A DNA stretch of 64,000 bases. Origin: an uncultured Bacteriovoracaceae bacterium (GTDB lineage Bacteria > Bdellovibrionota > Bacteriovoracia > Bacteriovoracales > Bacteriovoracaceae). Positions 1 through 64,000 of this stretch are shown here, piece by piece (positions within the stretch are counted from its first letter, which is position 1; each line of letters opens with the position of its first letter). The stretch covers positions 68,987 through 132,986 of the forward strand of contig CAXGUD010000007.1 in assembly GCA_964012805.1 (NCBI GenBank), in the 5' to 3' direction. The notes under the pieces were generated by a model. That model was given only the letters and a program-made list of their open reading frames with translations, searched no databases and was not told the origin of the DNA. The translations under genes and the position numbers were made by a program.

Positions 1-1177
1 TGCTACCTGAAGCCCAGAGTGAGCAAGGGTTTGAAATACCTTCTAAGGCCTTAGTACAGTAATCACTTGTTATATAGAAATGGCCTTTATTGAGCTCAGC
101 TTCAAAGTTTTCTGATAACGTTTGAGGCTTTTTTTGAATAATTTGATCAAAGAGAATTTTAGAGCCTTTTAGTTCCCAATCTTTTTCAGACTTAAACTTA
201 TTTTGTATTTTATCAATTGGGAGGCCAACAAAGATAGATTTGCCTTTAGGAAGTTTTGGTAGATTAGATTCTCTTTCAAAAAATTGTTTCTCAACAATAC
301 CCTCTTTTTCTGAATGACCTTGATGAGTATGAATAAATCCACCAACAATTTTTTTCACATGTATTCCAACAGCTAGGTGACATCCTCCGCCATATTCGTT
401 GAATGCTTTTCGTTCCCTTTGAATTTCACTTGAAGTTTCGCTGTCATGAATTTTATTTAAAGCCGACAGCAGCTCATTATTATCATTTCTTTCTTTTAAG
501 CATTCAATGGCGAGAGCACCTTGGGATGCGGCAGCTGGAAATGTACTTTGAGGAAGAACCATAAAGTTGAGGTCTTTAAGAAGCTCTTCAAGTTTTGGTC
601 TAGACTCTTTCCCAAGTGCCAGTCTTTCAAGGCCGGCGAGCGCGAGAACAATCCCATGATACTCACCTTTTCTTAATTTTTCTATTCTCGTATTAACATT
701 ACCTCTTAGTGGCTCCGTTTGAACTTCTACAGGGGCACTGTGTAAAGGTAAATAGTCCTTAAGGTAAGTTTTTAAATTATGCATACGTCTTGGCGAGCTT
801 GTTCCAACTTTAAAGACTTTTAGGTTTGACCAGTTTTGTATAAGTTCTTTCTTTACAAGTAAGACGTCATGGCCAAATTGTCTTTTTGTTATAGCAGCAA
901 GTGTTAATTCAGGAGGTCTTTGTGAGCCTAGGTCTTTATGAGAGTGAATCACTAAGTCAACAGCTTTGGTCTTTAAAGCTTCATCAAGTTCTTTAGTGAA
1001 AAAATTTTGTCCTTCAAGCTGCCACAAAGGGACTTTTTGATTTAAGTCACCCTGTGTTTTAATGACTTTAAGCTCGTATTGGTGTCCAGTAAGTTCTTCT
1101 AATTGTCGTCTTGTTTGATCAGCTTGCGTTAAGGCGAGAAGGCTCCCACGAGTTCCTATAGTAAATGTTTTAGGCAA
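1..1177 (-). CDS. hemC: Porphobilinogen deaminase with C-terminal extension (probable HemC-HemD fusion), truncated by the window edge
   Basis: Not in the ORF track. Manual translation from TTG at 1177 gives MPKTFTIGTRGSLLALTQ...KTQGD...FTKELDEAL...DLVIHSHKDLG...GTSSPRR...GGCH. The frame stays open to position 1 (>390 aa). It overlaps the hemA stop. Confidence 0.9.
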   Translation of the reverse strand, partial: MPKTFTIGTRGSLLALTQADQTRRQLEELTGHQYELKVIKTQGDLNQKVPLWQLEGQNFFTKELDEALKTKAVDLVIHSHKDLGSQRPPELTLAAITKRQFGHDVLLVKKELIQNWSNLKVFKVGTSSPRRMHNLKTYLKDYLPLHSAPVEVQTEPLRGNVNTRIEKLRKGEYHGIVLALAGLERLALGKESRPKLEELLKDLNFMVLPQSTFPAAASQGALAIECLKERNDNNELLSALNKIHDSETSSEIQRERKAFNEYGGGCHLAVGIHVKKIVGGFIHTHQGHSEKEGIVEKQFFERESNLPKLPKGKSIFVGLPIDKIQNKFKSEKDWELKGSKILFDQIIQKKPQTLSENFEAELNKGHFYITSDYCTKALEGISNPCSLWASGS

Positions 1178-2105
1178 AATGTAATTCCTCCCAACCGAAG
1201 GGGTAATTGTACGAAAAAGAGTAGAATCTTTTTTCAACAATTCGATTGATTTCTTTCTGGGCCCTTTCTATTTTTAGTGTTTTTTCGTCGTTAAGGAATG
1301 TTCCTCGTTTAAAAATATCATCAAGCCTGAATACGTTACTCTTAGCAGTTAGCTCCGTGTCTATCACAGAGGGATGCCCTAGATCAATAAAAAGCTTCTT
1401 CGGACAGGAATTCGATGGAACGTCGTGCCATTTTTTGAAAAAGCTTCTATCAAATAGGATGCCTTCGGCTCCTATCGTGTTGATAACATTATAGGATTTA
1501 GCTATAGAACTTTTTTCTGCCCAGTGAATTGATTTTGTCTCATATAGATCGCAGATTTCCTTAACTTTTCCTTCATTTCTACCTGAAATTGTGACATTGA
1601 ATTTTTTCTTAAGGACTTTGATCAGGCTATGACACAATGCTCCTGTTCCTGTGATAAGAACATCGTTTGATGTAGAGTGTTGGAGAAGTATTTTTTTTGA
1701 AATTGAGCTGTATGACTGTTGCCCAATTTCCCCTAGAAAATCAGTTTTAATATCTTTTGAGTCCTTAAGCAGTTTTTCAAGGACAGAGACAAGGAATAGG
1801 TTTTTTTGTGAAGATCTTAAATAATTTCTAAAGGCGTGCTTAAATTGGCTAGCAATCTCATTCTCACCTTGCAATCTACTTTTTAGGCCGCAGATTGTTT
1901 CAAGCAGAAATGAGTAGGCTTTAATACCCTCTAAAGGTGTGTGCTCTGGAAGTGAAAAATGGACTATTTTCTTTAGAGAAAGGCTTTGTTTTAAGCCGAC
2001 AATTAAGGTCCTTTGGCAGGTTTTAAGAATAAAGAGGTCTGATTGATCCAGATCAGGAGTTTTGATCCCTTGCGGAAAATGGTAAAGAGAGATTAAATCG
2101 ATCAT
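1170..2105 (-). CDS. hemA: Glutamyl-tRNA reductase (short, divergent)
   Basis: LKTCQR (TCNR-like catalytic Cys), GLKSRLQGENEI, Rossmann GTG motif, FIDLGHP; lies upstream of hemC. Likely start is the ATG at 2105 (ORF track extends to 2216). Confidence 0.8.
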   Translation of the reverse strand: MIDLISLYHFPQGIKTPDLDQSDLFILKTCQRTLIVGLKQSLSLKKIVHFSLPEHTPLEGIKAYSFLLETICGLKSRLQGENEIASQFKHAFRNYLRSSQKNLFLVSVLEKLLKDSKDIKTDFLGEIGQQSYSSISKKILLQHSTSNDVLITGTGALCHSLIKVLKKKFNVTISGRNEGKVKEICDLYETKSIHWAEKSSIAKSYNVINTIGAEGILFDRSFFKKWHDVPSNSCPKKLFIDLGHPSVIDTELTAKSNVFRLDDIFKRGTFLNDEKTLKIERAQKEINRIVEKRFYSFSYNYPFGWEELHFA

Positions 2106-2373
2106 CTTTTTGTAAGCCTTTTTGTGATCTGCAAAAAAAGGAGGTCTTAGTCCTTTTTTTGAAAGCCAAGAATTTGCCGCTGGGCATTTATATTTCCTCT
2201 GAAAGAGTTGTAACATTAAAAGGGTTTTTAATTGTCACAAAATTGTAGGATTTGAAATGTCTAAAAGATTCTTTTTCTTTTTGAATGTTGAGTCATTGAT
2301 ATCAAAAAGGTTTTGGTATAAATAACTTCTAAAACATACAAAATAAGTAATGCGTCCATATATAATTGAATGA

Positions 2374-2407
2374 ATATTAGAATAGATATTAGAATAGATA
2401 TTAGAAT
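2374..2407. repeat. 12-bp tandem repeat ATATTAGAATAG, ~2.8 copies
   Basis: Units at 2374-2385, 2386-2397 and a partial unit at 2398-2407, in the divergent intergenic region. Confidence 0.85.
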
Positions 2408-2416
2408 GAATAAAGG

Positions 2417-2761
2417 ATGAGGGGTAATTTTTTGGGCCAATCTACTAAAATTCAAGAAGCTTCTCCAAAAGAGCCTAAAGAAAAGGCTGGACTTTTAAAG
2501 AAGGTATGGCTCTTTGTAAAAGCGCAGGCAAAGAAGTTTGATAATGCTGTGGATGGCGCAGCAAGCTTTTTTTTCAAGAATTATGGAAAAACTCGTTTCA
2601 TGATAGCGATGAGTAAAAAGGCTCAGTATTTAGGTCTTGAAAGGCTTTTTGAAAAAGGCCCTAAGGCTTTTGCATATTTTTTTCTATTTTACCTTGTCAG
2701 AGATACCATCCTATACATTATTATTCCTATTTATTTTGCAAAATGGACTTCTGGGAATTGA
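2417..2761 (+). CDS. Hypothetical small membrane protein
   Basis: 114-aa ORF with a C-terminal hydrophobic segment (FAYFFLFYLVRDTILYIIIPIYF); directly upstream of plsB. Confidence 0.6.
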   Translation: MRGNFLGQSTKIQEASPKEPKEKAGLLKKVWLFVKAQAKKFDNAVDGAASFFFKNYGKTRFMIAMSKKAQYLGLERLFEKGPKAFAYFFLFYLVRDTILYIIIPIYFAKWTSGN

Positions 2762-2797
2762 CCTAAAATTTTAAAGTTAAGGTTTTCGGGAAACATT

Positions 2798-4600
2798 ATG
2801 AATGATGAATTGAAAAAGATCGTCTTATCTTACCCAAAGTTACAAAAAAGAATACTGGAAAAAAAAGTCACCGAAGAAAAGGTGCTGAAGCTCCTTAGTG
2901 AGATAGCAGCAACTTATTCTTCCAAAGTGATGGAATACTTCGAAAAGTTTTTAGATGTCTCTTTAGAAAAGCTCTACGACGGAATTAATTTTAATTATCC
3001 AAAGGGAATGGACTTTCAGAAGTTGTGTGAGGAAAACAATGTTGTTCTTGTTCCTAATCATCAATCCCACGCTGATTATTTGGCCATAAATTATATGGTT
3101 TTTAAGCATTTTAATTTTCCGCTCTATGTTGCAGGTGGCATTAATTTGAACCTTTTTATGGTTGGTGACCTATTTAGGAAGTCAGGATGCTTTTTTATAA
3201 GGAGAAGTTTTCAAAGTGATGTATCTTATAGATTTGTTTTAGAGGCATACCTTTATTATTTACTTGAAACTGGAAAAACCATTGAGTTTTTCTTTGAAGG
3301 TGGAAGAACTCGTTCAGGAAAATTGTTGTCCCCTCGATTCGGGCTCTATCAGATGCTTATAGAATCTCATGCTGAGATTCCTATAGAGAGGAGAAAAAAG
3401 CTTCTTTTTATTCCAGTGAGTATTGTGCACGAATATGTTCCAGAACAAAAGACTCTTGCTCAAGAATTGGAGGGTGAGAAAAAGAAAAAAGAAAATTTCT
3501 TACAGGTTTTTAAAGTATTAAAGTTATTTTCAAGGCAATTTGGAAATGTTCATATCAACCTTGGAAGCCCTGTTGAGGCTCCGGAGCTTAATGAAGGGGA
3601 GATAGCCGATAAAAGGTCTTTAACTCAAGGGTTAGCTTTTAATTGTTTTAGGGCCGTGGGAAAAAACTTTTTGGTTACGCCTACAGCACTTCTTTCTCTT
3701 GTTCTTTTAGAGGATCCAAGTGGGGCTTTGAAATGGAATGATATTATTCATAAATGTTATTATATCGTTGAGTTTTGTAAGAAGTTTAAAATTCCTTATG
3801 TTGCTTCTCTTAAGGATGAGAATTTTTCCTCTACTATTGATAGAGCCATGGAGATTTTAGTCGGGAATGGAAAAGTTGAAATTATAAAAGGTCGTGAACC
3901 GGAAAACGTATTTTACTCTATAAAGTTAAATGCTAGAAAAGAGCTTCTTTACTCAAAAAACTCTATACTCCATCACTTTTTAGTTCCTTGGGCCATCCAC
4001 TCAGCTTGGATAAAAGTTTTTAAAGGAAGTATTAGAAGTGTTGAAGAGTTAAAAGCTTTTTTCCTTAGAGAAAGAGATCAGCTCAAGCACGAATTTTATC
4101 TACCAACCACTAAGGAGTTTTTACAACATGCCCTCCATATTGTGTCTGAAATCATAGGGCGTAAAATTAGGAGCCTTGAAGAGTGTTTAAAGCTTGAATA
4201 TAAAGAGCTTTATTTGGTGGCTTCTTCAACTGGTATATTTGCTCGGTCTGGATCCTACTTATTTGAAGGTTATTACCTCGCAGGCCTTGCTATTAAGGAA
4301 CTTGGTTATAAAGCTTCCTCAGATGGTTTTAAGTTTGACCTCTTTAAAAAAACTGTTCAAGCTTTGTATGACGACGAAAAAACTTTGGATAGGTTCATAA
4401 AATATCCTGAGGCTTGTTCTTTACCTCTTATGAAAACGAGTTTGAAGTTTTTTACTCATCAAGGCGTTATTGAAAATCCAGGAGGGGGTTTCTTCGTTGT
4501 AAATCATAATAAGCTAGATTCTTTGACAAAAGAGTTGGGTGGTAATCTTATGGACGGGTCAACTTTCAATGTAAGTCCTGAGGTTCCTCCTATGAATTAA
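2798..4600 (+). CDS. plsB: Glycerol-3-phosphate acyltransferase (PlsB/GPAT family)
   Basis: Acyltransferase blocks NHQSHADY (HX4D), GCFFIRRSF, FFEGGRTRSGK, LFIPVSI. Confidence 0.85.
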   Translation: MNDELKKIVLSYPKLQKRILEKKVTEEKVLKLLSEIAATYSSKVMEYFEKFLDVSLEKLYDGINFNYPKGMDFQKLCEENNVVLVPNHQSHADYLAINYMVFKHFNFPLYVAGGINLNLFMVGDLFRKSGCFFIRRSFQSDVSYRFVLEAYLYYLLETGKTIEFFFEGGRTRSGKLLSPRFGLYQMLIESHAEIPIERRKKLLFIPVSIVHEYVPEQKTLAQELEGEKKKKENFLQVFKVLKLFSRQFGNVHINLGSPVEAPELNEGEIADKRSLTQGLAFNCFRAVGKNFLVTPTALLSLVLLEDPSGALKWNDIIHKCYYIVEFCKKFKIPYVASLKDENFSSTIDRAMEILVGNGKVEIIKGREPENVFYSIKLNARKELLYSKNSILHHFLVPWAIHSAWIKVFKGSIRSVEELKAFFLRERDQLKHEFYLPTTKEFLQHALHIVSEIIGRKIRSLEECLKLEYKELYLVASSTGIFARSGSYLFEGYYLAGLAIKELGYKASSDGFKFDLFKKTVQALYDDEKTLDRFIKYPEACSLPLMKTSLKFFTHQGVIENPGGGFFVVNHNKLDSLTKELGGNLMDGSTFNVSPEVPPMN

Positions 4601-4629
4601 GGTGTGGTGAAACTATAAAGTGAGTTGAT

Positions 4630-5532
4630 ATGGAAAAAGAGCTTTTGCTTCGTGAAAAAGAGATTAAGAAAGTTCTTTTAATAGTCCTATTTCTTAATCT
4701 TTTTATTGCTGCTTTAAAAATTGGCGTAGGCTTTAATTCTCATTATATCTCTCTAGTCTCTTCAGGGATTGACTCTTTATTTGATAGTGCTTCCAATTGC
4801 CTGGCACTCATTAGCATTTACTTTGCTTTTAAACCCGCAGATTCAGGCCATAACTATGGTCATTACAAATTTGAAACTTTTGGCAGTTTAGTGATTGGGA
4901 TACTTATTCTTTTCTCCGGTGTCCAATTTCTATTGAGTATGAACCTTTTTGGAAAAAAGCTTTTTAAAGAGCCTGTTTTCAGCATTTTTCCTTTCGTTTC
5001 TGTTCTTGTGTCCACTGCAGTTAGCTTTTTTGTTTCTAAGTATGAGAAAAAGAAGGGTAAAGAGCTCTCCTCTTCCATTCTTAATTCAGATTCCGCTCAT
5101 ACCTATGGAGATTTCTTGATAGGTTTCGGGGTTTTAATATCTCTTGTATTTTCTTATTTCAGAGTCTACTGGGTAGATGTCTTCGTAGGGGGGGCCATAG
5201 GTTTATACCTCTTTATTTTGGGCATTGAAATTCTGAGAAAGAACCTGCCGGAACTTTTAGACGGCTCTCCTGTTATTGAAAAAGAGCTTGTTAAAAAAGT
5301 AGAAGAAATTGAACATATAAAAGACATTCATAAGTTTAGGGCCAGAGGCAACCAGAACTGTATGTTTATAGACTTTCATCTCTTACTTGATGAGGACCTA
5401 TCTCTAAAGGAAGCTCATAAAATTGGGCATGACGCAGAGGGAATGATTAAGAACCTCCTTGAAAAGTATGCCAGGAAGATTGATGTTACAGTTCATGTAG
5501 AGCCCTATGAAGAAAATCATCTTGATGATTGA
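4630..5532 (+). CDS. Cation diffusion facilitator transporter (FieF-like)
   Basis: Multiple TM helices, DSLFD, KPADxxHNYGHxKFE, SAHTYGD, C-terminal domain ending VTVHVEP. Confidence 0.9.
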   Translation: MEKELLLREKEIKKVLLIVLFLNLFIAALKIGVGFNSHYISLVSSGIDSLFDSASNCLALISIYFAFKPADSGHNYGHYKFETFGSLVIGILILFSGVQFLLSMNLFGKKLFKEPVFSIFPFVSVLVSTAVSFFVSKYEKKKGKELSSSILNSDSAHTYGDFLIGFGVLISLVFSYFRVYWVDVFVGGAIGLYLFILGIEILRKNLPELLDGSPVIEKELVKKVEEIEHIKDIHKFRARGNQNCMFIDFHLLLDEDLSLKEAHKIGHDAEGMIKNLLEKYARKIDVTVHVEPYEENHLDD

Positions 5533-5547
5533 AATTAAAGGACTTGG

Positions 5548-6048
5548 GTGTTAGAGAGGGGCATGGAACTTTCTCCCACATATTCTCCAAATAAGAGGAT
5601 TCTTTACACCAAAACAAAGTTGCCGGCGATGTTTTGGAGCAAGGATCTAGCGAAGGTCGACCAAATCGTCAATTCGTCCAGTGATTTGTTTTTTGCGTCA
5701 GGATGCTCGGTTTTACACTTTCCTGGAAAGTATGGAGAAAAAGAAATGAGCTTTTTGCCCTTAGACGATGATAGTTTTTTCGTTGGAAGGGAGGTAACTG
5801 GCTTTTTAGATTTGGCTCCGGGTTTTTGGTTTTTGGATTTGCCAGAGTGCGAACAAGTAACTTTTAAGCTTCCTAATGACTCTACTTTCGAGGACTTGGT
5901 GTCGCGAAGTGAAGAGATTTCAGGAAGTTTGCCATTAGAGTTTGTTGATAAGCTTCTTTTGAAGCATGTTTCCATCTTTGAAGATAAGGAGAAAGATGGT
6001 TTGGCAGGGCTAAGTGTTGAGCTACAATATTTTTTTGGGTGGACTTGA
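5548..6048 (+). CDS. Hypothetical protein
   Basis: 166-aa ORF co-oriented with its neighbours and filling the gap; no recognisable motif. Confidence 0.55.
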   Translation: MLERGMELSPTYSPNKRILYTKTKLPAMFWSKDLAKVDQIVNSSSDLFFASGCSVLHFPGKYGEKEMSFLPLDDDSFFVGREVTGFLDLAPGFWFLDLPECEQVTFKLPNDSTFEDLVSRSEEISGSLPLEFVDKLLLKHVSIFEDKEKDGLAGLSVELQYFFGWT

Positions 6049-6147
6049 CGAGTCGCATTTTTGTATCTTAAATAGTCTATTTTTATAGGTTAATAGTGAT
6101 TAATGGAGTAACAAAATAATAAGTTTCTTTTCAAATGGAGGTAGATC

Positions 6148-6768
6148 ATCGGAGAGAATAAGGTAAGAGACAGCAAAAAAAAGGGTCCTAGAGTAAACTC
6201 TGCGATTCGCTTAGTTGAGTGCAGGTTAATAGGTGATGATGGAACTCAGTATGGTATTGTCTCAATGACTGAAGCTAATAGAATTGCTGAAGAACAAGGA
6301 TTGGATTTGGTTGAGGTTTCCCCAACGGCAAAGCCTCCTGTAGTTAAAATAATTGACTATGGGAAATTTAAGTATATGCAGCAGAAAAAGGCAAACGAAG
6401 CTAAAAAGAAGACGGCTACGGTTCAATTAAAGGAAATTCAGCTTAGACCAAATATTGAGTCTCACGACTTAGAAACAAAGTTGAAAAGAGCTTATAAATT
6501 TTTAGACCAAGGCGATAAAATCAAGATGGTCCTCCAATTTAGGGGGCGTGAGATGAGTTATCGTGAGAACGGAATGAAAAAGTTCCGAGCTATAATTGAG
6601 AAGGTTGAAGAGTATGGTGCAGTTGTTGAGTCTGAGCCTAAAATGGTTGGGACTCGTATAATAGCCATTCTTGCATCGTTAAAAAAACCTGTAAAAAAGC
6701 CTGAAGGAAAACCACAAAAAAAGGAAAAAGGTAGCAATAGTGCTTCTAAGGATAACGTAAACGCCTAG
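6148..6768 (+). CDS. infC: Translation initiation factor IF-3 with a non-canonical ATC start
   Basis: GLDLVEVSPTAKPPVVKIIDYGKFKY and LKEIQLRPNI motifs. The IF3 N-terminus (PRVNSAIRLVECRLIGDDG) continues in frame upstream of 6265 to ATC codons at 6145/6148. These are bounded by an in-frame TAG at 6142, and GGAGG sits at 6137-6141. Confidence 0.92.
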   Translation: MGENKVRDSKKKGPRVNSAIRLVECRLIGDDGTQYGIVSMTEANRIAEEQGLDLVEVSPTAKPPVVKIIDYGKFKYMQQKKANEAKKKTATVQLKEIQLRPNIESHDLETKLKRAYKFLDQGDKIKMVLQFRGREMSYRENGMKKFRAIIEKVEEYGAVVESEPKMVGTRIIAILASLKKPVKKPEGKPQKKEKGSNSASKDNVNA

Positions 6769-6910
6769 AATATATAGTGTTTACTAGTTTTGTGCTGCGA
6801 GTTGTTCTCAGTTAAGAGAATAAGCCACCAAGGATTTACAAAGGCTTTAAGAGCTGATAGAAGAAACCTCCTCTTAGGAGAATTTAAATTAAACTTGAAG
6901 GGATTTTATT

Positions 6911-7108
6911 ATGCCAAAGATGAAAACGAGAAAGTCCGCCGAAAAACGATTTTCTGCGACAGGTAGCGGAAAAATAAAGCGTAGAAGAGGTGGTCTCAGA
7001 CACAATCTTGGTAAGAGAACGACAAAGTCGAAGACTCTTGCAGGAAAAACAGACTACGTTCATGAAGCTGATGAAAGCAGAATTCGTAGAATGTTGCCTT
7101 ACCTATAA
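6911..7108 (+). CDS. rpmI: 50S ribosomal protein L35
   Basis: MPKMKTRKSAEKRFSATGSGKIKRR...MLPYL, between infC and rplT. Confidence 0.97.
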   Translation: MPKMKTRKSAEKRFSATGSGKIKRRRGGLRHNLGKRTTKSKTLAGKTDYVHEADESRIRRMLPYL

Positions 7109-7226
7109 TCTTATCTAGCTTTTGATTGAGGTTATTTTAGAGAAGGCTTGTAGTTAATTGAACAGAGTCTTGGGAAACAAAGATCTTGCTTAGAAAGACC
7201 CCAAGAATCGTGAAGGAGAATGAAAA

Positions 7227-7571
7227 ATGGCACGTGTAAGAAGAGGCTTTAAAGCCAGAAGAAGAAGAAACAAAATTTTGAAGAGGGCCAAAGGCTTTCA
7301 ATTTGATAGAAGAAGAAAGTTTCGTCATGCTGCTCAGACAGTCGTTAGAGCCATGCACTACTCTTATATCGGTAGAAAACTATTAAAGAGAGATATGAGA
7401 AGGCTTTGGATTCAGAGAATTAGTGCAGCATCTAAGACTGTAGGAAGTTCTTATTCAAAGTTTATGGGTGCGTTGAAGAAAAAAGGAAGTACTCTTAACA
7501 GAAAAATGTTGTCAGAGATTGCAGCAAGAGACTTTGAAGGATTTAAAGCTATTGAGCAAAGCCTTCATTAA
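7227..7571 (+). CDS. rplT: 50S ribosomal protein L20
   Basis: MARVRRG...KILKRAKGF...KRDMRRLWIQRISAA...LNRKMLSEIA. Confidence 0.97.
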   Translation: MARVRRGFKARRRRNKILKRAKGFQFDRRRKFRHAAQTVVRAMHYSYIGRKLLKRDMRRLWIQRISAASKTVGSSYSKFMGALKKKGSTLNRKMLSEIAARDFEGFKAIEQSLH

Positions 7572-7605
7572 GCCGACTTAGAACAAACTACTTTTTGAAA
7601 ATAAT

Positions 7606-7638
7606 AAAAAACCTCTTTTATAAAAGAGGTTTTTTTTT
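7606..7638 (+). terminator. Intrinsic terminator after rplT
   Basis: Inverted repeat AAAAAACCTCTTTTA/TAAAAGAGGTTTTTT followed by a T tract. Confidence 0.8.
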
Positions 7639-7805
7639 GTCTTTTTCCAATAGAAGAAAATAATTATCTAACTTAATCATTCTTCTGTTAGGTTTTTCTT
7701 GTCATTTTGTGAAAGTTCTTTTTAAAATTTTCATCGATAAAAATTGTTGAACGGTTGTTGTTCAAAATATTTCTAAGGGCCTCAAGGATCATTAAGGAGT
7801 TTTTA

Positions 7806-8714
7806 ATGAAGAAGCTTTTTAAAAGCTTAATGGTTATCGCTTTAATCTTCCCATCTTTGTCATATAGTTGCGATGAGCATGGCTTAACAGGAATCATGGA
7901 AGAGAATGATCTTTATATTGGCCCTCATGAAAAAGGGGTTTCGAAGGTCTCTTATGCAGATTTCAAGGATGTTATTGAAAGAATAACAAGGTTGTATGAA
8001 AAGGACTTTGAAAAAAGAGGTTTAAAGCTTTTTATCCAAGACAGTTGGGCAAACGGTAGTGTTAATGCTTATGCTCAAAGAAAAGGTCGTACGGCTTTAG
8101 TTAATATGTTCGGTGGTATAGCCCGTCATGAAACAATGAGTAAGGATTCATTGGCCCTTGTTACTTGTCATGAACTAGGACATCACATTGGAGGAACTCC
8201 AAAGAAAGAGCGTTCAGGGTATGGTTATGGAAGTTCTGGGAGAAAAGTCTACACATGGGCCAGTAATGAGGGGCAAGCAGACTACTTTGCTTCCATGAAG
8301 TGTTTGAGGCGTTACTTTGAAAGAGAAGATAATGTGAAGGCAATAGAAGATAAAGAGGTTCCATCTTTTGTAAGAATTTCTTGTCAAAATCAATTCAACT
8401 CAGCTGAAGACGTTGCAATTTGTATAAGGAGTGCCTTGGCGGGGTACTCTTTGGCCAACCTTTTTAATAGTATTAGAGGACGTTATTCTTTATTAAGCTT
8501 TGAAAATAAAGATCCATCTAGAGTGCTAAAGACTTATGACAATCATCCTGCTCCACAATGTCGTTTAGATACTTATTTTGCAGGTGCTTTATGTGATAAG
8601 GATTTATATGATGAAGTTAGTGATAGTCAAGTTGACAAGGGTGTTTGTTCAAGAAGAGAGGGCTATGTAATTGGAGTCCGACCTCTTTGCTGGTTTAGAC
8701 CTTTTTATCAATAA
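7806..8714 (+). CDS. Secreted zinc metalloprotease (HEXXH, M48-like)
   Basis: Signal peptide MKKLFKSLMVIALIF after AAGGAG; VNAYA, CHELGHHIGG, NEGQADY; Cys-rich C-terminus. Confidence 0.75.
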   Translation: MKKLFKSLMVIALIFPSLSYSCDEHGLTGIMEENDLYIGPHEKGVSKVSYADFKDVIERITRLYEKDFEKRGLKLFIQDSWANGSVNAYAQRKGRTALVNMFGGIARHETMSKDSLALVTCHELGHHIGGTPKKERSGYGYGSSGRKVYTWASNEGQADYFASMKCLRRYFEREDNVKAIEDKEVPSFVRISCQNQFNSAEDVAICIRSALAGYSLANLFNSIRGRYSLLSFENKDPSRVLKTYDNHPAPQCRLDTYFAGALCDKDLYDEVSDSQVDKGVCSRREGYVIGVRPLCWFRPFYQ

Positions 8715-8720
8715 TTAATC

Positions 8721-9665
8721 TCAATATGTAGATGAGCAGCTAGAACCACCTAGAACGCAGAAGCTTGAGCAGAATGGGTGGTTCAAGAATACTTTTTTCG
8801 ACGATTCCGATAAAGACTCACCGAGCTCGAATTCTTTATTGTAAGGAATGAGAGTGCAGGCTTGCACTTTTGTTTTGTTTTGGCCTTTAGGCTTTACCAC
8901 CATCCTTTCTGAAGAGCACATTAGAGACTCAGGGCCTTTTCCTAAGATAGACCAACAAGATGTTGTAATTTCAGGAGTGTTAAGGTTTTTTGAGTCCATT
9001 TCAGGGAAAAGAACAAGGTTGTCTTCACTCAAACTTAGGGGCACTTCATGTTTTTTAAAAAGAGATTTGAACCCATCAAGAGCTTCAGTATAGCTTTCTG
9101 ATTGGAGGAACCTTCCTGCGATGCTGACATTAAAACTTTTGCTAATGAGCCAACCGATACTTTCAAGTGTCGGTAAAAAAGTATTATATCCTCTTTCCTT
9201 TTCATGAACTTCTTTTGTGAAGTGGTCTAAAGATACCCTTAGAAATAGCTTGTCAGGAAAAAGTTGATTGAGGGTAAGAAGTTTTTTATCCCACCTTGAA
9301 ATCACTTTATATGCATTTGTTAATACAAGGGCCTTATGACCTGCTCGTAAAATAGTTTCAATAATATTAATAATATTTGGGTTTAGGAAGGGTTCACCCC
9401 CTGTAATGCCAATAAGTTCTACTGGTAAAGAGTTCTCTTCTATTTCTTTAATGTAAGGAAGAACATCATCTTTTGTAAGGTAGAGGAGGCGGTCATTTTT
9501 TGGACTAGACTCGATATAGCAGTTTTGGCACTCTAAGTTACAAAGTGTTCCAGTATTGAACCAGAGGGTCTTAAGCTCACCCATGTCAACGGAAGCTCTT
9601 TCCTCACCCTTTAATGTTTTAAAAGGGTCTTGGAATTTTAGTTTATTGTCCAAAGTTTTTCCCAT
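8721..9665 (-). CDS. Radical SAM protein with Cys-rich C-terminus (ArsS-related)
   Basis: CNLECQNC (CX3CX2C), TGGEP, LRVSLD, C-terminal LMCS...FCSSFCVLGGSSC. Its ATG directly abuts the methyltransferase stop. Confidence 0.85.
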   Translation of the reverse strand: MGKTLDNKLKFQDPFKTLKGEERASVDMGELKTLWFNTGTLCNLECQNCYIESSPKNDRLLYLTKDDVLPYIKEIEENSLPVELIGITGGEPFLNPNIINIIETILRAGHKALVLTNAYKVISRWDKKLLTLNQLFPDKLFLRVSLDHFTKEVHEKERGYNTFLPTLESIGWLISKSFNVSIAGRFLQSESYTEALDGFKSLFKKHEVPLSLSEDNLVLFPEMDSKNLNTPEITTSCWSILGKGPESLMCSSERMVVKPKGQNKTKVQACTLIPYNKEFELGESLSESSKKVFLNHPFCSSFCVLGGSSCSSTY

Positions 9666-10757
9666 TTAGCAGCAAGATATTGAAGGGTCTTTTTCTTCAG
9701 GGCCGCTTTTTTGAGGTTCATTGTCGTAGGAAAGCTCATGGACAATAGTTTTGGAATTGCAATTTTGAAATATTCCATGATGAGTGTCCCAACTTCCTGC
9801 AAATTCAAAGTATTTTCTCATTCTGCTTTGGTTTAACATAAGGTAAGTATTGCCACATACTTCTTTAAATTTTCCTTTTGGAAAGGTGTGTTCTTGATCA
9901 AGCTTTATCGAGTGGGGCGAACCATCCAAATTTCCCTTGTAACAGACAGCTTGTCCATAATCTTCACAATCAGGTTCCAGGTCCTGAATTTTAAAAAGCC
10001 TGTAGGTAATAGAGTAAAACTTGATAGGGTCGACAAGATTTCTTACCTCTTTATTCATAATATCAACTGGTTTAACAGAAACAACTCTTGGGTCTTTAAA
10101 TCCAGCATTTTTAGCAAGGTTTGAAAAATCATTCCAATAGAGGGCCCCACTTAAGCATTCACCATAAAGGAGTTCATTATTAGTGAGGTGTTCGGGAATT
10201 CTCCTGTCTGAGTAAATGTCTGAGAAATAAAACTCACCACCAACCTTTAAAAGCTTATAAGTGTCTTTAAGAACTTTTTCTTTATTCGGTACGAGGTTAA
10301 TGACACAGTTAGAGACGATTAGATCAAAAGAATTGAGTTGCAAAGAAGTATCGAGTATATTTTCAATTTTTCCATGAACAAATTTTAAGTTTTTATCCTC
10401 TAAGTCAAAGAGTTCTTCATGGTACTTTTTGTGTTTTTGAGCTATTTCAATTTGCTCTTTAGTCATGTCGACACCTACAACGCGCCCTTTTTTCCCGGCC
10501 AAAGAAGCAAGTATAAAACTATCTCTACCTGAACCTGAACCAAGGTCCAAAATATGGGACCCTTCAATAGCTTCTGGAATGATAAGTCCACACCCATAAA
10601 ACTTTTCATTGACTTCCGGATGTATGGAATTGATTAGGTCTTTTAATTTTTTTGACGCTTTTAGGTCTATGCTACAAGCAGAAGTTTTTAGGTCACGGTT
10701 TGTTTTTAAAACTTTCCCATAGTAGTTTTTAACACTTTCTTCAATATTATTGTTCAT
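9666..10757 (-). CDS. arsM: Arsenite S-adenosylmethionine methyltransferase (ArsM/AS3MT-like)
   Basis: YYGKVL...KTSAC, FYGCGLIIP, ILDLGSGSGRD, GVDMT, VSNCVINL, YGECLSGAL (four AS3MT-type Cys), C-terminal CC. Confidence 0.85.
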   Translation of the reverse strand: MNNNIEESVKNYYGKVLKTNRDLKTSACSIDLKASKKLKDLINSIHPEVNEKFYGCGLIIPEAIEGSHILDLGSGSGRDSFILASLAGKKGRVVGVDMTKEQIEIAQKHKKYHEELFDLEDKNLKFVHGKIENILDTSLQLNSFDLIVSNCVINLVPNKEKVLKDTYKLLKVGGEFYFSDIYSDRRIPEHLTNNELLYGECLSGALYWNDFSNLAKNAGFKDPRVVSVKPVDIMNKEVRNLVDPIKFYSITYRLFKIQDLEPDCEDYGQAVCYKGNLDGSPHSIKLDQEHTFPKGKFKEVCGNTYLMLNQSRMRKYFEFAGSWDTHHGIFQNCNSKTIVHELSYDNEPQKSGPEEKDPSISCC

Positions 10758-10861
10758 AACTTATCCTTTTAAATTAAGGTTTGGGTAAAGTTAAGGTTGC
10801 CTTTTCTTATTAGTTTCATAGGGAACATATAATCATTGAGTAGAAAAAAGGAAGGAAAAAA

Positions 10862-11740
10862 TTAAATTTTATGTTTGTGAAGAAACTTTTTTTTACCATT
10901 ATGTTTTAGCCAACATTCACCCCACGCATTAAGTTCTATAACCCCTCTTTCAATTTGGGGAGGTGCTTCTTTTTTATCATTGTTTGTACGTTCTTTTTTA
11001 ATGATTAAGGAACTTCCAATCATAATTTGAGGCTGTGCTAAATAGTTATCTTGCAGGTTTTCTTTATCTTTTAAAAAGAGGTTTCTCTTAACATCTGAAG
11101 AGTTCAAAAAAGGATTCATAATGGATAAACTCTTTTCTCCATTATGATGGGGTAAGCCAAGAAGGTGACCTAGCTCATGAAGGAGAACAGTTGGAAGGTC
11201 GTAATGAAAGCTTTCTTCTTCATTCATTGTAAAAATATAATCTCTGTAATTGAATATAATATCTGCATGAATGAGCTCAAGGTACTCTGATGATGTTCCT
11301 TTATTTCTTCTTATTCCAAAATATTGTGTGATAGCTAGAACGCCATCTGGCAATTCTTCGAACCACTTGTAAGACTTATAGACACCTACTTCGTCATCAT
11401 TGAATTCGTAAAGAGTTTCATAGTTTCTATTTTCAGTGAATTTAGCAGGAGTATTAAATATTTTTTTATTTATTATACTTTTATCCCAATTTACTAACAT
11501 TTCATCTAACGTTGTAAAGTCTTCTTTAAGATGATCTCTTTCAAGAAAGTCGTTTTGAAAATCTTCTGAAAAATTTAATTTAATAGGTAGGTTTTCTGTG
11601 TCCCATCTCATAACTTTTTTAGTTAACTGAGATGATTGGTCATGGTAAGAGTTTAAATTTAGATACTGACCATCTTTCCCACAGCTAAAAAGAAAAAAGA
11701 GCAAGATAAAAAACGAGCTTTTATTTGAGAAGGCTTCCAT
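10862..11740 (-). CDS. Matrixin (M10)-family metalloprotease lipoprotein
   Basis: Lipobox-like LFSC, GVLAIT, ADIIFN, HELGHLLGLPH (HEXXHXXGXXH), SIMNP Met-turn. Confidence 0.85.
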   Translation of the reverse strand: MEAFSNKSSFFILLFFLFSCGKDGQYLNLNSYHDQSSQLTKKVMRWDTENLPIKLNFSEDFQNDFLERDHLKEDFTTLDEMLVNWDKSIINKKIFNTPAKFTENRNYETLYEFNDDEVGVYKSYKWFEELPDGVLAITQYFGIRRNKGTSSEYLELIHADIIFNYRDYIFTMNEEESFHYDLPTVLLHELGHLLGLPHHNGEKSLSIMNPFLNSSDVKRNLFLKDKENLQDNYLAQPQIMIGSSLIIKKERTNNDKKEAPPQIERGVIELNAWGECWLKHNGKKKFLHKHKI

Positions 11741-11770
11741 CTCTCCATCTCCTAGAAGTTCTATGAAGAT

Positions 11771-11797
11771 TTATCGGATGAAAGCCTGAAAATATGA
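11771..11797 (-). promoter_or_regulatory. Sigma28 (FliA)-like promoter upstream of the matrixin gene
   Basis: Minus strand reads TCAT-N15-TCCGATAA; consensus is TAAA-N15-GCCGATAA. Confidence 0.5.
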
Positions 11798-11819
11798 GGG
11801 TTCTTATTTAGCTAGCTTT

Positions 11820-12470
11820 TTAATTTAAATTATTTGCTTTTTTATGGTCATTTAAAAAAGCTTCTAGCCCTTTATCTGTTAGCGGATGCTTAAAAAGAGA
11901 TTTAACGACTTTAAAAGGCATAGTTGCAACGTCAGCACCAACCATTGCGGCTTCTCTTACATGTAAAGCATGTCTAATGGAAGCGGCCAAAATTTTTGTC
12001 TCAAAGCCGTAGTTATCATAGATATTCCTTATTTCTTCAATAAGGCCTGGTCCATCATGCCCTATATCGTCTAGGCGCCCAATAAATGGGGAAATGAAGG
12101 TCGCGCCATTTTTGGCAGCAAGAAGTGCTTGGTTCACAGAAAAACAGAGTGTTACATTTGTTTTAATTTGATTGTCGCTAAACCACTTACATGCAGTAAT
12201 TCCTGCTTCTGTAAGGGGAAGTTTTATAACAACATTTTCGTGAATATTAGCGAGTTCTTCACCCTCTTTGATCATGCCATCTACATCTGTTGCGATAACC
12301 TCAGCAGATATCGGTCCGTTAACAATTTCTACAATTTCCTTTATAACATCAAACTGGTTTCGGCCTGATTTAGCTATAAGGCTAGGGTTTGTTGTCACAC
12401 CATCAATGATACCCCACTTGGCTGCTTCCTTAATTTCATTTACTTCACCTGTATCAAGAAAAAAGTCCAC
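11820..12470 (-). CDS. tal: Transaldolase / fructose-6-phosphate aldolase family (TalC/MipB type)
   Basis: [51 protein letters not shown]. Confidence 0.93.
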
Positions 12471-12587
12471 TATGGTCCCCTTATGTTTAAGTCTGCTATT
12501 AGTTGAATAAAAGATTTAAATCAAAGGCAAAATAACAGTCAGATAAAGGAGAGACAAGTTTTCCAGGATACCTTTTTTTGCTATTGT

Positions 12588-13430
12588 GTGTCACTTTATA
12601 GTATGGGAACTAAGTCTGTGCGTTCAATTATTGTTTTTAATCTTATGTCTTTTTTCACGTTCAATTTGCTTCAGTTATTTGTGCTGCAAAAAACGTTAGC
12701 TGATGATTTTGCTAGAGAGAGTGAACCTAAGCTTCAAAAAAAATTAAAAGATAAGCTTGAAAGTCTTTTTGATCCAAATTTGGATTATAAAAAGTTTTCA
12801 GGTCGTATGACTGATAGAGATAAAGTCGGAGATATTTTGAAGGTCTTCACTGAAAATAAAAACATCAAATTTTTTAGACCTGGTGATCCCCTTGAGTTTC
12901 GCTTACCCAACCAAAGTGATTCCTTATGTCGGGGGTTCATAAAGGTTGTGGAAAAAGATTATCTTACTCTTTATGTTAAGAACCTCTTTAGTTGTTTTAA
13001 AAAAGGTGAGTATATGAGAAGAGGCTCTCAAATGGTCTTTTATGCACCTGTTTTGGAGGAAAGGATAAAGGATGCTGGCTTGTACAGGGTGATTCTTCTG
13101 AGGAAAAAAGAAGAGTATTGGAATCAGTTGAGAAAAATGAACCAATTTATTTGGAATTATGACCAGAGAAAAATTAAAGTTTCAGCTGATTATGATAAGC
13201 GGATTGTAGCTTTAGAAAATAAAAAGAGGAAGGAGCTTGATATTCTATTAGGAAAAAAAAGAGATCAAGTTCTTTTGCAAAAGGAAATCGTAAAAAAAAT
13301 AGAAATGTTGGATAGTGATTTAGACTTTTATATAATAGATCAATATGAACCTGAGCTAGATCGGTGGCACCTAGACCATGACTTAGGTTTACCAGTCGGG
13401 AAGAAACCTCAAAAGAAAAAACAAATATAA
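12588..13430 (+). CDS. Hypothetical exported protein with coiled-coil C-terminus
   Basis: Long ORF with a hydrophobic N-terminal segment and a charged helical C-terminal half. Confidence 0.6.
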   Translation: MSLYSMGTKSVRSIIVFNLMSFFTFNLLQLFVLQKTLADDFARESEPKLQKKLKDKLESLFDPNLDYKKFSGRMTDRDKVGDILKVFTENKNIKFFRPGDPLEFRLPNQSDSLCRGFIKVVEKDYLTLYVKNLFSCFKKGEYMRRGSQMVFYAPVLEERIKDAGLYRVILLRKKEEYWNQLRKMNQFIWNYDQRKIKVSADYDKRIVALENKKRKELDILLGKKRDQVLLQKEIVKKIEMLDSDLDFYIIDQYEPELDRWHLDHDLGLPVGKKPQKKKQI

Positions 13431-13466
13431 AAACTATTTGAATTGAATCAAATACGGGGTAACTGT

Positions 13467-14408
13467 CTAGTGAAATAAATCTGAATAAATATGTTTTGGT
13501 AAATGTTCTTTGTAGTGTTTTAAACTGTAGCTTGGAGCGACCCCCATCCATTCCTTAATGTTTTCTTCATTCTTATCTTTAAGCCAGTTAAATATACAAG
13601 CTTGTCTTAATGATCTAGGAGTAAGCTCTATTTTTAAATTCTCGCTGTACTCTTTAAAGATGATTTCAAGCCCCCTGGAAGAAAGTCCTCCTGATAAAAT
13701 TTTATAGGGATTGGCATTGAAAAGGAGTTCTTCAAATTCAATGTTTTGATTTGCCATTTCTATTTTTAATAAGTCCAAATATTTAACTAAAAAGTTGTCA
13801 AACTCATTGGGAAGAGGAATTGAAAAAGGGTCTCTTTTTGGAGGAGTTAGCATAACTCTTGGGTTTTTTCCTAAAAAAATATGACACCTTTTTAAGCATG
13901 ATAGATCAGAAACTTTGAGTCCTCCTTTAAAAATAAGAAGAGTTATAATTAGATTTCTAAATGAGATTAGCTTTTGCAGGTTTTTAGATTCATCTATTTC
14001 CTGCAAAAGGTGATTCCAAAATATTTTCAAATTCTTAAAGCTTGTTGGTCTTGGTACATCAAGAAACTTGGGGGATGTTGGTATAGACCTTACTGGGTTA
14101 TTAGGAACTTCACCTTCGGAAAGCAAAAAATCAAAAAAGTTTCTTAACGTTTGAAGTCGTCTTCTTCTGGAATTATCTGAAGAATACTTTTTATCTAAAA
14201 AGTGAGCATAATGCCGAATAAGAGAGTTTGTGAGTGATTTTCTGCAGGGAACCCACCCATTATCATTTAGGAAGTTATTGAAACAATTCAGGTCAGTTTT
14301 ATAATTTTTTAGAGTGTTGGGGCTTTTACCTTGTTTTTCGCATTTATCAATAAAATTTATTTGTTGCTTGAAAAAAAAGGCATGAGTGGTATCTATTTGT
14401 TTTTCCAA
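13467..14408 (-). CDS. XerC/XerD-like tyrosine recombinase-fold protein with degenerate catalytic motifs
   Basis: SAM-like N-domain (SPNTLKNYKTDL, SRRRRLQTLRNFFDFL, NP). Catalytic boxes read GLKVSDL, TPRSLRQA, WMGV...KHY. Confidence 0.8.
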   Translation of the reverse strand: MEKQIDTTHAFFFKQQINFIDKCEKQGKSPNTLKNYKTDLNCFNNFLNDNGWVPCRKSLTNSLIRHYAHFLDKKYSSDNSRRRRLQTLRNFFDFLLSEGEVPNNPVRSIPTSPKFLDVPRPTSFKNLKIFWNHLLQEIDESKNLQKLISFRNLIITLLIFKGGLKVSDLSCLKRCHIFLGKNPRVMLTPPKRDPFSIPLPNEFDNFLVKYLDLLKIEMANQNIEFEELLFNANPYKILSGGLSSRGLEIIFKEYSENLKIELTPRSLRQACIFNWLKDKNEENIKEWMGVAPSYSLKHYKEHLPKHIYSDLFH

Positions 14409-14630
14409 AAGTTATCCTTCTGCAAGAGAGACCATATTATTTACTTTTACCTATCAGAGTCGTAAAAATTACAGGTTTCCGGTGCATAAAATGATACGTA
14501 AGTAAATAATCATAGACAACTAAAAAGGATTCTTTTAAATTCAGGTCTCATTTTTAAGCATGAAAATTGAATATTGAATAAAGAAAGTAGATGAGGATGA
14601 GAAGTTACTTAAGAGGTATGGGGTTTTCTC

Positions 14631-15452
14631 GTGAGCGTACGTTTGTCATTAATTGAGGAACTTGATGACTTTTTCAAGTTAAGACATACACAGAAAGATA
14701 TTGCCAAAGATGAAGCGCTAAGTGACGTCATTGCCTTTATATATTCTCATCCTGTAACATCGAAGTTTCTTTCGGATATTGATATTCAGTTTAAGAGTGA
14801 AAAGTTATTTGTTGAAGCACTAACTCATACTTCTTTTGTCAACGAACAGGCAAATTTTCCTTTCCTTTCTTTTGAGCGTTTAGAGTTTTTCGGAGACTCT
14901 CTTTTTAATTTCTTTGTTAGCGATTTTTTAATTGAGAACTTTCCAGATTTGAAGGAAGGGCCTTTGTCTCGCTTTCGGGGCGCTGTTGTAAATGAAGGGA
15001 GCATGGCCGAACTTGCTAGAAGCATCTCATTAGGTTCCTGCCTTCTTTTGGGGAAAGGAGAGCTTAAGTCTAGAGGTCATGATAAGGATGCGATCCTTGC
15101 AGACTCATTAGAAGCAGTCTTTGGAGCAGTTTTCTTAGATCAAGGCTTTGAAGGTGCGAAAAAACTCTTTTATAGTATACTCGAAATTTTTGAAAATAAA
15201 AATTGTTTACCTTATATATCCATGGAACGCTTGGAAAACTTTGACCCCAAGTCGTTGCTTCAGGAAAAAACAATGTCCTTATATAAAGAGGTTCCTGAAT
15301 ATAGAGCTATAAAGTTCGATGACGAACTTTTTCAAGTGGATATTCTTATAGGTGGAAAACAGATTCTTTCCACCAAAAATAGATCAAAGAAAAAAGCTGA
15401 AAAATTTTTGGCGAAAGAAATATTAAAAAAAGAGTTGTACCTTTTACCCTAG
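14631..15452 (+). CDS. rnc: Ribonuclease III
   Basis: ALTHTS, ERLEFFGDS, ILADSLEAVFGAVFLD, C-terminal dsRBD (DPKSLLQE, SKKKAE). Confidence 0.93.
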   Translation: MSVRLSLIEELDDFFKLRHTQKDIAKDEALSDVIAFIYSHPVTSKFLSDIDIQFKSEKLFVEALTHTSFVNEQANFPFLSFERLEFFGDSLFNFFVSDFLIENFPDLKEGPLSRFRGAVVNEGSMAELARSISLGSCLLLGKGELKSRGHDKDAILADSLEAVFGAVFLDQGFEGAKKLFYSILEIFENKNCLPYISMERLENFDPKSLLQEKTMSLYKEVPEYRAIKFDDELFQVDILIGGKQILSTKNRSKKKAEKFLAKEILKKELYLLP

Positions 15453-15459
15453 GAAAAAC

Positions 15460-16458
15460 ATGTTAATCGAGCATCAGCACCCTTCAAATAAGTCAATCAT
15501 GGTCTCAGTATTAGGAGCTCCAAACGTTGGAAAGAGTTCATTTGTTAATAATTTAATGGGCTTTGATCTTTCTGTTGTTACCAATAAGCCGCAAACAACT
15601 AGAAACAAGTTCCATTGTGTAATCAATATAGATCACACTGAAATTATTTTAGTTGATACTCCAGGTGTTCACGTCAATAAAAAAGAAATAAATAAAAGAA
15701 TGAATGAGCAAGCTAAAGAAGGAGTCCAAGGTACTGACATTAATTTACTTCTCATTGACCTTAGTAAAGAAATTTTTAAGCAATTTACAGAGTTCAAAGA
15801 TATTATGAAAACAGATTTAAACCGTACATGGGTTGTTTTCACTAAGACTGATAAGGTTGAAGACTTTGAGAAGTTGCCGTTAGATGAGGTTGTAGAAAAA
15901 GCAAAGACTCTTCTACCTTCGATAGAGAAGTTTTTCTCAATAAGTTCAAAGACCGGAGATAATATTCACCTTATTACAGGTGCACTATGTGATGAAGCTC
16001 AGTCTGGCCCCCACCTTTATACTGATGGAGCTGTCTCAAATAAAAGTGAACGTTTTTTTGTAGCTGAGTATATACGTGAACAAGCATTTTCTATTTTAAA
16101 AGAAGAACTTCCTTATGAAATTGCTGTGACTGTTGAAGAATTTATGGATAACAGAAAGAAAGGCTTTTCCAAAGGTGCGGCTGAAAGAACAATAAAGCCA
16201 TCTATTGCTTCTATGATTTCAGCTTCTATTTTGGTTAATAGGGCAAGTCAAAGGGCCATTGTTGTTGGTTCTAAAGGCTCCGTTATAAAAGAAATTGGAA
16301 CTAGGGCCAGAAAAAAAATTGAGTCAATGGTTGGTGGTCAAGTTCACCTTAATCTACACGTTAAAGTTTCTCCAAATTGGTTTAAAAATAACTTTGTTCT
16401 TGAAGAATTAGGTTTACCAAGGGCAACCGACTCCTCTCGAGTCTGGAGAAAAAAGTAA
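15460..16458 (+). CDS. era: GTPase Era
   Basis: GAPNVGKS, KPQTTR, DTPG, EELPY, KH domain with VGSKGSVIKEIG; follows rnc. Confidence 0.95.
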   Translation: MLIEHQHPSNKSIMVSVLGAPNVGKSSFVNNLMGFDLSVVTNKPQTTRNKFHCVINIDHTEIILVDTPGVHVNKKEINKRMNEQAKEGVQGTDINLLLIDLSKEIFKQFTEFKDIMKTDLNRTWVVFTKTDKVEDFEKLPLDEVVEKAKTLLPSIEKFFSISSKTGDNIHLITGALCDEAQSGPHLYTDGAVSNKSERFFVAEYIREQAFSILKEELPYEIAVTVEEFMDNRKKGFSKGAAERTIKPSIASMISASILVNRASQRAIVVGSKGSVIKEIGTRARKKIESMVGGQVHLNLHVKVSPNWFKNNFVLEELGLPRATDSSRVWRKK

Positions 16459-16519
16459 AATTTAATATTTTTTATAAAGGCTTTTTCATTTTTTGATGAA
16501 AGAGAAGAAGGATTATTTT

Positions 16520-18271
16520 ATGGCTCGTTCAATGGTTATTTCACTTATAGGGAGACCTAATGTTGGGAAAAGTACCCTTTTTAACCGTCTGATGAAGAAG
16601 GCCCATAAAGCTATAACTTTCGACCAAGCAGGAGTAACAAGGGATCGTCACTACGGAATTGCCACTTTTAATGAAGGTGAAGAAGATAAAGAGAGGCAAG
16701 CGGTTTTAGTTGATACCGGAGGGTTTTACCCTCAACAAATTCACGATATTGAGAAATTTGATGAGCATAGAGGTCAAAACGATACGTGTGACCATTTTTT
16801 CAATATTATGAAAGAGCATGCTGAAATGGCAATTGAGGAGTCCGATTTAGTCCTTTTTATGACGGACGTTCGTGAGGGTGTACTCCCTTTTGATCACGAT
16901 ATTGCGCACTTTATCCGATCTAAAAAGAAAGAAGTTTGGTTAGTCGTTAATAAATATGATTCTGATGCTCAGGCAGGTGAAGAAGCTGAATTTTACTCTT
17001 TGGGTTTTGATGACAAATCACTTTACCTTCTTTCCTCCTCTCATGGTAGGGGAGTAGATGATTTGATAGAGTCTCTTGGAAAAAAGATTATTCAATTAGA
17101 GGAGACTAAATCTTCTGAGGACCTCTCTTTGCAATCAGGTCTAATTCCTAAGCAAAATGTTGTTTCAAGGTTGGCCATTATTGGGGCTCCTAATGCGGGA
17201 AAATCAACCCTTTTAAACCGTATTTTGGGAGCGAAAAGGGCTTTAGTAAGTGACGTCCCAGGAACGACAGTTGACCCTATCGGAGGCTATTTTGACCTTG
17301 ATTTTGGAAAAAATGCTTACCTTTTAGATAAAAAGCAGGTTGAGTCTTCTTGGGATAAAAAGAAGATTTTTACTTCTGATTTTGAGTTAAAGCAGTCTAA
17401 AGTCTTTGAAGAGTTTGGAGATACGGATTCTCCTTTTGAGCTAGAAAAATCCCTAGAGGAAATGTATAAGACTGTTTTTATGGATGATGAAGCTTTAGAA
17501 GAGAAAGGCGAGATTTTGGAAGATGAAATCGTCGAAGATGAAATCGTTGAAGAAAACTCTAAGGAGTCTTTAGTTAACAATGTGAGATCAATTCATATTG
17601 TAGACACTGCAGGAATTAGACAGAAGAAAAAAATAAAGTCATTTATAGAGTCACAATCTGTTTTTCGATCTTTACGCTGTATTACAGAAGCAGATGTTGT
17701 TATTTATCTTATGGATGCAACCAAGGGGATAGGTCATCAAGACAGAAGACTTTTGGGGATTGCTCTGGAAAAAGGTAAGTCTATTATCATGGCACTTAAC
17801 AAAGTGGACCTTTTAAAAGAAAAGCTTAAAAATCAAAAAGATAGAGAAAAATGGCTTCAGAATTTGAGAGATGAAATTCCTTGGCTTGAATTTTGTGATT
17901 TGGTGACTCTTTCTGCAAAGGAAGGGAAGGGAATCAAGCGTCTTAAAAGAACAATTCAAAAGACGATTTTTGTGAGAAAGAAAACTGTATCAACAGGGCA
18001 TTTAAATCGTTTCGTTCAGTTCATTGTAGATAAAAACCCGATTGTTGTTCAAAAAGCTCGAGGAGCGAGGTTTAAAGTCAAATATGCTCTTATGGTAAAA
18101 AATGGCCCTCCAACTTTTCTTTTATATTCCAATAAGTCTATGGGTATTCCTGAAAATTATAAGAGGTACATAAAAAATAATTTAAGAAGAGAGTTTGATC
18201 TTTATAATACTCCTGTTCATGTAATATTTAGATCGAGCTCAGACCAAGAAAGAGGAAGGCCCAAGGACTAG
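16520..18271 (+). CDS. der: Ribosome biogenesis GTPase Der with an acidic insertion in GD2
   Basis: Two G-domains (GRPNVGKS/GVTRD/DTGG/NKYD and GAPNAGKS/GTTVD/DTAG/NKVD) plus a KH-like tail (PPTF, YKRYIKNNLR). Likely start is the ATG at 16520. Confidence 0.93.
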   Translation: MARSMVISLIGRPNVGKSTLFNRLMKKAHKAITFDQAGVTRDRHYGIATFNEGEEDKERQAVLVDTGGFYPQQIHDIEKFDEHRGQNDTCDHFFNIMKEHAEMAIEESDLVLFMTDVREGVLPFDHDIAHFIRSKKKEVWLVVNKYDSDAQAGEEAEFYSLGFDDKSLYLLSSSHGRGVDDLIESLGKKIIQLEETKSSEDLSLQSGLIPKQNVVSRLAIIGAPNAGKSTLLNRILGAKRALVSDVPGTTVDPIGGYFDLDFGKNAYLLDKKQVESSWDKKKIFTSDFELKQSKVFEEFGDTDSPFELEKSLEEMYKTVFMDDEALEEKGEILEDEIVEDEIVEENSKESLVNNVRSIHIVDTAGIRQKKKIKSFIESQSVFRSLRCITEADVVIYLMDATKGIGHQDRRLLGIALEKGKSIIMALNKVDLLKEKLKNQKDREKWLQNLRDEIPWLEFCDLVTLSAKEGKGIKRLKRTIQKTIFVRKKTVSTGHLNRFVQFIVDKNPIVVQKARGARFKVKYALMVKNGPPTFLLYSNKSMGIPENYKRYIKNNLRREFDLYNTPVHVIFRSSSDQERGRPKD

Positions 18272-18296
18272 AGCTTTAGTTTTAGTTAGTTTCATT

Positions 18297-19085
18297 TTAC
18301 CAGCCGAAAATATAACTTATTTTTGTCGTATAGCCTAAACCAGCAAGATTTTGGTATCCAAAACCAGACCCTGTTACAATTGGCCTATACTTCTGTGTAT
18401 ATTTATCATGAAAATTGATTGAGTGTATTAAAAATTCAACGCCGAGGTATGTATCCCTTAGCTTTATAGGGAATTCAAGCCCTCCACCATACCCAAATCC
18501 AAAGCCACCACCTTTTTCATTTTCTAATTGAGATTGGTCTATGAATCGGTTTGTAACATACCAATACTCCATTGAGAGAGAAAGATAAGGATTTGCATAT
18601 GTAATGGCCGTACCTAAGTTAGAAGTATCAAGATAATGTCTATAGTTTATAAAAAACCGAAGACACCTTACTGCAATAGCACCAGGAGGATCAGGGTTGT
18701 AGCCATTAACAGCTTGGTCAATGAAAAAGTGGTGTTGAGAGTAGGCCCAGCCAATTCCCATTGATGTTTGAAAGTTAATAAAGTAATTAAGTGAAAGACC
18801 AAAGGTCGGTGGTTCGTTTACGTAAGCACTGCCTCTATTTCCATCAAACATTGTGTGACCTATTGTTAGGGCCACATTATAAAATCTTGCATATTGATAA
18901 AAATTTTCGTCCTCTAAAACTTTTGTATCTTCATAGTCTTCTTTAAAGTCATTAAAGATATCATTACCACCCAAGTTGAGGTCATCATTTTCAATTTCCA
19001 TTGGCTCTAATTGGGCCCTGACGGTGCTTGGAGACCAACAGAAAAATAGGGCCATAAAAAGAGTAAGAAGTATATTTTTAAACAC
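18297..19085 (-). CDS. Outer-membrane beta-barrel protein
   Basis: Signal peptide, acidic N-terminal stretch, alternating Gly/aromatic strands, terminal YIFGW. Confidence 0.65.
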   Translation of the reverse strand: MFKNILLTLFMALFFCWSPSTVRAQLEPMEIENDDLNLGGNDIFNDFKEDYEDTKVLEDENFYQYARFYNVALTIGHTMFDGNRGSAYVNEPPTFGLSLNYFINFQTSMGIGWAYSQHHFFIDQAVNGYNPDPPGAIAVRCLRFFINYRHYLDTSNLGTAITYANPYLSLSMEYWYVTNRFIDQSQLENEKGGGFGFGYGGGLEFPIKLRDTYLGVEFLIHSINFHDKYTQKYRPIVTGSGFGYQNLAGLGYTTKISYIFGW

Positions 19086-19096
19086 TGAAAGGGCCT

Positions 19097-19600
19097 TTAT
19101 AAATAGAAATGCACTCCAGCTGTTAGAATGTGATTTCCTCTAATTTCGATTGCAAAGTTGTCTAGTTTATTTAGTGAAACTCCAAACTCAAAACTAAAGC
19201 CTATACTCTCTATACCTTTAAGGTGAAACTCCGTTCCTAGATTAAAGTCAAATTGAAAACCTGATTTACTGGTTGTTCCTGACTTCTGGCCGAGAAGGCC
19301 CGCAAGAAGCGACCCATAAAAGTTAAGCTGTGGCTCTTCAAAAATAAGTCTATAAACTTTGATTCCTGCTCCATGTCCACCGCTTGTTTCGTTTGTGCTT
19401 AGTGCAATTATGCCACCCAGCGCAAGGGTGGGCGACTTTTGAAGTTTAAAGCTTATTGCGGGAATACCTGTTATAAGCTGGTTTGAAAAGCCTAGCCCAA
19501 GTCGGCCTCTTTGGTGTGATGCGAAGCATTCTATTTGGAATACAAGTGTCAAGATTAGGGCAATTACGTAGGAAAGATAAGGGGGCGAAACTCTTTTCAC
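19097..19600 (-). CDS. Small outer-membrane beta-barrel protein
   Basis: Signal peptide, RLGLGFS, amphipathic strands, C-terminal AGVHFYL beta-signal. Confidence 0.65.
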   Translation of the reverse strand: MKRVSPPYLSYVIALILTLVFQIECFASHQRGRLGLGFSNQLITGIPAISFKLQKSPTLALGGIIALSTNETSGGHGAGIKVYRLIFEEPQLNFYGSLLAGLLGQKSGTTSKSGFQFDFNLGTEFHLKGIESIGFSFEFGVSLNKLDNFAIEIRGNHILTAGVHFYL

Positions 19601-19730
19601 TTCAGATCTCTCTTTTTTTGCTAAAAGGTCATTTTACTTATTCTAACACGGCCTGTATTTTTGACAACTTCGTTGGAGGTTACTAAACTGTGACAGTTCT
19701 AGAGTACGTATAAAATGGAGAGGAATAAAG

Positions 19731-20423
19731 ATGAATGAAGTAACTGCTACAGCTCCTTATAATGGACCTGAAGGTTCAGGGGTCCCTCTAAGTGATGATG
19801 ATAGTATAGAGGCTCAGTGGAGTAAGTATAAAATACCAATTATTTCTTTGGTTGCAGTGGTTGTGCTTGGTGTTGTAGGGTTTGGCCTTTTTTCTAATCA
19901 CAAAGAGAATAAAAATGAAGAATTTGGTGAGAAAGTTTATCGTTTTACTCAAGCTCACTCTGCTAAATTAGAAAAAGGAACTTACGACGCAGCGTCTTAC
20001 ATTGCTTCTTTTAAAGTTTTGTTAAAAGATGTTGATGGGTTTGAGGGGGCATTTCCTCTTCTTCTGAACTCTGCAGATAAGGTTATGGAAAAAGGAGATT
20101 TAAAAGAGTCTCTTGAGCTCCTTCAGTTAGGTGAGAGTCAATACTCAAGTAGTAATGCTTATAAGGCTTTCTTTGTTAGAATTCGACTGGCAGCTCTTTA
20201 TGAAGATATGGGTAAGTTTAATGAGGCTTATGAAGTTCTTCAAAACCTGTTAAAGTCCCCTGTTAAGCTTTTAGAATCGAAAGTCTATCTTGATTTAGGA
20301 AGGGTTCATCTAAAAATGGGTGAAAAGGAAAAGGCCAAAACCACTTTTCAATATGTAATTGATAATGGAAAAAGTGGTGATGACGTCGTTAAAATGGCGA
20401 GGCTTTACATATCTAACATGTAG
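19731..20423 (+). CDS. YfgM-like TPR membrane protein
   Basis: Single N-terminal TM helix followed by TPR helices (YLDLGRVHLKMGEKEKA); upstream of a bamB-like gene. Confidence 0.75.
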   Translation: MNEVTATAPYNGPEGSGVPLSDDDSIEAQWSKYKIPIISLVAVVVLGVVGFGLFSNHKENKNEEFGEKVYRFTQAHSAKLEKGTYDAASYIASFKVLLKDVDGFEGAFPLLLNSADKVMEKGDLKESLELLQLGESQYSSSNAYKAFFVRIRLAALYEDMGKFNEAYEVLQNLLKSPVKLLESKVYLDLGRVHLKMGEKEKAKTTFQYVIDNGKSGDDVVKMARLYISNM

Positions 20424-20484
20424 TTAAATGCACTAAAATAACTTTAAAATTGCTGAAGCTTTTGACTTTCTAAAAAGGTTTTCC

Positions 20485-21612
20485 ATGAAAAAATTCTTGA
20501 ATGAATTTATACCTTTTGTTGTTTTACTTGTGATGGTTTCTTGCTCCTCTATAAAGAAGGTTATACCTATAAAGGGCACATCTTTAAAGAAGCCAGTTTT
20601 TACTGTTCTTTGGTCCAAAAATTATGATCCAGATTATAAAACAGGCAATTTGCCTATTGCTCTTAATGGTCCAATTACCAGTGAAGGAATTGTTTATGCT
20701 GGACATAATGAAGGAGAGATGAGGGCCTACGATGTAGAAACAGGTAAAAGTGCTTGGGTAGTAAAAGATGGTGGTCTTTCTCACTCTACACCAATAGTTT
20801 ACAAGGATTTATTAATTTACGGTACGCTACAAGGCAGGCTTTTTGCTAGAAACCGGATCACTGGAAGTTTGAAATATAGTGTAGAGTTAGGTTCTGGAGT
20901 AGAGACCCAAGGTGTGATTTATAAAGATAGGCTCTATGTTCATTTGAGAAATCACAAGATTTTTTGTCTTGATGCTCAAACTGGGGCCATTATATGGGCC
21001 TATAAAAGGTCTATGTCCTACAAAACAACTCTTCAAAGGGCTTCTCGGCCATTTATTTCTAAAGATAAGCTATATGTAGGCTTTGCAGACGGATATTTGG
21101 TATCATTTTCAGCTCAGGATGGATCACTTCTTTGGGAAACTAAATTGGCAGAGGACGTAAAATTTCTTGATGTCGATACTGCACCGAGGTTATTTTTTGG
21201 GAAGATTTTTGCTGGAGTATCAGAAGGAGATATTTTTGTTTTAAACCCAAAGAATGGAGAAGTGCTTAGCAAGTTGCCTTTTTCGTCTTTAAGGGATCTA
21301 AAATTAATTGAGGACAAAATCTTTATCGGAACCAAAAAAGGTAACGTTGTCGTTTTAGATGAAAGTTTGAAAATGGTTAAAGAGTCCAGGACATTAGATG
21401 GAGCGATAACCGGATTGGCCGTTTGGAAAGACCGCTTTATAGTTGTAGGGACTATTAGGGGAACATTATACGCTTTAGATACGAAGAGCCTTGAAATCGT
21501 TGACCATTTGAACTTTGGTTACGCTGGAACGCCCCACTTCAATGAGGCGAGCATAGATGGCCCTTTTCTTAGTATCATTTCAAGTAGGAACAGACTCCAT
21601 TTAATAAAGTAA
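20485..21612 (+). CDS. bamB: BamB-like PQQ beta-propeller lipoprotein
   Basis: Lipobox MVSC; repeated AYDVETGKxxW, CLDAQTGAIIW, SAQDGSLLW blades; yfgM and der nearby. Confidence 0.75.
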   Translation: MKKFLNEFIPFVVLLVMVSCSSIKKVIPIKGTSLKKPVFTVLWSKNYDPDYKTGNLPIALNGPITSEGIVYAGHNEGEMRAYDVETGKSAWVVKDGGLSHSTPIVYKDLLIYGTLQGRLFARNRITGSLKYSVELGSGVETQGVIYKDRLYVHLRNHKIFCLDAQTGAIIWAYKRSMSYKTTLQRASRPFISKDKLYVGFADGYLVSFSAQDGSLLWETKLAEDVKFLDVDTAPRLFFGKIFAGVSEGDIFVLNPKNGEVLSKLPFSSLRDLKLIEDKIFIGTKKGNVVVLDESLKMVKESRTLDGAITGLAVWKDRFIVVGTIRGTLYALDTKSLEIVDHLNFGYAGTPHFNEASIDGPFLSIISSRNRLHLIK

Positions 21613-21625
21613 TTAAATAACTGAC

Positions 21626-22507
21626 TTACCTTTTTTTCATATAATTAAAATAATCCTGGGCCCATGGAGCTCTCATTCTGGTTAAAATTTGTTTTTTTAA
21701 CTTGATTTCCTTTTTATTTAGAGAAGCAGGAGTTCGGCTTAGCTCTTTTTTTCTGAGGCTGGATAGAAGTGCCATATTTGAGAAGATTGTTGTTTTTAAA
21801 AGAATTGTAAGGTTTTTTCGAGATGGTTTAAATTCACTTTTTGATTTTTGGATAGTCGTTAAAAGGTTTTGAAAGTTATAGTAGTTAGTGCTTTTTCCTA
21901 ACTGACATAACTGTTCAATTTCTCTATAGGTTTTAAAAGCGTGGTAGGACAAAGCTTTCTTGATGGTTGAGGACCACATTTCTTTGTCCTGGTTTCTTAT
22001 TATATCTATAACTTGTGGTTTTTTGCTTCCTTCTGTCATTGGTAGATAAAGTTCCGGTGAAGAAGATAAAAAATTAAGGTCCTCAAGGTGGTTCTTATTT
22101 AAAAACTTGTAGTTAAGTCTTTTTTTATCGTTTTTTTGAGAATATCTAAACCCTTCTTTAAGAAGAGGTGTATGAAAATGAGGACAAGTGTTTATATTTG
22201 GTAAGGTCGCTGAAGAATAAGTTTTGAGTTTTTGATATTGTTTAAACAAATTCAAAAAATAGAGGTGTTTTGACGGTTTAAGTTTTTTCTTTTTTAATGG
22301 TTTTTTAGAAATAGAAGCAGGTCTTCGTGAAAAGCTTAATTGCTTGGGGAATGGAGGAGCAGATGGAATGAGATTAACCTTTTCTGTTTGTGGGTTAAAC
22401 CTGTTCATTTTTGAACCAAAAGTCTCTGGCTGCTTATAAGAAGAACTACATGATGAAATTAATAGGATTATCAAAATATTTACTAATGATATGATTGCCT
22501 TTTCCAA
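21626..22507 (-). CDS. Hypothetical lipoprotein
   Basis: Lipobox ISSC; two RxPAS motifs (RRPAS, RTPAS); CPHFH. Confidence 0.65.
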   Translation of the reverse strand: MEKAIISLVNILIILLISSCSSSYKQPETFGSKMNRFNPQTEKVNLIPSAPPFPKQLSFSRRPASISKKPLKKKKLKPSKHLYFLNLFKQYQKLKTYSSATLPNINTCPHFHTPLLKEGFRYSQKNDKKRLNYKFLNKNHLEDLNFLSSSPELYLPMTEGSKKPQVIDIIRNQDKEMWSSTIKKALSYHAFKTYREIEQLCQLGKSTNYYNFQNLLTTIQKSKSEFKPSRKNLTILLKTTIFSNMALLSSLRKKELSRTPASLNKKEIKLKKQILTRMRAPWAQDYFNYMKKR

Positions 22508-22550
22508 AATAAGCTCCTGATTTCTTGAGTCCGCTTTAAAATCAATTGCT

Positions 22551-22577
22551 TTATCGGATGTATAGTCTCAACTTTTA
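22551..22577 (-). promoter_or_regulatory. Sigma28 (FliA)-like promoter
   Basis: Minus strand TAAA-N15-TCCGATAA (11 of 12 consensus positions), ~45 nt upstream of the lipoprotein gene. Confidence 0.65.
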
Positions 22578-22665
22578 GAAGAAATAGTGAATGAATCTAG
22601 TCAATAAAAAAACTGTAAATCCTTTTTTATAAAAAATTAAAAAAGTATAAAAAGCTTTATAAATA

Positions 22666-23655
22666 TTAGGGTGTTAGCTTTAGTTCAAAGTCTAAAACTA
22701 AAGGGTAGTGATCTGATGGAAAGTGTCTCAAATCATTATCTTCTTTAGGAAACGGTAGAGGAACTCCTGTTTCAGGATTCTTGTAGTAATAGATACCTGA
22801 GTCGTTTTCTCGGACAAGCCCTTTGAGTTTTTCCGAAAGAAAAATGTAGTCTAATTGAAGAGGTTTACTTTCGTTAGCTGAAGCCGGGTGTAAGAAAGTT
22901 GATCTTTGCTTTTCAGGTAAACCGATTATTTCCAGTATATCTCTAAGGTCAGTTTTTTCATAAATATACTGAAATTCGGGATCAGGCTTTGAGAGCTGAG
23001 CATTGCCATTAAAGTCACCAGCAACAAAAATGGGAACTTTATCATTATATTTTTTCTTAAGGTTTAAATAAACATCTATTAGTACTTTTAGTTCAGCACT
23101 CCTCCTTTTTGATCCTTTTTCATCATGTCCATCAAAGTTTAATTGAGATTTTAGGTGAACGAAAAGTAATACTAAAGAAGGTATGTCATTTTTTCCTTTT
23201 GGAAAAACTCTTAATTCAGCAATATCTCTTGAAAACTTATGAGGTTGATACAAAGGCGGAAGATTAAGCTTTTTCTTCTTCTCATTTTCCTTTTTTTCAA
23301 ATTCATAATTAAAGTTAATAGAGCGGTTTTTATGAGTATAGTGACTGTAAGAAAAGGGCATTCCTTTTTTAATTAAAAAGCCAAGTTCAATCCCTCTTTC
23401 TGAGTTTCCTTGGATAAGTGTAGGTGAAAAATAATTATTGCAGAATTTATTATTAAAATTGAAAAGAGATTCTTCTCCTCCAACCTCAGATATCATCAAT
23501 ATGTCTAAATCCATTTCTATGACAGCTTTTCCTAGGTCAATAACTTTATAGAGAGGCTTATTTGGCTGAAATTTCTTTAGAACTGTTTTCTGTTGATACT
23601 CATTCGGGTCGTTTAAAAGAAACAAGTTTTGTGAATTTAATACCGCAATTCTCAA
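22666..23655 (-). CDS. Endonuclease/exonuclease/phosphatase (EEP) family protein
   Basis: LNSQNL, SEV, HLKS, AGDFN, LDYIF, PSDHYP. Confidence 0.9.
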   Translation of the reverse strand: MRIAVLNSQNLFLLNDPNEYQQKTVLKKFQPNKPLYKVIDLGKAVIEMDLDILMISEVGGEESLFNFNNKFCNNYFSPTLIQGNSERGIELGFLIKKGMPFSYSHYTHKNRSINFNYEFEKKENEKKKKLNLPPLYQPHKFSRDIAELRVFPKGKNDIPSLVLLFVHLKSQLNFDGHDEKGSKRRSAELKVLIDVYLNLKKKYNDKVPIFVAGDFNGNAQLSKPDPEFQYIYEKTDLRDILEIIGLPEKQRSTFLHPASANESKPLQLDYIFLSEKLKGLVRENDSGIYYYKNPETGVPLPFPKEDNDLRHFPSDHYPLVLDFELKLTP

Positions 23656-23673
23656 GAAGAACTCTTTTTTTAT

Positions 23674-24486
23674 TCAATTACAACTATGTCCGAATATCAT
23701 TGTTTTATAATTTTTGGAAGTTTTATCCCATATAGCTTGACAAAAATGTCCAAGATGAAGCGATTTTGCCGTAGTTTCTAATTTAAACTTATCTATTAGA
23801 ACTTGAGGGCAAACTACATTTTCTGGAGAGTTCTTCCTAGGGATTTTTTCATTTGAAAGAACCATTCTCCCATCATCTTTGATATTTAAACCAATATACA
23901 CCCCTTCATATTCTAGTTGAAAATATAGATCATTTTGTTTGATGAAAAGAGGTGTATCATCTCTTGGGACAAAGAACTCCTTTATTGAAAGGTTTTTACT
24001 TGAAGGACTATTTTCTAATAGAAATGCTTTTTGTGGGATAAATTTATTATTTTGGTGAACAAATTTATTTTTTATGTTTTTAAGAAAAGTCTCTGCTATG
24101 TAAATTTTTTCCTCACCTTTCTTCGTATGATGAGAGCATGGAGACCTCCAGCTAATAACAGATCTATCTCTAGCTCCTAATGGGCTGGCCCATATGGAAA
24201 TTAGAATTCCAAACTTTCTTTTAAACTTTTTAAGTTTTTGAATTTTTTTATTAATTGGTAATTTATGATCATGAACAAGTTCAATCCATTTTTTTCTTAA
24301 TAGTGCTGCTTTTTTTGTACAGTTAGAGTTAGTTGGGCACCCTTCTATTGGGTGGAAAAGCATATGTGGCTTAAATTTTTCTTCTTTAAGTCCTCGAGTT
24401 TTTTTTGCGTAGGAATTAAATGAAGCAGTTAACGAAAGTAGGCTTAAAATGATAAACGTTTTTAAATAAGAGTCATTAGATGCCAT
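23674..24486 (-). CDS. Hypothetical secreted protein
   Basis: Signal-peptide-like N-terminus, six Cys, basic composition. Confidence 0.6.
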   Translation of the reverse strand: MASNDSYLKTFIILSLLSLTASFNSYAKKTRGLKEEKFKPHMLFHPIEGCPTNSNCTKKAALLRKKWIELVHDHKLPINKKIQKLKKFKRKFGILISIWASPLGARDRSVISWRSPCSHHTKKGEEKIYIAETFLKNIKNKFVHQNNKFIPQKAFLLENSPSSKNLSIKEFFVPRDDTPLFIKQNDLYFQLEYEGVYIGLNIKDDGRMVLSNEKIPRKNSPENVVCPQVLIDKFKLETTAKSLHLGHFCQAIWDKTSKNYKTMIFGHSCN

Positions 24487-24556
24487 ATAATTCTCATTTT
24501 ATTGGATATAAAACTTGTTTTTTTTTACTGCTTTTAATTTTAGAATAAAAAAAGAG

Positions 24557-27500
24557 TTATTGACAGTAAATGTGATGATTCCACCTAAAGCCTTGGAGGA
24601 ACCTTGTTGTCCCGGTGTCATTTAAGGTATCGCTATCAAGCACTGAATCAATAATACTATATTTTCTTGATTGGTCAGGTGTTTGTTCCTGTTCAAAAAA
24701 ACCGCTATTTGGTTCAGGGTAAAAATAACCAAAAGCAGCACCTCTTCTTATCTTTTTGTCATAGCAATACTCTCTCCCAAGAGCTTCAAGCTTATTAAAG
24801 GTTTCTCGATTTAATTTGGGTTCACCTGTTTCAGGAATATAGTTTGATTCAGAAAGTCCGCCTGCGGGTAATGTTTTGCCGTGTCCTTCTCCAGATACAA
24901 ACCTATTGAAGTAGACGTTAAGATTTGTCCCTGGAGGAAGCTTACAAACTTCTACGGTTTGTCCCACTTCATTTTTTTCACTCACTGTATAGTTACTACA
25001 ACATGACTCTTTGGATGGAGCAGTTTCTCCCAGTTTCATGCAGCATTTAAATTTATGAGGTGAAAATACTTTTCCAAGCATAACTTTATCTTGGAGAACA
25101 ATATGACCATCTGGGTTTGAAATATCATTTGTTTGATCAAGTGCTGAGCCTGTTTCGTAATCGTAAATTTGTCCTAAAGATCGCCCACTTGAATAGTTTT
25201 TGGTTCTATCGTATTGGAAGGACGTACCAGATTTCTCAAATTGTGTCCTAGTGTGGGGTGATATACTAAATATATTTTCAACAAGTTGACTTCTATCTGT
25301 ATTGCAATAAATAGGTTCATAAAAGATTTGAGGAATACCCATAAGCTCAAACCTTGAGAGTTTTGTAAGGTAATAAAGAGCATTTCCAGGGTTAAGTCTC
25401 GTATCGGACGTAGCTGTTGTTTTATAAGAAGGACCTGTATCGCTCGGGTCATATTTAAAAATCGTTGTCCCTATAGGGTTAAAATTAATTTCAACTCCAG
25501 CATAATTCCAAGGATCATTTTCATTAGGATCAGGGTTATCAGCAGATTGATCTGCCTTTATATGGAAAATTTGATAACCATTTGTAAGAGTCTCAATACA
25601 CCAACGTTCGGGGTTTGAGAAGGCCCTTGGGTTGGTCTTATTCGGTGTGATGGTGGGGTCACAATATGCTGGGTCTTCAATTGCAGTTTCTGACCAAGTC
25701 GTTTGATCCGAGACATACTTTATTGAAACACTATTTATATTTGATTTACCCCCAATATAGATGGGTAAATAAAAACTTACGGCATCGTGAAAGGATCTTG
25801 TTGCAAAATAATTATAAGGACCAGAAGATGCTATAGGTGTAGGGTTAGCGTAAGGGGTTGGCATGTAAGGAGATTCAAAAGACATCAATTGTTTAACTGG
25901 AGAACCAGTAACTGGAGTTTCTGTTGGTGTTGTATCCATTTTTGTATCGTCGTTTGTAGAATCTGTTGGGTAGGAAAGTTCATAACCAGCAACTGAAGGT
26001 ATTGAAACCTGGATACAGCCTCCATACTCAGGAGATAAACATAATTTTTCGACATCTTTATTGTAGTTTTTAGTACTAACAGCATCACTATCTAGGCATG
26101 AGGTGGATGAATTTGTTGAGCAATTATTTGTTGGAGGATAAAAGCTCACTGGCGACATATAGTTGAGGCAGCTAAAAGCGGCCACATCAAAATTAATGCG
26201 TGGGTTTTGGGTCCAATCGTTTGTATCATCTGCAAATTTTCTGATCCATCCACCTCCACAACATGACCTTCTTGCGGTTTCGTGAATTGTTTTCCACTGA
26301 AATTGCTTGGGAGTATCAGGTGTTCCATCCGATTCTGTTCTAAGTATGGGAAGCTGACTGTATGGGTCAGGTGTGGCATCATTGACACTTGTGGCATCCA
26401 CAAAATCTATAATACTAAATCTTGAGTAACGACCATCGGTAGAAGGCGAATTATGAGGAAGGGTGTCTGAGGAGAGGTCATCATTGCCAGTTCCCTGTTC
26501 AGGGATAAGATCTGGGTCGTTAACACCCTTTTTATACTGGGTATATATCGTGATGTCTTTCCCTACTTCTCTACAGCAACGATTCTTTGTCATATCATAT
26601 TTTTCGTAATCGTAATCAGTCAGAGATGGCTGTTTTTGGGCCTGTCCACATACAAGAGATTCTTTCCAATAATCATGTTCGGCATCGGTGTTACCAAAGT
26701 AAGACTTGTCTAGTGTCAAAGCTTCTCTCTCGTGAAGAATATTAGGTGTACAGTCAAGGTCAGTATGGCAAATGGAACCTGCCCTTCTGAGGCAAGCACT
26801 TCCAACTAGTGTTTGTTCTTCTAAAAAGGCGAGCGAATCTATTCTTTTTGCTTCAATTCTTTCAAATGTAGACTTGTCATTATATATCGATTCACCACCA
26901 CAAGAGTTTTGGTAGTGAAGTTCTTTTTGATATTCTGGAGTAACTAAATTATTCGAGTTATCGCCTGTGATATCAGTTATATAGTTACCATAATTAATGC
27001 TTTTTATATCTCTTTCAAATAGAGGACAAGTAATAACTCTATTGGCGCCAGTTGATGTTTCATCACATGACGAAATTTGTGAAATATAATCTGTCCTTTT
27101 TTGGCTATCAGGATTTTGATGTTGATCAATTACTGGAGAAGTCGTTGTTGTTGTAATTATTTTTTTTCCTGGTCTGCATAGGCCGAAATCTGAAGTATCA
27201 CTACTATATAATGATGCATGATGAATAATAGAAGATTTGGCAGAGTCGGGTAATATTGCCGTTGCACCTACATATTTTTCTGGTCTTCCTAAGGTATTGG
27301 CCTGCTGGCCGTATTGAATGGATGAATAAAGGTTAGGAACTCTCATCACTTTATCATTAAAGACATTGTCACCATAGCTAGCACAGTAAAAATTAGGAGC
27401 ACAGGTAAAAAGTTTTTGGTACTTCTTATCTAAATCATCTTTAAAGTTTCTTTTACAAAGAGAACCAGCTCCTCTATAAACACACCTTTTTGTTGTCGAT

Positions 27501-29881
27501 CCAGAAGGAGGAAATTTTGAAAGAATTGTTGAAAAACTTGCTTTGTCTATTTGCTCATTAGCAACTTCATTTGAATCCTTATCAAATTTAGGCCAGCTTG
27601 ACACCAGTTTAGAGACGTCGGCACAACTATATTCCCACCCTAGCTTTGCTACACAATCAAAATCTTTTACACATTGATGGAACTGTCTACATGACCCACC
27701 CTTATTTTGTTCAGGATGATCTATTCCTAAGGATGGATTATAATCAAACTGGCTTACAGAGTTGCTTCCTAAGTCAACCATCACGGAAACCGTAGTTGAA
27801 GTAGGATCAGAAAGGTCAGCAAATGGAGCATTAAAAGCCAAAAAGAGCTTTGTGCTTGTAGAGGTTACTCTTCTTCCATTTCCAATTGAAAACCAGCTCA
27901 CACCATCAAAGCTTCCAACAATTGATCCTTTATTAAAACCATACCAGTCTCTTTGATAGCCATTAATAAAAAGAGCAGCTTGAGTTTCAAGCCTATTTTT
28001 TCTTTGCGTTTGTAGGTCTGGATTTTTTACATGGCTAAAAGCAATCATTGTTGGAGGCAACCAGCAGGCCCTACCAAAAATTGTATCCTCATAGTTTCCA
28101 TTAGAAATATTATTTTCATATGAGTATCTTTTTGTTGAATATCCAGCTGCTTGAATCCCTTTACCATTTTGGGAAAATGGATAAGCGGTTAGAGAAGATA
28201 ACCAAGTATCTTTTTTGCATTGTGGACATGGAGTGAAGAAACCTTTGATTGCACTAATTATATATTGTCTATCGTACTCGACGTTAAGAACTTTTGCAGG
28301 TACGGCCGCATCGAGTGATACATTGATAGGACCCAAGATAGCATTCATACTATAAGCACTCATTTCTGGTTCAGTTTTTCCTTTATTATCTTGATAAAAG
28401 AAAATATCGCCTTCTTGGTCTTTTGATTGATCTGTTGAAAGAATAAAAGACGTCATATCATCTACACTAGATCCATCTGTCTTTTTGAAGAATCTGTGAG
28501 GTGTGGTTCTTCCGTTAAGTTTAATTTCTAATTCTTGAAAAGGAGTTTCACTAGGGTCAATATTTGGAACTTCACATTCAAATCGGAGAATTGTACCGAC
28601 GAGGTTCTTGATAGGCCTCAAACTATAGTTCGGGCACAGGAGGTTATCAGGAGATTCTGGCAAAGGGTCTGCTTTACATCCACACCTTTTCCAAACGATG
28701 TCCCTAATTTTTTTATGACAATCTTCAGGTTGCTCTCCATAGCAGACGGTAGTCTGCTTTGAAGAATCCAAGTATGAAAGATAAGGGTATGAATCTGCTG
28801 AAGGGTCTGAAGTGCTGCAAACATTATTGTTTACAAAGTCAGGAGTGTCTTTTTTTCCTTCTTCAAGGCAATCGTAGTAATATCCATCCTGTTTGAAATT
28901 CCACTGTGCTTGTTCGAGATTATTATCGCTTGAAGGTGGCGTACTCGGAACATCTTGAGCGTAATTTGGGCATATGTAGTAGATATGAGGGTAGAAAACT
29001 TTATTTTTGGAGTCTGAAATTACATCTTGAAGGGCTTGATCATAATCAGGATAAGAAGAGGCTCCTGGTTTTACCCCACCATCATTTACACATTGATTGT
29101 TAAGGCAGCAATCAAAACCTGTGGCTTTGCAAGTTGAATTATTGCAACGAGAGTCACCAATTTGAGAACTTATATTTGGTGAAAGAATTTCTATGCCAAA
29201 CCCTAAGAGTGATAACTTTTCTTTTGAAACTTTATTATCTTTTGTAAGAGGAATATTACCGTTCGTATCTGTGTTCTCTTCATAAAGTGAAATATGACTC
29301 GAAGAAATTTGTGTTGAACAACTAGGGCAAATGTCACTATTTTGAAAAGAAGTAGCAGCGGTTCCTGTCGCAGGGTTGGTCGAGGAAATTACTGTACTGC
29401 TGATGATATTGTTTTCTGTAAAAGGGAGATCACCACTACATCGATCCTTACTTTCGCTAGAGCTTTTCAGGTCTAGTCTTAGGAGTCTTTCTAACGTTTG
29501 ATTTGAAAAATTTGTAAAGGTTATGGGTATTGCCTGGACTCTAAGTTGAGTCTTTGTGTTATCGGGCAATATGAAATCACTTACGATGCAATATTTTTTT
29601 GCTGCATTTGTTTTGTACTTTAGGAAGTCGTGAATAAGTCTACCCCTCAAATAAACAATCGAAGTATTTTCACGGCTAATAGAGACGAGCTTTCCGTTAT
29701 TTTGAGATGTGTACCAATAGAGCTCCCCGGCCGAGCCAAATGTAGGATTTTTGGCCGGTGTTTTTTTTGTAGATAATTTTGACTTCCTCATATTTCGAGG
29801 AACTTCCTCTACCAAACAAGAGGTTAAAAAAATAAGAAGGACGAAAAGTATATTTTTTCTCATTATTTCAGTCATTTCCAT
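24557..29881 (-). CDS. Giant cysteine-rich lipoprotein (1774 aa), function unknown
   Basis: Lipobox LTSC after MRKNILFVLLIF (start may be 29863); 57 Cys by manual count; S/T/D/P-rich linkers. Confidence 0.85.
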   Translation of the reverse strand: MEMTEIMRKNILFVLLIFLTSCLVEEVPRNMRKSKLSTKKTPAKNPTFGSAGELYWYTSQNNGKLVSISRENTSIVYLRGRLIHDFLKYKTNAAKKYCIVSDFILPDNTKTQLRVQAIPITFTNFSNQTLERLLRLDLKSSSESKDRCSGDLPFTENNIISSTVISSTNPATGTAATSFQNSDICPSCSTQISSSHISLYEENTDTNGNIPLTKDNKVSKEKLSLLGFGIEILSPNISSQIGDSRCNNSTCKATGFDCCLNNQCVNDGGVKPGASSYPDYDQALQDVISDSKNKVFYPHIYYICPNYAQDVPSTPPSSDNNLEQAQWNFKQDGYYYDCLEEGKKDTPDFVNNNVCSTSDPSADSYPYLSYLDSSKQTTVCYGEQPEDCHKKIRDIVWKRCGCKADPLPESPDNLLCPNYSLRPIKNLVGTILRFECEVPNIDPSETPFQELEIKLNGRTTPHRFFKKTDGSSVDDMTSFILSTDQSKDQEGDIFFYQDNKGKTEPEMSAYSMNAILGPINVSLDAAVPAKVLNVEYDRQYIISAIKGFFTPCPQCKKDTWLSSLTAYPFSQNGKGIQAAGYSTKRYSYENNISNGNYEDTIFGRACWLPPTMIAFSHVKNPDLQTQRKNRLETQAALFINGYQRDWYGFNKGSIVGSFDGVSWFSIGNGRRVTSTSTKLFLAFNAPFADLSDPTSTTVSVMVDLGSNSVSQFDYNPSLGIDHPEQNKGGSCRQFHQCVKDFDCVAKLGWEYSCADVSKLVSSWPKFDKDSNEVANEQIDKASFSTILSKFPPSGSTTKRCVYRGAGSLCKRNFKDDLDKKYQKLFTCAPNFYCASYGDNVFNDKVMRVPNLYSSIQYGQQANTLGRPEKYVGATAILPDSAKSSIIHHASLYSSDTSDFGLCRPGKKIITTTTTSPVIDQHQNPDSQKRTDYISQISSCDETSTGANRVITCPLFERDIKSINYGNYITDITGDNSNNLVTPEYQKELHYQNSCGGESIYNDKSTFERIEAKRIDSLAFLEEQTLVGSACLRRAGSICHTDLDCTPNILHEREALTLDKSYFGNTDAEHDYWKESLVCGQAQKQPSLTDYDYEKYDMTKNRCCREVGKDITIYTQYKKGVNDPDLIPEQGTGNDDLSSDTLPHNSPSTDGRYSRFSIIDFVDATSVNDATPDPYSQLPILRTESDGTPDTPKQFQWKTIHETARRSCCGGGWIRKFADDTNDWTQNPRINFDVAAFSCLNYMSPVSFYPPTNNCSTNSSTSCLDSDAVSTKNYNKDVEKLCLSPEYGGCIQVSIPSVAGYELSYPTDSTNDDTKMDTTPTETPVTGSPVKQLMSFESPYMPTPYANPTPIASSGPYNYFATRSFHDAVSFYLPIYIGGKSNINSVSIKYVSDQTTWSETAIEDPAYCDPTITPNKTNPRAFSNPERWCIETLTNGYQIFHIKADQSADNPDPNENDPWNYAGVEINFNPIGTTIFKYDPSDTGPSYKTTATSDTRLNPGNALYYLTKLSRFELMGIPQIFYEPIYCNTDRSQLVENIFSISPHTRTQFEKSGTSFQYDRTKNYSSGRSLGQIYDYETGSALDQTNDISNPDGHIVLQDKVMLGKVFSPHKFKCCMKLGETAPSKESCCSNYTVSEKNEVGQTVEVCKLPPGTNLNVYFNRFVSGEGHGKTLPAGGLSESNYIPETGEPKLNRETFNKLEALGREYCYDKKIRRGAAFGYFYPEPNSGFFEQEQTPDQSRKYSIIDSVLDSDTLNDTGTTRFLQGFRWNHHIYCQ

Positions 29882-29887
29882 TAATTA

Positions 29888-29914
29888 TTTTCGGTATTAC
29901 CCTCTTTTTATTTA
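29888..29914 (-). promoter_or_regulatory. Sigma28 (FliA)-like promoter of the giant lipoprotein gene
   Basis: Minus strand TAAA-N15-ACCGAAAA immediately upstream of the ORF. Confidence 0.55.
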
Positions 29915-30097
29915 GTGTTCTTTTTTTATAATTCTAATTCAAATGATGATTATCCTGGATGTGACTTTAGAAACTAAAAAGTGATTGTGGGGTCCACATA
30001 CTTGAAATAATTAGTTTTTTTGGAAAGGGAAAAAAAAGAAAAAGAGTAAGGATAAGTTTAGTATGACAATTATTTCCGCCGAATAATTGTGTCAGTT

Positions 30098-31186
30098 TTA
30101 ACCGTGTCCGCCTCTCATAAAATTTTCAGAATCTTTTATATGTTTTTGTGCTTTACCTTGAGAAAGAAAAAAGTCCTCAGAAATTTTGAGGACATCTTCA
30201 ATATTTGTGGCCCTGAATAGCTCATCTCTAAAATGAGAAACATTGGTAAAACCAGCGGCAAGCCAAATGAGGTGCTTCCTCATTTGAACTAGAAGCACTT
30301 TCTCTCTATCGACATAAGCCTCTAAATGGCCGTAAAGCCTTTTTGCTACTTCGTAAATATCTTCTGCTGTAAAAAAAACTTGATCCTTTTCAATTGATTG
30401 ATCAGGTAGCCCTTCTAAAAAAATAAAAGGATTTCTTAGAGCTGCTCTGCCGATCATGAGAGCGTCACAGTTTGTATGACTAAGTCTTTCCTGAATCTTT
30501 TTCCCGTGATGGAGGTCTCCATTACCAATGATAGGAAGGGGAGAGTTGGAAGAAATTGATTCAAGATAATTCCAATTCGCATGCCCTTTGTAAGCTTGAG
30601 TCCTTGTTCTTCCATGTATTGCGACAAACTCTATTCCCTCTGAGGAAGCTATGTTAATAACTTCTTGTGCGTTAATATTATCCTCATCCCAGCCTGTTCT
30701 GATTTTTATGGAGAGAGGAACTGTTAAGTTTTTTCTAATTGTTGAAAAGAAGCTAGAAAGTTTTTTTGGTTCCTTTAAAAGGGCGGAGCCCCCACCTTTT
30801 GATACCACTTTTCTTACAGGGCAGCCCATATTAATATCGACAAATTTAGGTGCAAAGCCTTGGGCTACTGATGCTGCTTCGGCCATTATATTTTCATCTT
30901 CCCCAAAAATTTGTAGACCAACGTTGGTCTCTTTAGGGTCGATGTAGAGCATCTTCATGGTTTTTTCATTTTTTCTTACAATACCGTGGCAAGAAATTAA
31001 CTCGCTGACTGTTCCTCCAGCCCCTAGTTCCTCCATAAGTAATCGAAAAGGAGCATTGCAAATACTCGACATGGGAGCTAAAAGGAGGGGTGAAGAAAAA
31101 TGGACTTGACCAAGAGTTAACGGCTTTTTATTTTTTTTAAGCCTGTCAATTTTGGCTTGTAATTTTGCTGAGAATAAATCTTTCAT
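30098..31186 (-). CDS. dusB: tRNA-dihydrouridine synthase (DusB-like)
   Basis: LAPM, LQIFG, DINMGCPV, GGGSALL, SIKIRTGW, HGRTR, IGNGD, MIGRAA. Confidence 0.92.
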   Translation of the reverse strand: MKDLFSAKLQAKIDRLKKNKKPLTLGQVHFSSPLLLAPMSSICNAPFRLLMEELGAGGTVSELISCHGIVRKNEKTMKMLYIDPKETNVGLQIFGEDENIMAEAASVAQGFAPKFVDINMGCPVRKVVSKGGGSALLKEPKKLSSFFSTIRKNLTVPLSIKIRTGWDEDNINAQEVINIASSEGIEFVAIHGRTRTQAYKGHANWNYLESISSNSPLPIIGNGDLHHGKKIQERLSHTNCDALMIGRAALRNPFIFLEGLPDQSIEKDQVFFTAEDIYEVAKRLYGHLEAYVDREKVLLVQMRKHLIWLAAGFTNVSHFRDELFRATNIEDVLKISEDFFLSQGKAQKHIKDSENFMRGGHG

Positions 31187-31240
31187 AGGAGACCCAATCT
31201 AGCTAGATTAGGGTCCTCACGTCAAGCAGAGGAAGCAATT

Positions 31241-31924
31241 ATGGATAAAACAACAGGGTCTTTGAAGAAAGGTTATATTGTTTTTGATTTGGATGGAACA
31301 TTGGTTTATAGCCATAAACAGATTTTATTGGCATCTAAAATTGTATTAGAGAAGTGGTTTGGGCATGAGGTTTCAGAAAAAGATTTTCAAGATGGTTTTC
31401 ATAAAAATCCGGTAAAGTTCTACAAAAACTTTGATATAGACGTTAGCCTCCCTAAAAACAGAAAAAAAATTGAGGCCTGTTGGGAGGAAGCGTCTCTAGA
31501 GGTAGGGCTTGATGTACCTCTTTTCCCTGATATAAGCGATCTTTTGAGAAAGCTAAAAGAGGAAGGATTTGCTATTTACATTTGGACAGCAAGAGATAAA
31601 CTTTGCGCTCACAAAATTTTAAAAAATTTGGAGATTTTTGACTTTTTTGAGGGTATCTCTTGTGGAGATGAAACGGCTCATAAACCTAGCCCAGAAGGTT
31701 TGGAGGCCCTCGTTGGATGTCACCCAAAAGAGAAAACTTTCGTCGTTGGTGATAGTGAGACCGATATTCAAGGAGCGAAAGCCTTTGGAAGTAGGGCCTT
31801 GGCGGCTTTATGGTGCCCTAATGCTGAAGAAACTGTTCTAAAAAGTGCAGGAGCAGATTTTTTAGTGGCCAAACCTTTGGAATGTCTGGATATCTTTAGG
31901 CAAAGTTTGGCCAGAGAAAGTTAA
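31241..31924 (+). CDS. HAD-family hydrolase (phosphoglycolate phosphatase-like)
   Basis: FDLDGTL, WTA, KPSPEG, VGDSETD. Confidence 0.9.
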   Translation: MDKTTGSLKKGYIVFDLDGTLVYSHKQILLASKIVLEKWFGHEVSEKDFQDGFHKNPVKFYKNFDIDVSLPKNRKKIEACWEEASLEVGLDVPLFPDISDLLRKLKEEGFAIYIWTARDKLCAHKILKNLEIFDFFEGISCGDETAHKPSPEGLEALVGCHPKEKTFVVGDSETDIQGAKAFGSRALAALWCPNAEETVLKSAGADFLVAKPLECLDIFRQSLARES

Positions 31925-31970
31925 AATTTGATAAGAATTTGAGATAATATTAAAGAGAATTAAAGGATGT

Positions 31971-33437
31971 TTGGCTATGTTTGACACTTTAAGCGAGAAA
32001 TTCGCGGATGCTTTTAAGGTTATCCAGGGCAAAAATAAAATTTCTGAATCAAATATTGAGGATGCCCTTAAACAGGTACGGACTGCTCTTTTAGAAGCCG
32101 ATGTAAACTTTAAAGTAGTAAAGTCATTTGTTAGTGCTGTAAAAGATAAAGCTCTTGGAGAAAAGGTCGTTTCCGGAGTTAATCCTGGTGAACAATTCGT
32201 TAAGATTGTTCATGATGAATTGGCCAATGTCATGGGTGGGAACCATGAAGAAATGAGTTTTGATAGAGACTCTATTCTACCTATTCTCGTTGTTGGTCTA
32301 AATGGTCAGGGAAAGACAACTTTTTCTGGAAAATTGAGTAAATTTTTAAAAGAAAAGAAAAAGAAAGACGTTCTCCTCGTCCCTGCAGATACTTTTAGAC
32401 CTGCTGCAAAGAAACAACTCCAAGTTTTAGCTGAAAGCTTAGATATTGAATGCTTTGACTCCGACCTTTCATCAGGGCCTGATAAGATCGCTATCAGTGC
32501 CCTAAATTACGCTAAAGAAAATAAAAAAGATATTGTCATTGTCGACACCGCTGGGCGTCTTCATGTTGATGATGAGCTTATGTCCCAACTTGAAAGTGTA
32601 AAAAAAGCTATTGAGTATCAAAAGCCTGAGGTTTTGCTTGTAGCTGATGCAATGACTGGTCAAGAATCAGTTAAGGTCGCTAAAACTTTTCACGACACAG
32701 TTGGTTTAACAGGGGTTGTTCTCTCTAAAATGGACTCAGATGCCAGAGGGGGAGCTGCTCTCTCTATTCGTCATGCGACGGGTGTTCCCATAAGATTTAT
32801 TTCTATGGGTGAAAAAATGAAAGACTTGGAGCTTTTTCACCCTGACCGCTTGGCCGGAAGAATCCTTGATATGGGGGATGTGGTTACCCTAGTTGAAAAA
32901 GCTGAAGAGAATATTGATGAGAAAGAAGCTGAAAAAATGATGAAAAACCTCGAAAAGGGTCAATTCAGCGTAGACGACTTCATGAAGCAAATGAATATGA
33001 TGAGTAAACTGGGCTCCATGGGTTCACTTCTAAAAATGATTCCAGGTATGGGTGGTGTCTTAAGAGATGTAGGTGATCTTTCACCCGCAGAAAATGAAAT
33101 GAGCCGCATGAAGGTCATTATTTCTTCTATGACTAAAGCAGAGAGGAAAAATTACAAAATTATTAAAGAATCAAGAATTGAAAGAATTGCAAAAGGTTCA
33201 GGTAATACAGTGCAGTCTGTCAAAGACTTCATTTCTAAGTTTAAGCAAATGGAGAAAATGATGACTGGCATGATGGGCATGTTCAAAGGTGGCGGCCTTC
33301 CAGGGATGGCCGGATTTCCAGGTATGGGTGGGGCGGAAGGTGGTCCCATGGGTATTCAAAATGGCTTTCGACCTCCTGGAAAAAAGAAGCCAAAAAAAGG
33401 AAAAAAAGGAAACCCATGGGGAAAAGGTTACTTTTAA
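31971..33437 (+). CDS. ffh: Signal recognition particle protein
   Basis: ALLEADV, GLNGQGKTT, DTFRPAA, DTAGRL, SKMDSDARGGAALS, RILDMGD, Met-rich M domain. Confidence 0.97.
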   Translation: MAMFDTLSEKFADAFKVIQGKNKISESNIEDALKQVRTALLEADVNFKVVKSFVSAVKDKALGEKVVSGVNPGEQFVKIVHDELANVMGGNHEEMSFDRDSILPILVVGLNGQGKTTFSGKLSKFLKEKKKKDVLLVPADTFRPAAKKQLQVLAESLDIECFDSDLSSGPDKIAISALNYAKENKKDIVIVDTAGRLHVDDELMSQLESVKKAIEYQKPEVLLVADAMTGQESVKVAKTFHDTVGLTGVVLSKMDSDARGGAALSIRHATGVPIRFISMGEKMKDLELFHPDRLAGRILDMGDVVTLVEKAEENIDEKEAEKMMKNLEKGQFSVDDFMKQMNMMSKLGSMGSLLKMIPGMGGVLRDVGDLSPAENEMSRMKVIISSMTKAERKNYKIIKESRIERIAKGSGNTVQSVKDFISKFKQMEKMMTGMMGMFKGGGLPGMAGFPGMGGAEGGPMGIQNGFRPPGKKKPKKGKKGNPWGKGYF

Positions 33438-33549
33438 CAGGGTTACTTTGGATTATGCGTGGCGAAGTCGGTTGACTTCTTTAGTTGTTTGATTTAATTA
33501 AAGTTCTGAGAAGATAAAATATTGACGCAATAAGTCGTTGCAGGAGTAG

Positions 33550-33798
33550 ATGATGCTAAAAATTAGACTTAACAGAGGCGGAAGAACTCATAGACCTATC
33601 TATACAATCGTTGTGACAGACTCTAGAAACCCTAGAGATGGCAAGTTTATTGAAAAACTTGGGAAATACGATCCAAAAGCAGAAGATAATGCTCTTGTGA
33701 ATGTTAAAGCAGAGACCATCTCGGCGTATGTTAAAAAAGGTGCAGCTTTAAGTGACACAGTGAGAACTCTTCTCAAGAAAAATAAAATAGCTCTTTAG
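33550..33798 (+). CDS. rpsP: 30S ribosomal protein S16
   Basis: LKIRLNRGG...PIYTIVVTDSRNPRDGKFIEKLGKYDP. Confidence 0.97.
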   Translation: MMLKIRLNRGGRTHRPIYTIVVTDSRNPRDGKFIEKLGKYDPKAEDNALVNVKAETISAYVKKGAALSDTVRTLLKKNKIAL

Positions 33799-33895
33799 TA
33801 TACTAAAGCTTATAATAAAACGAAAAGCTTGGGTATTAAGCTTAGACACTTGAAGAATAAAGTCGTTTTTGGACAATCAATCAAGCGAGAGTTGT

Positions 33896-34135
33896 ATGAG
33901 TGAATTAAAAGAACTTATTCAGTACGTTAGCAAGGCTTTAGTTGATATGCCTGAGGAAGTTACGGTTAATGAAATCGTAGGTGAGCAAACTACAGTAGTC
34001 GAACTTAAAGTCGACAAATCAGATTTAGGTAAGGTCATAGGTAAGCAGGGAAGAACTGCAAGGGCTTTACGAACAATCTTGAACGCGGCTTCTACGAAGT
34101 TGAAAAAAAGATCAGTTTTAGAAATCATTGAATAA
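33896..34135 (+). CDS. khpA: KH-domain RNA-binding protein KhpA
   Basis: [26 protein letters not shown]; follows rpsP; likely start is the ATG at 33896. Confidence 0.9.
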
Positions 34136-34148
34136 TTGATAAATTTGA

Positions 34149-34180
34149 TGCTCTTTCCTTCTTTATGCAAGGAAAGAGTG
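34149..34180. terminator. Hairpin after khpA (probable terminator)
   Basis: TGCTCTTTCCTT-N8-AAGGAAAGAGTG inverted repeat; no clear U tract. Confidence 0.55.
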
Positions 34181-34300
34181 CCCTCCTAAAAAGTGCAAAA
34201 ATTCAATTCTTTTTGTAAGCCAATTTTATCCCCATTGGTCTATTGGTAGTTGTTTTATAAAATAGAGATGTCTATTTATAAAGATGCCAAGGATTCGTTT

Positions 34301-34669
34301 ATGAGTTTGAAAGGTTGTAAAGTATTAATTGTTGATGATGAAGAAGATTTATTGCAAATGGTTGCTGAAGCCTTTGAAGAAGAAGGTTGTACAGTTTCTA
34401 CAGCAAATAATGGTGAAGACGCCTTAAATATTTTTTTAGAAAAAGATATACAGGTAGTCATCGCAGATGAGTCAATGCCCAAGTTAGATGGGCACGAACT
34501 AATGGCAAAAATCCAAGAGAGTAAAAAAGCTTTTCCTTTATATTTCTTTTCAACTGGTTCTATGGAGTTATTAGAGAATGAACTCCAGGAAAAAGGCGCG
34601 ACAGGTTTGATCACTAAGCCCTTCGACTTAGACACTATCTTAGATCTTGTTAGAAATAAAATTAGCTAA
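34301..34669 (+). CDS. Single-domain response regulator (CheY-like)
   Basis: VLIVDDEE, ADESMPKLDG, STG, TKPF. Likely start 34301 (ORF track gives 34250). Confidence 0.9.
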   Translation: MSLKGCKVLIVDDEEDLLQMVAEAFEEEGCTVSTANNGEDALNIFLEKDIQVVIADESMPKLDGHELMAKIQESKKAFPLYFFSTGSMELLENELQEKGATGLITKPFDLDTILDLVRNKIS

Positions 34670-34742
34670 TTAAGAAATTTATTTTGTTGTAATTTTTAGT
34701 TGAAAGAAAAAAGATTAGAGATTTTATAAAAAGGAAAAGAGA

Positions 34743-36308
34743 TTGCAAGGGATGCAAACCTCTACAAAGAAAAAACTTAAAGATTTCTTGAGAGTCTCCT
34801 CGGAGTTTAAATTAGGTCAGTTAGATACTGAAAGAAGCCACTTAAAAACTAAAAACTTATCTGTTCTCGCTCAAGAAAATGTCAATGAAGCCATTGAAAT
34901 AATTTCTGATATAGATCTTAAGGCCATAAGCATACTAGAAAATGAGCTAGGCCCTATCAAGGAATTGAAGAAGGAAATAGAAGGGACGATCGAATCAGGT
35001 GGTAAAGTTTTTATTTGCGGTTGTGGAGCAACCGGACGGCTCGCTCTTACTATTGAGAAGCTCTGGCGTGATGAATGCAAAAGTAAAAAAGTTAATTTAG
35101 ATGATAGGGTTGTTAGTTTTATTGCAGGAGGTGATGTCGCTTTAATTAGGTCAATCGAAAACTTTGAAGATTACCCTGACTATGGTGCTAGACAACTGGT
35201 AGAGTTAGGCTTTTCAGAGAATGATCTTTTGATTAGTTGTACAGAGGGGGGAGAAACACCATTTGTCATCGGCGCAACTGAAAAAGCAATAAGCATTTCT
35301 AAAAGAAGGCCCTTTTTCCTTTATTGCAATAGAAATGAAACACTTACTAGGGTTGCTGCTCGGTCAAGAGTACTAATTCAAAGCCCAAAAGTGAAAAAAG
35401 TAAATCTTGTTACTGGGCCGATGGCCTTATCTGGAAGTACGAGATTGCAAGCTTCAACAGTTCAGATGCTATTTGTAGGATTTGCTTTGCTTAAAAATAA
35501 TAAAATTAAGGATGATCTTAATTTTTTATATCATTTTCTTAAAAGCAAGCCTTACCTTTTTCTCAAAAGCTTTATTGAAAAAGAGGCCAACTTTTTAAGG
35601 CAAAATAAACTGTTGTTATATTCAACAGATGAAAACCTCGGCATTACAGTTTTAACAGATACCACGGAAAGGGCCCCGACATTTAATTTAAATCCTTTCG
35701 AGAATTTCAAAGATGGCTATTCTATACCATCAAACTTTTATCTCTATTTTCCTCACTCTAGAAATTCGCTGGAAGCTTGGAAGTTACTTCTTGGTAGAGC
35801 ACCCAGAACTTTTTTGTGGAAAGAGGTAACTGATGAAACATGTTTTGACCGGTTAACTGGTTTTGATTTTAGTTGTGAACTTATTTCTAAAAGAAGAAAT
35901 CTTGATGTTAGTCATGAGTTTTTTTCGATTCATCAGAAAGAAAAAGGGTTACTATTTAAGCTAGGTGACCTTGAGCACTGCTTGATTATTGAAAATAATA
36001 GACCTCTTATTGTTCATATTATTCTAAAAATGGTTCTAAATACTCTTTCGACTTTAGTCATGGGTAAGCTAGGACGTTTTCAAGGAAACCTTATGACTTG
36101 GGTCAAACCAAGTAATAACAAACTAATTGATCGAGCAATTCGATACTCTCAGGTTTTATTAGAAGAAAGGGGAATCACAGCGTCTTATGAAAATGTTGCC
36201 CGTGCATGCTTTATGACCCTGGAGCAGGAACAGTGGAATAGATCTCTAGTAATGGAAATAGTTAAGAAGGTTGAGAAAGATCAGCAAGGCCATGATAAAG
36301 TTATTTAA
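34743..36308 (+). CDS. SIS-domain protein of the MurQ/glucokinase-regulator superfamily
   Basis: LDTERSH, GCGATGRL, IAGGD, ENFED, GGETPFV, TGPMALSGSTRLQAS, LKMVLNTLSTLVM, GNLM, SNNKLIDRA. At 521 aa it is much longer than MurQ. Confidence 0.75.
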   Translation: MQGMQTSTKKKLKDFLRVSSEFKLGQLDTERSHLKTKNLSVLAQENVNEAIEIISDIDLKAISILENELGPIKELKKEIEGTIESGGKVFICGCGATGRLALTIEKLWRDECKSKKVNLDDRVVSFIAGGDVALIRSIENFEDYPDYGARQLVELGFSENDLLISCTEGGETPFVIGATEKAISISKRRPFFLYCNRNETLTRVAARSRVLIQSPKVKKVNLVTGPMALSGSTRLQASTVQMLFVGFALLKNNKIKDDLNFLYHFLKSKPYLFLKSFIEKEANFLRQNKLLLYSTDENLGITVLTDTTERAPTFNLNPFENFKDGYSIPSNFYLYFPHSRNSLEAWKLLLGRAPRTFLWKEVTDETCFDRLTGFDFSCELISKRRNLDVSHEFFSIHQKEKGLLFKLGDLEHCLIIENNRPLIVHIILKMVLNTLSTLVMGKLGRFQGNLMTWVKPSNNKLIDRAIRYSQVLLEERGITASYENVARACFMTLEQEQWNRSLVMEIVKKVEKDQQGHDKVI

Positions 36309-36459
36309 ATTTGTCTTTATCTTCTTTCTTCATTCCTTCCTTAAAATTTTTTAATGACTTGCCGAGTGCCCCACCTAAGTCAGGGAGTTTTTTACTTCCA
36401 AAAAGAAGAAGCACAAGAAACAAAACAATAATAATTTCTGTCGGGCCTAAACCAAGCAT
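36301..36459 (-). CDS. tatA: Twin-arginine translocase subunit TatA/E
   Basis: Not in the ORF track. MLGLGPTEIIIVLFLVLLLFGSKKLPDLGGALGKSLKNFKEGMKKEDKDKFK* (52 aa), with AAGGAG RBS and the FG hinge. Confidence 0.93.
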   Translation of the reverse strand: MLGLGPTEIIIVLFLVLLLFGSKKLPDLGGALGKSLKNFKEGMKKEDKDKFK

Positions 36460-36471
36460 CAAAGAACTCCT

Positions 36472-37170
36472 TTAAGAAATAAATGGGTTGGATTTTTTTT
36501 CGGCATAAATTTGTGTTAAAGGTCCATGCCCTGGAATAACATTCGTTTCATCATGAAGGGTTAGTAACCTTTGTTTTATTGAGTTTATAATAAGATCTGA
36601 GTCCCCACCTGGTAGGTCAGTTCTTCCTATTGATCTTTGGAAGAGAGTATCTCCAGAAAATAAAATAGGAAGCTGAAATTTTTCTGAAAGAAAACAGCAG
36701 GATCCAGGGGTATGACCAGGGGTGTGAAGAGTATTAAGGATATTATTGCATTCATTATTATTTTTTGAGTTTTCTGAAAGATGAAAGTTTTGTTCATCTT
36801 CTATATAAAAATCAACAGGGCGTGTTGGATCATCAGTTTTCGCTCCAAAAAATAGGCCTTGCTCTTTTAGGGCTTCATAAAGATAGAGATCTCCTTTATG
36901 TAGATATAATGGCGCATTTGTTAACTTATTAATAGAGACTGAATGTCCGATATGATCAAAGTGAGCATGGGTATGAATAAGTTTTGTAACTTTTAAGCCT
37001 TTCTCTTTAATAATTTTGGATAGAGTTTTTTTATCATTCCCTGGATCTACAATTATACACTCTTTGGTTTTAGTGGAGTATATAAGTGAGCAATTACATG
37101 CAAAGGTGCCAATGGGAAAGGTTTCGACTTTTAAATCATTATATTCATGTTCAAAAATAAGTGGGACCAC
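36472..37170 (-). CDS. Metallo-beta-lactamase-fold hydrolase (glyoxalase II/YcbL-like)
   Basis: THAHFDH, HTPGHTPG, SGDTLF, GRTDLPGG, PGHG. Confidence 0.92.
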   Translation of the reverse strand: MVPLIFEHEYNDLKVETFPIGTFACNCSLIYSTKTKECIIVDPGNDKKTLSKIIKEKGLKVTKLIHTHAHFDHIGHSVSINKLTNAPLYLHKGDLYLYEALKEQGLFFGAKTDDPTRPVDFYIEDEQNFHLSENSKNNNECNNILNTLHTPGHTPGSCCFLSEKFQLPILFSGDTLFQRSIGRTDLPGGDSDLIINSIKQRLLTLHDETNVIPGHGPLTQIYAEKKSNPFIS

Positions 37171-37283
37171 TTTTTTAATCCTTTCAAGTCCTGGGGCGAT
37201 GCAAATGTACCTGTGTTAACGGATAGAGAGAGACTATAACTTCCAAAAGAGAAGGAAAAGAGTTAATGGCGATACAGAGAGGA

Positions 37284-37487
37284 CTATTTATTTTGCGGTG
37301 AGTTGTTGCGGCGGGGTTCAATGCCTTTTTCTTGATTAAGTAAGTCAAGGGCATGGCTAAAGCAGACACCACAATCCTTGCCAATTCCAAGCTTGCTAAG
37401 AATCTCTTTGTGGGATTTCCCACGATTTGGCTTAGCTTGCTGTTTTAGGCTTTCTTCAGTTATTCCTTTGCAAATACAAATGTACAA
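37284..37487 (-). CDS. bfd: Bacterioferritin-associated ferredoxin (Bfd-like 2Fe-2S)
   Basis: MYICICKGIT...GIGKDCGVC (CXC...CX2C). Confidence 0.8.
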   Translation of the reverse strand: MYICICKGITEESLKQQAKPNRGKSHKEILSKLGIGKDCGVCFSHALDLLNQEKGIEPRRNNSPQNK

Positions 37488-37757
37488 TTTGAAGACCCCT
37501 TATTTTGTTTTATGTTATATTAAAAAGTTTCAATAATCAAACTTTTATTCGTCATGTAAAATAATTAGCTTTAGGTAGTTTTGGCAAATGATAATTGGAA
37601 AAACAGCGTATAACTGTTAAGTTATTGAAATTAAATAGTTTTCTGCTTGAGCATAGTAATGACGTTTTTAGCTTAAAAATTGACGAGAGAGGTTAAAAAA
37701 GTGGAGAATATTATAGTGGGTCAACAAAAAATGTGTGTTTAAAAAGGTCCCAATTTA

Positions 37758-39623
37758 ATGAAGCTTTACAAGGATGTAAGTTTTTTGTTTCGGTTTGCTA
37801 GGGTTCTGTTCACGACCCTCGTTATTTTTTTTAATCAAGAATCATTTTCGTCTTACCCCTTTATCGCAGAAGTAACCCTTGTACGTGGTAAAGCTACGTT
37901 TTTACCAATTCCCGAAAAGAAGGCACTTACACTCAAGAAAGGTATAAAAATTCGACAAGGCACCTCAATTGTTACAGGTAAAAATAGTTTTGTAAGACTT
38001 AGGTTTAAAAATGGCTCTCTTATCAGTTTGGGATCTAATAGTAAGATAGTTGTTTACAATGTTGGCAAGAAGAAAACTGGAGTAATTTCTCTTATTGAGG
38101 GAAAGCTAAGGTCCAAAATTGAGAAAAAAAATAAGGGCCAAGGCTTCTTTGTAAAAACGAGAACAGCTGCTTTAGGTGTTAGAGGTACAGAGTTTCAAAC
38201 TATTTATAATAGGGAAAATAATGTAACATCGATGCTCACTTACGATGGAAAAGTACAAGTTATTAAAGTTAATAAAAACTTAAAGAAAAAAACAAAAATT
38301 CTTCCAAAAACTGATAAGGAAATTTTAGAAAATAGAGAAATAGAATTAAGAGAAGATTTGAAATCCAAAAGTGCTCAAGCTGTGGAAAAAGGCCAGTATG
38401 TAGGTATTAGCCCTAAGGTTAAAACTCCAAGTTTTCCCGTTAAAATCTCACCAATCCAATTTACTGCTTTATATAATAACGACGAAATGAAAAAAGAAGG
38501 GGAAATTTCAAAAGCTGTAGATAAAAATGGTAAATTGATTGACCAGGTTGAGCAAAAGGCTCCCTTGGAAGGATTCAGAAATAGAAAAACAGGCAGTTAT
38601 GCTCCTAGATCTGGAGGATTTCTTGATTTTAAAACGGGACTTTATGTCCCTCCAAGTTTTAGTAGTCAATTTAATGAGAGGTTAGGTGTTTACGAAGATA
38701 AAAATATAGGGAGTGTGAATTTAAAAACAGGTCTTTATATAACCCCGGAAGGCTTGGATTTAGATCCAAAAAAAGGCTTTGTCCTTTCAAAAGAAGGTAA
38801 GAGTACTGAGAAGGCATTGAAAAAAAAATTGACTTTTCTTAACAGAAATATGGAGGTCCAATCTCCTTTAATCAGTAGTCGATTTGAGAAGAAGAAAAAA
38901 GAGACATTTGCTAAAAGTAAAGAAAAGAAATATTTCTTTGATAAAAAACAATTGTTAAAAAGAAACACACTTACGGTAGAGGTTGCAACCTTCTCTGAGA
39001 GTTTGGGTTTTGAGGATAACAATCTCGATAATAATAATTCTTTAAGTAACAGTAGAAGTGAACTCAATCTGTCCTTATTCCATGGTGGTAATAAATTTGG
39101 TCGTTTATTTACATCTTTTTCTATAGGTACGTATTCTAGTTCTAAAGTACATGAAGGATCAAACTTGAGAGGTTTAAAGTTTGGTGTTGAGCTTGATTAC
39201 GAGAAATTCAGATATTTAAAATCATCTCTTATAACATTAGGCTTTCAAGAAAAGTTTTATAATTTTTTTCCATCTGATTTTTCGACAACAAATGTGACTT
39301 ACTTAAAAAGAATTTTTGTTCCTCAGTTAGAAGGAGAAACGGCCATTAATATTTTGAAAATGAAGAGGCTTGATATTAATGGAAAGGCCATGCTACGTTA
39401 CCTCTTTCATTCTCGAACCGACTCAGGACTATCTGCTAAGCATGGTTTTGGTTTTGGGATGGGTTTGAATATTAGATTTGGAGTCATCCCACAAAAATTA
39501 TGGTTAAAAACTTATTTGGATTACAGAAATGAAAACCAGACGGTTAACGGCCCTTTAGATAAATTTATTCAAAAAAGAGGGCAGGTAATTGCAGGCCTAA
39601 AGCTTTTTTATGATTTGATTTAA
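37758..39623 (+). CDS. FecR-domain exported protein with C-terminal beta-strand-rich region
   Basis: Signal peptide, TGKNSFVRL, LIEGKLR, VKTRTAALGVRGTEF FecR motif, C-terminal alternating Gly/aromatic strands. Confidence 0.75.
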   Translation: MKLYKDVSFLFRFARVLFTTLVIFFNQESFSSYPFIAEVTLVRGKATFLPIPEKKALTLKKGIKIRQGTSIVTGKNSFVRLRFKNGSLISLGSNSKIVVYNVGKKKTGVISLIEGKLRSKIEKKNKGQGFFVKTRTAALGVRGTEFQTIYNRENNVTSMLTYDGKVQVIKVNKNLKKKTKILPKTDKEILENREIELREDLKSKSAQAVEKGQYVGISPKVKTPSFPVKISPIQFTALYNNDEMKKEGEISKAVDKNGKLIDQVEQKAPLEGFRNRKTGSYAPRSGGFLDFKTGLYVPPSFSSQFNERLGVYEDKNIGSVNLKTGLYITPEGLDLDPKKGFVLSKEGKSTEKALKKKLTFLNRNMEVQSPLISSRFEKKKKETFAKSKEKKYFFDKKQLLKRNTLTVEVATFSESLGFEDNNLDNNNSLSNSRSELNLSLFHGGNKFGRLFTSFSIGTYSSSKVHEGSNLRGLKFGVELDYEKFRYLKSSLITLGFQEKFYNFFPSDFSTTNVTYLKRIFVPQLEGETAINILKMKRLDINGKAMLRYLFHSRTDSGLSAKHGFGFGMGLNIRFGVIPQKLWLKTYLDYRNENQTVNGPLDKFIQKRGQVIAGLKLFYDLI

Positions 39624-40528
39624 TTCAGGGAAGCTTTCAGCTTCAAGATAATTTCCCTAGCAATATTAATTTTCGAGAATTTTTCGAACTGCTCAAAACC
39701 TGGAGAACAATTCATTTCTATAATGAGAGGCCCTTCTGAGGTCATTAAAAAATCTAACCCAAGGTAAAATGCTCCGGAGTTTTCAAACGTTTTGTGGGAG
39801 AATTCTAAGATTTCTTTGGGAAGGTTTTTTGAGGTAATATATTTAGGAGATGAAACTAATCTTTCACTATTCTTTCTAAAATCAAAAGGTTGTGGCTGCT
39901 GTTTCAAAACTCCTCCAAGGCATTCACCTCCAAGGAGAAATACTCTAAATTCATCAGCACCATGAATATATGGTTGAAGAACAAAGCGTTGATCTTTTAT
40001 TGCCCAGAAAGTTTCTAAAAAAGAAAAAAGAGAATCTTTTCCTCTTACAATGTTAACACCTAAACCTCGATTACCTCGATTAGTCTTCAAAATAAAAATA
40101 TCGTCCTTTAGGTAAGGATAAAAAACAACATCTACTTCACTTAGAGTCGAGGTGAGAGGAGCTCCCCTAATTGAAAGCGTAGGAATTTGTGGAATTTTTT
40201 TTTCGAAAAAAAATAAGGCTTGTTTTTCTTTATCTCTAAAACTTCTTAGTACTTTAGGGTTATTTTCTATTAGAGCGCCTTTAAGAATTAGATTTTCTGA
40301 AAAAAGTAAATCAAAGTCATCAAAGCTGACACCAGAAGAGCGGTGTAGCCCTATAGTGCCTTCTTTTAAAAGATTTAATGCGCCATGAAACTTTGCTCTG
40401 GATGAGTTAAAGGAGATAGTTTCTTGGAAGGGGTTAAGAGTTTTTGCTTCTAGCTGAAGTAACTCAGCTTCTTGGATCAGCCGTGTCGAAGTACGAGTGT
40501 TTGGGTTCTGAGTAAGAAGAAGGAACAT
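39620..40528 (-). CDS. RimK-family ATP-grasp ligase
   Basis: ILKTNRGNRGLGV, LQPYI, EFRVF, DFRKN, GLDFL, IEMNCSPGF. Confidence 0.85.
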   Translation of the reverse strand: MFLLLTQNPNTRTSTRLIQEAELLQLEAKTLNPFQETISFNSSRAKFHGALNLLKEGTIGLHRSSGVSFDDFDLLFSENLILKGALIENNPKVLRSFRDKEKQALFFFEKKIPQIPTLSIRGAPLTSTLSEVDVVFYPYLKDDIFILKTNRGNRGLGVNIVRGKDSLFSFLETFWAIKDQRFVLQPYIHGADEFRVFLLGGECLGGVLKQQPQPFDFRKNSERLVSSPKYITSKNLPKEILEFSHKTFENSGAFYLGLDFLMTSEGPLIIEMNCSPGFEQFEKFSKINIAREIILKLKASLN

Positions 40529-40657
40529 AATTGAAGCCCATGATTTTTATTATTTGTTCATTAAAATCTTTTCTGAAGACTAGAAAAGAAGTTATACTAT
40601 GCAGCCGGTGGTATATTCAATATTATTGATACTCCAAAAAGGTTTTGTGGAAACAAA

Positions 40658-41776
40658 ATGAAAAAAATTTTAATTCTTATTTATCTGGCTATTTTTCTTT
40701 ATCAAGCAGATTCTTTTGGTGTTATTGATAGGCGCGGTGCAAAGAGTCTTTCTGGGCTTGTTGTAGGCAAAGAGGTAGATTTAAACTCTAATTTGTTTTC
40801 ACTTTCTGAAGAGAGCTTTCCTGAGGTGCAACAATATTTAGATTATATCTTAGATATCAAGGAGTCCTCACTTAAGAAAAAGAAAATACTTCACAAGGTG
40901 CCTTTAAAACCAGAAAAAGAGCCTGTGGTTAAGTTAAAACCGAAAGTGGCTAAATTTTGTAAAAAAGTTAGTAAACGCTTTCTTCACTACGGATGGGGAA
41001 AAAGTAAGTGCAGCCGCTACCCCTGGAACCATGTGAGAAACTCCGTAACTGGAGATCCATTGATTTGGGTGACATACGGTAATGAAGAGTTGCATAGGGA
41101 AAAGCCCAAAAACACTACCTTAATTTTATGTGGAGTTCATGGTGATGAAATAACTCCAGTTAAATTTTGTTATGACATTATGAAGCATGTTAGAACCAAT
41201 CAGCAAGCCTATAAAGAAAAATTGATTGTGATCGCTCCCATAGTTAACCCTGATTCTTTTTTTAGAAGAAGGCCTACAAGAACAAATCATAGAGGGATTG
41301 ATATCAATAGAAACTTTCCAACGAGAGACTGGAGAAGAAATGCTCTCAAAATGTGGAAAAGGCGTTATAGAAAGGATAAAAGAAGGTATCCCGGTAAAAG
41401 ACCCCTAAGTGAGCCAGAGGTTATTTTTCAGGTCAATTTAATAAAAAGATATAAGCCAAATAAAATAATTTCTGTTCATGCACCTCTCACAATAATTGAT
41501 TATGATGGGCCTACTAAAAAGGGAAAAAACTTCAAAAAAGCCTCCCAGCTTTTGGTCCAAATGAGTCGAAAAGCTAGTGGCTATAGGATTAAGAACTACC
41601 CCTTTTTTCCAGGAAGCCTTGGAAATTGGGCCGGTAATGAGAGAGGAATTCCTACCTATACTCTAGAGCTTCCCAGCTCAGATAATAGAAAGCACAAGGA
41701 GTATTGGAGGCTTTTTAAAAGTGCAATTCACGCAGCTCTTCTTAAAGACTTTAGGGTTGATCAGGAAAGTTTATAA
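40658..41776 (+). CDS. M14 zinc carboxypeptidase, MpaA-like, exported
   Basis: Signal peptide; GVHGDE (HXXE), NPD, RTNHRGIDINRNFP, SEPE, SVHAPL, PGSLG, TLELP. Confidence 0.85.
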   Translation: MKKILILIYLAIFLYQADSFGVIDRRGAKSLSGLVVGKEVDLNSNLFSLSEESFPEVQQYLDYILDIKESSLKKKKILHKVPLKPEKEPVVKLKPKVAKFCKKVSKRFLHYGWGKSKCSRYPWNHVRNSVTGDPLIWVTYGNEELHREKPKNTTLILCGVHGDEITPVKFCYDIMKHVRTNQQAYKEKLIVIAPIVNPDSFFRRRPTRTNHRGIDINRNFPTRDWRRNALKMWKRRYRKDKRRYPGKRPLSEPEVIFQVNLIKRYKPNKIISVHAPLTIIDYDGPTKKGKNFKKASQLLVQMSRKASGYRIKNYPFFPGSLGNWAGNERGIPTYTLELPSSDNRKHKEYWRLFKSAIHAALLKDFRVDQESL

Positions 41777-41870
41777 TAATAATTTGGATTGAGTTAAACA
41801 AAAAAAGTTTCTGTTTTAATTCTGTAAACTTCTGAATTCACGACTATTTTGGTTTTTTTGAACTAAACGC

Positions 41871-41897
41871 TCACTTTTACGAGAATTCTACCGAAAT
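41871..41897 (+). promoter_or_regulatory. Weak sigma28-like promoter
   Basis: TCAC-N15-ACCGAAAT ~40 nt upstream of the PilZ-GAF-AAA+ gene. Confidence 0.35.
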
Positions 41898-41936
41898 GCA
41901 ACTTGTAAGGTCAAGTAATGTGAGGGTGGCACAAGA

Positions 41937-43907
41937 GTGAATAGTTTTTCTGAGTTTAAGTTTTACCAAGCTTTTAGAGTCCCAGTTGAAAAGGCCGATG
42001 GGTTGAGATTTATTGTTGATATTGAGGATGATTTGGGTAAGACCAAAACAATTGAAGATGGCTCTCTTGTGGATGTTAGTATTGGAGGCTTAGGCTTTTC
42101 TACTGAATCAAGGCTTCTTGTTGGTACCGAACTTAGAATTTCAATGCAATTTAAAAAACTTTACTTGGATTTGACAGGAAGAATCGTTAGAGCATTTAGT
42201 AATACACTTGCCGTAAATGAAGTAGTTTATGGTGTTGAGTTAGATGAAGACCAAAAAATAGGTCGATTCTTAGAACAGTATGTTTCCAGCTTTTCTTCAG
42301 AGAGATTGCGAGAGTGCTTGATCGATTCTCTTTTAAAAAAGCCGTATACATCGATTTCTGAAGGATTTGAAACTTTTTCTCTACTTCTATCCCTTTTTAA
42401 AGATATTTCACGTTTTGGAAATAATAGAGAGTTTATTGAAAGTATTGTTGAAGAAGTTGTGAGAGTTATGGATGCGACCAGAGCATCTATTTTTTTAATA
42501 AATACAGAAACAAATGAGCTAGAGGCATTTTCGGCAGTTGGTGTTGAAGCGAAGGTATTAAAGTTTGATTACCGTTTGGGGATTGCTGGCTCTGTTTTTA
42601 CAACTGGCGTGTCTTTGAATATTAATACTACTCAAGACAAATCAAGGTTTAATGAAAAATTTGATGAAATAACAGGTTTTCAAACAAGGTCAATCATTTG
42701 CCATCCTATTCATAATAGGGAAGACAAAATTATAGGTGTTATTGAGGTTCTAAATAAAAGGAATAGTGATAGATTTAGTGTGGAAGATGAAAAAATTATG
42801 AAGGTTTTAACGTTAGTTTTTTCTTCTGTATTCCATGACTATAATCCAATGTCAGACAATTCACAAATCAGAAGGTTTAGCTCTCCATTTGACCGTGAGT
42901 ATGCGATGGTTGGAGATACTACACAGATTAATTCCCTTAGAAAAACTATCGGTAAGTTAAAAGATTTAGAGTCTCCTGTTTTAATTTCAGGAGAGAGGGG
43001 TGTAGGAAAAACTCTTTATTGCCAGATTCTACACACAGAAGGTTCTCGCGGTTTAAAACATGTGGAAATTATAGATTGTGCTAAGGAGGATCCAGAGGTT
43101 TTACAGGACCAACTTTTGGGAAAAAACCTTAGACACAATAGGCTCTTTAATTGTCAGGGCGGAACGCTTATTTTAAAAGAGGTTTCAGCAATACCACTAG
43201 ACCTTCAAAGAAGCTTTTTTCAGGTTTTAAAGGATAGACTTGTCCCTCAATTTAAACTAACGCTTGATGTTAGGGTGCTGGCGACAACAACTAAAGAGTT
43301 GGGTCACTTGGTAGAACAGAGGCTCTTTGATAAGGAATTTTATCATTTTCTTTCAAAGGCTTATATATCGATAGCACCTCTAAGAAGAAGGTGTGAAGAT
43401 ATTATTCCTTTAAGCGAATTTTTTATGAGGAAAGAGTGCAAAAGACAAGGCCTCCTTTTAAAATCATTTTCTAAAAAGGCACTCGAAAAGCTCGTAGATT
43501 ATGAGTGGCCTGCAAATATAAATGAATTAAGAACTTGTGTTGAAAGAGCTGTTTTATATAACCCCAAGTCTCATATTATAACTGAAGAAGACATGGGAAG
43601 TTTATCAGCACCTTTGTATGATGATTCTTCAAGAGGGCGTGTTTTCGGAGAACTGCCTTTTGTTGGTGATCCCCATATATTACTTAAAGACAGAATCGCT
43701 ATTGTTGAAAGAGAAATGATTCTCATGGAAATAAAAAGAAATAATGACAATAAATCTAAAGCCGCGAAGGAAATGGGTATTAGTAGAGAAGCTCTTAGAA
43801 AAAAACTTATCATTAGTAGCCAGGTCTTAGATGACTTGGAGGAGAAACAGAGGAAATCGGAGCAAATTAAAAAGAATTATTCTAATGGCAAGAAAACTGC
43901 TGCTTGA
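41937..43907 (+). CDS. PilZ-GAF-AAA+-HTH regulator (degenerate sigma54 activator type)
   Basis: PilZ DVSIGG; GAF with GIAGSV, SIICHPI, GVIEVLNK and FSVEDE; Walker A GERGVGKT; Fis-type HTH NKSKAAKEMGISREALRKKL. Confidence 0.85.
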   Translation: MNSFSEFKFYQAFRVPVEKADGLRFIVDIEDDLGKTKTIEDGSLVDVSIGGLGFSTESRLLVGTELRISMQFKKLYLDLTGRIVRAFSNTLAVNEVVYGVELDEDQKIGRFLEQYVSSFSSERLRECLIDSLLKKPYTSISEGFETFSLLLSLFKDISRFGNNREFIESIVEEVVRVMDATRASIFLINTETNELEAFSAVGVEAKVLKFDYRLGIAGSVFTTGVSLNINTTQDKSRFNEKFDEITGFQTRSIICHPIHNREDKIIGVIEVLNKRNSDRFSVEDEKIMKVLTLVFSSVFHDYNPMSDNSQIRRFSSPFDREYAMVGDTTQINSLRKTIGKLKDLESPVLISGERGVGKTLYCQILHTEGSRGLKHVEIIDCAKEDPEVLQDQLLGKNLRHNRLFNCQGGTLILKEVSAIPLDLQRSFFQVLKDRLVPQFKLTLDVRVLATTTKELGHLVEQRLFDKEFYHFLSKAYISIAPLRRRCEDIIPLSEFFMRKECKRQGLLLKSFSKKALEKLVDYEWPANINELRTCVERAVLYNPKSHIITEEDMGSLSAPLYDDSSRGRVFGELPFVGDPHILLKDRIAIVEREMILMEIKRNNDNKSKAAKEMGISREALRKKLIISSQVLDDLEEKQRKSEQIKKNYSNGKKTAA

Positions 43908-44100
43908 GGTTATTTCAACGTAATTTTCCAAATTTTAATCTAACCGGGTCATATTTTTAACCTTATAAAAAAAGATGAGGATTAATTAGCTTTTGCAGTT
44001 TTGCTCGTCTTTTGAGCCCCTATAGAAGCACATTTTACTTGTTTTTGTATTACCTGACAGAATATATTGAATAGGAACTATACTTAAAAGGGGTTTTGCT

Positions 44101-45468
44101 TTGCATGATAGGATTTTTGGAACTGATGGAATAAGGGGAAGGGCCAATATTTACCCTATGACTTGCGAGGTTGCGACAGCATTGGGTAGAGCCGTAACGC
44201 ACTACTTTCAAACGAAGGGTGATAAGGTTAAGCCTCCGGTTATTGTTGTCGGTAAGGATACGAGGCTTAGTTGCTACATGTTGGAACAGGCTTTCGGAGC
44301 AGGGGTTTGTTCTCAAGGTGGCAAGGTCATTTTTACGGGGCCTTTGCCCACCCCAGGAGTCGCTTTTGTGACGACTTCTATGAGGGCCGATGCTGGGATT
44401 ATGATTTCAGCTTCACATAATTCATTCACAGATAATGGGATAAAGATTTTTGATAGCAAAGGTCATAAGCTTCCAGATTCCGTCGAAGTGGAATTAGAGG
44501 ACCTTGTAAAAAACCCAAAAAATATGCCAATTATGGAGGGTTCAAGTCTAGGTAATGCAAAGAGGTTAGATGAAGTTTTTGGCCGTTATGTTGTTTATGC
44601 AAAGTCATCTTTGTCAAAGCGTTATGATTTAGAAGGAATGAGAATTGTTTTGGATTGTGCTAATGGTGCGGCTTATAAAGTTGGACCGATGATTTTGAGA
44701 GAGCTTGGAGCTGAAGTGTTTCCTATTGGGGTTGAACCTAATGGTCAAAATATTAATTTAAACTGTGGTTCTCTGCATCCTGAAAAAACCAGGGATGCTG
44801 TAAAAGAATACAGGGCAGATCTCGGAATCTGTTTGGATGGAGATGCGGACAGGTTTGTTATTGTAGATAGTTTGGGAGATGTTCTTCATGGGGACCAACT
44901 TATAGGTGTCTTGGCCAAATTTCTATTAGATACAGGGGTTTTAAAAAAGGGTGATGAAGTTATTGGAACGATAATGAGTAATGTGGGACTTGAATATTAT
45001 GTTAAGTCTTTGGGTCTAAAGTTTCATAGAACTAAAGTAGGTGACCGCTATATTATTGAATATATGAAGCAATCTGGAGCTCTTTTTGGTGGAGAACCTT
45101 CTGGACATGTCATTTTTAAAAACTTTTCAACGACTGGAGACGGAATTTTAGGTGCTTTAAAGTTTATTGAATGTTTAAAGTTTTATAATATTCCACTCAA
45201 GGAACTTATTTCTAAGGTTTCTTTGTACCCACAAGTTATGAAAAGTGCTCCTGTTGCTCAAAAAAAACCTCTTGATGAAATTGAGAAAATTCAGGAAAAG
45301 TTAAAGGAAGTGAAACAAAAGCTTGGTGGGAAAGGGAGAGTCGTTCTTCGTTACTCGGGAACAGAGAATTTGGTTAGGGTCATGGTAGAGGGTGAGAATG
45401 AGTATAATGTTGGGAAACTCTGTGGAGAGTTAGTTTTTACCGTTCAACAGGAACTTGCTACAGTTTAA
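44101..45468 (+). CDS. glmM: Phosphoglucosamine mutase
   Basis: FGTDGIRG, GKDTRLS, ISASHN, DGDADR, GGEPSGH, RYSGTE. Confidence 0.96.
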   Translation: MHDRIFGTDGIRGRANIYPMTCEVATALGRAVTHYFQTKGDKVKPPVIVVGKDTRLSCYMLEQAFGAGVCSQGGKVIFTGPLPTPGVAFVTTSMRADAGIMISASHNSFTDNGIKIFDSKGHKLPDSVEVELEDLVKNPKNMPIMEGSSLGNAKRLDEVFGRYVVYAKSSLSKRYDLEGMRIVLDCANGAAYKVGPMILRELGAEVFPIGVEPNGQNINLNCGSLHPEKTRDAVKEYRADLGICLDGDADRFVIVDSLGDVLHGDQLIGVLAKFLLDTGVLKKGDEVIGTIMSNVGLEYYVKSLGLKFHRTKVGDRYIIEYMKQSGALFGGEPSGHVIFKNFSTTGDGILGALKFIECLKFYNIPLKELISKVSLYPQVMKSAPVAQKKPLDEIEKIQEKLKEVKQKLGGKGRVVLRYSGTENLVRVMVEGENEYNVGKLCGELVFTVQQELATV

Positions 45469-45509
45469 TCTTCAAAGTTTTTCATAGTTTTAAATATTAA
45501 GGGGTTTCG

Positions 45510-46274
45510 ATGAGCGCTCGTTTAGGTGTTAATATTGATCATGTTGCAACGTTGAGAGAAGCAAGAGGAGAATCATATCCTTCTTTAGAGAACGCTGCAG
45601 AAATTTGTTTAAATTCAGGTGCAGACCAAATAACAATACATTTACGTGAGGACCGAAGGCACATTCAAGATAAGGACGTCCCTATTATTCGTCGAGTTAC
45701 GAAAGAAAAGGGAAAGTTGATGAATTTAGAAATGGGCTGCGATCCTGGCATCATTGAAGTGGCTTTGATGCATAAACCTGATTGGGTTTGTCTTGTTCCT
45801 GAAAAAAGGGAAGAACAGACTACTGAGGGAGGACTTAACTTAATTGATGCCTCTCATTTCCAGAAAATAAAGGAATCTTGTATAAGGTTAAAGGATTCAA
45901 TTCCAAACTTAAAAATTTCTCTTTTTGTTGAAAGCGACTTACCAACATTAGAGAAGGTTTGTGAGTTAGGAGTAGGTTTAGTGGATGCAGTTGAAATTCA
46001 CACCGGAGATTATGCCATCCAGTATATTGCTCAAAATAATGTTGATAGTTTTTTGAAAGAGTTTGAAAGGGCGAAGAAGTTTGTTGAAGAAAGAGGGATT
46101 GCTTGTCATGCAGGTCATGGTTTAACAAACGAGAGCGTGGCGCCCCTCATAAAGAAAGGACTTTTTGAAGAATATAATATTGGCCATTGGATAATTTCTG
46201 AATCAGTATTTTTGGGCTTAGAAAAAGTAGTAAGGAATTTGAAAGAACTTTTCGAGGGGAATGAGCGTTTATGA
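45510..46274 (+). CDS. pdxJ: Pyridoxine 5'-phosphate synthase
   Basis: LGVNIDHVATLR, HLREDRRHIQ, LVPEKREEQTTEGGL, HAGHGL, NIGH. Confidence 0.96.
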   Translation: MSARLGVNIDHVATLREARGESYPSLENAAEICLNSGADQITIHLREDRRHIQDKDVPIIRRVTKEKGKLMNLEMGCDPGIIEVALMHKPDWVCLVPEKREEQTTEGGLNLIDASHFQKIKESCIRLKDSIPNLKISLFVESDLPTLEKVCELGVGLVDAVEIHTGDYAIQYIAQNNVDSFLKEFERAKKFVEERGIACHAGHGLTNESVAPLIKKGLFEEYNIGHWIISESVFLGLEKVVRNLKELFEGNERL

Positions 46275-47890
46275 AGGTTGTTGATACTGAGGAAATGAAG
46301 AGTATTGAAAGAAAGTCGCTAGAGGAATATGGCTTTTCGGAGCAATTAATTATTGAGAATGTGGGATTACGTGGAGCTGATTACCTTGACAAAAATGTAA
46401 TCGGTAACTCGCCTTTTGGTGAAATCGTTTTTCTAGTCGGTAAGGGAAATAATGGAGCCGATGGACTTTCTGTTGCTCGGTATTTAAAAAATAAGGGGTA
46501 TTCAACGAGAGCATTTCTTCTTTTTTCGGAAGACTCTTTAGGTGAAAATACAAAAAAGCAGCTAAGTATGGCACATGCTTATGGCGTAAAAATTTCTGAA
46601 CTAAAAAATATAGAGCAGATAACTTCTTACTTTACTCAGACACAAGACCGTTATCTTGTTGTTGATGCGATATTGGGGACAGGTTTTCGTTTTCCACTTT
46701 CTAGTTTTCTTTTCGAAGTTATTACTACCGTCAATACATATGCAAGTTTAACTGTTTCTTTGGATATTCCTTCTGGTGTAGTAGGTGACACTGGGAAAAT
46801 TTCTAGCTCGGCCATTAGGGCCGATTATACTTTGGCAATTGGCCTTCCAAAGCTTGGCCACATTATGGGAAGTGGTTCAGAGGTTTGTGGAAAGATAAAA
46901 GTTATTGATGTTGGTTTACCAAAAATTCTTCTTGAGGAAGGAGATATATCTCTCATTACAAAAAAGAACGTCTCTTCGGTGCTTTCCACAAGGAGTCACT
47001 TTGCTCATAAAAATACTTTTGGTCATTCGTTAGTTTTAGGTGGAAGTCATGGTCTTTGTGGGGCCCTTTCTTTGTCGTGTGAAGCAGCTTTGAAATCAGG
47101 CTCTGGTCTAGTTTCTGCTGCAACTTGGGAACAAAATTACCCAGAATTTCTTTCTAGGCTCAATGCAAATGAAGTTATGACAGGAGTTATTCCAAGCGGC
47201 GGTGATCCCAAGGGGGTTGAAAGTATCCTTAGAGATTTGATGAAATATCAATCCATTGTTATAGGACCAGGTTTAGGTCAAACAGAAATAGCAAGAGAGG
47301 TTGCTCTCGAGGTTTTAAATTCTTATCCTGGTCCAGTTGTGGTCGATGCAGATGCAATTAAAGTACTCTCTGCGAAAAAAGATTTAGATGTTTTTTATAA
47401 AAGAAAAGGCCCAACAGTCCTTACTCCTCATATGGGAGAGTTTGCTAACTTTGTTGGAGAAAAAAAGAGCTCAGTTTTAGAAAAACCTATCCATTTTTTA
47501 AAGACTTTTGTAGATAGCTTGAATTGCTGCATTATTTTGAAAGGCTATGCGACCTATTTAGGCTTTCCTAATGGAAAAATAGGCGTTAACTATCTCCCAA
47601 ATGCAGGGATGGCTTCAGCCGGCACAGGGGATGTCTTAGCAGGTATCTTGGGGGGGCTATTGGCACAGTTAAAGCCGCAGAATGTAAAAAGTGGGCTTTT
47701 TCTAGATAAAAATAAGATATATGATGCTTTGTGTTTGGGAGTTTTGGTTCATGCCCTGGCGGGAAAAGAAGCATCAAAAAAAATAGGGCCAAGAAGTATG
47801 ACTGCTGGAATGTTATTAGATCATATTTCAAGTGCCTTTTTTGAAATTGAAACAGGTAGGAGTCAATGGAGCAGGGGTTGGATAGAGTGA
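46271..47890 (+). CDS. nnr: Bifunctional NAD(P)HX epimerase/dehydratase
   Basis: GKGNNGADG, VDAILGTG, DIPSG, HKNTFG, IGPGLG, VVDADA, TPHMGE, AGTGDVLAG. Confidence 0.94.
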   Translation: MKVVDTEEMKSIERKSLEEYGFSEQLIIENVGLRGADYLDKNVIGNSPFGEIVFLVGKGNNGADGLSVARYLKNKGYSTRAFLLFSEDSLGENTKKQLSMAHAYGVKISELKNIEQITSYFTQTQDRYLVVDAILGTGFRFPLSSFLFEVITTVNTYASLTVSLDIPSGVVGDTGKISSSAIRADYTLAIGLPKLGHIMGSGSEVCGKIKVIDVGLPKILLEEGDISLITKKNVSSVLSTRSHFAHKNTFGHSLVLGGSHGLCGALSLSCEAALKSGSGLVSAATWEQNYPEFLSRLNANEVMTGVIPSGGDPKGVESILRDLMKYQSIVIGPGLGQTEIAREVALEVLNSYPGPVVVDADAIKVLSAKKDLDVFYKRKGPTVLTPHMGEFANFVGEKKSSVLEKPIHFLKTFVDSLNCCIILKGYATYLGFPNGKIGVNYLPNAGMASAGTGDVLAGILGGLLAQLKPQNVKSGLFLDKNKIYDALCLGVLVHALAGKEASKKIGPRSMTAGMLLDHISSAFFEIETGRSQWSRGWIE

Positions 47891-48360
47891 GTTGGGCCGA
47901 TAAAAAAGAAAGAAAAGTTTGGAAAAAAGTCTCTGAACAAGATTTAGCATCTTTGGCATCGGAGCTAAAGGCCATCCTTGTGAAGCCTACAGTGATTATC
48001 CTTTCGGGTGAAGTTGGGGCCGGTAAAACCACTTTTACAAAAGAGTTTATAGGGAATAGCGGAGATGTTCATAGTCCCTCATACTCGTTGATTAATGAGG
48101 TAGGAAGCTTTGCTCATGCAGACTTTTACCGAATTGAAGACTCTGAAGAACTTATTCATTTAGAAATTTCTCTTTATTTAGAAGGGAAACAATTCTTCAT
48201 AGTTGAATGGGGCCTTCCCTACGCAACCCAACTAAGAAAAGAAATCGATCAGCGGTTTGACTTTTTTGAACTTCATCTTGATATAAGTCATGATGCTGTT
48301 GATCGTACTGAAGATGCGCCAACTAGGAACTTTATTCTTTATGAAATGATCGAGCTCTAG
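47866..48360 (+). CDS. tsaE: tRNA t6A biosynthesis ATPase TsaE
   Basis: LSGEVGAGKTTF, SPSYSL, HADFYR, IVEW; follows nnr. Confidence 0.92.
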   Translation: MEQGLDRVSWADKKERKVWKKVSEQDLASLASELKAILVKPTVIILSGEVGAGKTTFTKEFIGNSGDVHSPSYSLINEVGSFAHADFYRIEDSEELIHLEISLYLEGKQFFIVEWGLPYATQLRKEIDQRFDFFELHLDISHDAVDRTEDAPTRNFILYEMIEL

Positions 48361-48457
48361 AACACTTCTACAAAGGCTTTTTGATCAATTACTTTTAAGA
48401 TGGTAAAAAAGTACACGAGGCACAATAAAAATTCTATTTTTTAATTGGTCTATTGTG

Positions 48458-48487
48458 TTGACGTGACCCTTTTTGTCGAGTGATAAT
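48458..48487 (+). promoter_or_regulatory. Sigma70 promoter of rrf2 with an overlapping IscR-type operator
   Basis: TTGACG-N18-GATAAT with a GAC-N7-GTC core in the spacer. Confidence 0.55.
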
Positions 48488-48606
48488 ATTCTCGTAGCTT
48501 GTTAGCTTTGGCTGGATCAAGACGGATCGGTATATCTCGAGGCTAAATAAAGCATTTTCAAAATATCTTTTTTTGAGAGCTTAATTGGATTTATGGAGGA
48601 AGACCA

Positions 48607-49182
48607 ATGAGACTAACATCTAAAGGACGTTACGCCGTGAGAGCAATGCTGGACCTAACAGCGAGTTCAAATGGCAACCCCGTAAGATTACAGGAAATTT
48701 CGACTAGGCAGAACATCTCTTTGCACTACCTTGAGCAACTTTTTAGAAAACTTAGAAATGGCCAAACAGTCAAATCAGTCAGAGGTCCTGGAGGGGGGTA
48801 TGTTCTTGCAAGACCGCAAGATCAAATCACAATAAAGGATGTCTTGGATTGTGTTGGGGAGAATATCAATCCAGCTAAAGACATTTTGGGTTCTGAATCT
48901 GAAACAGCTAATACTGTTGAGTATCACCTCTCTAAGAATTATTTCCAAAATCTTGGAATAATTATGAGGGAATACCTTCAAACCACCACTTTAGGCGATC
49001 TCATGAGAAAAGCTAATGAGACAAAAGCTTTAATGGAAAAAGAGGGTGTTAAGCTTGACGAAAATAAAGAAATAGGGGAAATAGGTGATATTGATGTCAC
49101 AGCGCCTCAAGCTGATCAAGAAATAGCTCAGAGTCCAGAGGTGCATGCACCTAGGAAGCCTTTTGGAGAAATTAACCAATAG
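48607..49182 (+). CDS. Rrf2-family transcriptional regulator (IscR-like DNA-binding domain, no Cys triad)
   Basis: MRLTSKGRYAVRAMLDL, ISLHYLEQLF, SVRGPGGGY; only one Cys; acidic C-terminal tail. Confidence 0.9.
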   Translation: MRLTSKGRYAVRAMLDLTASSNGNPVRLQEISTRQNISLHYLEQLFRKLRNGQTVKSVRGPGGGYVLARPQDQITIKDVLDCVGENINPAKDILGSESETANTVEYHLSKNYFQNLGIIMREYLQTTTLGDLMRKANETKALMEKEGVKLDENKEIGEIGDIDVTAPQADQEIAQSPEVHAPRKPFGEINQ

Positions 49183-50353
49183 AAGATTATACTTTGACTA
49201 TAATGCTACCTCCCCTCTCTCTCCTGCTGTAAAAAGATGGTTGAGTGAGGCGGAGTTCCTTTGCGCCAATCCTTCGGCAATACATTTGTCAGGGAAAAAG
49301 GCGGCAGCAGTTTTAAGAGAGGACTCAGAGAAAATCCTTAAGGTTTTTGGTTTATCAGAAAGCCACAAGGTTTTTTTTCACTCTGGCGCCAGTGAAGGTA
49401 TCAATACAATTGTAAAGGGAATGTCCCACTCTTTAGATTTAAAGGGTGAGAAACTTAATTTCTTTTACAGCTCTATCGATCATGCAGCAGTTTTAGAGCT
49501 TAAACCATTTCTTGATTTTTATGGCCATAATGCCCACCAATGCAGTGTAGATAAAGATGGCCATTTGGACCTAAACTTTTTGGAAAGCAAGGTAAAGTCT
49601 TGTCTTCCCGGCACTGTTTTAATTAATTTAACCTATGTCCATAATGAAATTGGTACCGTGTTTCCTCTTGAAAAACTTATAAAGTTAAAAAGTGAAACAG
49701 GGGCTTTTATACATGTTGATTGTGTTCAGTCTCCAGGAAAAGTCCATGACTGGGATTGTTTGCCTTCTGGAATTGAGTTTTATACCTTTTCCTCTCACAA
49801 ATTTGGAGCATTAAAGGGGATTGGTTTTACATTTGTAAATAAGACTTCACCAACTTTTCAACCTCTTATAAATGGGGGCGGGCAACAGTTAGGCTTCAGG
49901 TCAGGAACAATTAATACCATGGGTATTAGATCAACGCTGCTTGCTTTAGGTGATTTGAAGGAAAGGTATGATTATTCTGAAGCAAAAGCTGGAATAAATT
50001 TTTTAAGAGAAAGAATAAGGGAAAAGTTAGAGGGGTGTGGGCAAATTATTGCTGATAACTCTCGCTATAAAAATACGAATACTATCTTTTTTACAGTTGA
50101 GGGAAAAGATTCCAATTCACTTCTTATGGCCTTTGATCTTGCAGGTATGGATGTAGGAGTCGGGTCAGCTTGTTCTTCTGGTATTTCAAAGCCTAATAAT
50201 GTTCTTTTAAACCTTGGACATACGAAAGAAGAGGCATTGTCTGGTTTGAGGCTATCATTTGAGCATGAGCTAACAACATCTAAAGCAGCTTTGTACTGGG
50301 GTAAAATAGAAGCTGTGTTAGATAAAGTTCTTCTTTCATCGAAGAGTATCTAA
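49163..50353 (+). CDS. Cysteine desulfurase (IscS/NifS-like)
   Basis: YFDYNAT, HNEIG, HVDCVQ, SSHKFG, GGGQ, RSGT, GSACSS. Probable TTG start at 49163 after AGGAAG (ORF track gives 49145). Confidence 0.9.
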   Translation: MEKLTNRRLYFDYNATSPLSPAVKRWLSEAEFLCANPSAIHLSGKKAAAVLREDSEKILKVFGLSESHKVFFHSGASEGINTIVKGMSHSLDLKGEKLNFFYSSIDHAAVLELKPFLDFYGHNAHQCSVDKDGHLDLNFLESKVKSCLPGTVLINLTYVHNEIGTVFPLEKLIKLKSETGAFIHVDCVQSPGKVHDWDCLPSGIEFYTFSSHKFGALKGIGFTFVNKTSPTFQPLINGGGQQLGFRSGTINTMGIRSTLLALGDLKERYDYSEAKAGINFLRERIREKLEGCGQIIADNSRYKNTNTIFFTVEGKDSNSLLMAFDLAGMDVGVGSACSSGISKPNNVLLNLGHTKEEALSGLRLSFEHELTTSKAALYWGKIEAVLDKVLLSSKSI

Positions 50354-50424
50354 TAAATAAATTTCTGAGTTTCTTTAAGGGGGTCTCATTTCTAGTGAGA
50401 AATTATTAAAAAAAAACAAGGTTT

Positions 50425-51072
50425 TTATTCCATAACCACGTCGCTAGCAATTGTTACACCTTTTAATAAAGGCTCTTTTTCCTTTTTTATGAATGGAAAG
50501 GAAATCTTTTCGAAACCTTCGAACTCTTCTTCATAGGCTACCAGAAGGACCTTTGGAACGAACTCTGTTAAAGAAGAGATATAAAAGTCTTTTGGAATAT
50601 CATTTACCACTTGTTCTACGGCAGGTTGAGCTACTTCACTCTCTTGTTGTTCCGAGTCTAGCTTCTCTTCAAGAGGTTTTTTCGCTGTATTTTTTATAAT
50701 TAAAGCGCCTTTGATTTTTTCTTTGTTAAGGTCTTTTGTTCTGTTCCAAGAGCCAATTTGGAAGAAGTCCAAATAAAAAGTAGATCCTTTATATATTAGC
50801 TTTTTAGGTATTAATAAAGACTCAATAAATTTGCGGCTTGCATGGTCTTTAGCCTTTTTTGCTAGTTTTTCAGCTAAGATAGGTCCATCAACTCTAATAA
50901 TATAAGTTCCTGGATTTTTTGTTGAGTTAAACAAAAAATAGTTAAATGCGATGCTAAAAAGAGTGTAGAGTTTGTGTTGATAGAGGTGCAAATGTGTTTT
51001 TGATTTTCTTTCAATATCTATGATTTGTTTTACAGATTCATAGAGATGGTCTTTTGATAAGTCATCTTTCAT
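50425..51072 (-). CDS. Hypothetical protein
   Basis: 215-aa ORF filling the gap; no recognised motif. Confidence 0.6.
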   Translation of the reverse strand: MKDDLSKDHLYESVKQIIDIERKSKTHLHLYQHKLYTLFSIAFNYFLFNSTKNPGTYIIRVDGPILAEKLAKKAKDHASRKFIESLLIPKKLIYKGSTFYLDFFQIGSWNRTKDLNKEKIKGALIIKNTAKKPLEEKLDSEQQESEVAQPAVEQVVNDIPKDFYISSLTEFVPKVLLVAYEEEFEGFEKISFPFIKKEKEPLLKGVTIASDVVME

Positions 51073-51255
51073 GGGATTTCGTGCTTCTTTTCTAATAGTT
51101 GATTTTGGAGCCGTTATTCATAAGGTAAAAAATTTTATCTGTAAAATAAATTTTTAAGAGTATCTTTTTTTCTAAACATTAGGTATACGGTTACGGGATT
51201 ACCCCTATTTGAAAGCTAAAAAACAAGAAAAGATGATTTTGGTGGATCTTACTTA

Positions 51256-51284
51256 TTGACTCCTTGTTATAGTTTTTGTACAGT
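51256..51284 (+). promoter_or_regulatory. Sigma70 promoter of fusA
   Basis: TTGACT-N17-TACAGT, ~150 nt upstream of the start. Confidence 0.6.
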
Positions 51285-51433
51285 GCGGTAATTTTGAAAG
51301 CCTTCCTGATTAAAAAACGATGTCGAAATAGAGAATCGTGAGTGGCTAATCTGATTAGGGGCTGAAGTTAAAAAAGGCAAAATTTACAAGAGATGACTTA
51401 GAACTTTGATACTAGAAACTGTGGAGTTTTTTA

Positions 51434-53596
51434 ATGAAATTAATGGCTAAAACGAGGAACATTGGTATTTCTGCTCACATTGATTCGGGCAAGACAACCC
51501 TCACAGAAAGAATCCTTTACTATTGTGACATGATTCACAAAATTGAGGACGTTCGAGGTGGTGGTGCCGGAGCTAAGATGGACCATATGGAACTTGAAAA
51601 AGAAAAAGGGATTACAATTACTTCTGCTGCTACGACAGTTCATTGGAAAGGGTCTCAGGATAAGGGAATTGAAGGTGCCGAAGGTGGCGGAAAAGATATT
51701 CGTGTAAATATTATTGACACTCCAGGTCACGTTGACTTTACTGTTGAAGTTGAAAGATCCTTGAGGGTTCTTGATGGAGCGGTACTTGTTTTATGTTCTG
51801 TGGCTGGTGTTCAATCACAGTCAATTACAGTTGATAGACAAATGAGGCGTTATCATGTTCCTAGAGTCTGCTTTTTAAATAAAATGGACAGAATGGGTGC
51901 CAACCCTTGGAATGGAGTGAAGGCTCTTAAAGAAAAGTTAAAGCATAACGCTGTTCTTATGCAAATTCCTATTGGTGCTGAAGAAAACTTTGAGGGCGTT
52001 GTTGACCTAATTACGCTTAAAGCTTGGTACTTCGATGGCTCTAATGGTGAAAAAGTAAGAATCGAGGAATGCCCAGCGGAACTTCTTGAGAAAGCTCAAG
52101 AAGAAAGAGAAGCTATGCTTGAGGCCCTTGCAGACTTTGATGATGACTTAATGGAAAAAGCTATGGAAGGTGAGTTTGATAAAATAACTGACGATCAAAT
52201 TCATAACGCTATTACAGTTGGTGTTAGGTCACTTAAATTAACTCCTGTTTACATGGGGTCTGCTTTTAAGAACAAAGGTGTTCAACCTCTTTTAGATGCG
52301 GTATCAAGATACCTTCCTTCTCCACTTACATGTGACAAACCAAAGGCAATTGATAGCAATAATAATAAAACTTTAGATCTTATTCCTGATAGCGACAAAG
52401 ATCTAGTTGCTATGGCTTTTAAAATTACTGATGAGCAATTTGGCCAGCTAACGTATACTAGGATCTATCAAGGTACTCTTAAAAAGGGTGATCAAATATT
52501 TAATACTAGAACTAAGAAAAAGGTTAGAGTAGGTCGTTTAGTTCGAATGAACTCCAATGATCGTGAAAATATCGACTCTGCCGGCTCTGGTGATATTGTC
52601 GCCATTATTGGTATGGATTGTGCGTCTGGTGATACATTTGTTGGAAATTCAGATTTAACTCATATTTCTTGTGAAGGAATGCACGTTCCTATTCCTGTTA
52701 TTGAATTGTCGATCTCTGTTAAAGACAAAGACGCTCAAGCGAGAATGAGTAAAGGCCTTCAAAGGTTTTTGAAAGAAGATCCAACTTTCCATGTTTATAC
52801 AGATGAAGAGTCTGGTGAAACAAGGATTGCTGGGATGGGTGAGCTTCACCTTGAAATTTATATCGAAAGATTAAATAGAGAATACAACTGTGAAGTTATA
52901 GTTGGTCCGCCCCAGGTTAATTACAGAGAGACTATTAACACCGAAGCCTCCTACGATTACCTTCATAAAAAGCAAACAGGTGGCTCTGGTCAGTTTGGTC
53001 AGGTTATTGGAAGAATTAAGCCATTGTTGGATGAAGAAAAAGACACCGAAGATCAAGTTTTTAAATTTCATAATCAGATTAAAGGTGGGTCTATTCCATC
53101 AGAATTTATTGGAGCCTGTGAAAAAGGCTTTAATGATGTAATGGAAAAAGGTCCATTAGCAGCTTTCCCTCTTATTAACGTTGAAGTTTTCCTCGAAGAT
53201 GGGAAGTACCATGATGTTGACTCCTCAGACATGGCTTTTAGAATCGCTTCTAGACAAGCTATGAGGCAAGCTATTGGGAAAGCAGCTCCAGTTCTTCTAG
53301 AGCCTCTTATGAAGGTTGAAGCAACTACACCTGATGAGTATCAAGGTGGTGTTATTGGAGACCTTTCCTCTAGAAGAGGTATTATAATGGGGTCGGAGAC
53401 TGATCCAAATGGAGAAGTCATTATTAACGCAGAAGTTCCTTTGTCAGAGATGTTTGGCTATTCCACAGATTTAAGATCTTTAACTTCAGGAAAAGCTAGT
53501 TACACAATGGAGTTTTCCCGTTATGCAGAGTGTCCTCCTTCTATATCTGAAAAGGTTAAGAAAGAGAGAGCAGAAAAACTTGCTAAAGAAGATTAA
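51434..53596 (+). CDS. fusA: Elongation factor G (solitary, outside the str operon)
   Basis: [71 protein letters not shown]. Confidence 0.97.
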
Positions 53597-53606
53597 TATC
53601 TAATAT

Positions 53607-53649
53607 TTCCTCCAGCTCTGGATTCACTGGAGCTAGGGGGAATTTTTTT
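53607..53649 (+). terminator. Intrinsic terminator after fusA
   Basis: TTCCTCCAGCTCTGG...CTGGAGCTAGGGGGAA stem followed by TTTTTTT. Confidence 0.65.
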
Positions 53650-53719
53650 CCCTTTTTAACCCTTGTATGAATCATGAGAACCTTTACGTTAAGTTATTAA
53701 ACTTAGGCTGAAAATAATA

Positions 53720-54169
53720 TTGGCTGGGGAAGAAGGGATGACAGGTACATTCGAAACAGGTCTTATTCATGGGGTTGATAGTGAAAGATCCAGGGAAGAG
53801 GAAGGTATAGGGGTACCAAAAAATCTACGATTTCCTACAACATCTGAAATACCAGACCTCTTTTTTGATCAAATCATTGGTGAGTTCAGGCTTAATAGAG
53901 TTGAGATACTTGTTCTAATGTATCTATACCGATTAGTTTGGTGCAAACCAAACTTATACAAAAGTTATGGTCTTTCTGTCGTGGCAAAGGAAGAAGATTT
54001 GGTGGATGCAGTTGGTCTTAAATCGGATGAGTTTTTTGGCGCAATTCATAGTTTGGAAGTTAATGGCTTTATATCAGTAATTAGGCCTGGACAGTTTTTT
54101 GTTAGGAAGTATTTCACCCAAGAGAATGACTTTATCTATGGTCAAACTTATGACGACTTCGAAGTTTAG
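53720..54169 (+). CDS. Hypothetical winged-helix protein
   Basis: EILVLMYLYR...LVDAVGL...AIHSLEVNGFI pattern typical of a wHTH. Confidence 0.6.
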   Translation: MAGEEGMTGTFETGLIHGVDSERSREEEGIGVPKNLRFPTTSEIPDLFFDQIIGEFRLNRVEILVLMYLYRLVWCKPNLYKSYGLSVVAKEEDLVDAVGLKSDEFFGAIHSLEVNGFISVIRPGQFFVRKYFTQENDFIYGQTYDDFEV

Positions 54170-54293
54170 TCTAAATTACTTACTCAATCATTTCAAACAC
54201 TTATAAATATAAATAACATTTTTTGTTTCGCATACAACCTTTCCAGTGCGTTGCCTTTTTTATAAAAGTGGCTATAATAAAGAGGGTTCTAAG

Positions 54294-55052
54294 ATGAATA
54301 TCGAAACATTTCGTCACAAAATTGGGCTTAAGCAAAACAGTCTTGCTGAACACCCTTTATACTCTGCTTTGAAAAGCAATGATTCCTTAAAAATTTTTAT
54401 GGAGTACCATGTTTTTGCTGTTTGGGACTTTATGAGTCTTTTAAAGGCGTTACAGAGAGAAATAACTTGTGTAGCGGTGCCTTGGAAGCCATCAAAATAT
54501 CCAGGTGAATTAGTTCAATTCATTAACGAAATAGTATTAGGAGAAGAATCAGACTCTCTTCCTGGAGGTGGGGCCCTCTGTCACTTTGACCTGTATTTAA
54601 AGGGTATGAATGAAGTTGGTGCAAGTACAGATTCGATTGAGTTGTTTTTAGAAAACTTTGATACCAAGCCTCTAAGTGAAAGTATAAGGGAGTTCGTCTC
54701 TTATACTTTAGATTTAGCTAAAAATGGTACTCTTCCTGAAATAGCGGCTTCTTTTCTTTTTGGAAGAGAAAGTTTAATTCCAAAAATGTACCAAGGTTTA
54801 CTAGATAAGATGAAGGTTGATAAGACGACTTGTCCATCATTTGTTTATTACGTTCAAAGACATATTGAAATCGATGGTGATGAGCATAGTCTTTTGGCAG
54901 AAAAATGCCTTAAAATATTGTGTGGTGATGATGAAGTTAAATGGGAGCAAGCTCTCAACGCTGGTTTATCCTCGCTAGAGAAAAGGCAAAAGTTGTGGAA
55001 CTCCGTTTACGCTCAAATTGAAGGTGTGAATCTTCAAGAATGTCCAAAGTAG
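54294..55052 (+). CDS. DUF3050-family (heme-oxygenase-like fold) protein
   Basis: HPLY, FMEYHVFAVWDFMSLLK, INEIVLGEESD, HFDLY, FGRE, RHIEIDGDEH. Likely start 54294. Confidence 0.8.
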   Translation: MNIETFRHKIGLKQNSLAEHPLYSALKSNDSLKIFMEYHVFAVWDFMSLLKALQREITCVAVPWKPSKYPGELVQFINEIVLGEESDSLPGGGALCHFDLYLKGMNEVGASTDSIELFLENFDTKPLSESIREFVSYTLDLAKNGTLPEIAASFLFGRESLIPKMYQGLLDKMKVDKTTCPSFVYYVQRHIEIDGDEHSLLAEKCLKILCGDDEVKWEQALNAGLSSLEKRQKLWNSVYAQIEGVNLQECPK

Positions 55053-55302
55053 TTGGCGGAATATTATTCAGTAAGTTTTTCAAACCTTTTTCAAAAAGGT
55101 GGACAATAAATCTAATATGTCTCTATGATTAAGGTAAGGCTTTATCAGGAAAGAAGGCTATAAATAAGGGTGTTTTTCGCTTTGCCTAAAAATCATAAGG
55201 CCTTTTACCGACTATGATTCCTTATTGTAATTTTTTCCGGACCTTAAGTAAGCCGAAAATATGTTTTAGAATATAGTTCATTTTCTGAATGGGAGAGAGG
55301 TA

Positions 55303-55848
55303 ATGGCCATAGTTGACTATATTAAAAGTGGTGGAGAGATAATGTATGTTCTTCTGGGGATGAACATTCTTGGTTTTACCTTAATTATTTGGAAGGTTTT
55401 TGCCTTTTATGGTGAGAAGAAACTTATTATTTTTCACGCTCAGGAAATTTTGAAGTCCTTAAGAAAAGATCAATGTCCTGGAGTTCACGCAGACTCACTC
55501 ATTCTAGAAATGGCCAAAGATAGAGTATACTCTGTTGGGCATTACTTAGGACGAGGGCTGAATACCATTAAAATTATCGCGACGATTTCCCCTCTTTTGG
55601 GACTTTTAGGAACAGCTCTTGGCGTTTTATCTGCTTTTAGATCTATTGCATCCCATGGCCTTAATCAACCGAGCCTTTTTGCTGATGGTATTTCAATGGC
55701 ACTTATTACTACAGTCGGCGGGCTACTGGTGGCTATTCCTCACTTCATTTCTTATAATTATCTTACAAGTTGGCTAACCTCCTATGAGGTAAAGCTTGAA
55801 GATCAGGTTCTTTCTCAATATTTGAGTGAGCAAAAATCTGAGGTATGA
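55303..55848 (+). CDS. exbB: MotA/TolQ/ExbB proton channel protein
   Basis: SPLLGLLGT, GISMALITTVGGLLVAIP. Confidence 0.85.
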   Translation: MAIVDYIKSGGEIMYVLLGMNILGFTLIIWKVFAFYGEKKLIIFHAQEILKSLRKDQCPGVHADSLILEMAKDRVYSVGHYLGRGLNTIKIIATISPLLGLLGTALGVLSAFRSIASHGLNQPSLFADGISMALITTVGGLLVAIPHFISYNYLTSWLTSYEVKLEDQVLSQYLSEQKSEV

Positions 55849-56248
55849 TTCCATGAAAAGAATGAGAAAAAGAGAAGATTTAGTTCCAGAGTTGACTCCA
55901 CTTATAGATGTTATTTTTCTTCTTTTAATTTTCTTTATGGTAACAACTGTTTTTAAAAAAGAAGAATCAGCTTTATTACTTCAACTTCCTAAGGCCCAGG
56001 ATGCTAAATCAAAAGATCAAAAACCTTTGAAAGGAATTTTGATTGAGTTGACAAGAGAAGTATTTGCTCTTAACGGTAAAAAAAGCTCTTTTACAAATTT
56101 TGATCTTTTTTGCAAAAAACAAATGAATAAAAATGTGCCAATAGATCTTCGTGTTGATAAAAAAGTTGCTTATGAAAAGCTTGTTAAAGTTTTAAATATT
56201 CTTCAAAAATATAAACTTTCAAACCTCTCCTTAGTTACTGATAAATAG
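55826..56248 (+). CDS. exbD: ExbD/TolR biopolymer transport protein
   Basis: LTPLIDVIFLLLIFFMV, LRVDK. Real start is probably 55853 or later. Confidence 0.88.
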   Translation: MSKNLRYDSMKRMRKREDLVPELTPLIDVIFLLLIFFMVTTVFKKEESALLLQLPKAQDAKSKDQKPLKGILIELTREVFALNGKKSSFTNFDLFCKKQMNKNVPIDLRVDKKVAYEKLVKVLNILQKYKLSNLSLVTDK

Positions 56249-56305
56249 ATCTTGTGAATTTATCTATTTCAAAAAATAAATACTTAGACCCATGTCTTAT
56301 TTGAA

Positions 56306-57166
56306 ATGAAAAAAAATAAAAAGTCATTTAAATTAAATTTAATCCTAGGGTTCATATTAATTTTATGTCTTTTCGTTTTTAGGGATAACTTAAGGTTCAA
56401 TGTATTTATTAAGGGATTCATTTTTCCAGAAGAAAGGGTTACTAAGAGTTTTATTTTTCAACCTTCAATTAATAGTTTTGATGATATTAAACCACAAGAT
56501 GATCAGAGGCTTAATAAAGAGGGGGGGGCTTTAGAAAAAGCTCCAAAAATGTATAAAAAAAATATTTTAAATTTCAGAAAGGAAATTAATGACTGTGAGG
56601 AAGAGTTTAATGCAATTTTTGAATCTTTTCTAAATGGTGAAAGCTTAATTGAAGTAGATAATTCCCGTGCAATCTTAGTTCTCGAAGAGTTAGAAGGCTT
56701 TGATTTTCGAAATGAATTTTATAAAAAAGAGTATAAAAAAGGGGTAGAAGTTTCACCATGTTCAAATCAATCTAATATTGTTCTTTTAAATCAAGTTTTT
56801 TCAGAAAATTCACTTGATTCTTGGGATAACGAGACTCTTCAAAAAATGAGAAGAGTATTAACAAGAATCTTAGCTGATATGTCTATGCTTCCGGGATCAA
56901 TTGAAGATTTTGAAAATATATTTATTCAGTTGGAGTTGATTCATGAAAAGAATTTATTCGAAGGAATTTATGGAGAAGAAATGAAGCAATTAAGGAGGGA
57001 GTTTGAAGAAGTAAAAGGGGTTTTTGAGCTTAGGGATTTTGCTTTAGAAAGTAATGAATATAAAAAATTAAAAAAATATGAAAGTTCAAAAGAGTTATTA
57101 ATAAAGTTTAAGCAAAAAACGAGGCATTTCTTGAATTCAACACTTAAGGACTTTTACAATCCTTAA
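56306..57166 (+). CDS. Hypothetical membrane-anchored protein
   Basis: N-terminal TM/signal segment followed by an acidic helical domain; very AT-rich. Confidence 0.6.
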   Translation: MKKNKKSFKLNLILGFILILCLFVFRDNLRFNVFIKGFIFPEERVTKSFIFQPSINSFDDIKPQDDQRLNKEGGALEKAPKMYKKNILNFRKEINDCEEEFNAIFESFLNGESLIEVDNSRAILVLEELEGFDFRNEFYKKEYKKGVEVSPCSNQSNIVLLNQVFSENSLDSWDNETLQKMRRVLTRILADMSMLPGSIEDFENIFIQLELIHEKNLFEGIYGEEMKQLRREFEEVKGVFELRDFALESNEYKKLKKYESSKELLIKFKQKTRHFLNSTLKDFYNP

Positions 57167-58731
57167 GCATAGTCATAGTTTTTTGTCTTTAAAGTGGCAA
57201 AAATGAGGAAAATAGTTTGAAATGCAAAGAACGAACCTATAAAAATGGCCCCACCTTCACTGAATCCATAACTGTGAAGACCTGAAGCTAATATATAATT
57301 CACCCCAAACCATGCCATGATGACACTCATAAACGCACCTGAAACAAGAGGTATAAACCGCTTCGTAGGAATCCAGGAGGTGCTCCTTCCGTGAAGAATG
57401 GCCATATAAATGCATAAAACAATGAGACTCCATGTTTCTTTTGGGTCCCATCCCCAAAAACGACCCCAAGAGTAGTCGGCCCAGACCCCTCCAAGTATAA
57501 CTCCAGCGGCGAGAAGGATAGTACCCCATTTGAGGCAAGTATAAACTTTTTCTGAAAGGTATTTTTCCTCTTCTTTAGTGATACCAAAAAAACACTTTTT
57601 AACTAGAATACTATTACCTAGAACCCAACTCATTGCAAGAGCACCATAACTCACAATGATTGTTGTGACATGGGTACTCAGCCAAAAGTTGTCTCTAAGG
57701 ACAGGAACTAAAGGACTAATTTGTTCGTTAAGCATTCCATCAGCAAAGTTAATCATAAGAAGAGTGAGAATATTATAACCTACTCCAATAAAAACAAAGA
57801 CCTTTTCTTTTTTTAAATGACCAATAAAAAGACCTAAAGCAAGGCATCCAAACCCGGAAAAAAAGACGGTTTCGTACATATTAGTAATTGGAGCTCTACC
57901 AGAAATATAGATTCTAAGTATCATCATCGCAAGTTGTAAGAGAAAGGTAGCGCTAGAAAAAATTAGAACAACGCCAACTTTTTTTCTGAAAAGAGTCATA
58001 GAGGCAAGGGTAACCAGAGAAAGAATAAGACACCAAAAAGGCAGGTCTGCTTTCACAAAATGGTATTCTACAAGATATTGATCGCCAAGCTTTTGAATAT
58101 AATCTGTTTTTGTTAGGAGAATTGTTTTTACAATTGGATTCTCAGATGGATAATTTTCAAACGTTGCTTTGACTCTTTTTTCTGTCAGGTAGCTTCCTAA
58201 GACTGGCCAAGTAACACCATCTTTTTTGTCTTTATCAAAGAGAGTCCAATCATTTGCAGTTCTTATACTGTTATAAAGATGGACTTTATTAAAGACTTTT
58301 TGAAACGCTTTTTTTTCAGAGGTGTCTTCTTTCATCTTCACTAGTTTAATTCTTAATTTTTCAGCTTTTTTGAGAAGACTTTTAAAGGAGATCGTTTTCT
58401 GATCATCCTTAAGCTCAAGAAATTCTCTGAGTTTAATATGTTGTATGGGGGTTTGAAGATTAAGATCATTCGGAACTTTTAGTCCTTCTAAGGAAAGAAG
58501 GCAATAAGTTTGCGTGGGAGTTAAAGGCCCTTTTATTTTAATTCCTAGAAGAGAAAATGTTTCTTTGGCGTGAACATAAAGGGGTTTGAGTCGTCCATTT
58601 TGAAGAATGGGTAAGGTGTCAAGCCCTTTAGGGCAAAGACCTGCTTGAATATTTTGAGAGCTCGCAAGGCAGTGTTGAGACAATAAGCAAAAGAGTGTAA
58701 TCGTAAGGGAGATAAGAGTTTTTAAATTCAT
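57163..58731 (-). CDS. ccsA: Cytochrome c biogenesis protein CcsA (system II)
   Basis: GRAPITNMYE, LVPVLRDNFWLSTHV, WADYSWGRFWGWDPKETW, GLHSY. Confidence 0.93.
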   Translation of the reverse strand: MNLKTLISLTITLFCLLSQHCLASSQNIQAGLCPKGLDTLPILQNGRLKPLYVHAKETFSLLGIKIKGPLTPTQTYCLLSLEGLKVPNDLNLQTPIQHIKLREFLELKDDQKTISFKSLLKKAEKLRIKLVKMKEDTSEKKAFQKVFNKVHLYNSIRTANDWTLFDKDKKDGVTWPVLGSYLTEKRVKATFENYPSENPIVKTILLTKTDYIQKLGDQYLVEYHFVKADLPFWCLILSLVTLASMTLFRKKVGVVLIFSSATFLLQLAMMILRIYISGRAPITNMYETVFFSGFGCLALGLFIGHLKKEKVFVFIGVGYNILTLLMINFADGMLNEQISPLVPVLRDNFWLSTHVTTIIVSYGALAMSWVLGNSILVKKCFFGITKEEEKYLSEKVYTCLKWGTILLAAGVILGGVWADYSWGRFWGWDPKETWSLIVLCIYMAILHGRSTSWIPTKRFIPLVSGAFMSVIMAWFGVNYILASGLHSYGFSEGGAIFIGSFFAFQTIFLIFATLKTKNYDYA

Positions 58732-60362
58732 GATAACGCCTCAGAAGTTTTAAATTTGGAGTTTGGCGACTTTTTCTTGCGTCTGATCATATAATGCCAG
58801 AAACCGCCAAAAACAAGAAGGACTGACCCAAGATATTTAAAAGGTCTACCCGGGTCGATATTTGCACTCAAAACTGATCCATATATTTGACCATCGCCAA
58901 GTTTATAGTAGGAGGACTGATAAAATGTAAAGCCTTGGAACTTTAGGGGGTTGTTCATAAAAATATGATGGTTTTGTGTCCCGTTCTCAGTGAAGAGTTG
59001 GACAAAACTTTCGTAACTAGCAGGCTCATTTGTTCCTGGGTTCGTTTTCATCTTAAACCTATTGAGGGTTAACTCAAAAGGGAGCGAAAGAGTTTTCTTT
59101 ACGAGGTGGATTTTTATGTTTTCTCCGTCTACAAGTAAGTTGAGAGGTTTTTTATCTGTCACCCAGTAATTCTGCCCTCGTATTTCTGTAAGGATGGCTT
59201 TTTGATCGCCACGAATGAGCTTACTCTCCTTTTGAATGGGGCTAACATAATAAGGAACTTCTGCGGGAACTTTAGATGTTGTATGGTTAAGAACTTGAAG
59301 TTCAAAGCCCATCCAAGGTAAGTCAACTGTGTCTTCATTTTTTATCGTGAGAACTTCCCACTCACCTTCGACACTAAATGCAGCTTTTCTTCCAAAAAGA
59401 AAGAGGTGTGGTTTTTTCTCAAAGAGAAGTTTATTAAAAACTCTAATTGGGGACTGAGTTATAGGCTCTTTTTGGTCGTTATATGGCCAGGGAGAAAGTT
59501 CTGGAAAGAAGGAATAAAGAGTTTCTCCATCTTTTAAAATAACGAAAGATTTTCCCTCTGTCGTTTTGTTAATCGATATATTTTTCTCTTCCGGGGTATA
59601 GCACTCCCTTTTTATGCTGTCCCAAAAAATAAGCTTGCTTGGATTCTTTCTTCCAAAGCACTCTGCTAGCTTTTCAGGTAGGTAGTGAAGGTTTAAAAGG
59701 CCCATGGTCATTGATGAGCGAAAGTTGGGAGCTTCTGGATGAAGAGAGAGGACAAAGTCTTGGCTTATGTTGTCGTTAAACAGTAGGTATTGTGTACTCG
59801 GAAAGGAAACACCAAGTGGATACTGACTCTTTTCTTCAATCCATTCTAATTTATTTTCGCTATAAGGATAAAAGGTTTTAAATTTAATTTCATTATATTC
59901 TTCTTTCAGGTCTGTTTCTAAGGGAGTGTAAGGAAGGTTTAGAACTGCCATTTTTCCTTTTTGAGGAAGTCTTACCTGTACCTGATCTTCGCCTAGTTCA
60001 ACTTTTTGTGTTGGTGTGTTAGGGTCTAATGTAACATGCCCATCGATGCCAGAGTGCCAGGTGATAAAAGAGCCACAGGCCATAAGAATGAGACCGATAT
60101 GAATAGTATAAAAACCATAAAAAGTTTTTTTAGGTGGTAATCTTAAAAAAAGTGCCATGGTTATACTTAGGAACATGAGGAATTGAACACCCATGAAGAG
60201 CCATGTTTTGTAAATCATCCTGTTTGCGTAGTCAGTTCCATAAGTACTTTCAAGCAAGGTCCCAATAATCATTAAAATTGAGAATACAGAAAGTATGATC
60301 ACTGCGAATTTGAGAGTACCAAAAAACCGTTCTATTTTTAGCCAAGCTTTAGTTAAGTCCAA
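58728..60362 (-). CDS. resB: Cytochrome c biogenesis protein ResB/CcsB
   Basis: N-terminal TMs (GTLLES, IHIGL), large periplasmic domain, MNNPL, FYQSSY, DPGRPFKYLG; coupled to ccsA. Confidence 0.88.
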   Translation of the reverse strand: MDLTKAWLKIERFFGTLKFAVIILSVFSILMIIGTLLESTYGTDYANRMIYKTWLFMGVQFLMFLSITMALFLRLPPKKTFYGFYTIHIGLILMACGSFITWHSGIDGHVTLDPNTPTQKVELGEDQVQVRLPQKGKMAVLNLPYTPLETDLKEEYNEIKFKTFYPYSENKLEWIEEKSQYPLGVSFPSTQYLLFNDNISQDFVLSLHPEAPNFRSSMTMGLLNLHYLPEKLAECFGRKNPSKLIFWDSIKRECYTPEEKNISINKTTEGKSFVILKDGETLYSFFPELSPWPYNDQKEPITQSPIRVFNKLLFEKKPHLFLFGRKAAFSVEGEWEVLTIKNEDTVDLPWMGFELQVLNHTTSKVPAEVPYYVSPIQKESKLIRGDQKAILTEIRGQNYWVTDKKPLNLLVDGENIKIHLVKKTLSLPFELTLNRFKMKTNPGTNEPASYESFVQLFTENGTQNHHIFMNNPLKFQGFTFYQSSYYKLGDGQIYGSVLSANIDPGRPFKYLGSVLLVFGGFWHYMIRRKKKSPNSKFKTSEALS

Positions 60363-60507
60363 TGGAAAATTATCCTTATTACAAGTTACGAAGCCATTGT
60401 TTTGCTCGATCGCACACCCTATGACACCTTATCTACACACTACCCGTAAGCTAGCATATGAAGGGATAGTCATCAATATAGATGTATCAAAATTTGCAAT
60501 GGATTTG

Positions 60508-61224
60508 TTAGACTTTTATTACTCGAAAAAATAGATAAAGAGTTCCATATAGTAGAGGTTGATGCAGTATGTATATTTTAAGAGAATGGCGACCTAAAAG
60601 ACTTAGAGCAGAAAGTACTTTTCCATGGCCTAAATGAATTGTGTGGAATCCTTTTGCTTTGAGAAATAAACCGAGGCAAACCACGCCAAACCAAGGAAAA
60701 GGAGATATATAATCCATTGAAGCGTGAGGAAGTGTGAACCAGGGAAGATTTTTATCAAATAATGCGCTGGGAATTATTAAAGATAGAGAAATAAATAGCG
60801 CAAGCCTTGGGTAACGGAGGAGTGGAAGGGCCATAATACTGCAAAGCGCTATGCAGTGTAGTGTCCCAAAGTAAACCCAGGTTGTGGGAAAAAGAAACCA
60901 TGTCATAATGCTAATGCATATTGCCAGTACAGATATCTTATAAAACCTTGGTAAAAATTTTTTCCAATAGACTTTCTCCTCATGAACTAGGGATAGAGAA
61001 AGGCCCACTGCGATAAGAAAAAGGAATACGATCAGTCTAGGAAGAAAATACCAAAAAGGGTTTTTTGAGAAGTTGATTGTTAAAGCACCAAATATGGTTA
61101 AGTCGAAAAATAAGTGAAAAAATATCATTAAAACAATTGCAGCCCCTCTGATTTGATCAATAATGAAGTAGCGCTTTCTGTTCATATTCAGCTCTTCATG
61201 ACTTGCTTGATCTCTATTCGTCAT
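60508..61224 (-). CDS. DUF1624 / heparan-alpha-glucosaminide N-acetyltransferase-like membrane protein
   Basis: IDQIRGAAIVLMIFFH, FGTLHCI, DYISPFPWFG, LGRHSLKIYILHQP. Confidence 0.82.
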   Translation of the reverse strand: MTNRDQASHEELNMNRKRYFIIDQIRGAAIVLMIFFHLFFDLTIFGALTINFSKNPFWYFLPRLIVFLFLIAVGLSLSLVHEEKVYWKKFLPRFYKISVLAICISIMTWFLFPTTWVYFGTLHCIALCSIMALPLLRYPRLALFISLSLIIPSALFDKNLPWFTLPHASMDYISPFPWFGVVCLGLFLKAKGFHTIHLGHGKVLSALSLLGRHSLKIYILHQPLLYGTLYLFFRVIKV

Positions 61225-61903
61225 TGAGGTTTGCCTTTGGTGGTATGTATAGAAAAACTGGTTTATTTGACTGAATAAAAAACTCTCCGTTACTTATATT
61301 GCTTAAACCTTGCGATGAAAGAGGGAGAACCTTTGTGGGTCTTATAAGGGGGTATTTTATTTGTCCAATTATGGTGATCTCAGCTTCTTCTATGACAAAA
61401 AGACTAAAGGTACCGGTCAATTTTACATTGTGATGACCAGGAGGGAAACCTATAAAACTTTGATCGAATAGAAATTTAACTTTTCTATTAACTTTGTTTG
61501 AAAGAAGTACCTTATGAACTTCACCTAAATTGAATAATTCATGGTCTTTTCTTCCCCCAAGAAAACCAAGAAGATTTACTTTTTCTAGAGAAGTTTTTAT
61601 AAATTTAAGACCATAGGCGAGGTCTGAAAAACTTTTATTTATTGATAGCTTGGTATCCAATATCCCTTGGTAGGAGTCACCATCACCAACTCGAAGTGAG
61701 TTGAAAGGAGTTGCCGCCTCATCATCGAATGAGTTGAAAAAAGCCTGCTGAATATCCTCAAAAAAGTGAGATCCACCATCTATAAAGAGGAATGAGCTTT
61801 CCCTATGAGTGATTTTCAAGCTTTTTTTAAAAAGAGGGCCAATAATGAAGATTTCTTTTGAAAGCTTTAGGTTTTCTGCAAATATATTTTCTTTTTTTTT
61901 CAT
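61214..61903 (-). CDS. thiN: Thiamine pyrophosphokinase
   Basis: IDGG, VGDGDS, KSFSDL, GFLGGRKDHELFNL, IKYPL, GLSN. Confidence 0.8.
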   Translation of the reverse strand: MKKKENIFAENLKLSKEIFIIGPLFKKSLKITHRESSFLFIDGGSHFFEDIQQAFFNSFDDEAATPFNSLRVGDGDSYQGILDTKLSINKSFSDLAYGLKFIKTSLEKVNLLGFLGGRKDHELFNLGEVHKVLLSNKVNRKVKFLFDQSFIGFPPGHHNVKLTGTFSLFVIEEAEITIIGQIKYPLIRPTKVLPLSSQGLSNISNGEFFIQSNKPVFLYIPPKANLNDE

Positions 61904-61938
61904 AGTTGTTGTATAGGTATCTCTGAGAAAGAAATAGT

Positions 61939-62724
61939 GTGCGGTGTGTCTATTCGGTGCGCTTCACAATAGGAAGGATAGTGCATAGTTCATCTTTTGA
62001 AAAGAGTCTAGGTGTTTCAAAAAGGTTTGAGGAGCGTTTTAACTCTCTTCAATCCTTTCTTGCATACGACGACTACAAGCTTTTACTCCACAAAATGGAA
62101 GACTCTCCAAACAGTTTTTTTGCCGAAGTTCTTCTTGAGAGTGGAAAGGTGCTATCTTTTTGTTGTCAGATTGACCAAACCCAGAGGAGTTTAAAGAAAG
62201 CTTTTTTCCATGGAGATTTGACCTCTATTGACTCTGTCTTTTATGATGTCTTTTTAGAACTTACTTTGGGGAATTCTTTCGATGAAATTCATAGAATCCA
62301 ATTTAGAGAGGTTGAGAACTATTTAAGAGATCTAAATCATCAACCATCTATTGCGGAAGATTTAATTGAGAAACCCTCCTTTGAAGTTTTAAAGGAAGGT
62401 TTAATTGAACAGATACTCGTTACAATTTACAAATTAGAAACGAGTCATAAAGCCCCCATGATTTATAGAACTAATTTTGAGAGCTTGACTCTTGCTAAAA
62501 AACTTGGGGTATTAGAAAAATTTATTTATCATAGAGTTTCACCATATCTTTGCGAATGGGGCATTAATTTTGATTTGATCTATTTTGAGGAAGAAAAATT
62601 AATCGGTGCGCTAAGGGGGACTTTTACCCCAGATCCTTTAGTTTTGAAGAGCTTTGCTAGTTTCCTTCAAAATGTTTTAAAGGAAGCTATGGGGTTAAAA
62701 AAGCTAAACGTTTTTTTAGAGTAA
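61939..62724 (+). CDS. Hypothetical protein, possibly with a degenerate NifU-C-like C-terminus
   Basis: Long ORF. The C-terminal RVSPYLCEWGINFDLIYFEEEKLIGALRG loosely follows the NifU-C pattern but lacks CXXC. Confidence 0.5.
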   Translation: MRCVYSVRFTIGRIVHSSSFEKSLGVSKRFEERFNSLQSFLAYDDYKLLLHKMEDSPNSFFAEVLLESGKVLSFCCQIDQTQRSLKKAFFHGDLTSIDSVFYDVFLELTLGNSFDEIHRIQFREVENYLRDLNHQPSIAEDLIEKPSFEVLKEGLIEQILVTIYKLETSHKAPMIYRTNFESLTLAKKLGVLEKFIYHRVSPYLCEWGINFDLIYFEEEKLIGALRGTFTPDPLVLKSFASFLQNVLKEAMGLKKLNVFLE

Positions 62725-62770
62725 ATGTTTTTCTGGAAAAGTTTTGTTAAACGTATTAAAAAAAGACAAA

Positions 62771-62797
62771 TAAGATAAACAAGACACTTGCCGATTT
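62771..62797 (+). promoter_or_regulatory. Sigma28-like promoter upstream of the cytochrome c gene
   Basis: TAAG-N15-GCCGATTT. Confidence 0.4.
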
Positions 62798-62831
62798 AAT
62801 GGATAAAGTCATAATTTGAGTAGGAGAGAGG

Positions 62832-63140
62832 ATGAGACGCATTTTGGAAGTTAATTTCGCCTTAGTTGTATTTCTTTTTATAAGCCCCTTGATGGCTCAG
62901 GATGTTGAAAAAGGAGCATCTCTCTACAAAAAATGTATTGTTTGCCATGGAAAAAATGGAGAGGGGAAAAGAAGTCAGAAGGCCCCGAGAATTGGTGGAC
63001 AGTTCGACTGGTATATTTATCAGCAGTTAAAGGATATCAAATCGATGGTCAGAAAAAATGACGCGATGATGCCTTATGTGAAGAATCTATCTGACCAAGA
63101 CTTTAAAGACCTTTCAGCCTATATAAGCTCATTAAAATAG
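62832..63140 (+). CDS. Monoheme c-type cytochrome (c553/c554-like)
   Basis: Signal peptide, CIVCHG, PRIGGQ, axial Met in MMP, LSDQD. Confidence 0.93.
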   Translation: MRRILEVNFALVVFLFISPLMAQDVEKGASLYKKCIVCHGKNGEGKRSQKAPRIGGQFDWYIYQQLKDIKSMVRKNDAMMPYVKNLSDQDFKDLSAYISSLK

Positions 63141-63158
63141 TAGCTCATAAACAATGAG

Positions 63159-63191
63159 GGTGTTTTTTAATGGATAGGTTTAAAAAACACC
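63159..63191. terminator. Hairpin/terminator after the cytochrome c gene
   Basis: GGTGTTTTTTAA-N9-TTAAAAAACACC, a 12-bp inverted repeat. Confidence 0.6.
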
Positions 63192-63281
63192 TAACTGTTT
63201 TCTTTAATAACTTGTGATAATTTACTTATTTGATGTAGAATTAATTTTTAAAGGAAAGCCCGCTTTTAAAAGGATAATTAT

Positions 63282-63725
63282 ATGTCTCTTTCCTTTTCTA
63301 AGGCAAGTTCAAACCAGGAAATCCAAAATATTCTTGATTATAATATCAATGCTTTTGTTGATTCCCCTGGATTTACTTGGGATTTAAGCGGAATTAAGCG
63401 AGAAATTGATGGGGGTTGGGACCTATATGGTGTGCAATTTGAAAAAGAAATAATCGCCGCTGTTTTTTTGAGGGTCGATGGTGAAAACCTGTTTACTAAA
63501 AATACCGCTGTGAAAATAAACCACCAGGGAAGCGGTTACTCTCATCAAATAAAAGACTTTTTTGAGTTGAGGGCAAGAGAACTTAAGCTAAGAGTTATAT
63601 TCCATTTTTGTAGAATTGATGATTTTAGAATGTATTCTTTAAATGAAAGCCATGGTTATAAGAAAACAAGCCGGCGGCTTGGAAAAAATGGTGAAGTGGT
63701 GGAATGGCGAAAAACAATTGATTGA
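63282..63725 (+). CDS. GNAT-family acetyltransferase
   Basis: AVKINHQGSGYS (motif A QxxG), NESHGY (motif B-like). Confidence 0.7.
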   Translation: MSLSFSKASSNQEIQNILDYNINAFVDSPGFTWDLSGIKREIDGGWDLYGVQFEKEIIAAVFLRVDGENLFTKNTAVKINHQGSGYSHQIKDFFELRARELKLRVIFHFCRIDDFRMYSLNESHGYKKTSRRLGKNGEVVEWRKTID

Positions 63726-63768
63726 AAGGAATCTTGAATAACATAAATACTTATATGGAGGTAAAAGC

Positions 63769-64000
63769 ATGGCAACCAAGAAAAAAACAAAGAAAAAAGC
63801 TAAGAAAGTAGCGAAAAAAACTGCTAAGAAGGCCACTAAGAAAGCGGCTAAGAAGAAGGTAACTAAGAAGAAGACAGCTAAGAAGAAGACAGCTAAGAAG
63901 AAGACAGCTAAGAAGAAGACAGCTAAGAAGAAGACAACTAAGAAAACAACTAAGAAAACAACTAAGAAAACAACTAAGAAAACAGCTAAGAAGACAGCTA
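63769..64000 (+). CDS. Histone H1-like Lys/Ala/Thr-rich repeat protein, truncated by the window edge
   Basis: Not in the ORF track. GGAGG at 63757-63761, then ATG at 63769: MATKKKTKKKAKKVAKKTAKKATKKAAKKKVT(KKKTA)4KKKTT(KKTT)3KKTAKKTA..., open to the end. Confidence 0.85.
   Translation, partial: MATKKKTKKKAKKVAKKTAKKATKKAAKKKVTKKKTAKKKTAKKKTAKKKTAKKKTTKKTTKKTTKKTTKKTAKKTA
63865..63999 (+). repeat. Coding tandem repeats (15-bp and 12-bp units)
   Basis: AAGAAGAAGACAGCT x4, one variant unit, AAGAAAACAACT x3, then two 12-bp variants. Confidence 0.9.

Follow-up and report, generated by a model that had tools for sequence, protein, structure and literature searches.

Which reaction is catalysed by a radical SAM enzyme whose gene directly follows that of a predicted arsenite methyltransferase in an uncultured Bacteriovoracaceae bacterium? 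Such a pair lies in the window, i.e., the whole stretch of DNA that was analysed (64,000 nucleotides; Table 1). The first-pass annotation had proposed that the radical SAM enzyme, here called X, belongs to a clade other than ArsS that is tied to ArsM, and that it may form a C-As bond, yielding an arsenosugar, an arsenolipid or a new arsenical. The linkage of X to arsM and its position outside the ArsS clade support a non-ArsS family that is likely a C-As bond former. We adjust the proposal as regards the product: X and ArsS stand in for each other next to an ArsM of one type, so an ArsS-type product is favoured over a new arsenical.

Table 1. Features of the arsM-X pair and of genes near it (positions in the window)
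Feature	Position	Strand	Remarks
ArsM/AS3MT-type arsenite S-adenosylmethionine methyltransferase, 363 aa	9666..10757	-	Cys 28, 56, 151, 201 and terminal CC
Radical SAM enzyme X, predicted ArsS substitute, 314 aa	8721..9665	-	PF04055 is the sole Pfam domain; lacks DUF3641
TAA-ATG junction, 0 bp gap	9663..9668	-	read from sequence; translational coupling presumed
CX3CX2C motif (C42, C46, C49), predicted radical SAM [4Fe-4S] site	9519..9542	-	invariant in 158/158 aligned members
X C-terminal Cys region (C237, C250, C270, H296, C299, C303, C310)	8736..8957	-	predicted to hold an auxiliary cluster of the Twitch/SPASM type and/or to bind arsenic
Matrixin gene (PF00413), upstream neighbour of the pair	10862-11740		Pfam match
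Convergent downstream neighbour, HELGH motif, likely signal peptide	7755-8714		no Pfam or NCBIfam match
Cation-efflux (CDF) gene, not an arsenic pump	4630-5532		Pfam scan of window

As had been described, the methyltransferase stop codon directly abuts the start codon of X. The pair is divergent in the sequence sense, but in orientation its genes are co-directional. Of the two proteases said to flank it, the upstream Matrixin is backed by a domain match, and the downstream gene owes the label to its motif, since it matches no Pfam or NCBIfam model. No ars-family gene was found among the 44 of 61 ORFs of the window scanned with Pfam (the other 17 were judged by eye to be housekeeping genes or too short), in keeping with the earlier reading, but the stated lack of efflux genes is qualified by the CDF gene. 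Likewise, ArsM is stand-alone at this locus only, because relatives carry a DUF547 gene between the two genes and the genome has TIGR04283-, TIGR04282- and DUF547-like genes dispersed on other contigs. In relatives, ArsM-DUF547-X occupies the same spot, after transaldolase and matrixin genes, and the window pair is a reduced form of this arrangement. Among named relatives, the closest one that shares this arrangement of genes is a MAG of the Halobacteriovoraceae, at 84% identity, which is compatible with a predatory lifestyle but is no test of it.

Promoter and terminator scans at the locus were at chance level (6 vs 9.7 and 2 vs 2.4, respectively), and Rfam gave no matches across positions 6000-14000. 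Four RNA-type runs each contained one contig of 170-260 nt with at least 99% identity; three of these contigs lie on arsM and the fourth on X, and none spans both genes, which does not amount to proof of transcription. The window DNA is present in marine or seawater metagenomes from five studies, possible sources having been left out.

The top PDB matches of the methyltransferase (METHYLTRANSFERASE) are the arsenite methyltransferases 5EVJ (E 5.6e-92, residues 5-339) and 4FR0 (E 8.5e-85), which we take to be algal enzymes. All of the cysteines reported for it are present, namely C28 (TSAC), C56 (YGCG), C151 (SNCV), C201 (GECL) and the terminal C362-C363; none of the first four varies across the 31 aligned relatives, every one of which ends in a Cys pair. 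The protein has the defining features of ArsM/AS3MT, as it belongs to the class I SAM methyltransferases, keeps the four conserved cysteines and matches solved ArsM over its full length, and ArsM-type methyltransferase activity is predicted on this basis. Its scores fall under the NCBIfam ArsM cut-offs (best PRK11873, 166 vs 263 bits; NF040538, 136 vs 500; NF038099, 98 vs 400; 25 of 48 families listed), presumably a subtype effect, as these models describe other ArsM subtypes.

X is a member of a large, unnamed radical SAM family (7752 of 7999 candidates at E 0.001 or better) and, as judged by its sequence, is homologous to ArsS along its length. Profile-profile comparison with ArsS gave 99.2% probability over 275 columns, and BLAST against an ArsS gave 27% identity over 160 residues. 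The motifs listed for X at first pass are all present; the protein has C42-x3-C46-x2-C49, the signature LWFNTGTLCN...YIESSPKNDRL, and C237, C250, C270, C299, C303 and C310. C250/270/299/303/310 align with the invariant ArsS C255/270/306/309/317 (P0273 numbering), and X shares with ArsS the combination of CX3CX2C and five C-terminal cysteines. It lacks the invariant ArsS C107 and C137 and has a C237 of its own. Across the 158 close X members, none of the nine cysteines varies, nor does H296; in 32 more divergent ones C237, C303 and C310 are conserved at only 90% or more.

X is not a canonical ArsS. It scores 56 bits on TIGR04167 (cut-off 300), in the core region only, and lacks PF12345 (DUF3641) at E 0.01, a domain that 120 of the 120 ArsS homologues among the matches listed carry; these results and its separate clade (see below) refute that assignment. 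The TIGR04167 profile run on this genome returned X as its top match and no ArsS above cut-off. The best NCBIfam score among the families listed was to the uncharacterised Rv1681 family (NF049973), also the nearest branch in the tree, and 82 bits against a cut-off of 380 (a genuine member scores 536) refute membership. That match spans the core only, and the two Rv1681-type proteins examined lack the C-terminal Cys set of X; one relative of this family lies with GT2, TIGR04282-like and PhnD-like genes.

The AlphaFold model of X (pLDDT 94; 80 for the predicted ArsS model) most resembles SPASM/Twitch enzymes, at 12-18% identity: BlsE (Z 19.6, rmsd 3.4, 246 aligned), SkfB (Z 18.5), SuiB (17.7) and MoaA (16.4), with Foldseek concurring. 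Fold alone shows no function, and unlike those systems the X locus has no precursor peptide or moa context. The C-terminal Cys spacing and the fold matches of the predicted model are compatible with a possible SPASM/Twitch auxiliary Fe-S cluster. A PDB sequence search with X gave only weak YydG/EpeE matches (E 1.5e-4), ArsS entries were found in neither the sequence nor the fold searches, and ESM Atlas returned only unnamed radical SAM clusters. No description of the X family was found in the literature searched, whose coverage stopped short of most subscription journals and all supplements; the phylogenomics of Cheng 2021 could include it.

ArsM, ArsS and ArsL are the only established SAM-dependent C-As bond formers in the portions available of the arsenic literature (PMC12159101, PMC7826186, bioRxiv 10.1101/2024.02.01.577332, and the ArsS sources cited below). 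The arsinothricin pair ArsL+ArsM resembles the window in that ArsM adjoins a radical SAM enzyme; in ArsL, which forms a C-As bond, the C-terminal cysteines are implicated in arsenic binding, according to the available part of its description. ArsL as described there is 428 aa long, its CX3CX2C lies at 194-201 and its terminal motif is RCCLKC/CCXXC, whereas X has 314 aa, its motif at 42-49 and the tail CSSFCVLGGSSC, with no such motif. X is thus not an ArsL, as compared with the published description. The window also differs in having no ArsQ/GntP-type transporter beside the pair and in its ArsM, which stays far under the arsinothricin model (NF040538).

In a 28-row tree, X (100/98) and ArsS (100/100) form mutually separate clades, and X joins the Rv1681 pair at 89/86, not ArsS. 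This tree holds a 51-row set minus 23 rows, including four of the five longest outgroups, and ArsL is absent from it; a quick tree of all 51 rows separates X and ArsS in the same way. The comparison proposed at first pass therefore places X outside the ArsS clade, with the qualification that a constraint grouping the window protein with the ArsS sequences gave a borderline p-AU of 0.0545. Sisterhood of X and ArsS is absent from the 28-row tree, yet is not rejected (p-AU 0.19; 0.12 with Rv1681), and branches are long.

Genomes of the host family provide a closer view of the link to ArsM. Of 71, 27 carry a full-length ArsM, and all 27 also carry X (24), ArsS (2) or both (1, G026); among the other 44, X occurs in 7, ArsS in 1 and neither in 36. 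The ArsM count excludes one weak match (G625), and these are related genomes, not independent ones. X was found partly via sub-threshold TIGR04167 matches confirmed at the locus, so weak members may be missed. As the first-pass annotation had anticipated, X homologues are linked to arsM: the two lie within about 2.5 kb in 18 of the 24 host-family genomes having both, and an X-ArsM fusion exists. X has no accompanying ArsM in 7 of 32 genomes of the host family. In the 20 loci fetched from 29 matches in the phylum, ArsM is present in 12, DUF547 in 7, a TIGR04283-like gene in 3 and TVP38/MerA-like genes in 2. One ArsS locus (L160) reads DUF547, TVP38/MerA-like, TIGR04283, ArsM, ArsS, and one X locus (L154) reads TIGR04282, X, DUF547, ArsM, MerA-like. 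In this family, X and ArsS thus take each other's place next to an ArsM of one type, with shared partner genes.

Beyond the host family, X and ArsS have complementary distributions. In a sample of 301 genomes of Alphaproteobacteria X occurs in 97 and ArsS in 3, and in 121 genomes of Gammaproteobacteria ArsS occurs in 58 (57 of 120 without the unpublished genome G676) and X in 3; neither sample has a genome with both, and we assigned the class names by inference (classes of G303 and G304, respectively). All three gammaproteobacterial X genes adjoin ArsM. TIGR04283 is found at E 1e-30 in 121 of the 301 alphaproteobacterial genomes (106 above cut-off), including 96 of the 97 with X against 25 of the 204 others, and 22 genomes have it with neither X nor ArsS. 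The long ArsM type occurs in only 7 of the 97; a broader ArsM profile matched 13 of 40 genomes with X and 2 of 40 lacking it, leaving out G367 (a non-ArsM methyltransferase). The remaining 27 of the 40 X-positive genomes have no ArsM-like match, with the cyanobacterial ArsM type in 0 of 18 of those. However, genomes with canonical ArsS likewise include some in which ArsM was not detected (3 of 3 alphaproteobacterial ArsS genomes and a Synechococcus elongatus control), and ArsM-free occurrence therefore does not separate X from ArsS.

In 37 alphaproteobacterial loci (not a random set; ORFs taken stop-to-stop), X adjoins metZ in 21 and ArsM in 3, the latter having been picked for it. Of 8 loci tested, 7 have a SAM-II riboswitch after X and before metZ; since metZ has its own riboswitch there, we set this adjacency aside as a functional clue. 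TIGR04283/TIGR04282 pairs in this class lie mostly in housekeeping-like contexts, apart from X. Among 80 metagenome loci (the best 80 of 581), many of them short, at least one partner of the ArsS-cassette type was present in 29 and ArsM in 5; for the 44 of these that are at least 6 kb long, the counts are 20 and 3. Fusions also connect X to such partners. The X-ArsM fusion is P0168, with a cluster mate named Deferribacter thermophilus; TIGR04282 is fused to X in P0126 (above cut-off) and P0215 (below), and TIGR04283 in P0253 (below cut-off, with a truncated X portion). The commonest fusion partner is a metallophosphoesterase: almost every one of the best 120 long forms listed carries PF12850. 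On a Roseomonas plasmid, X lies with TIGR04282, DUF547, a metallophosphoesterase and an ABC importer of the PhnD/PhnE type, with no ArsM among the 16 features of the 15 kb covered.

The known system closest to these loci is ArsM+ArsS (Synechocystis SsArsM/SsArsS; ArsS, TIGR04167, is a DDMAA synthase), which shares with the window an ArsM beside a CX3CX2C radical SAM enzyme with an aligned five-Cys C-terminus. Its cassettes and X loci have in common TIGR04282, TIGR04283, DUF547, TVP38, a MerA-like oxidoreductase, an MTAP-like gene and a metallophosphoesterase. The window differs in that its ArsM is of the long algal-like type, well under the cyanobacterial AsSugarArsM cut-off (NF038099), and in that X fails TIGR04167 and the genes for later steps are dispersed. 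Of the ArsS-cassette partners, only ArsM is linked to X in this genome; TIGR04283-like and TIGR04282-like genes lie on other contigs, both below cut-off, and an MTAP-like gene gave no match with one query. The genome also encodes a glutaredoxin-type ArsC above cut-off, a thioredoxin-type ArsC below it and two long ArsP_1-domain proteins. ArsR (PF01022), ArsB and an over-cut-off Acr3 were not found with the queries used, and ArsM could therefore be the main arsenite sink.

We consider it probable, by analogy, that X adenosylates dimethylarsenite as ArsS does. This is favoured by its either-or occurrence with ArsS in the host family (27/27 genomes with ArsM, 8/44 without), the fusions to ArsM, TIGR04282 and TIGR04283, the complementary spread of X and ArsS between the two proteobacterial classes, and the co-occurrence with TIGR04283 and excess of ArsM-like genes in X-positive alphaproteobacterial genomes; the full-length homology with five aligned C-terminal cysteines points the same way. 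Against it stand the many alphaproteobacterial X genomes without ArsM, the failure to recover X as sister to ArsS, the low identity (27%) and different Cys set, the genome that keeps both enzymes, the 22 genomes with TIGR04283 alone, the scarcity of ArsM beside X (3/37 alphaproteobacterial loci, 5/80 of the best 80 of 581 metagenome loci), and, in this genome, sub-cut-off and unlinked TIGR04283/TIGR04282-like genes with no MTAP-like match to the one query.

In the available portions of the ArsS literature (PMC13598754, PMC8552651, bioRxiv 10.64898/2026.04.29.721666), the reaction is redox-neutral, a 5'-deoxyadenosyl radical acting on dimethylarsenite to give DDMAA (PMC13598754), and is followed by adenine removal and sugar transfer (bioRxiv 10.64898/2026.04.29.721666). 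The scheme for X starts from the observed gene layout, motifs, family separation, ArsS swapping and fusions and draws each chemical step by analogy. Arsenate would be reduced by an ArsC encoded elsewhere in the genome, and ArsM would methylate the arsenite twice. X could then cleave SAM at its CX3CX2C cluster, and the 5'-deoxyadenosyl radical, as copied from ArsS, would add to the As(III) of dimethylarsenite to form DDMAA, with an electron returned to the cluster. The C-terminal cysteines of X may bind either the arsenical or a further cluster. Adenine removal and sugar transfer would come later, via the dispersed TIGR04283- and TIGR04282-like genes, and could lead to an arsenosugar or arsenolipid.

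It is unlikely that X fills the same pathway slot with another substrate or product, e.g., adenosylating methylarsenite before the second methylation or making a 5'-arsenical nucleoside different from DDMAA, to give a new organoarsenical. A core Cys pattern unlike that of ArsS, the separate clade, the retention of both enzymes in G026 and the prominence of PF12850 metallophosphoesterase among the fusions would fit such a difference. However, X and ArsS exchange beside one ArsM type with the same partners, and the same metallophosphoesterase family occurs near ArsS in 2 of 3 alphaproteobacterial ArsS loci.

We also regard as rather improbable an ancestral role of X with TIGR04283/TIGR04282 outside arsenic metabolism, in which another scavenged small substrate (a reduced P, Se or S species) is adenosylated or otherwise modified, with ArsM recruited secondarily in some lineages. 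X is present in about a third of the sampled Alphaproteobacteria, mostly without ArsM, and PhnD-type genes accompany it on the Roseomonas plasmid, as they do the related Rv1681 family. But canonical ArsS, with published arsenic activity, shows the same ArsM-free occurrences, the importer would equally suit uptake of environmental methylarsenicals, and every full-length ArsM in the host family is accompanied by X or ArsS.

It is very improbable that ArsM is a lone detoxifying methylase and X an unrelated passenger. X can occur without ArsM in the host family and often adjoins metZ, and with the queries used the genome yielded neither ArsR nor ArsB nor an Acr3 above cut-off; against this, X and ArsM are fused in one protein and adjacent in three distant lineages, none of the 27 host-family ArsM genomes is without a partner radical SAM enzyme, and metZ has its own riboswitch in 7 of 8 loci. 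That X is simply a divergent member of TIGR04167, and the pair a known arsMS system, is hardly credible despite the full-length profile homology and the borderline forced nesting, as its bit score, its lack of DUF3641 and the opposite, strongly supported branches of X and ArsS largely refute family membership.

With adenosylation of dimethylarsenite as the preferred reading, X is best seen as a widespread stand-in for ArsS more than as a local oddity: the family is very widespread, neither rare nor specific to predators. X would be a further family of C-As bond formers, with members in 97 of the 301 alphaproteobacterial genomes sampled, and the abutting arsM-X unit offers a minimal construct for direct testing. 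A broader possibility, which we put forward tentatively, is that X arose separately from ArsS as a second radical SAM family able to form C-As bonds, and that it is the chief such family in Alphaproteobacteria and Bacteriovoracaceae. Together with TIGR04283/TIGR04282, X would then let roughly one in three alphaproteobacterial species, the majority having no ArsM of their own, scavenge methylated arsenic into arsenosugars or arsenolipids, of a structure possibly unlike the ArsS product. A partly bacterial origin has been proposed for the arsenosugar lipids of the surface ocean, the producers being as yet unnamed in the portion available of that report (bioRxiv 10.1101/2021.03.22.436501). X is annotated merely as a radical SAM protein and is not an ArsS, and surveys based on arsS only would therefore likely miss candidate producers. 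If the broader possibility holds, heterotrophs and predators would constitute a large source of organoarsenic compounds in the sea that has so far gone unrecognised.

The interval between the gene for X, the large unnamed radical SAM family predicted to substitute for ArsS, and metZ holds a SAM-II riboswitch in seven of eight loci (L069, L072, L080, L084, L087, L091 and L098). A tRNA gene lies within about 2 kb in 7/8 of the X-metZ loci examined for this riboswitch.

X-positive Alphaproteobacteria also encode an ArsM subtype of ~390 aa with an internal insertion (L115-L119). Its top match is the arsinothricin ArsM model (359/500 bits), and X is unlinked to it in these organisms. Within Bacteriovoracaceae, a single genome (G026; L025, L163) carries two arsS-arsM pairs together with one X gene.

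X also occurs in other cassettes. On a Roseomonas plasmid (L140:4034-14909) and at L223, X shares its cassette with a second, TrsS/Tes-like radical SAM gene, DUF547, a metallophosphoesterase and an ABC importer of the PhnD/PhnE type; ArsM is absent from the stretch in view. A Marinobacter plasmid (L139:7818-8874) has an unannotated X-family gene that is apparently broken by a frameshift, with a sodium:solute symporter downstream.

Other genes in the window and its genome are listed below. The secreted HELGH-motif protein, which is conserved, has no Pfam or NCBIfam match, and relatives keep the integrase/XerD-like gene at the same spot.

Other genes in the window and in its genome (G000)
Feature	Location	Remarks
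Secreted HELGH-motif protein	window 7755-8714	Convergent on X, stops 6 bp apart
Integrase/XerD-like gene	window 13467-14408	Match limited to N-terminal SAM-like domain
1774-aa ORF	window 24557-29881	Lipoprotein-like start; no hit to Pfam at E 1e-5
Tandem pair of long membrane proteins with ArsP_1 domains	G000:C4:56494-60231 (L173)	Unlinked to arsM

Genes for a PhnD-like protein and an acyl-CoA dehydrogenase accompany radical SAM genes of the uncharacterised Rv1681 type (L141:5946-7762, L143:5977-12076), and one of these two loci also contains GT2 and TIGR04282-like genes. The Rv1681-type loci may form a third branch alongside X and ArsS.

An MTAP-like nucleoside phosphorylase is a repeated neighbour of both ArsS and X (L106-L108, L078, L146, L155, L186, L233, L247, L248), and it stands alongside ArsS in all three alphaproteobacterial ArsS loci. 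This phosphorylase is a candidate enzyme for the removal of adenine in arsenosugar synthesis.
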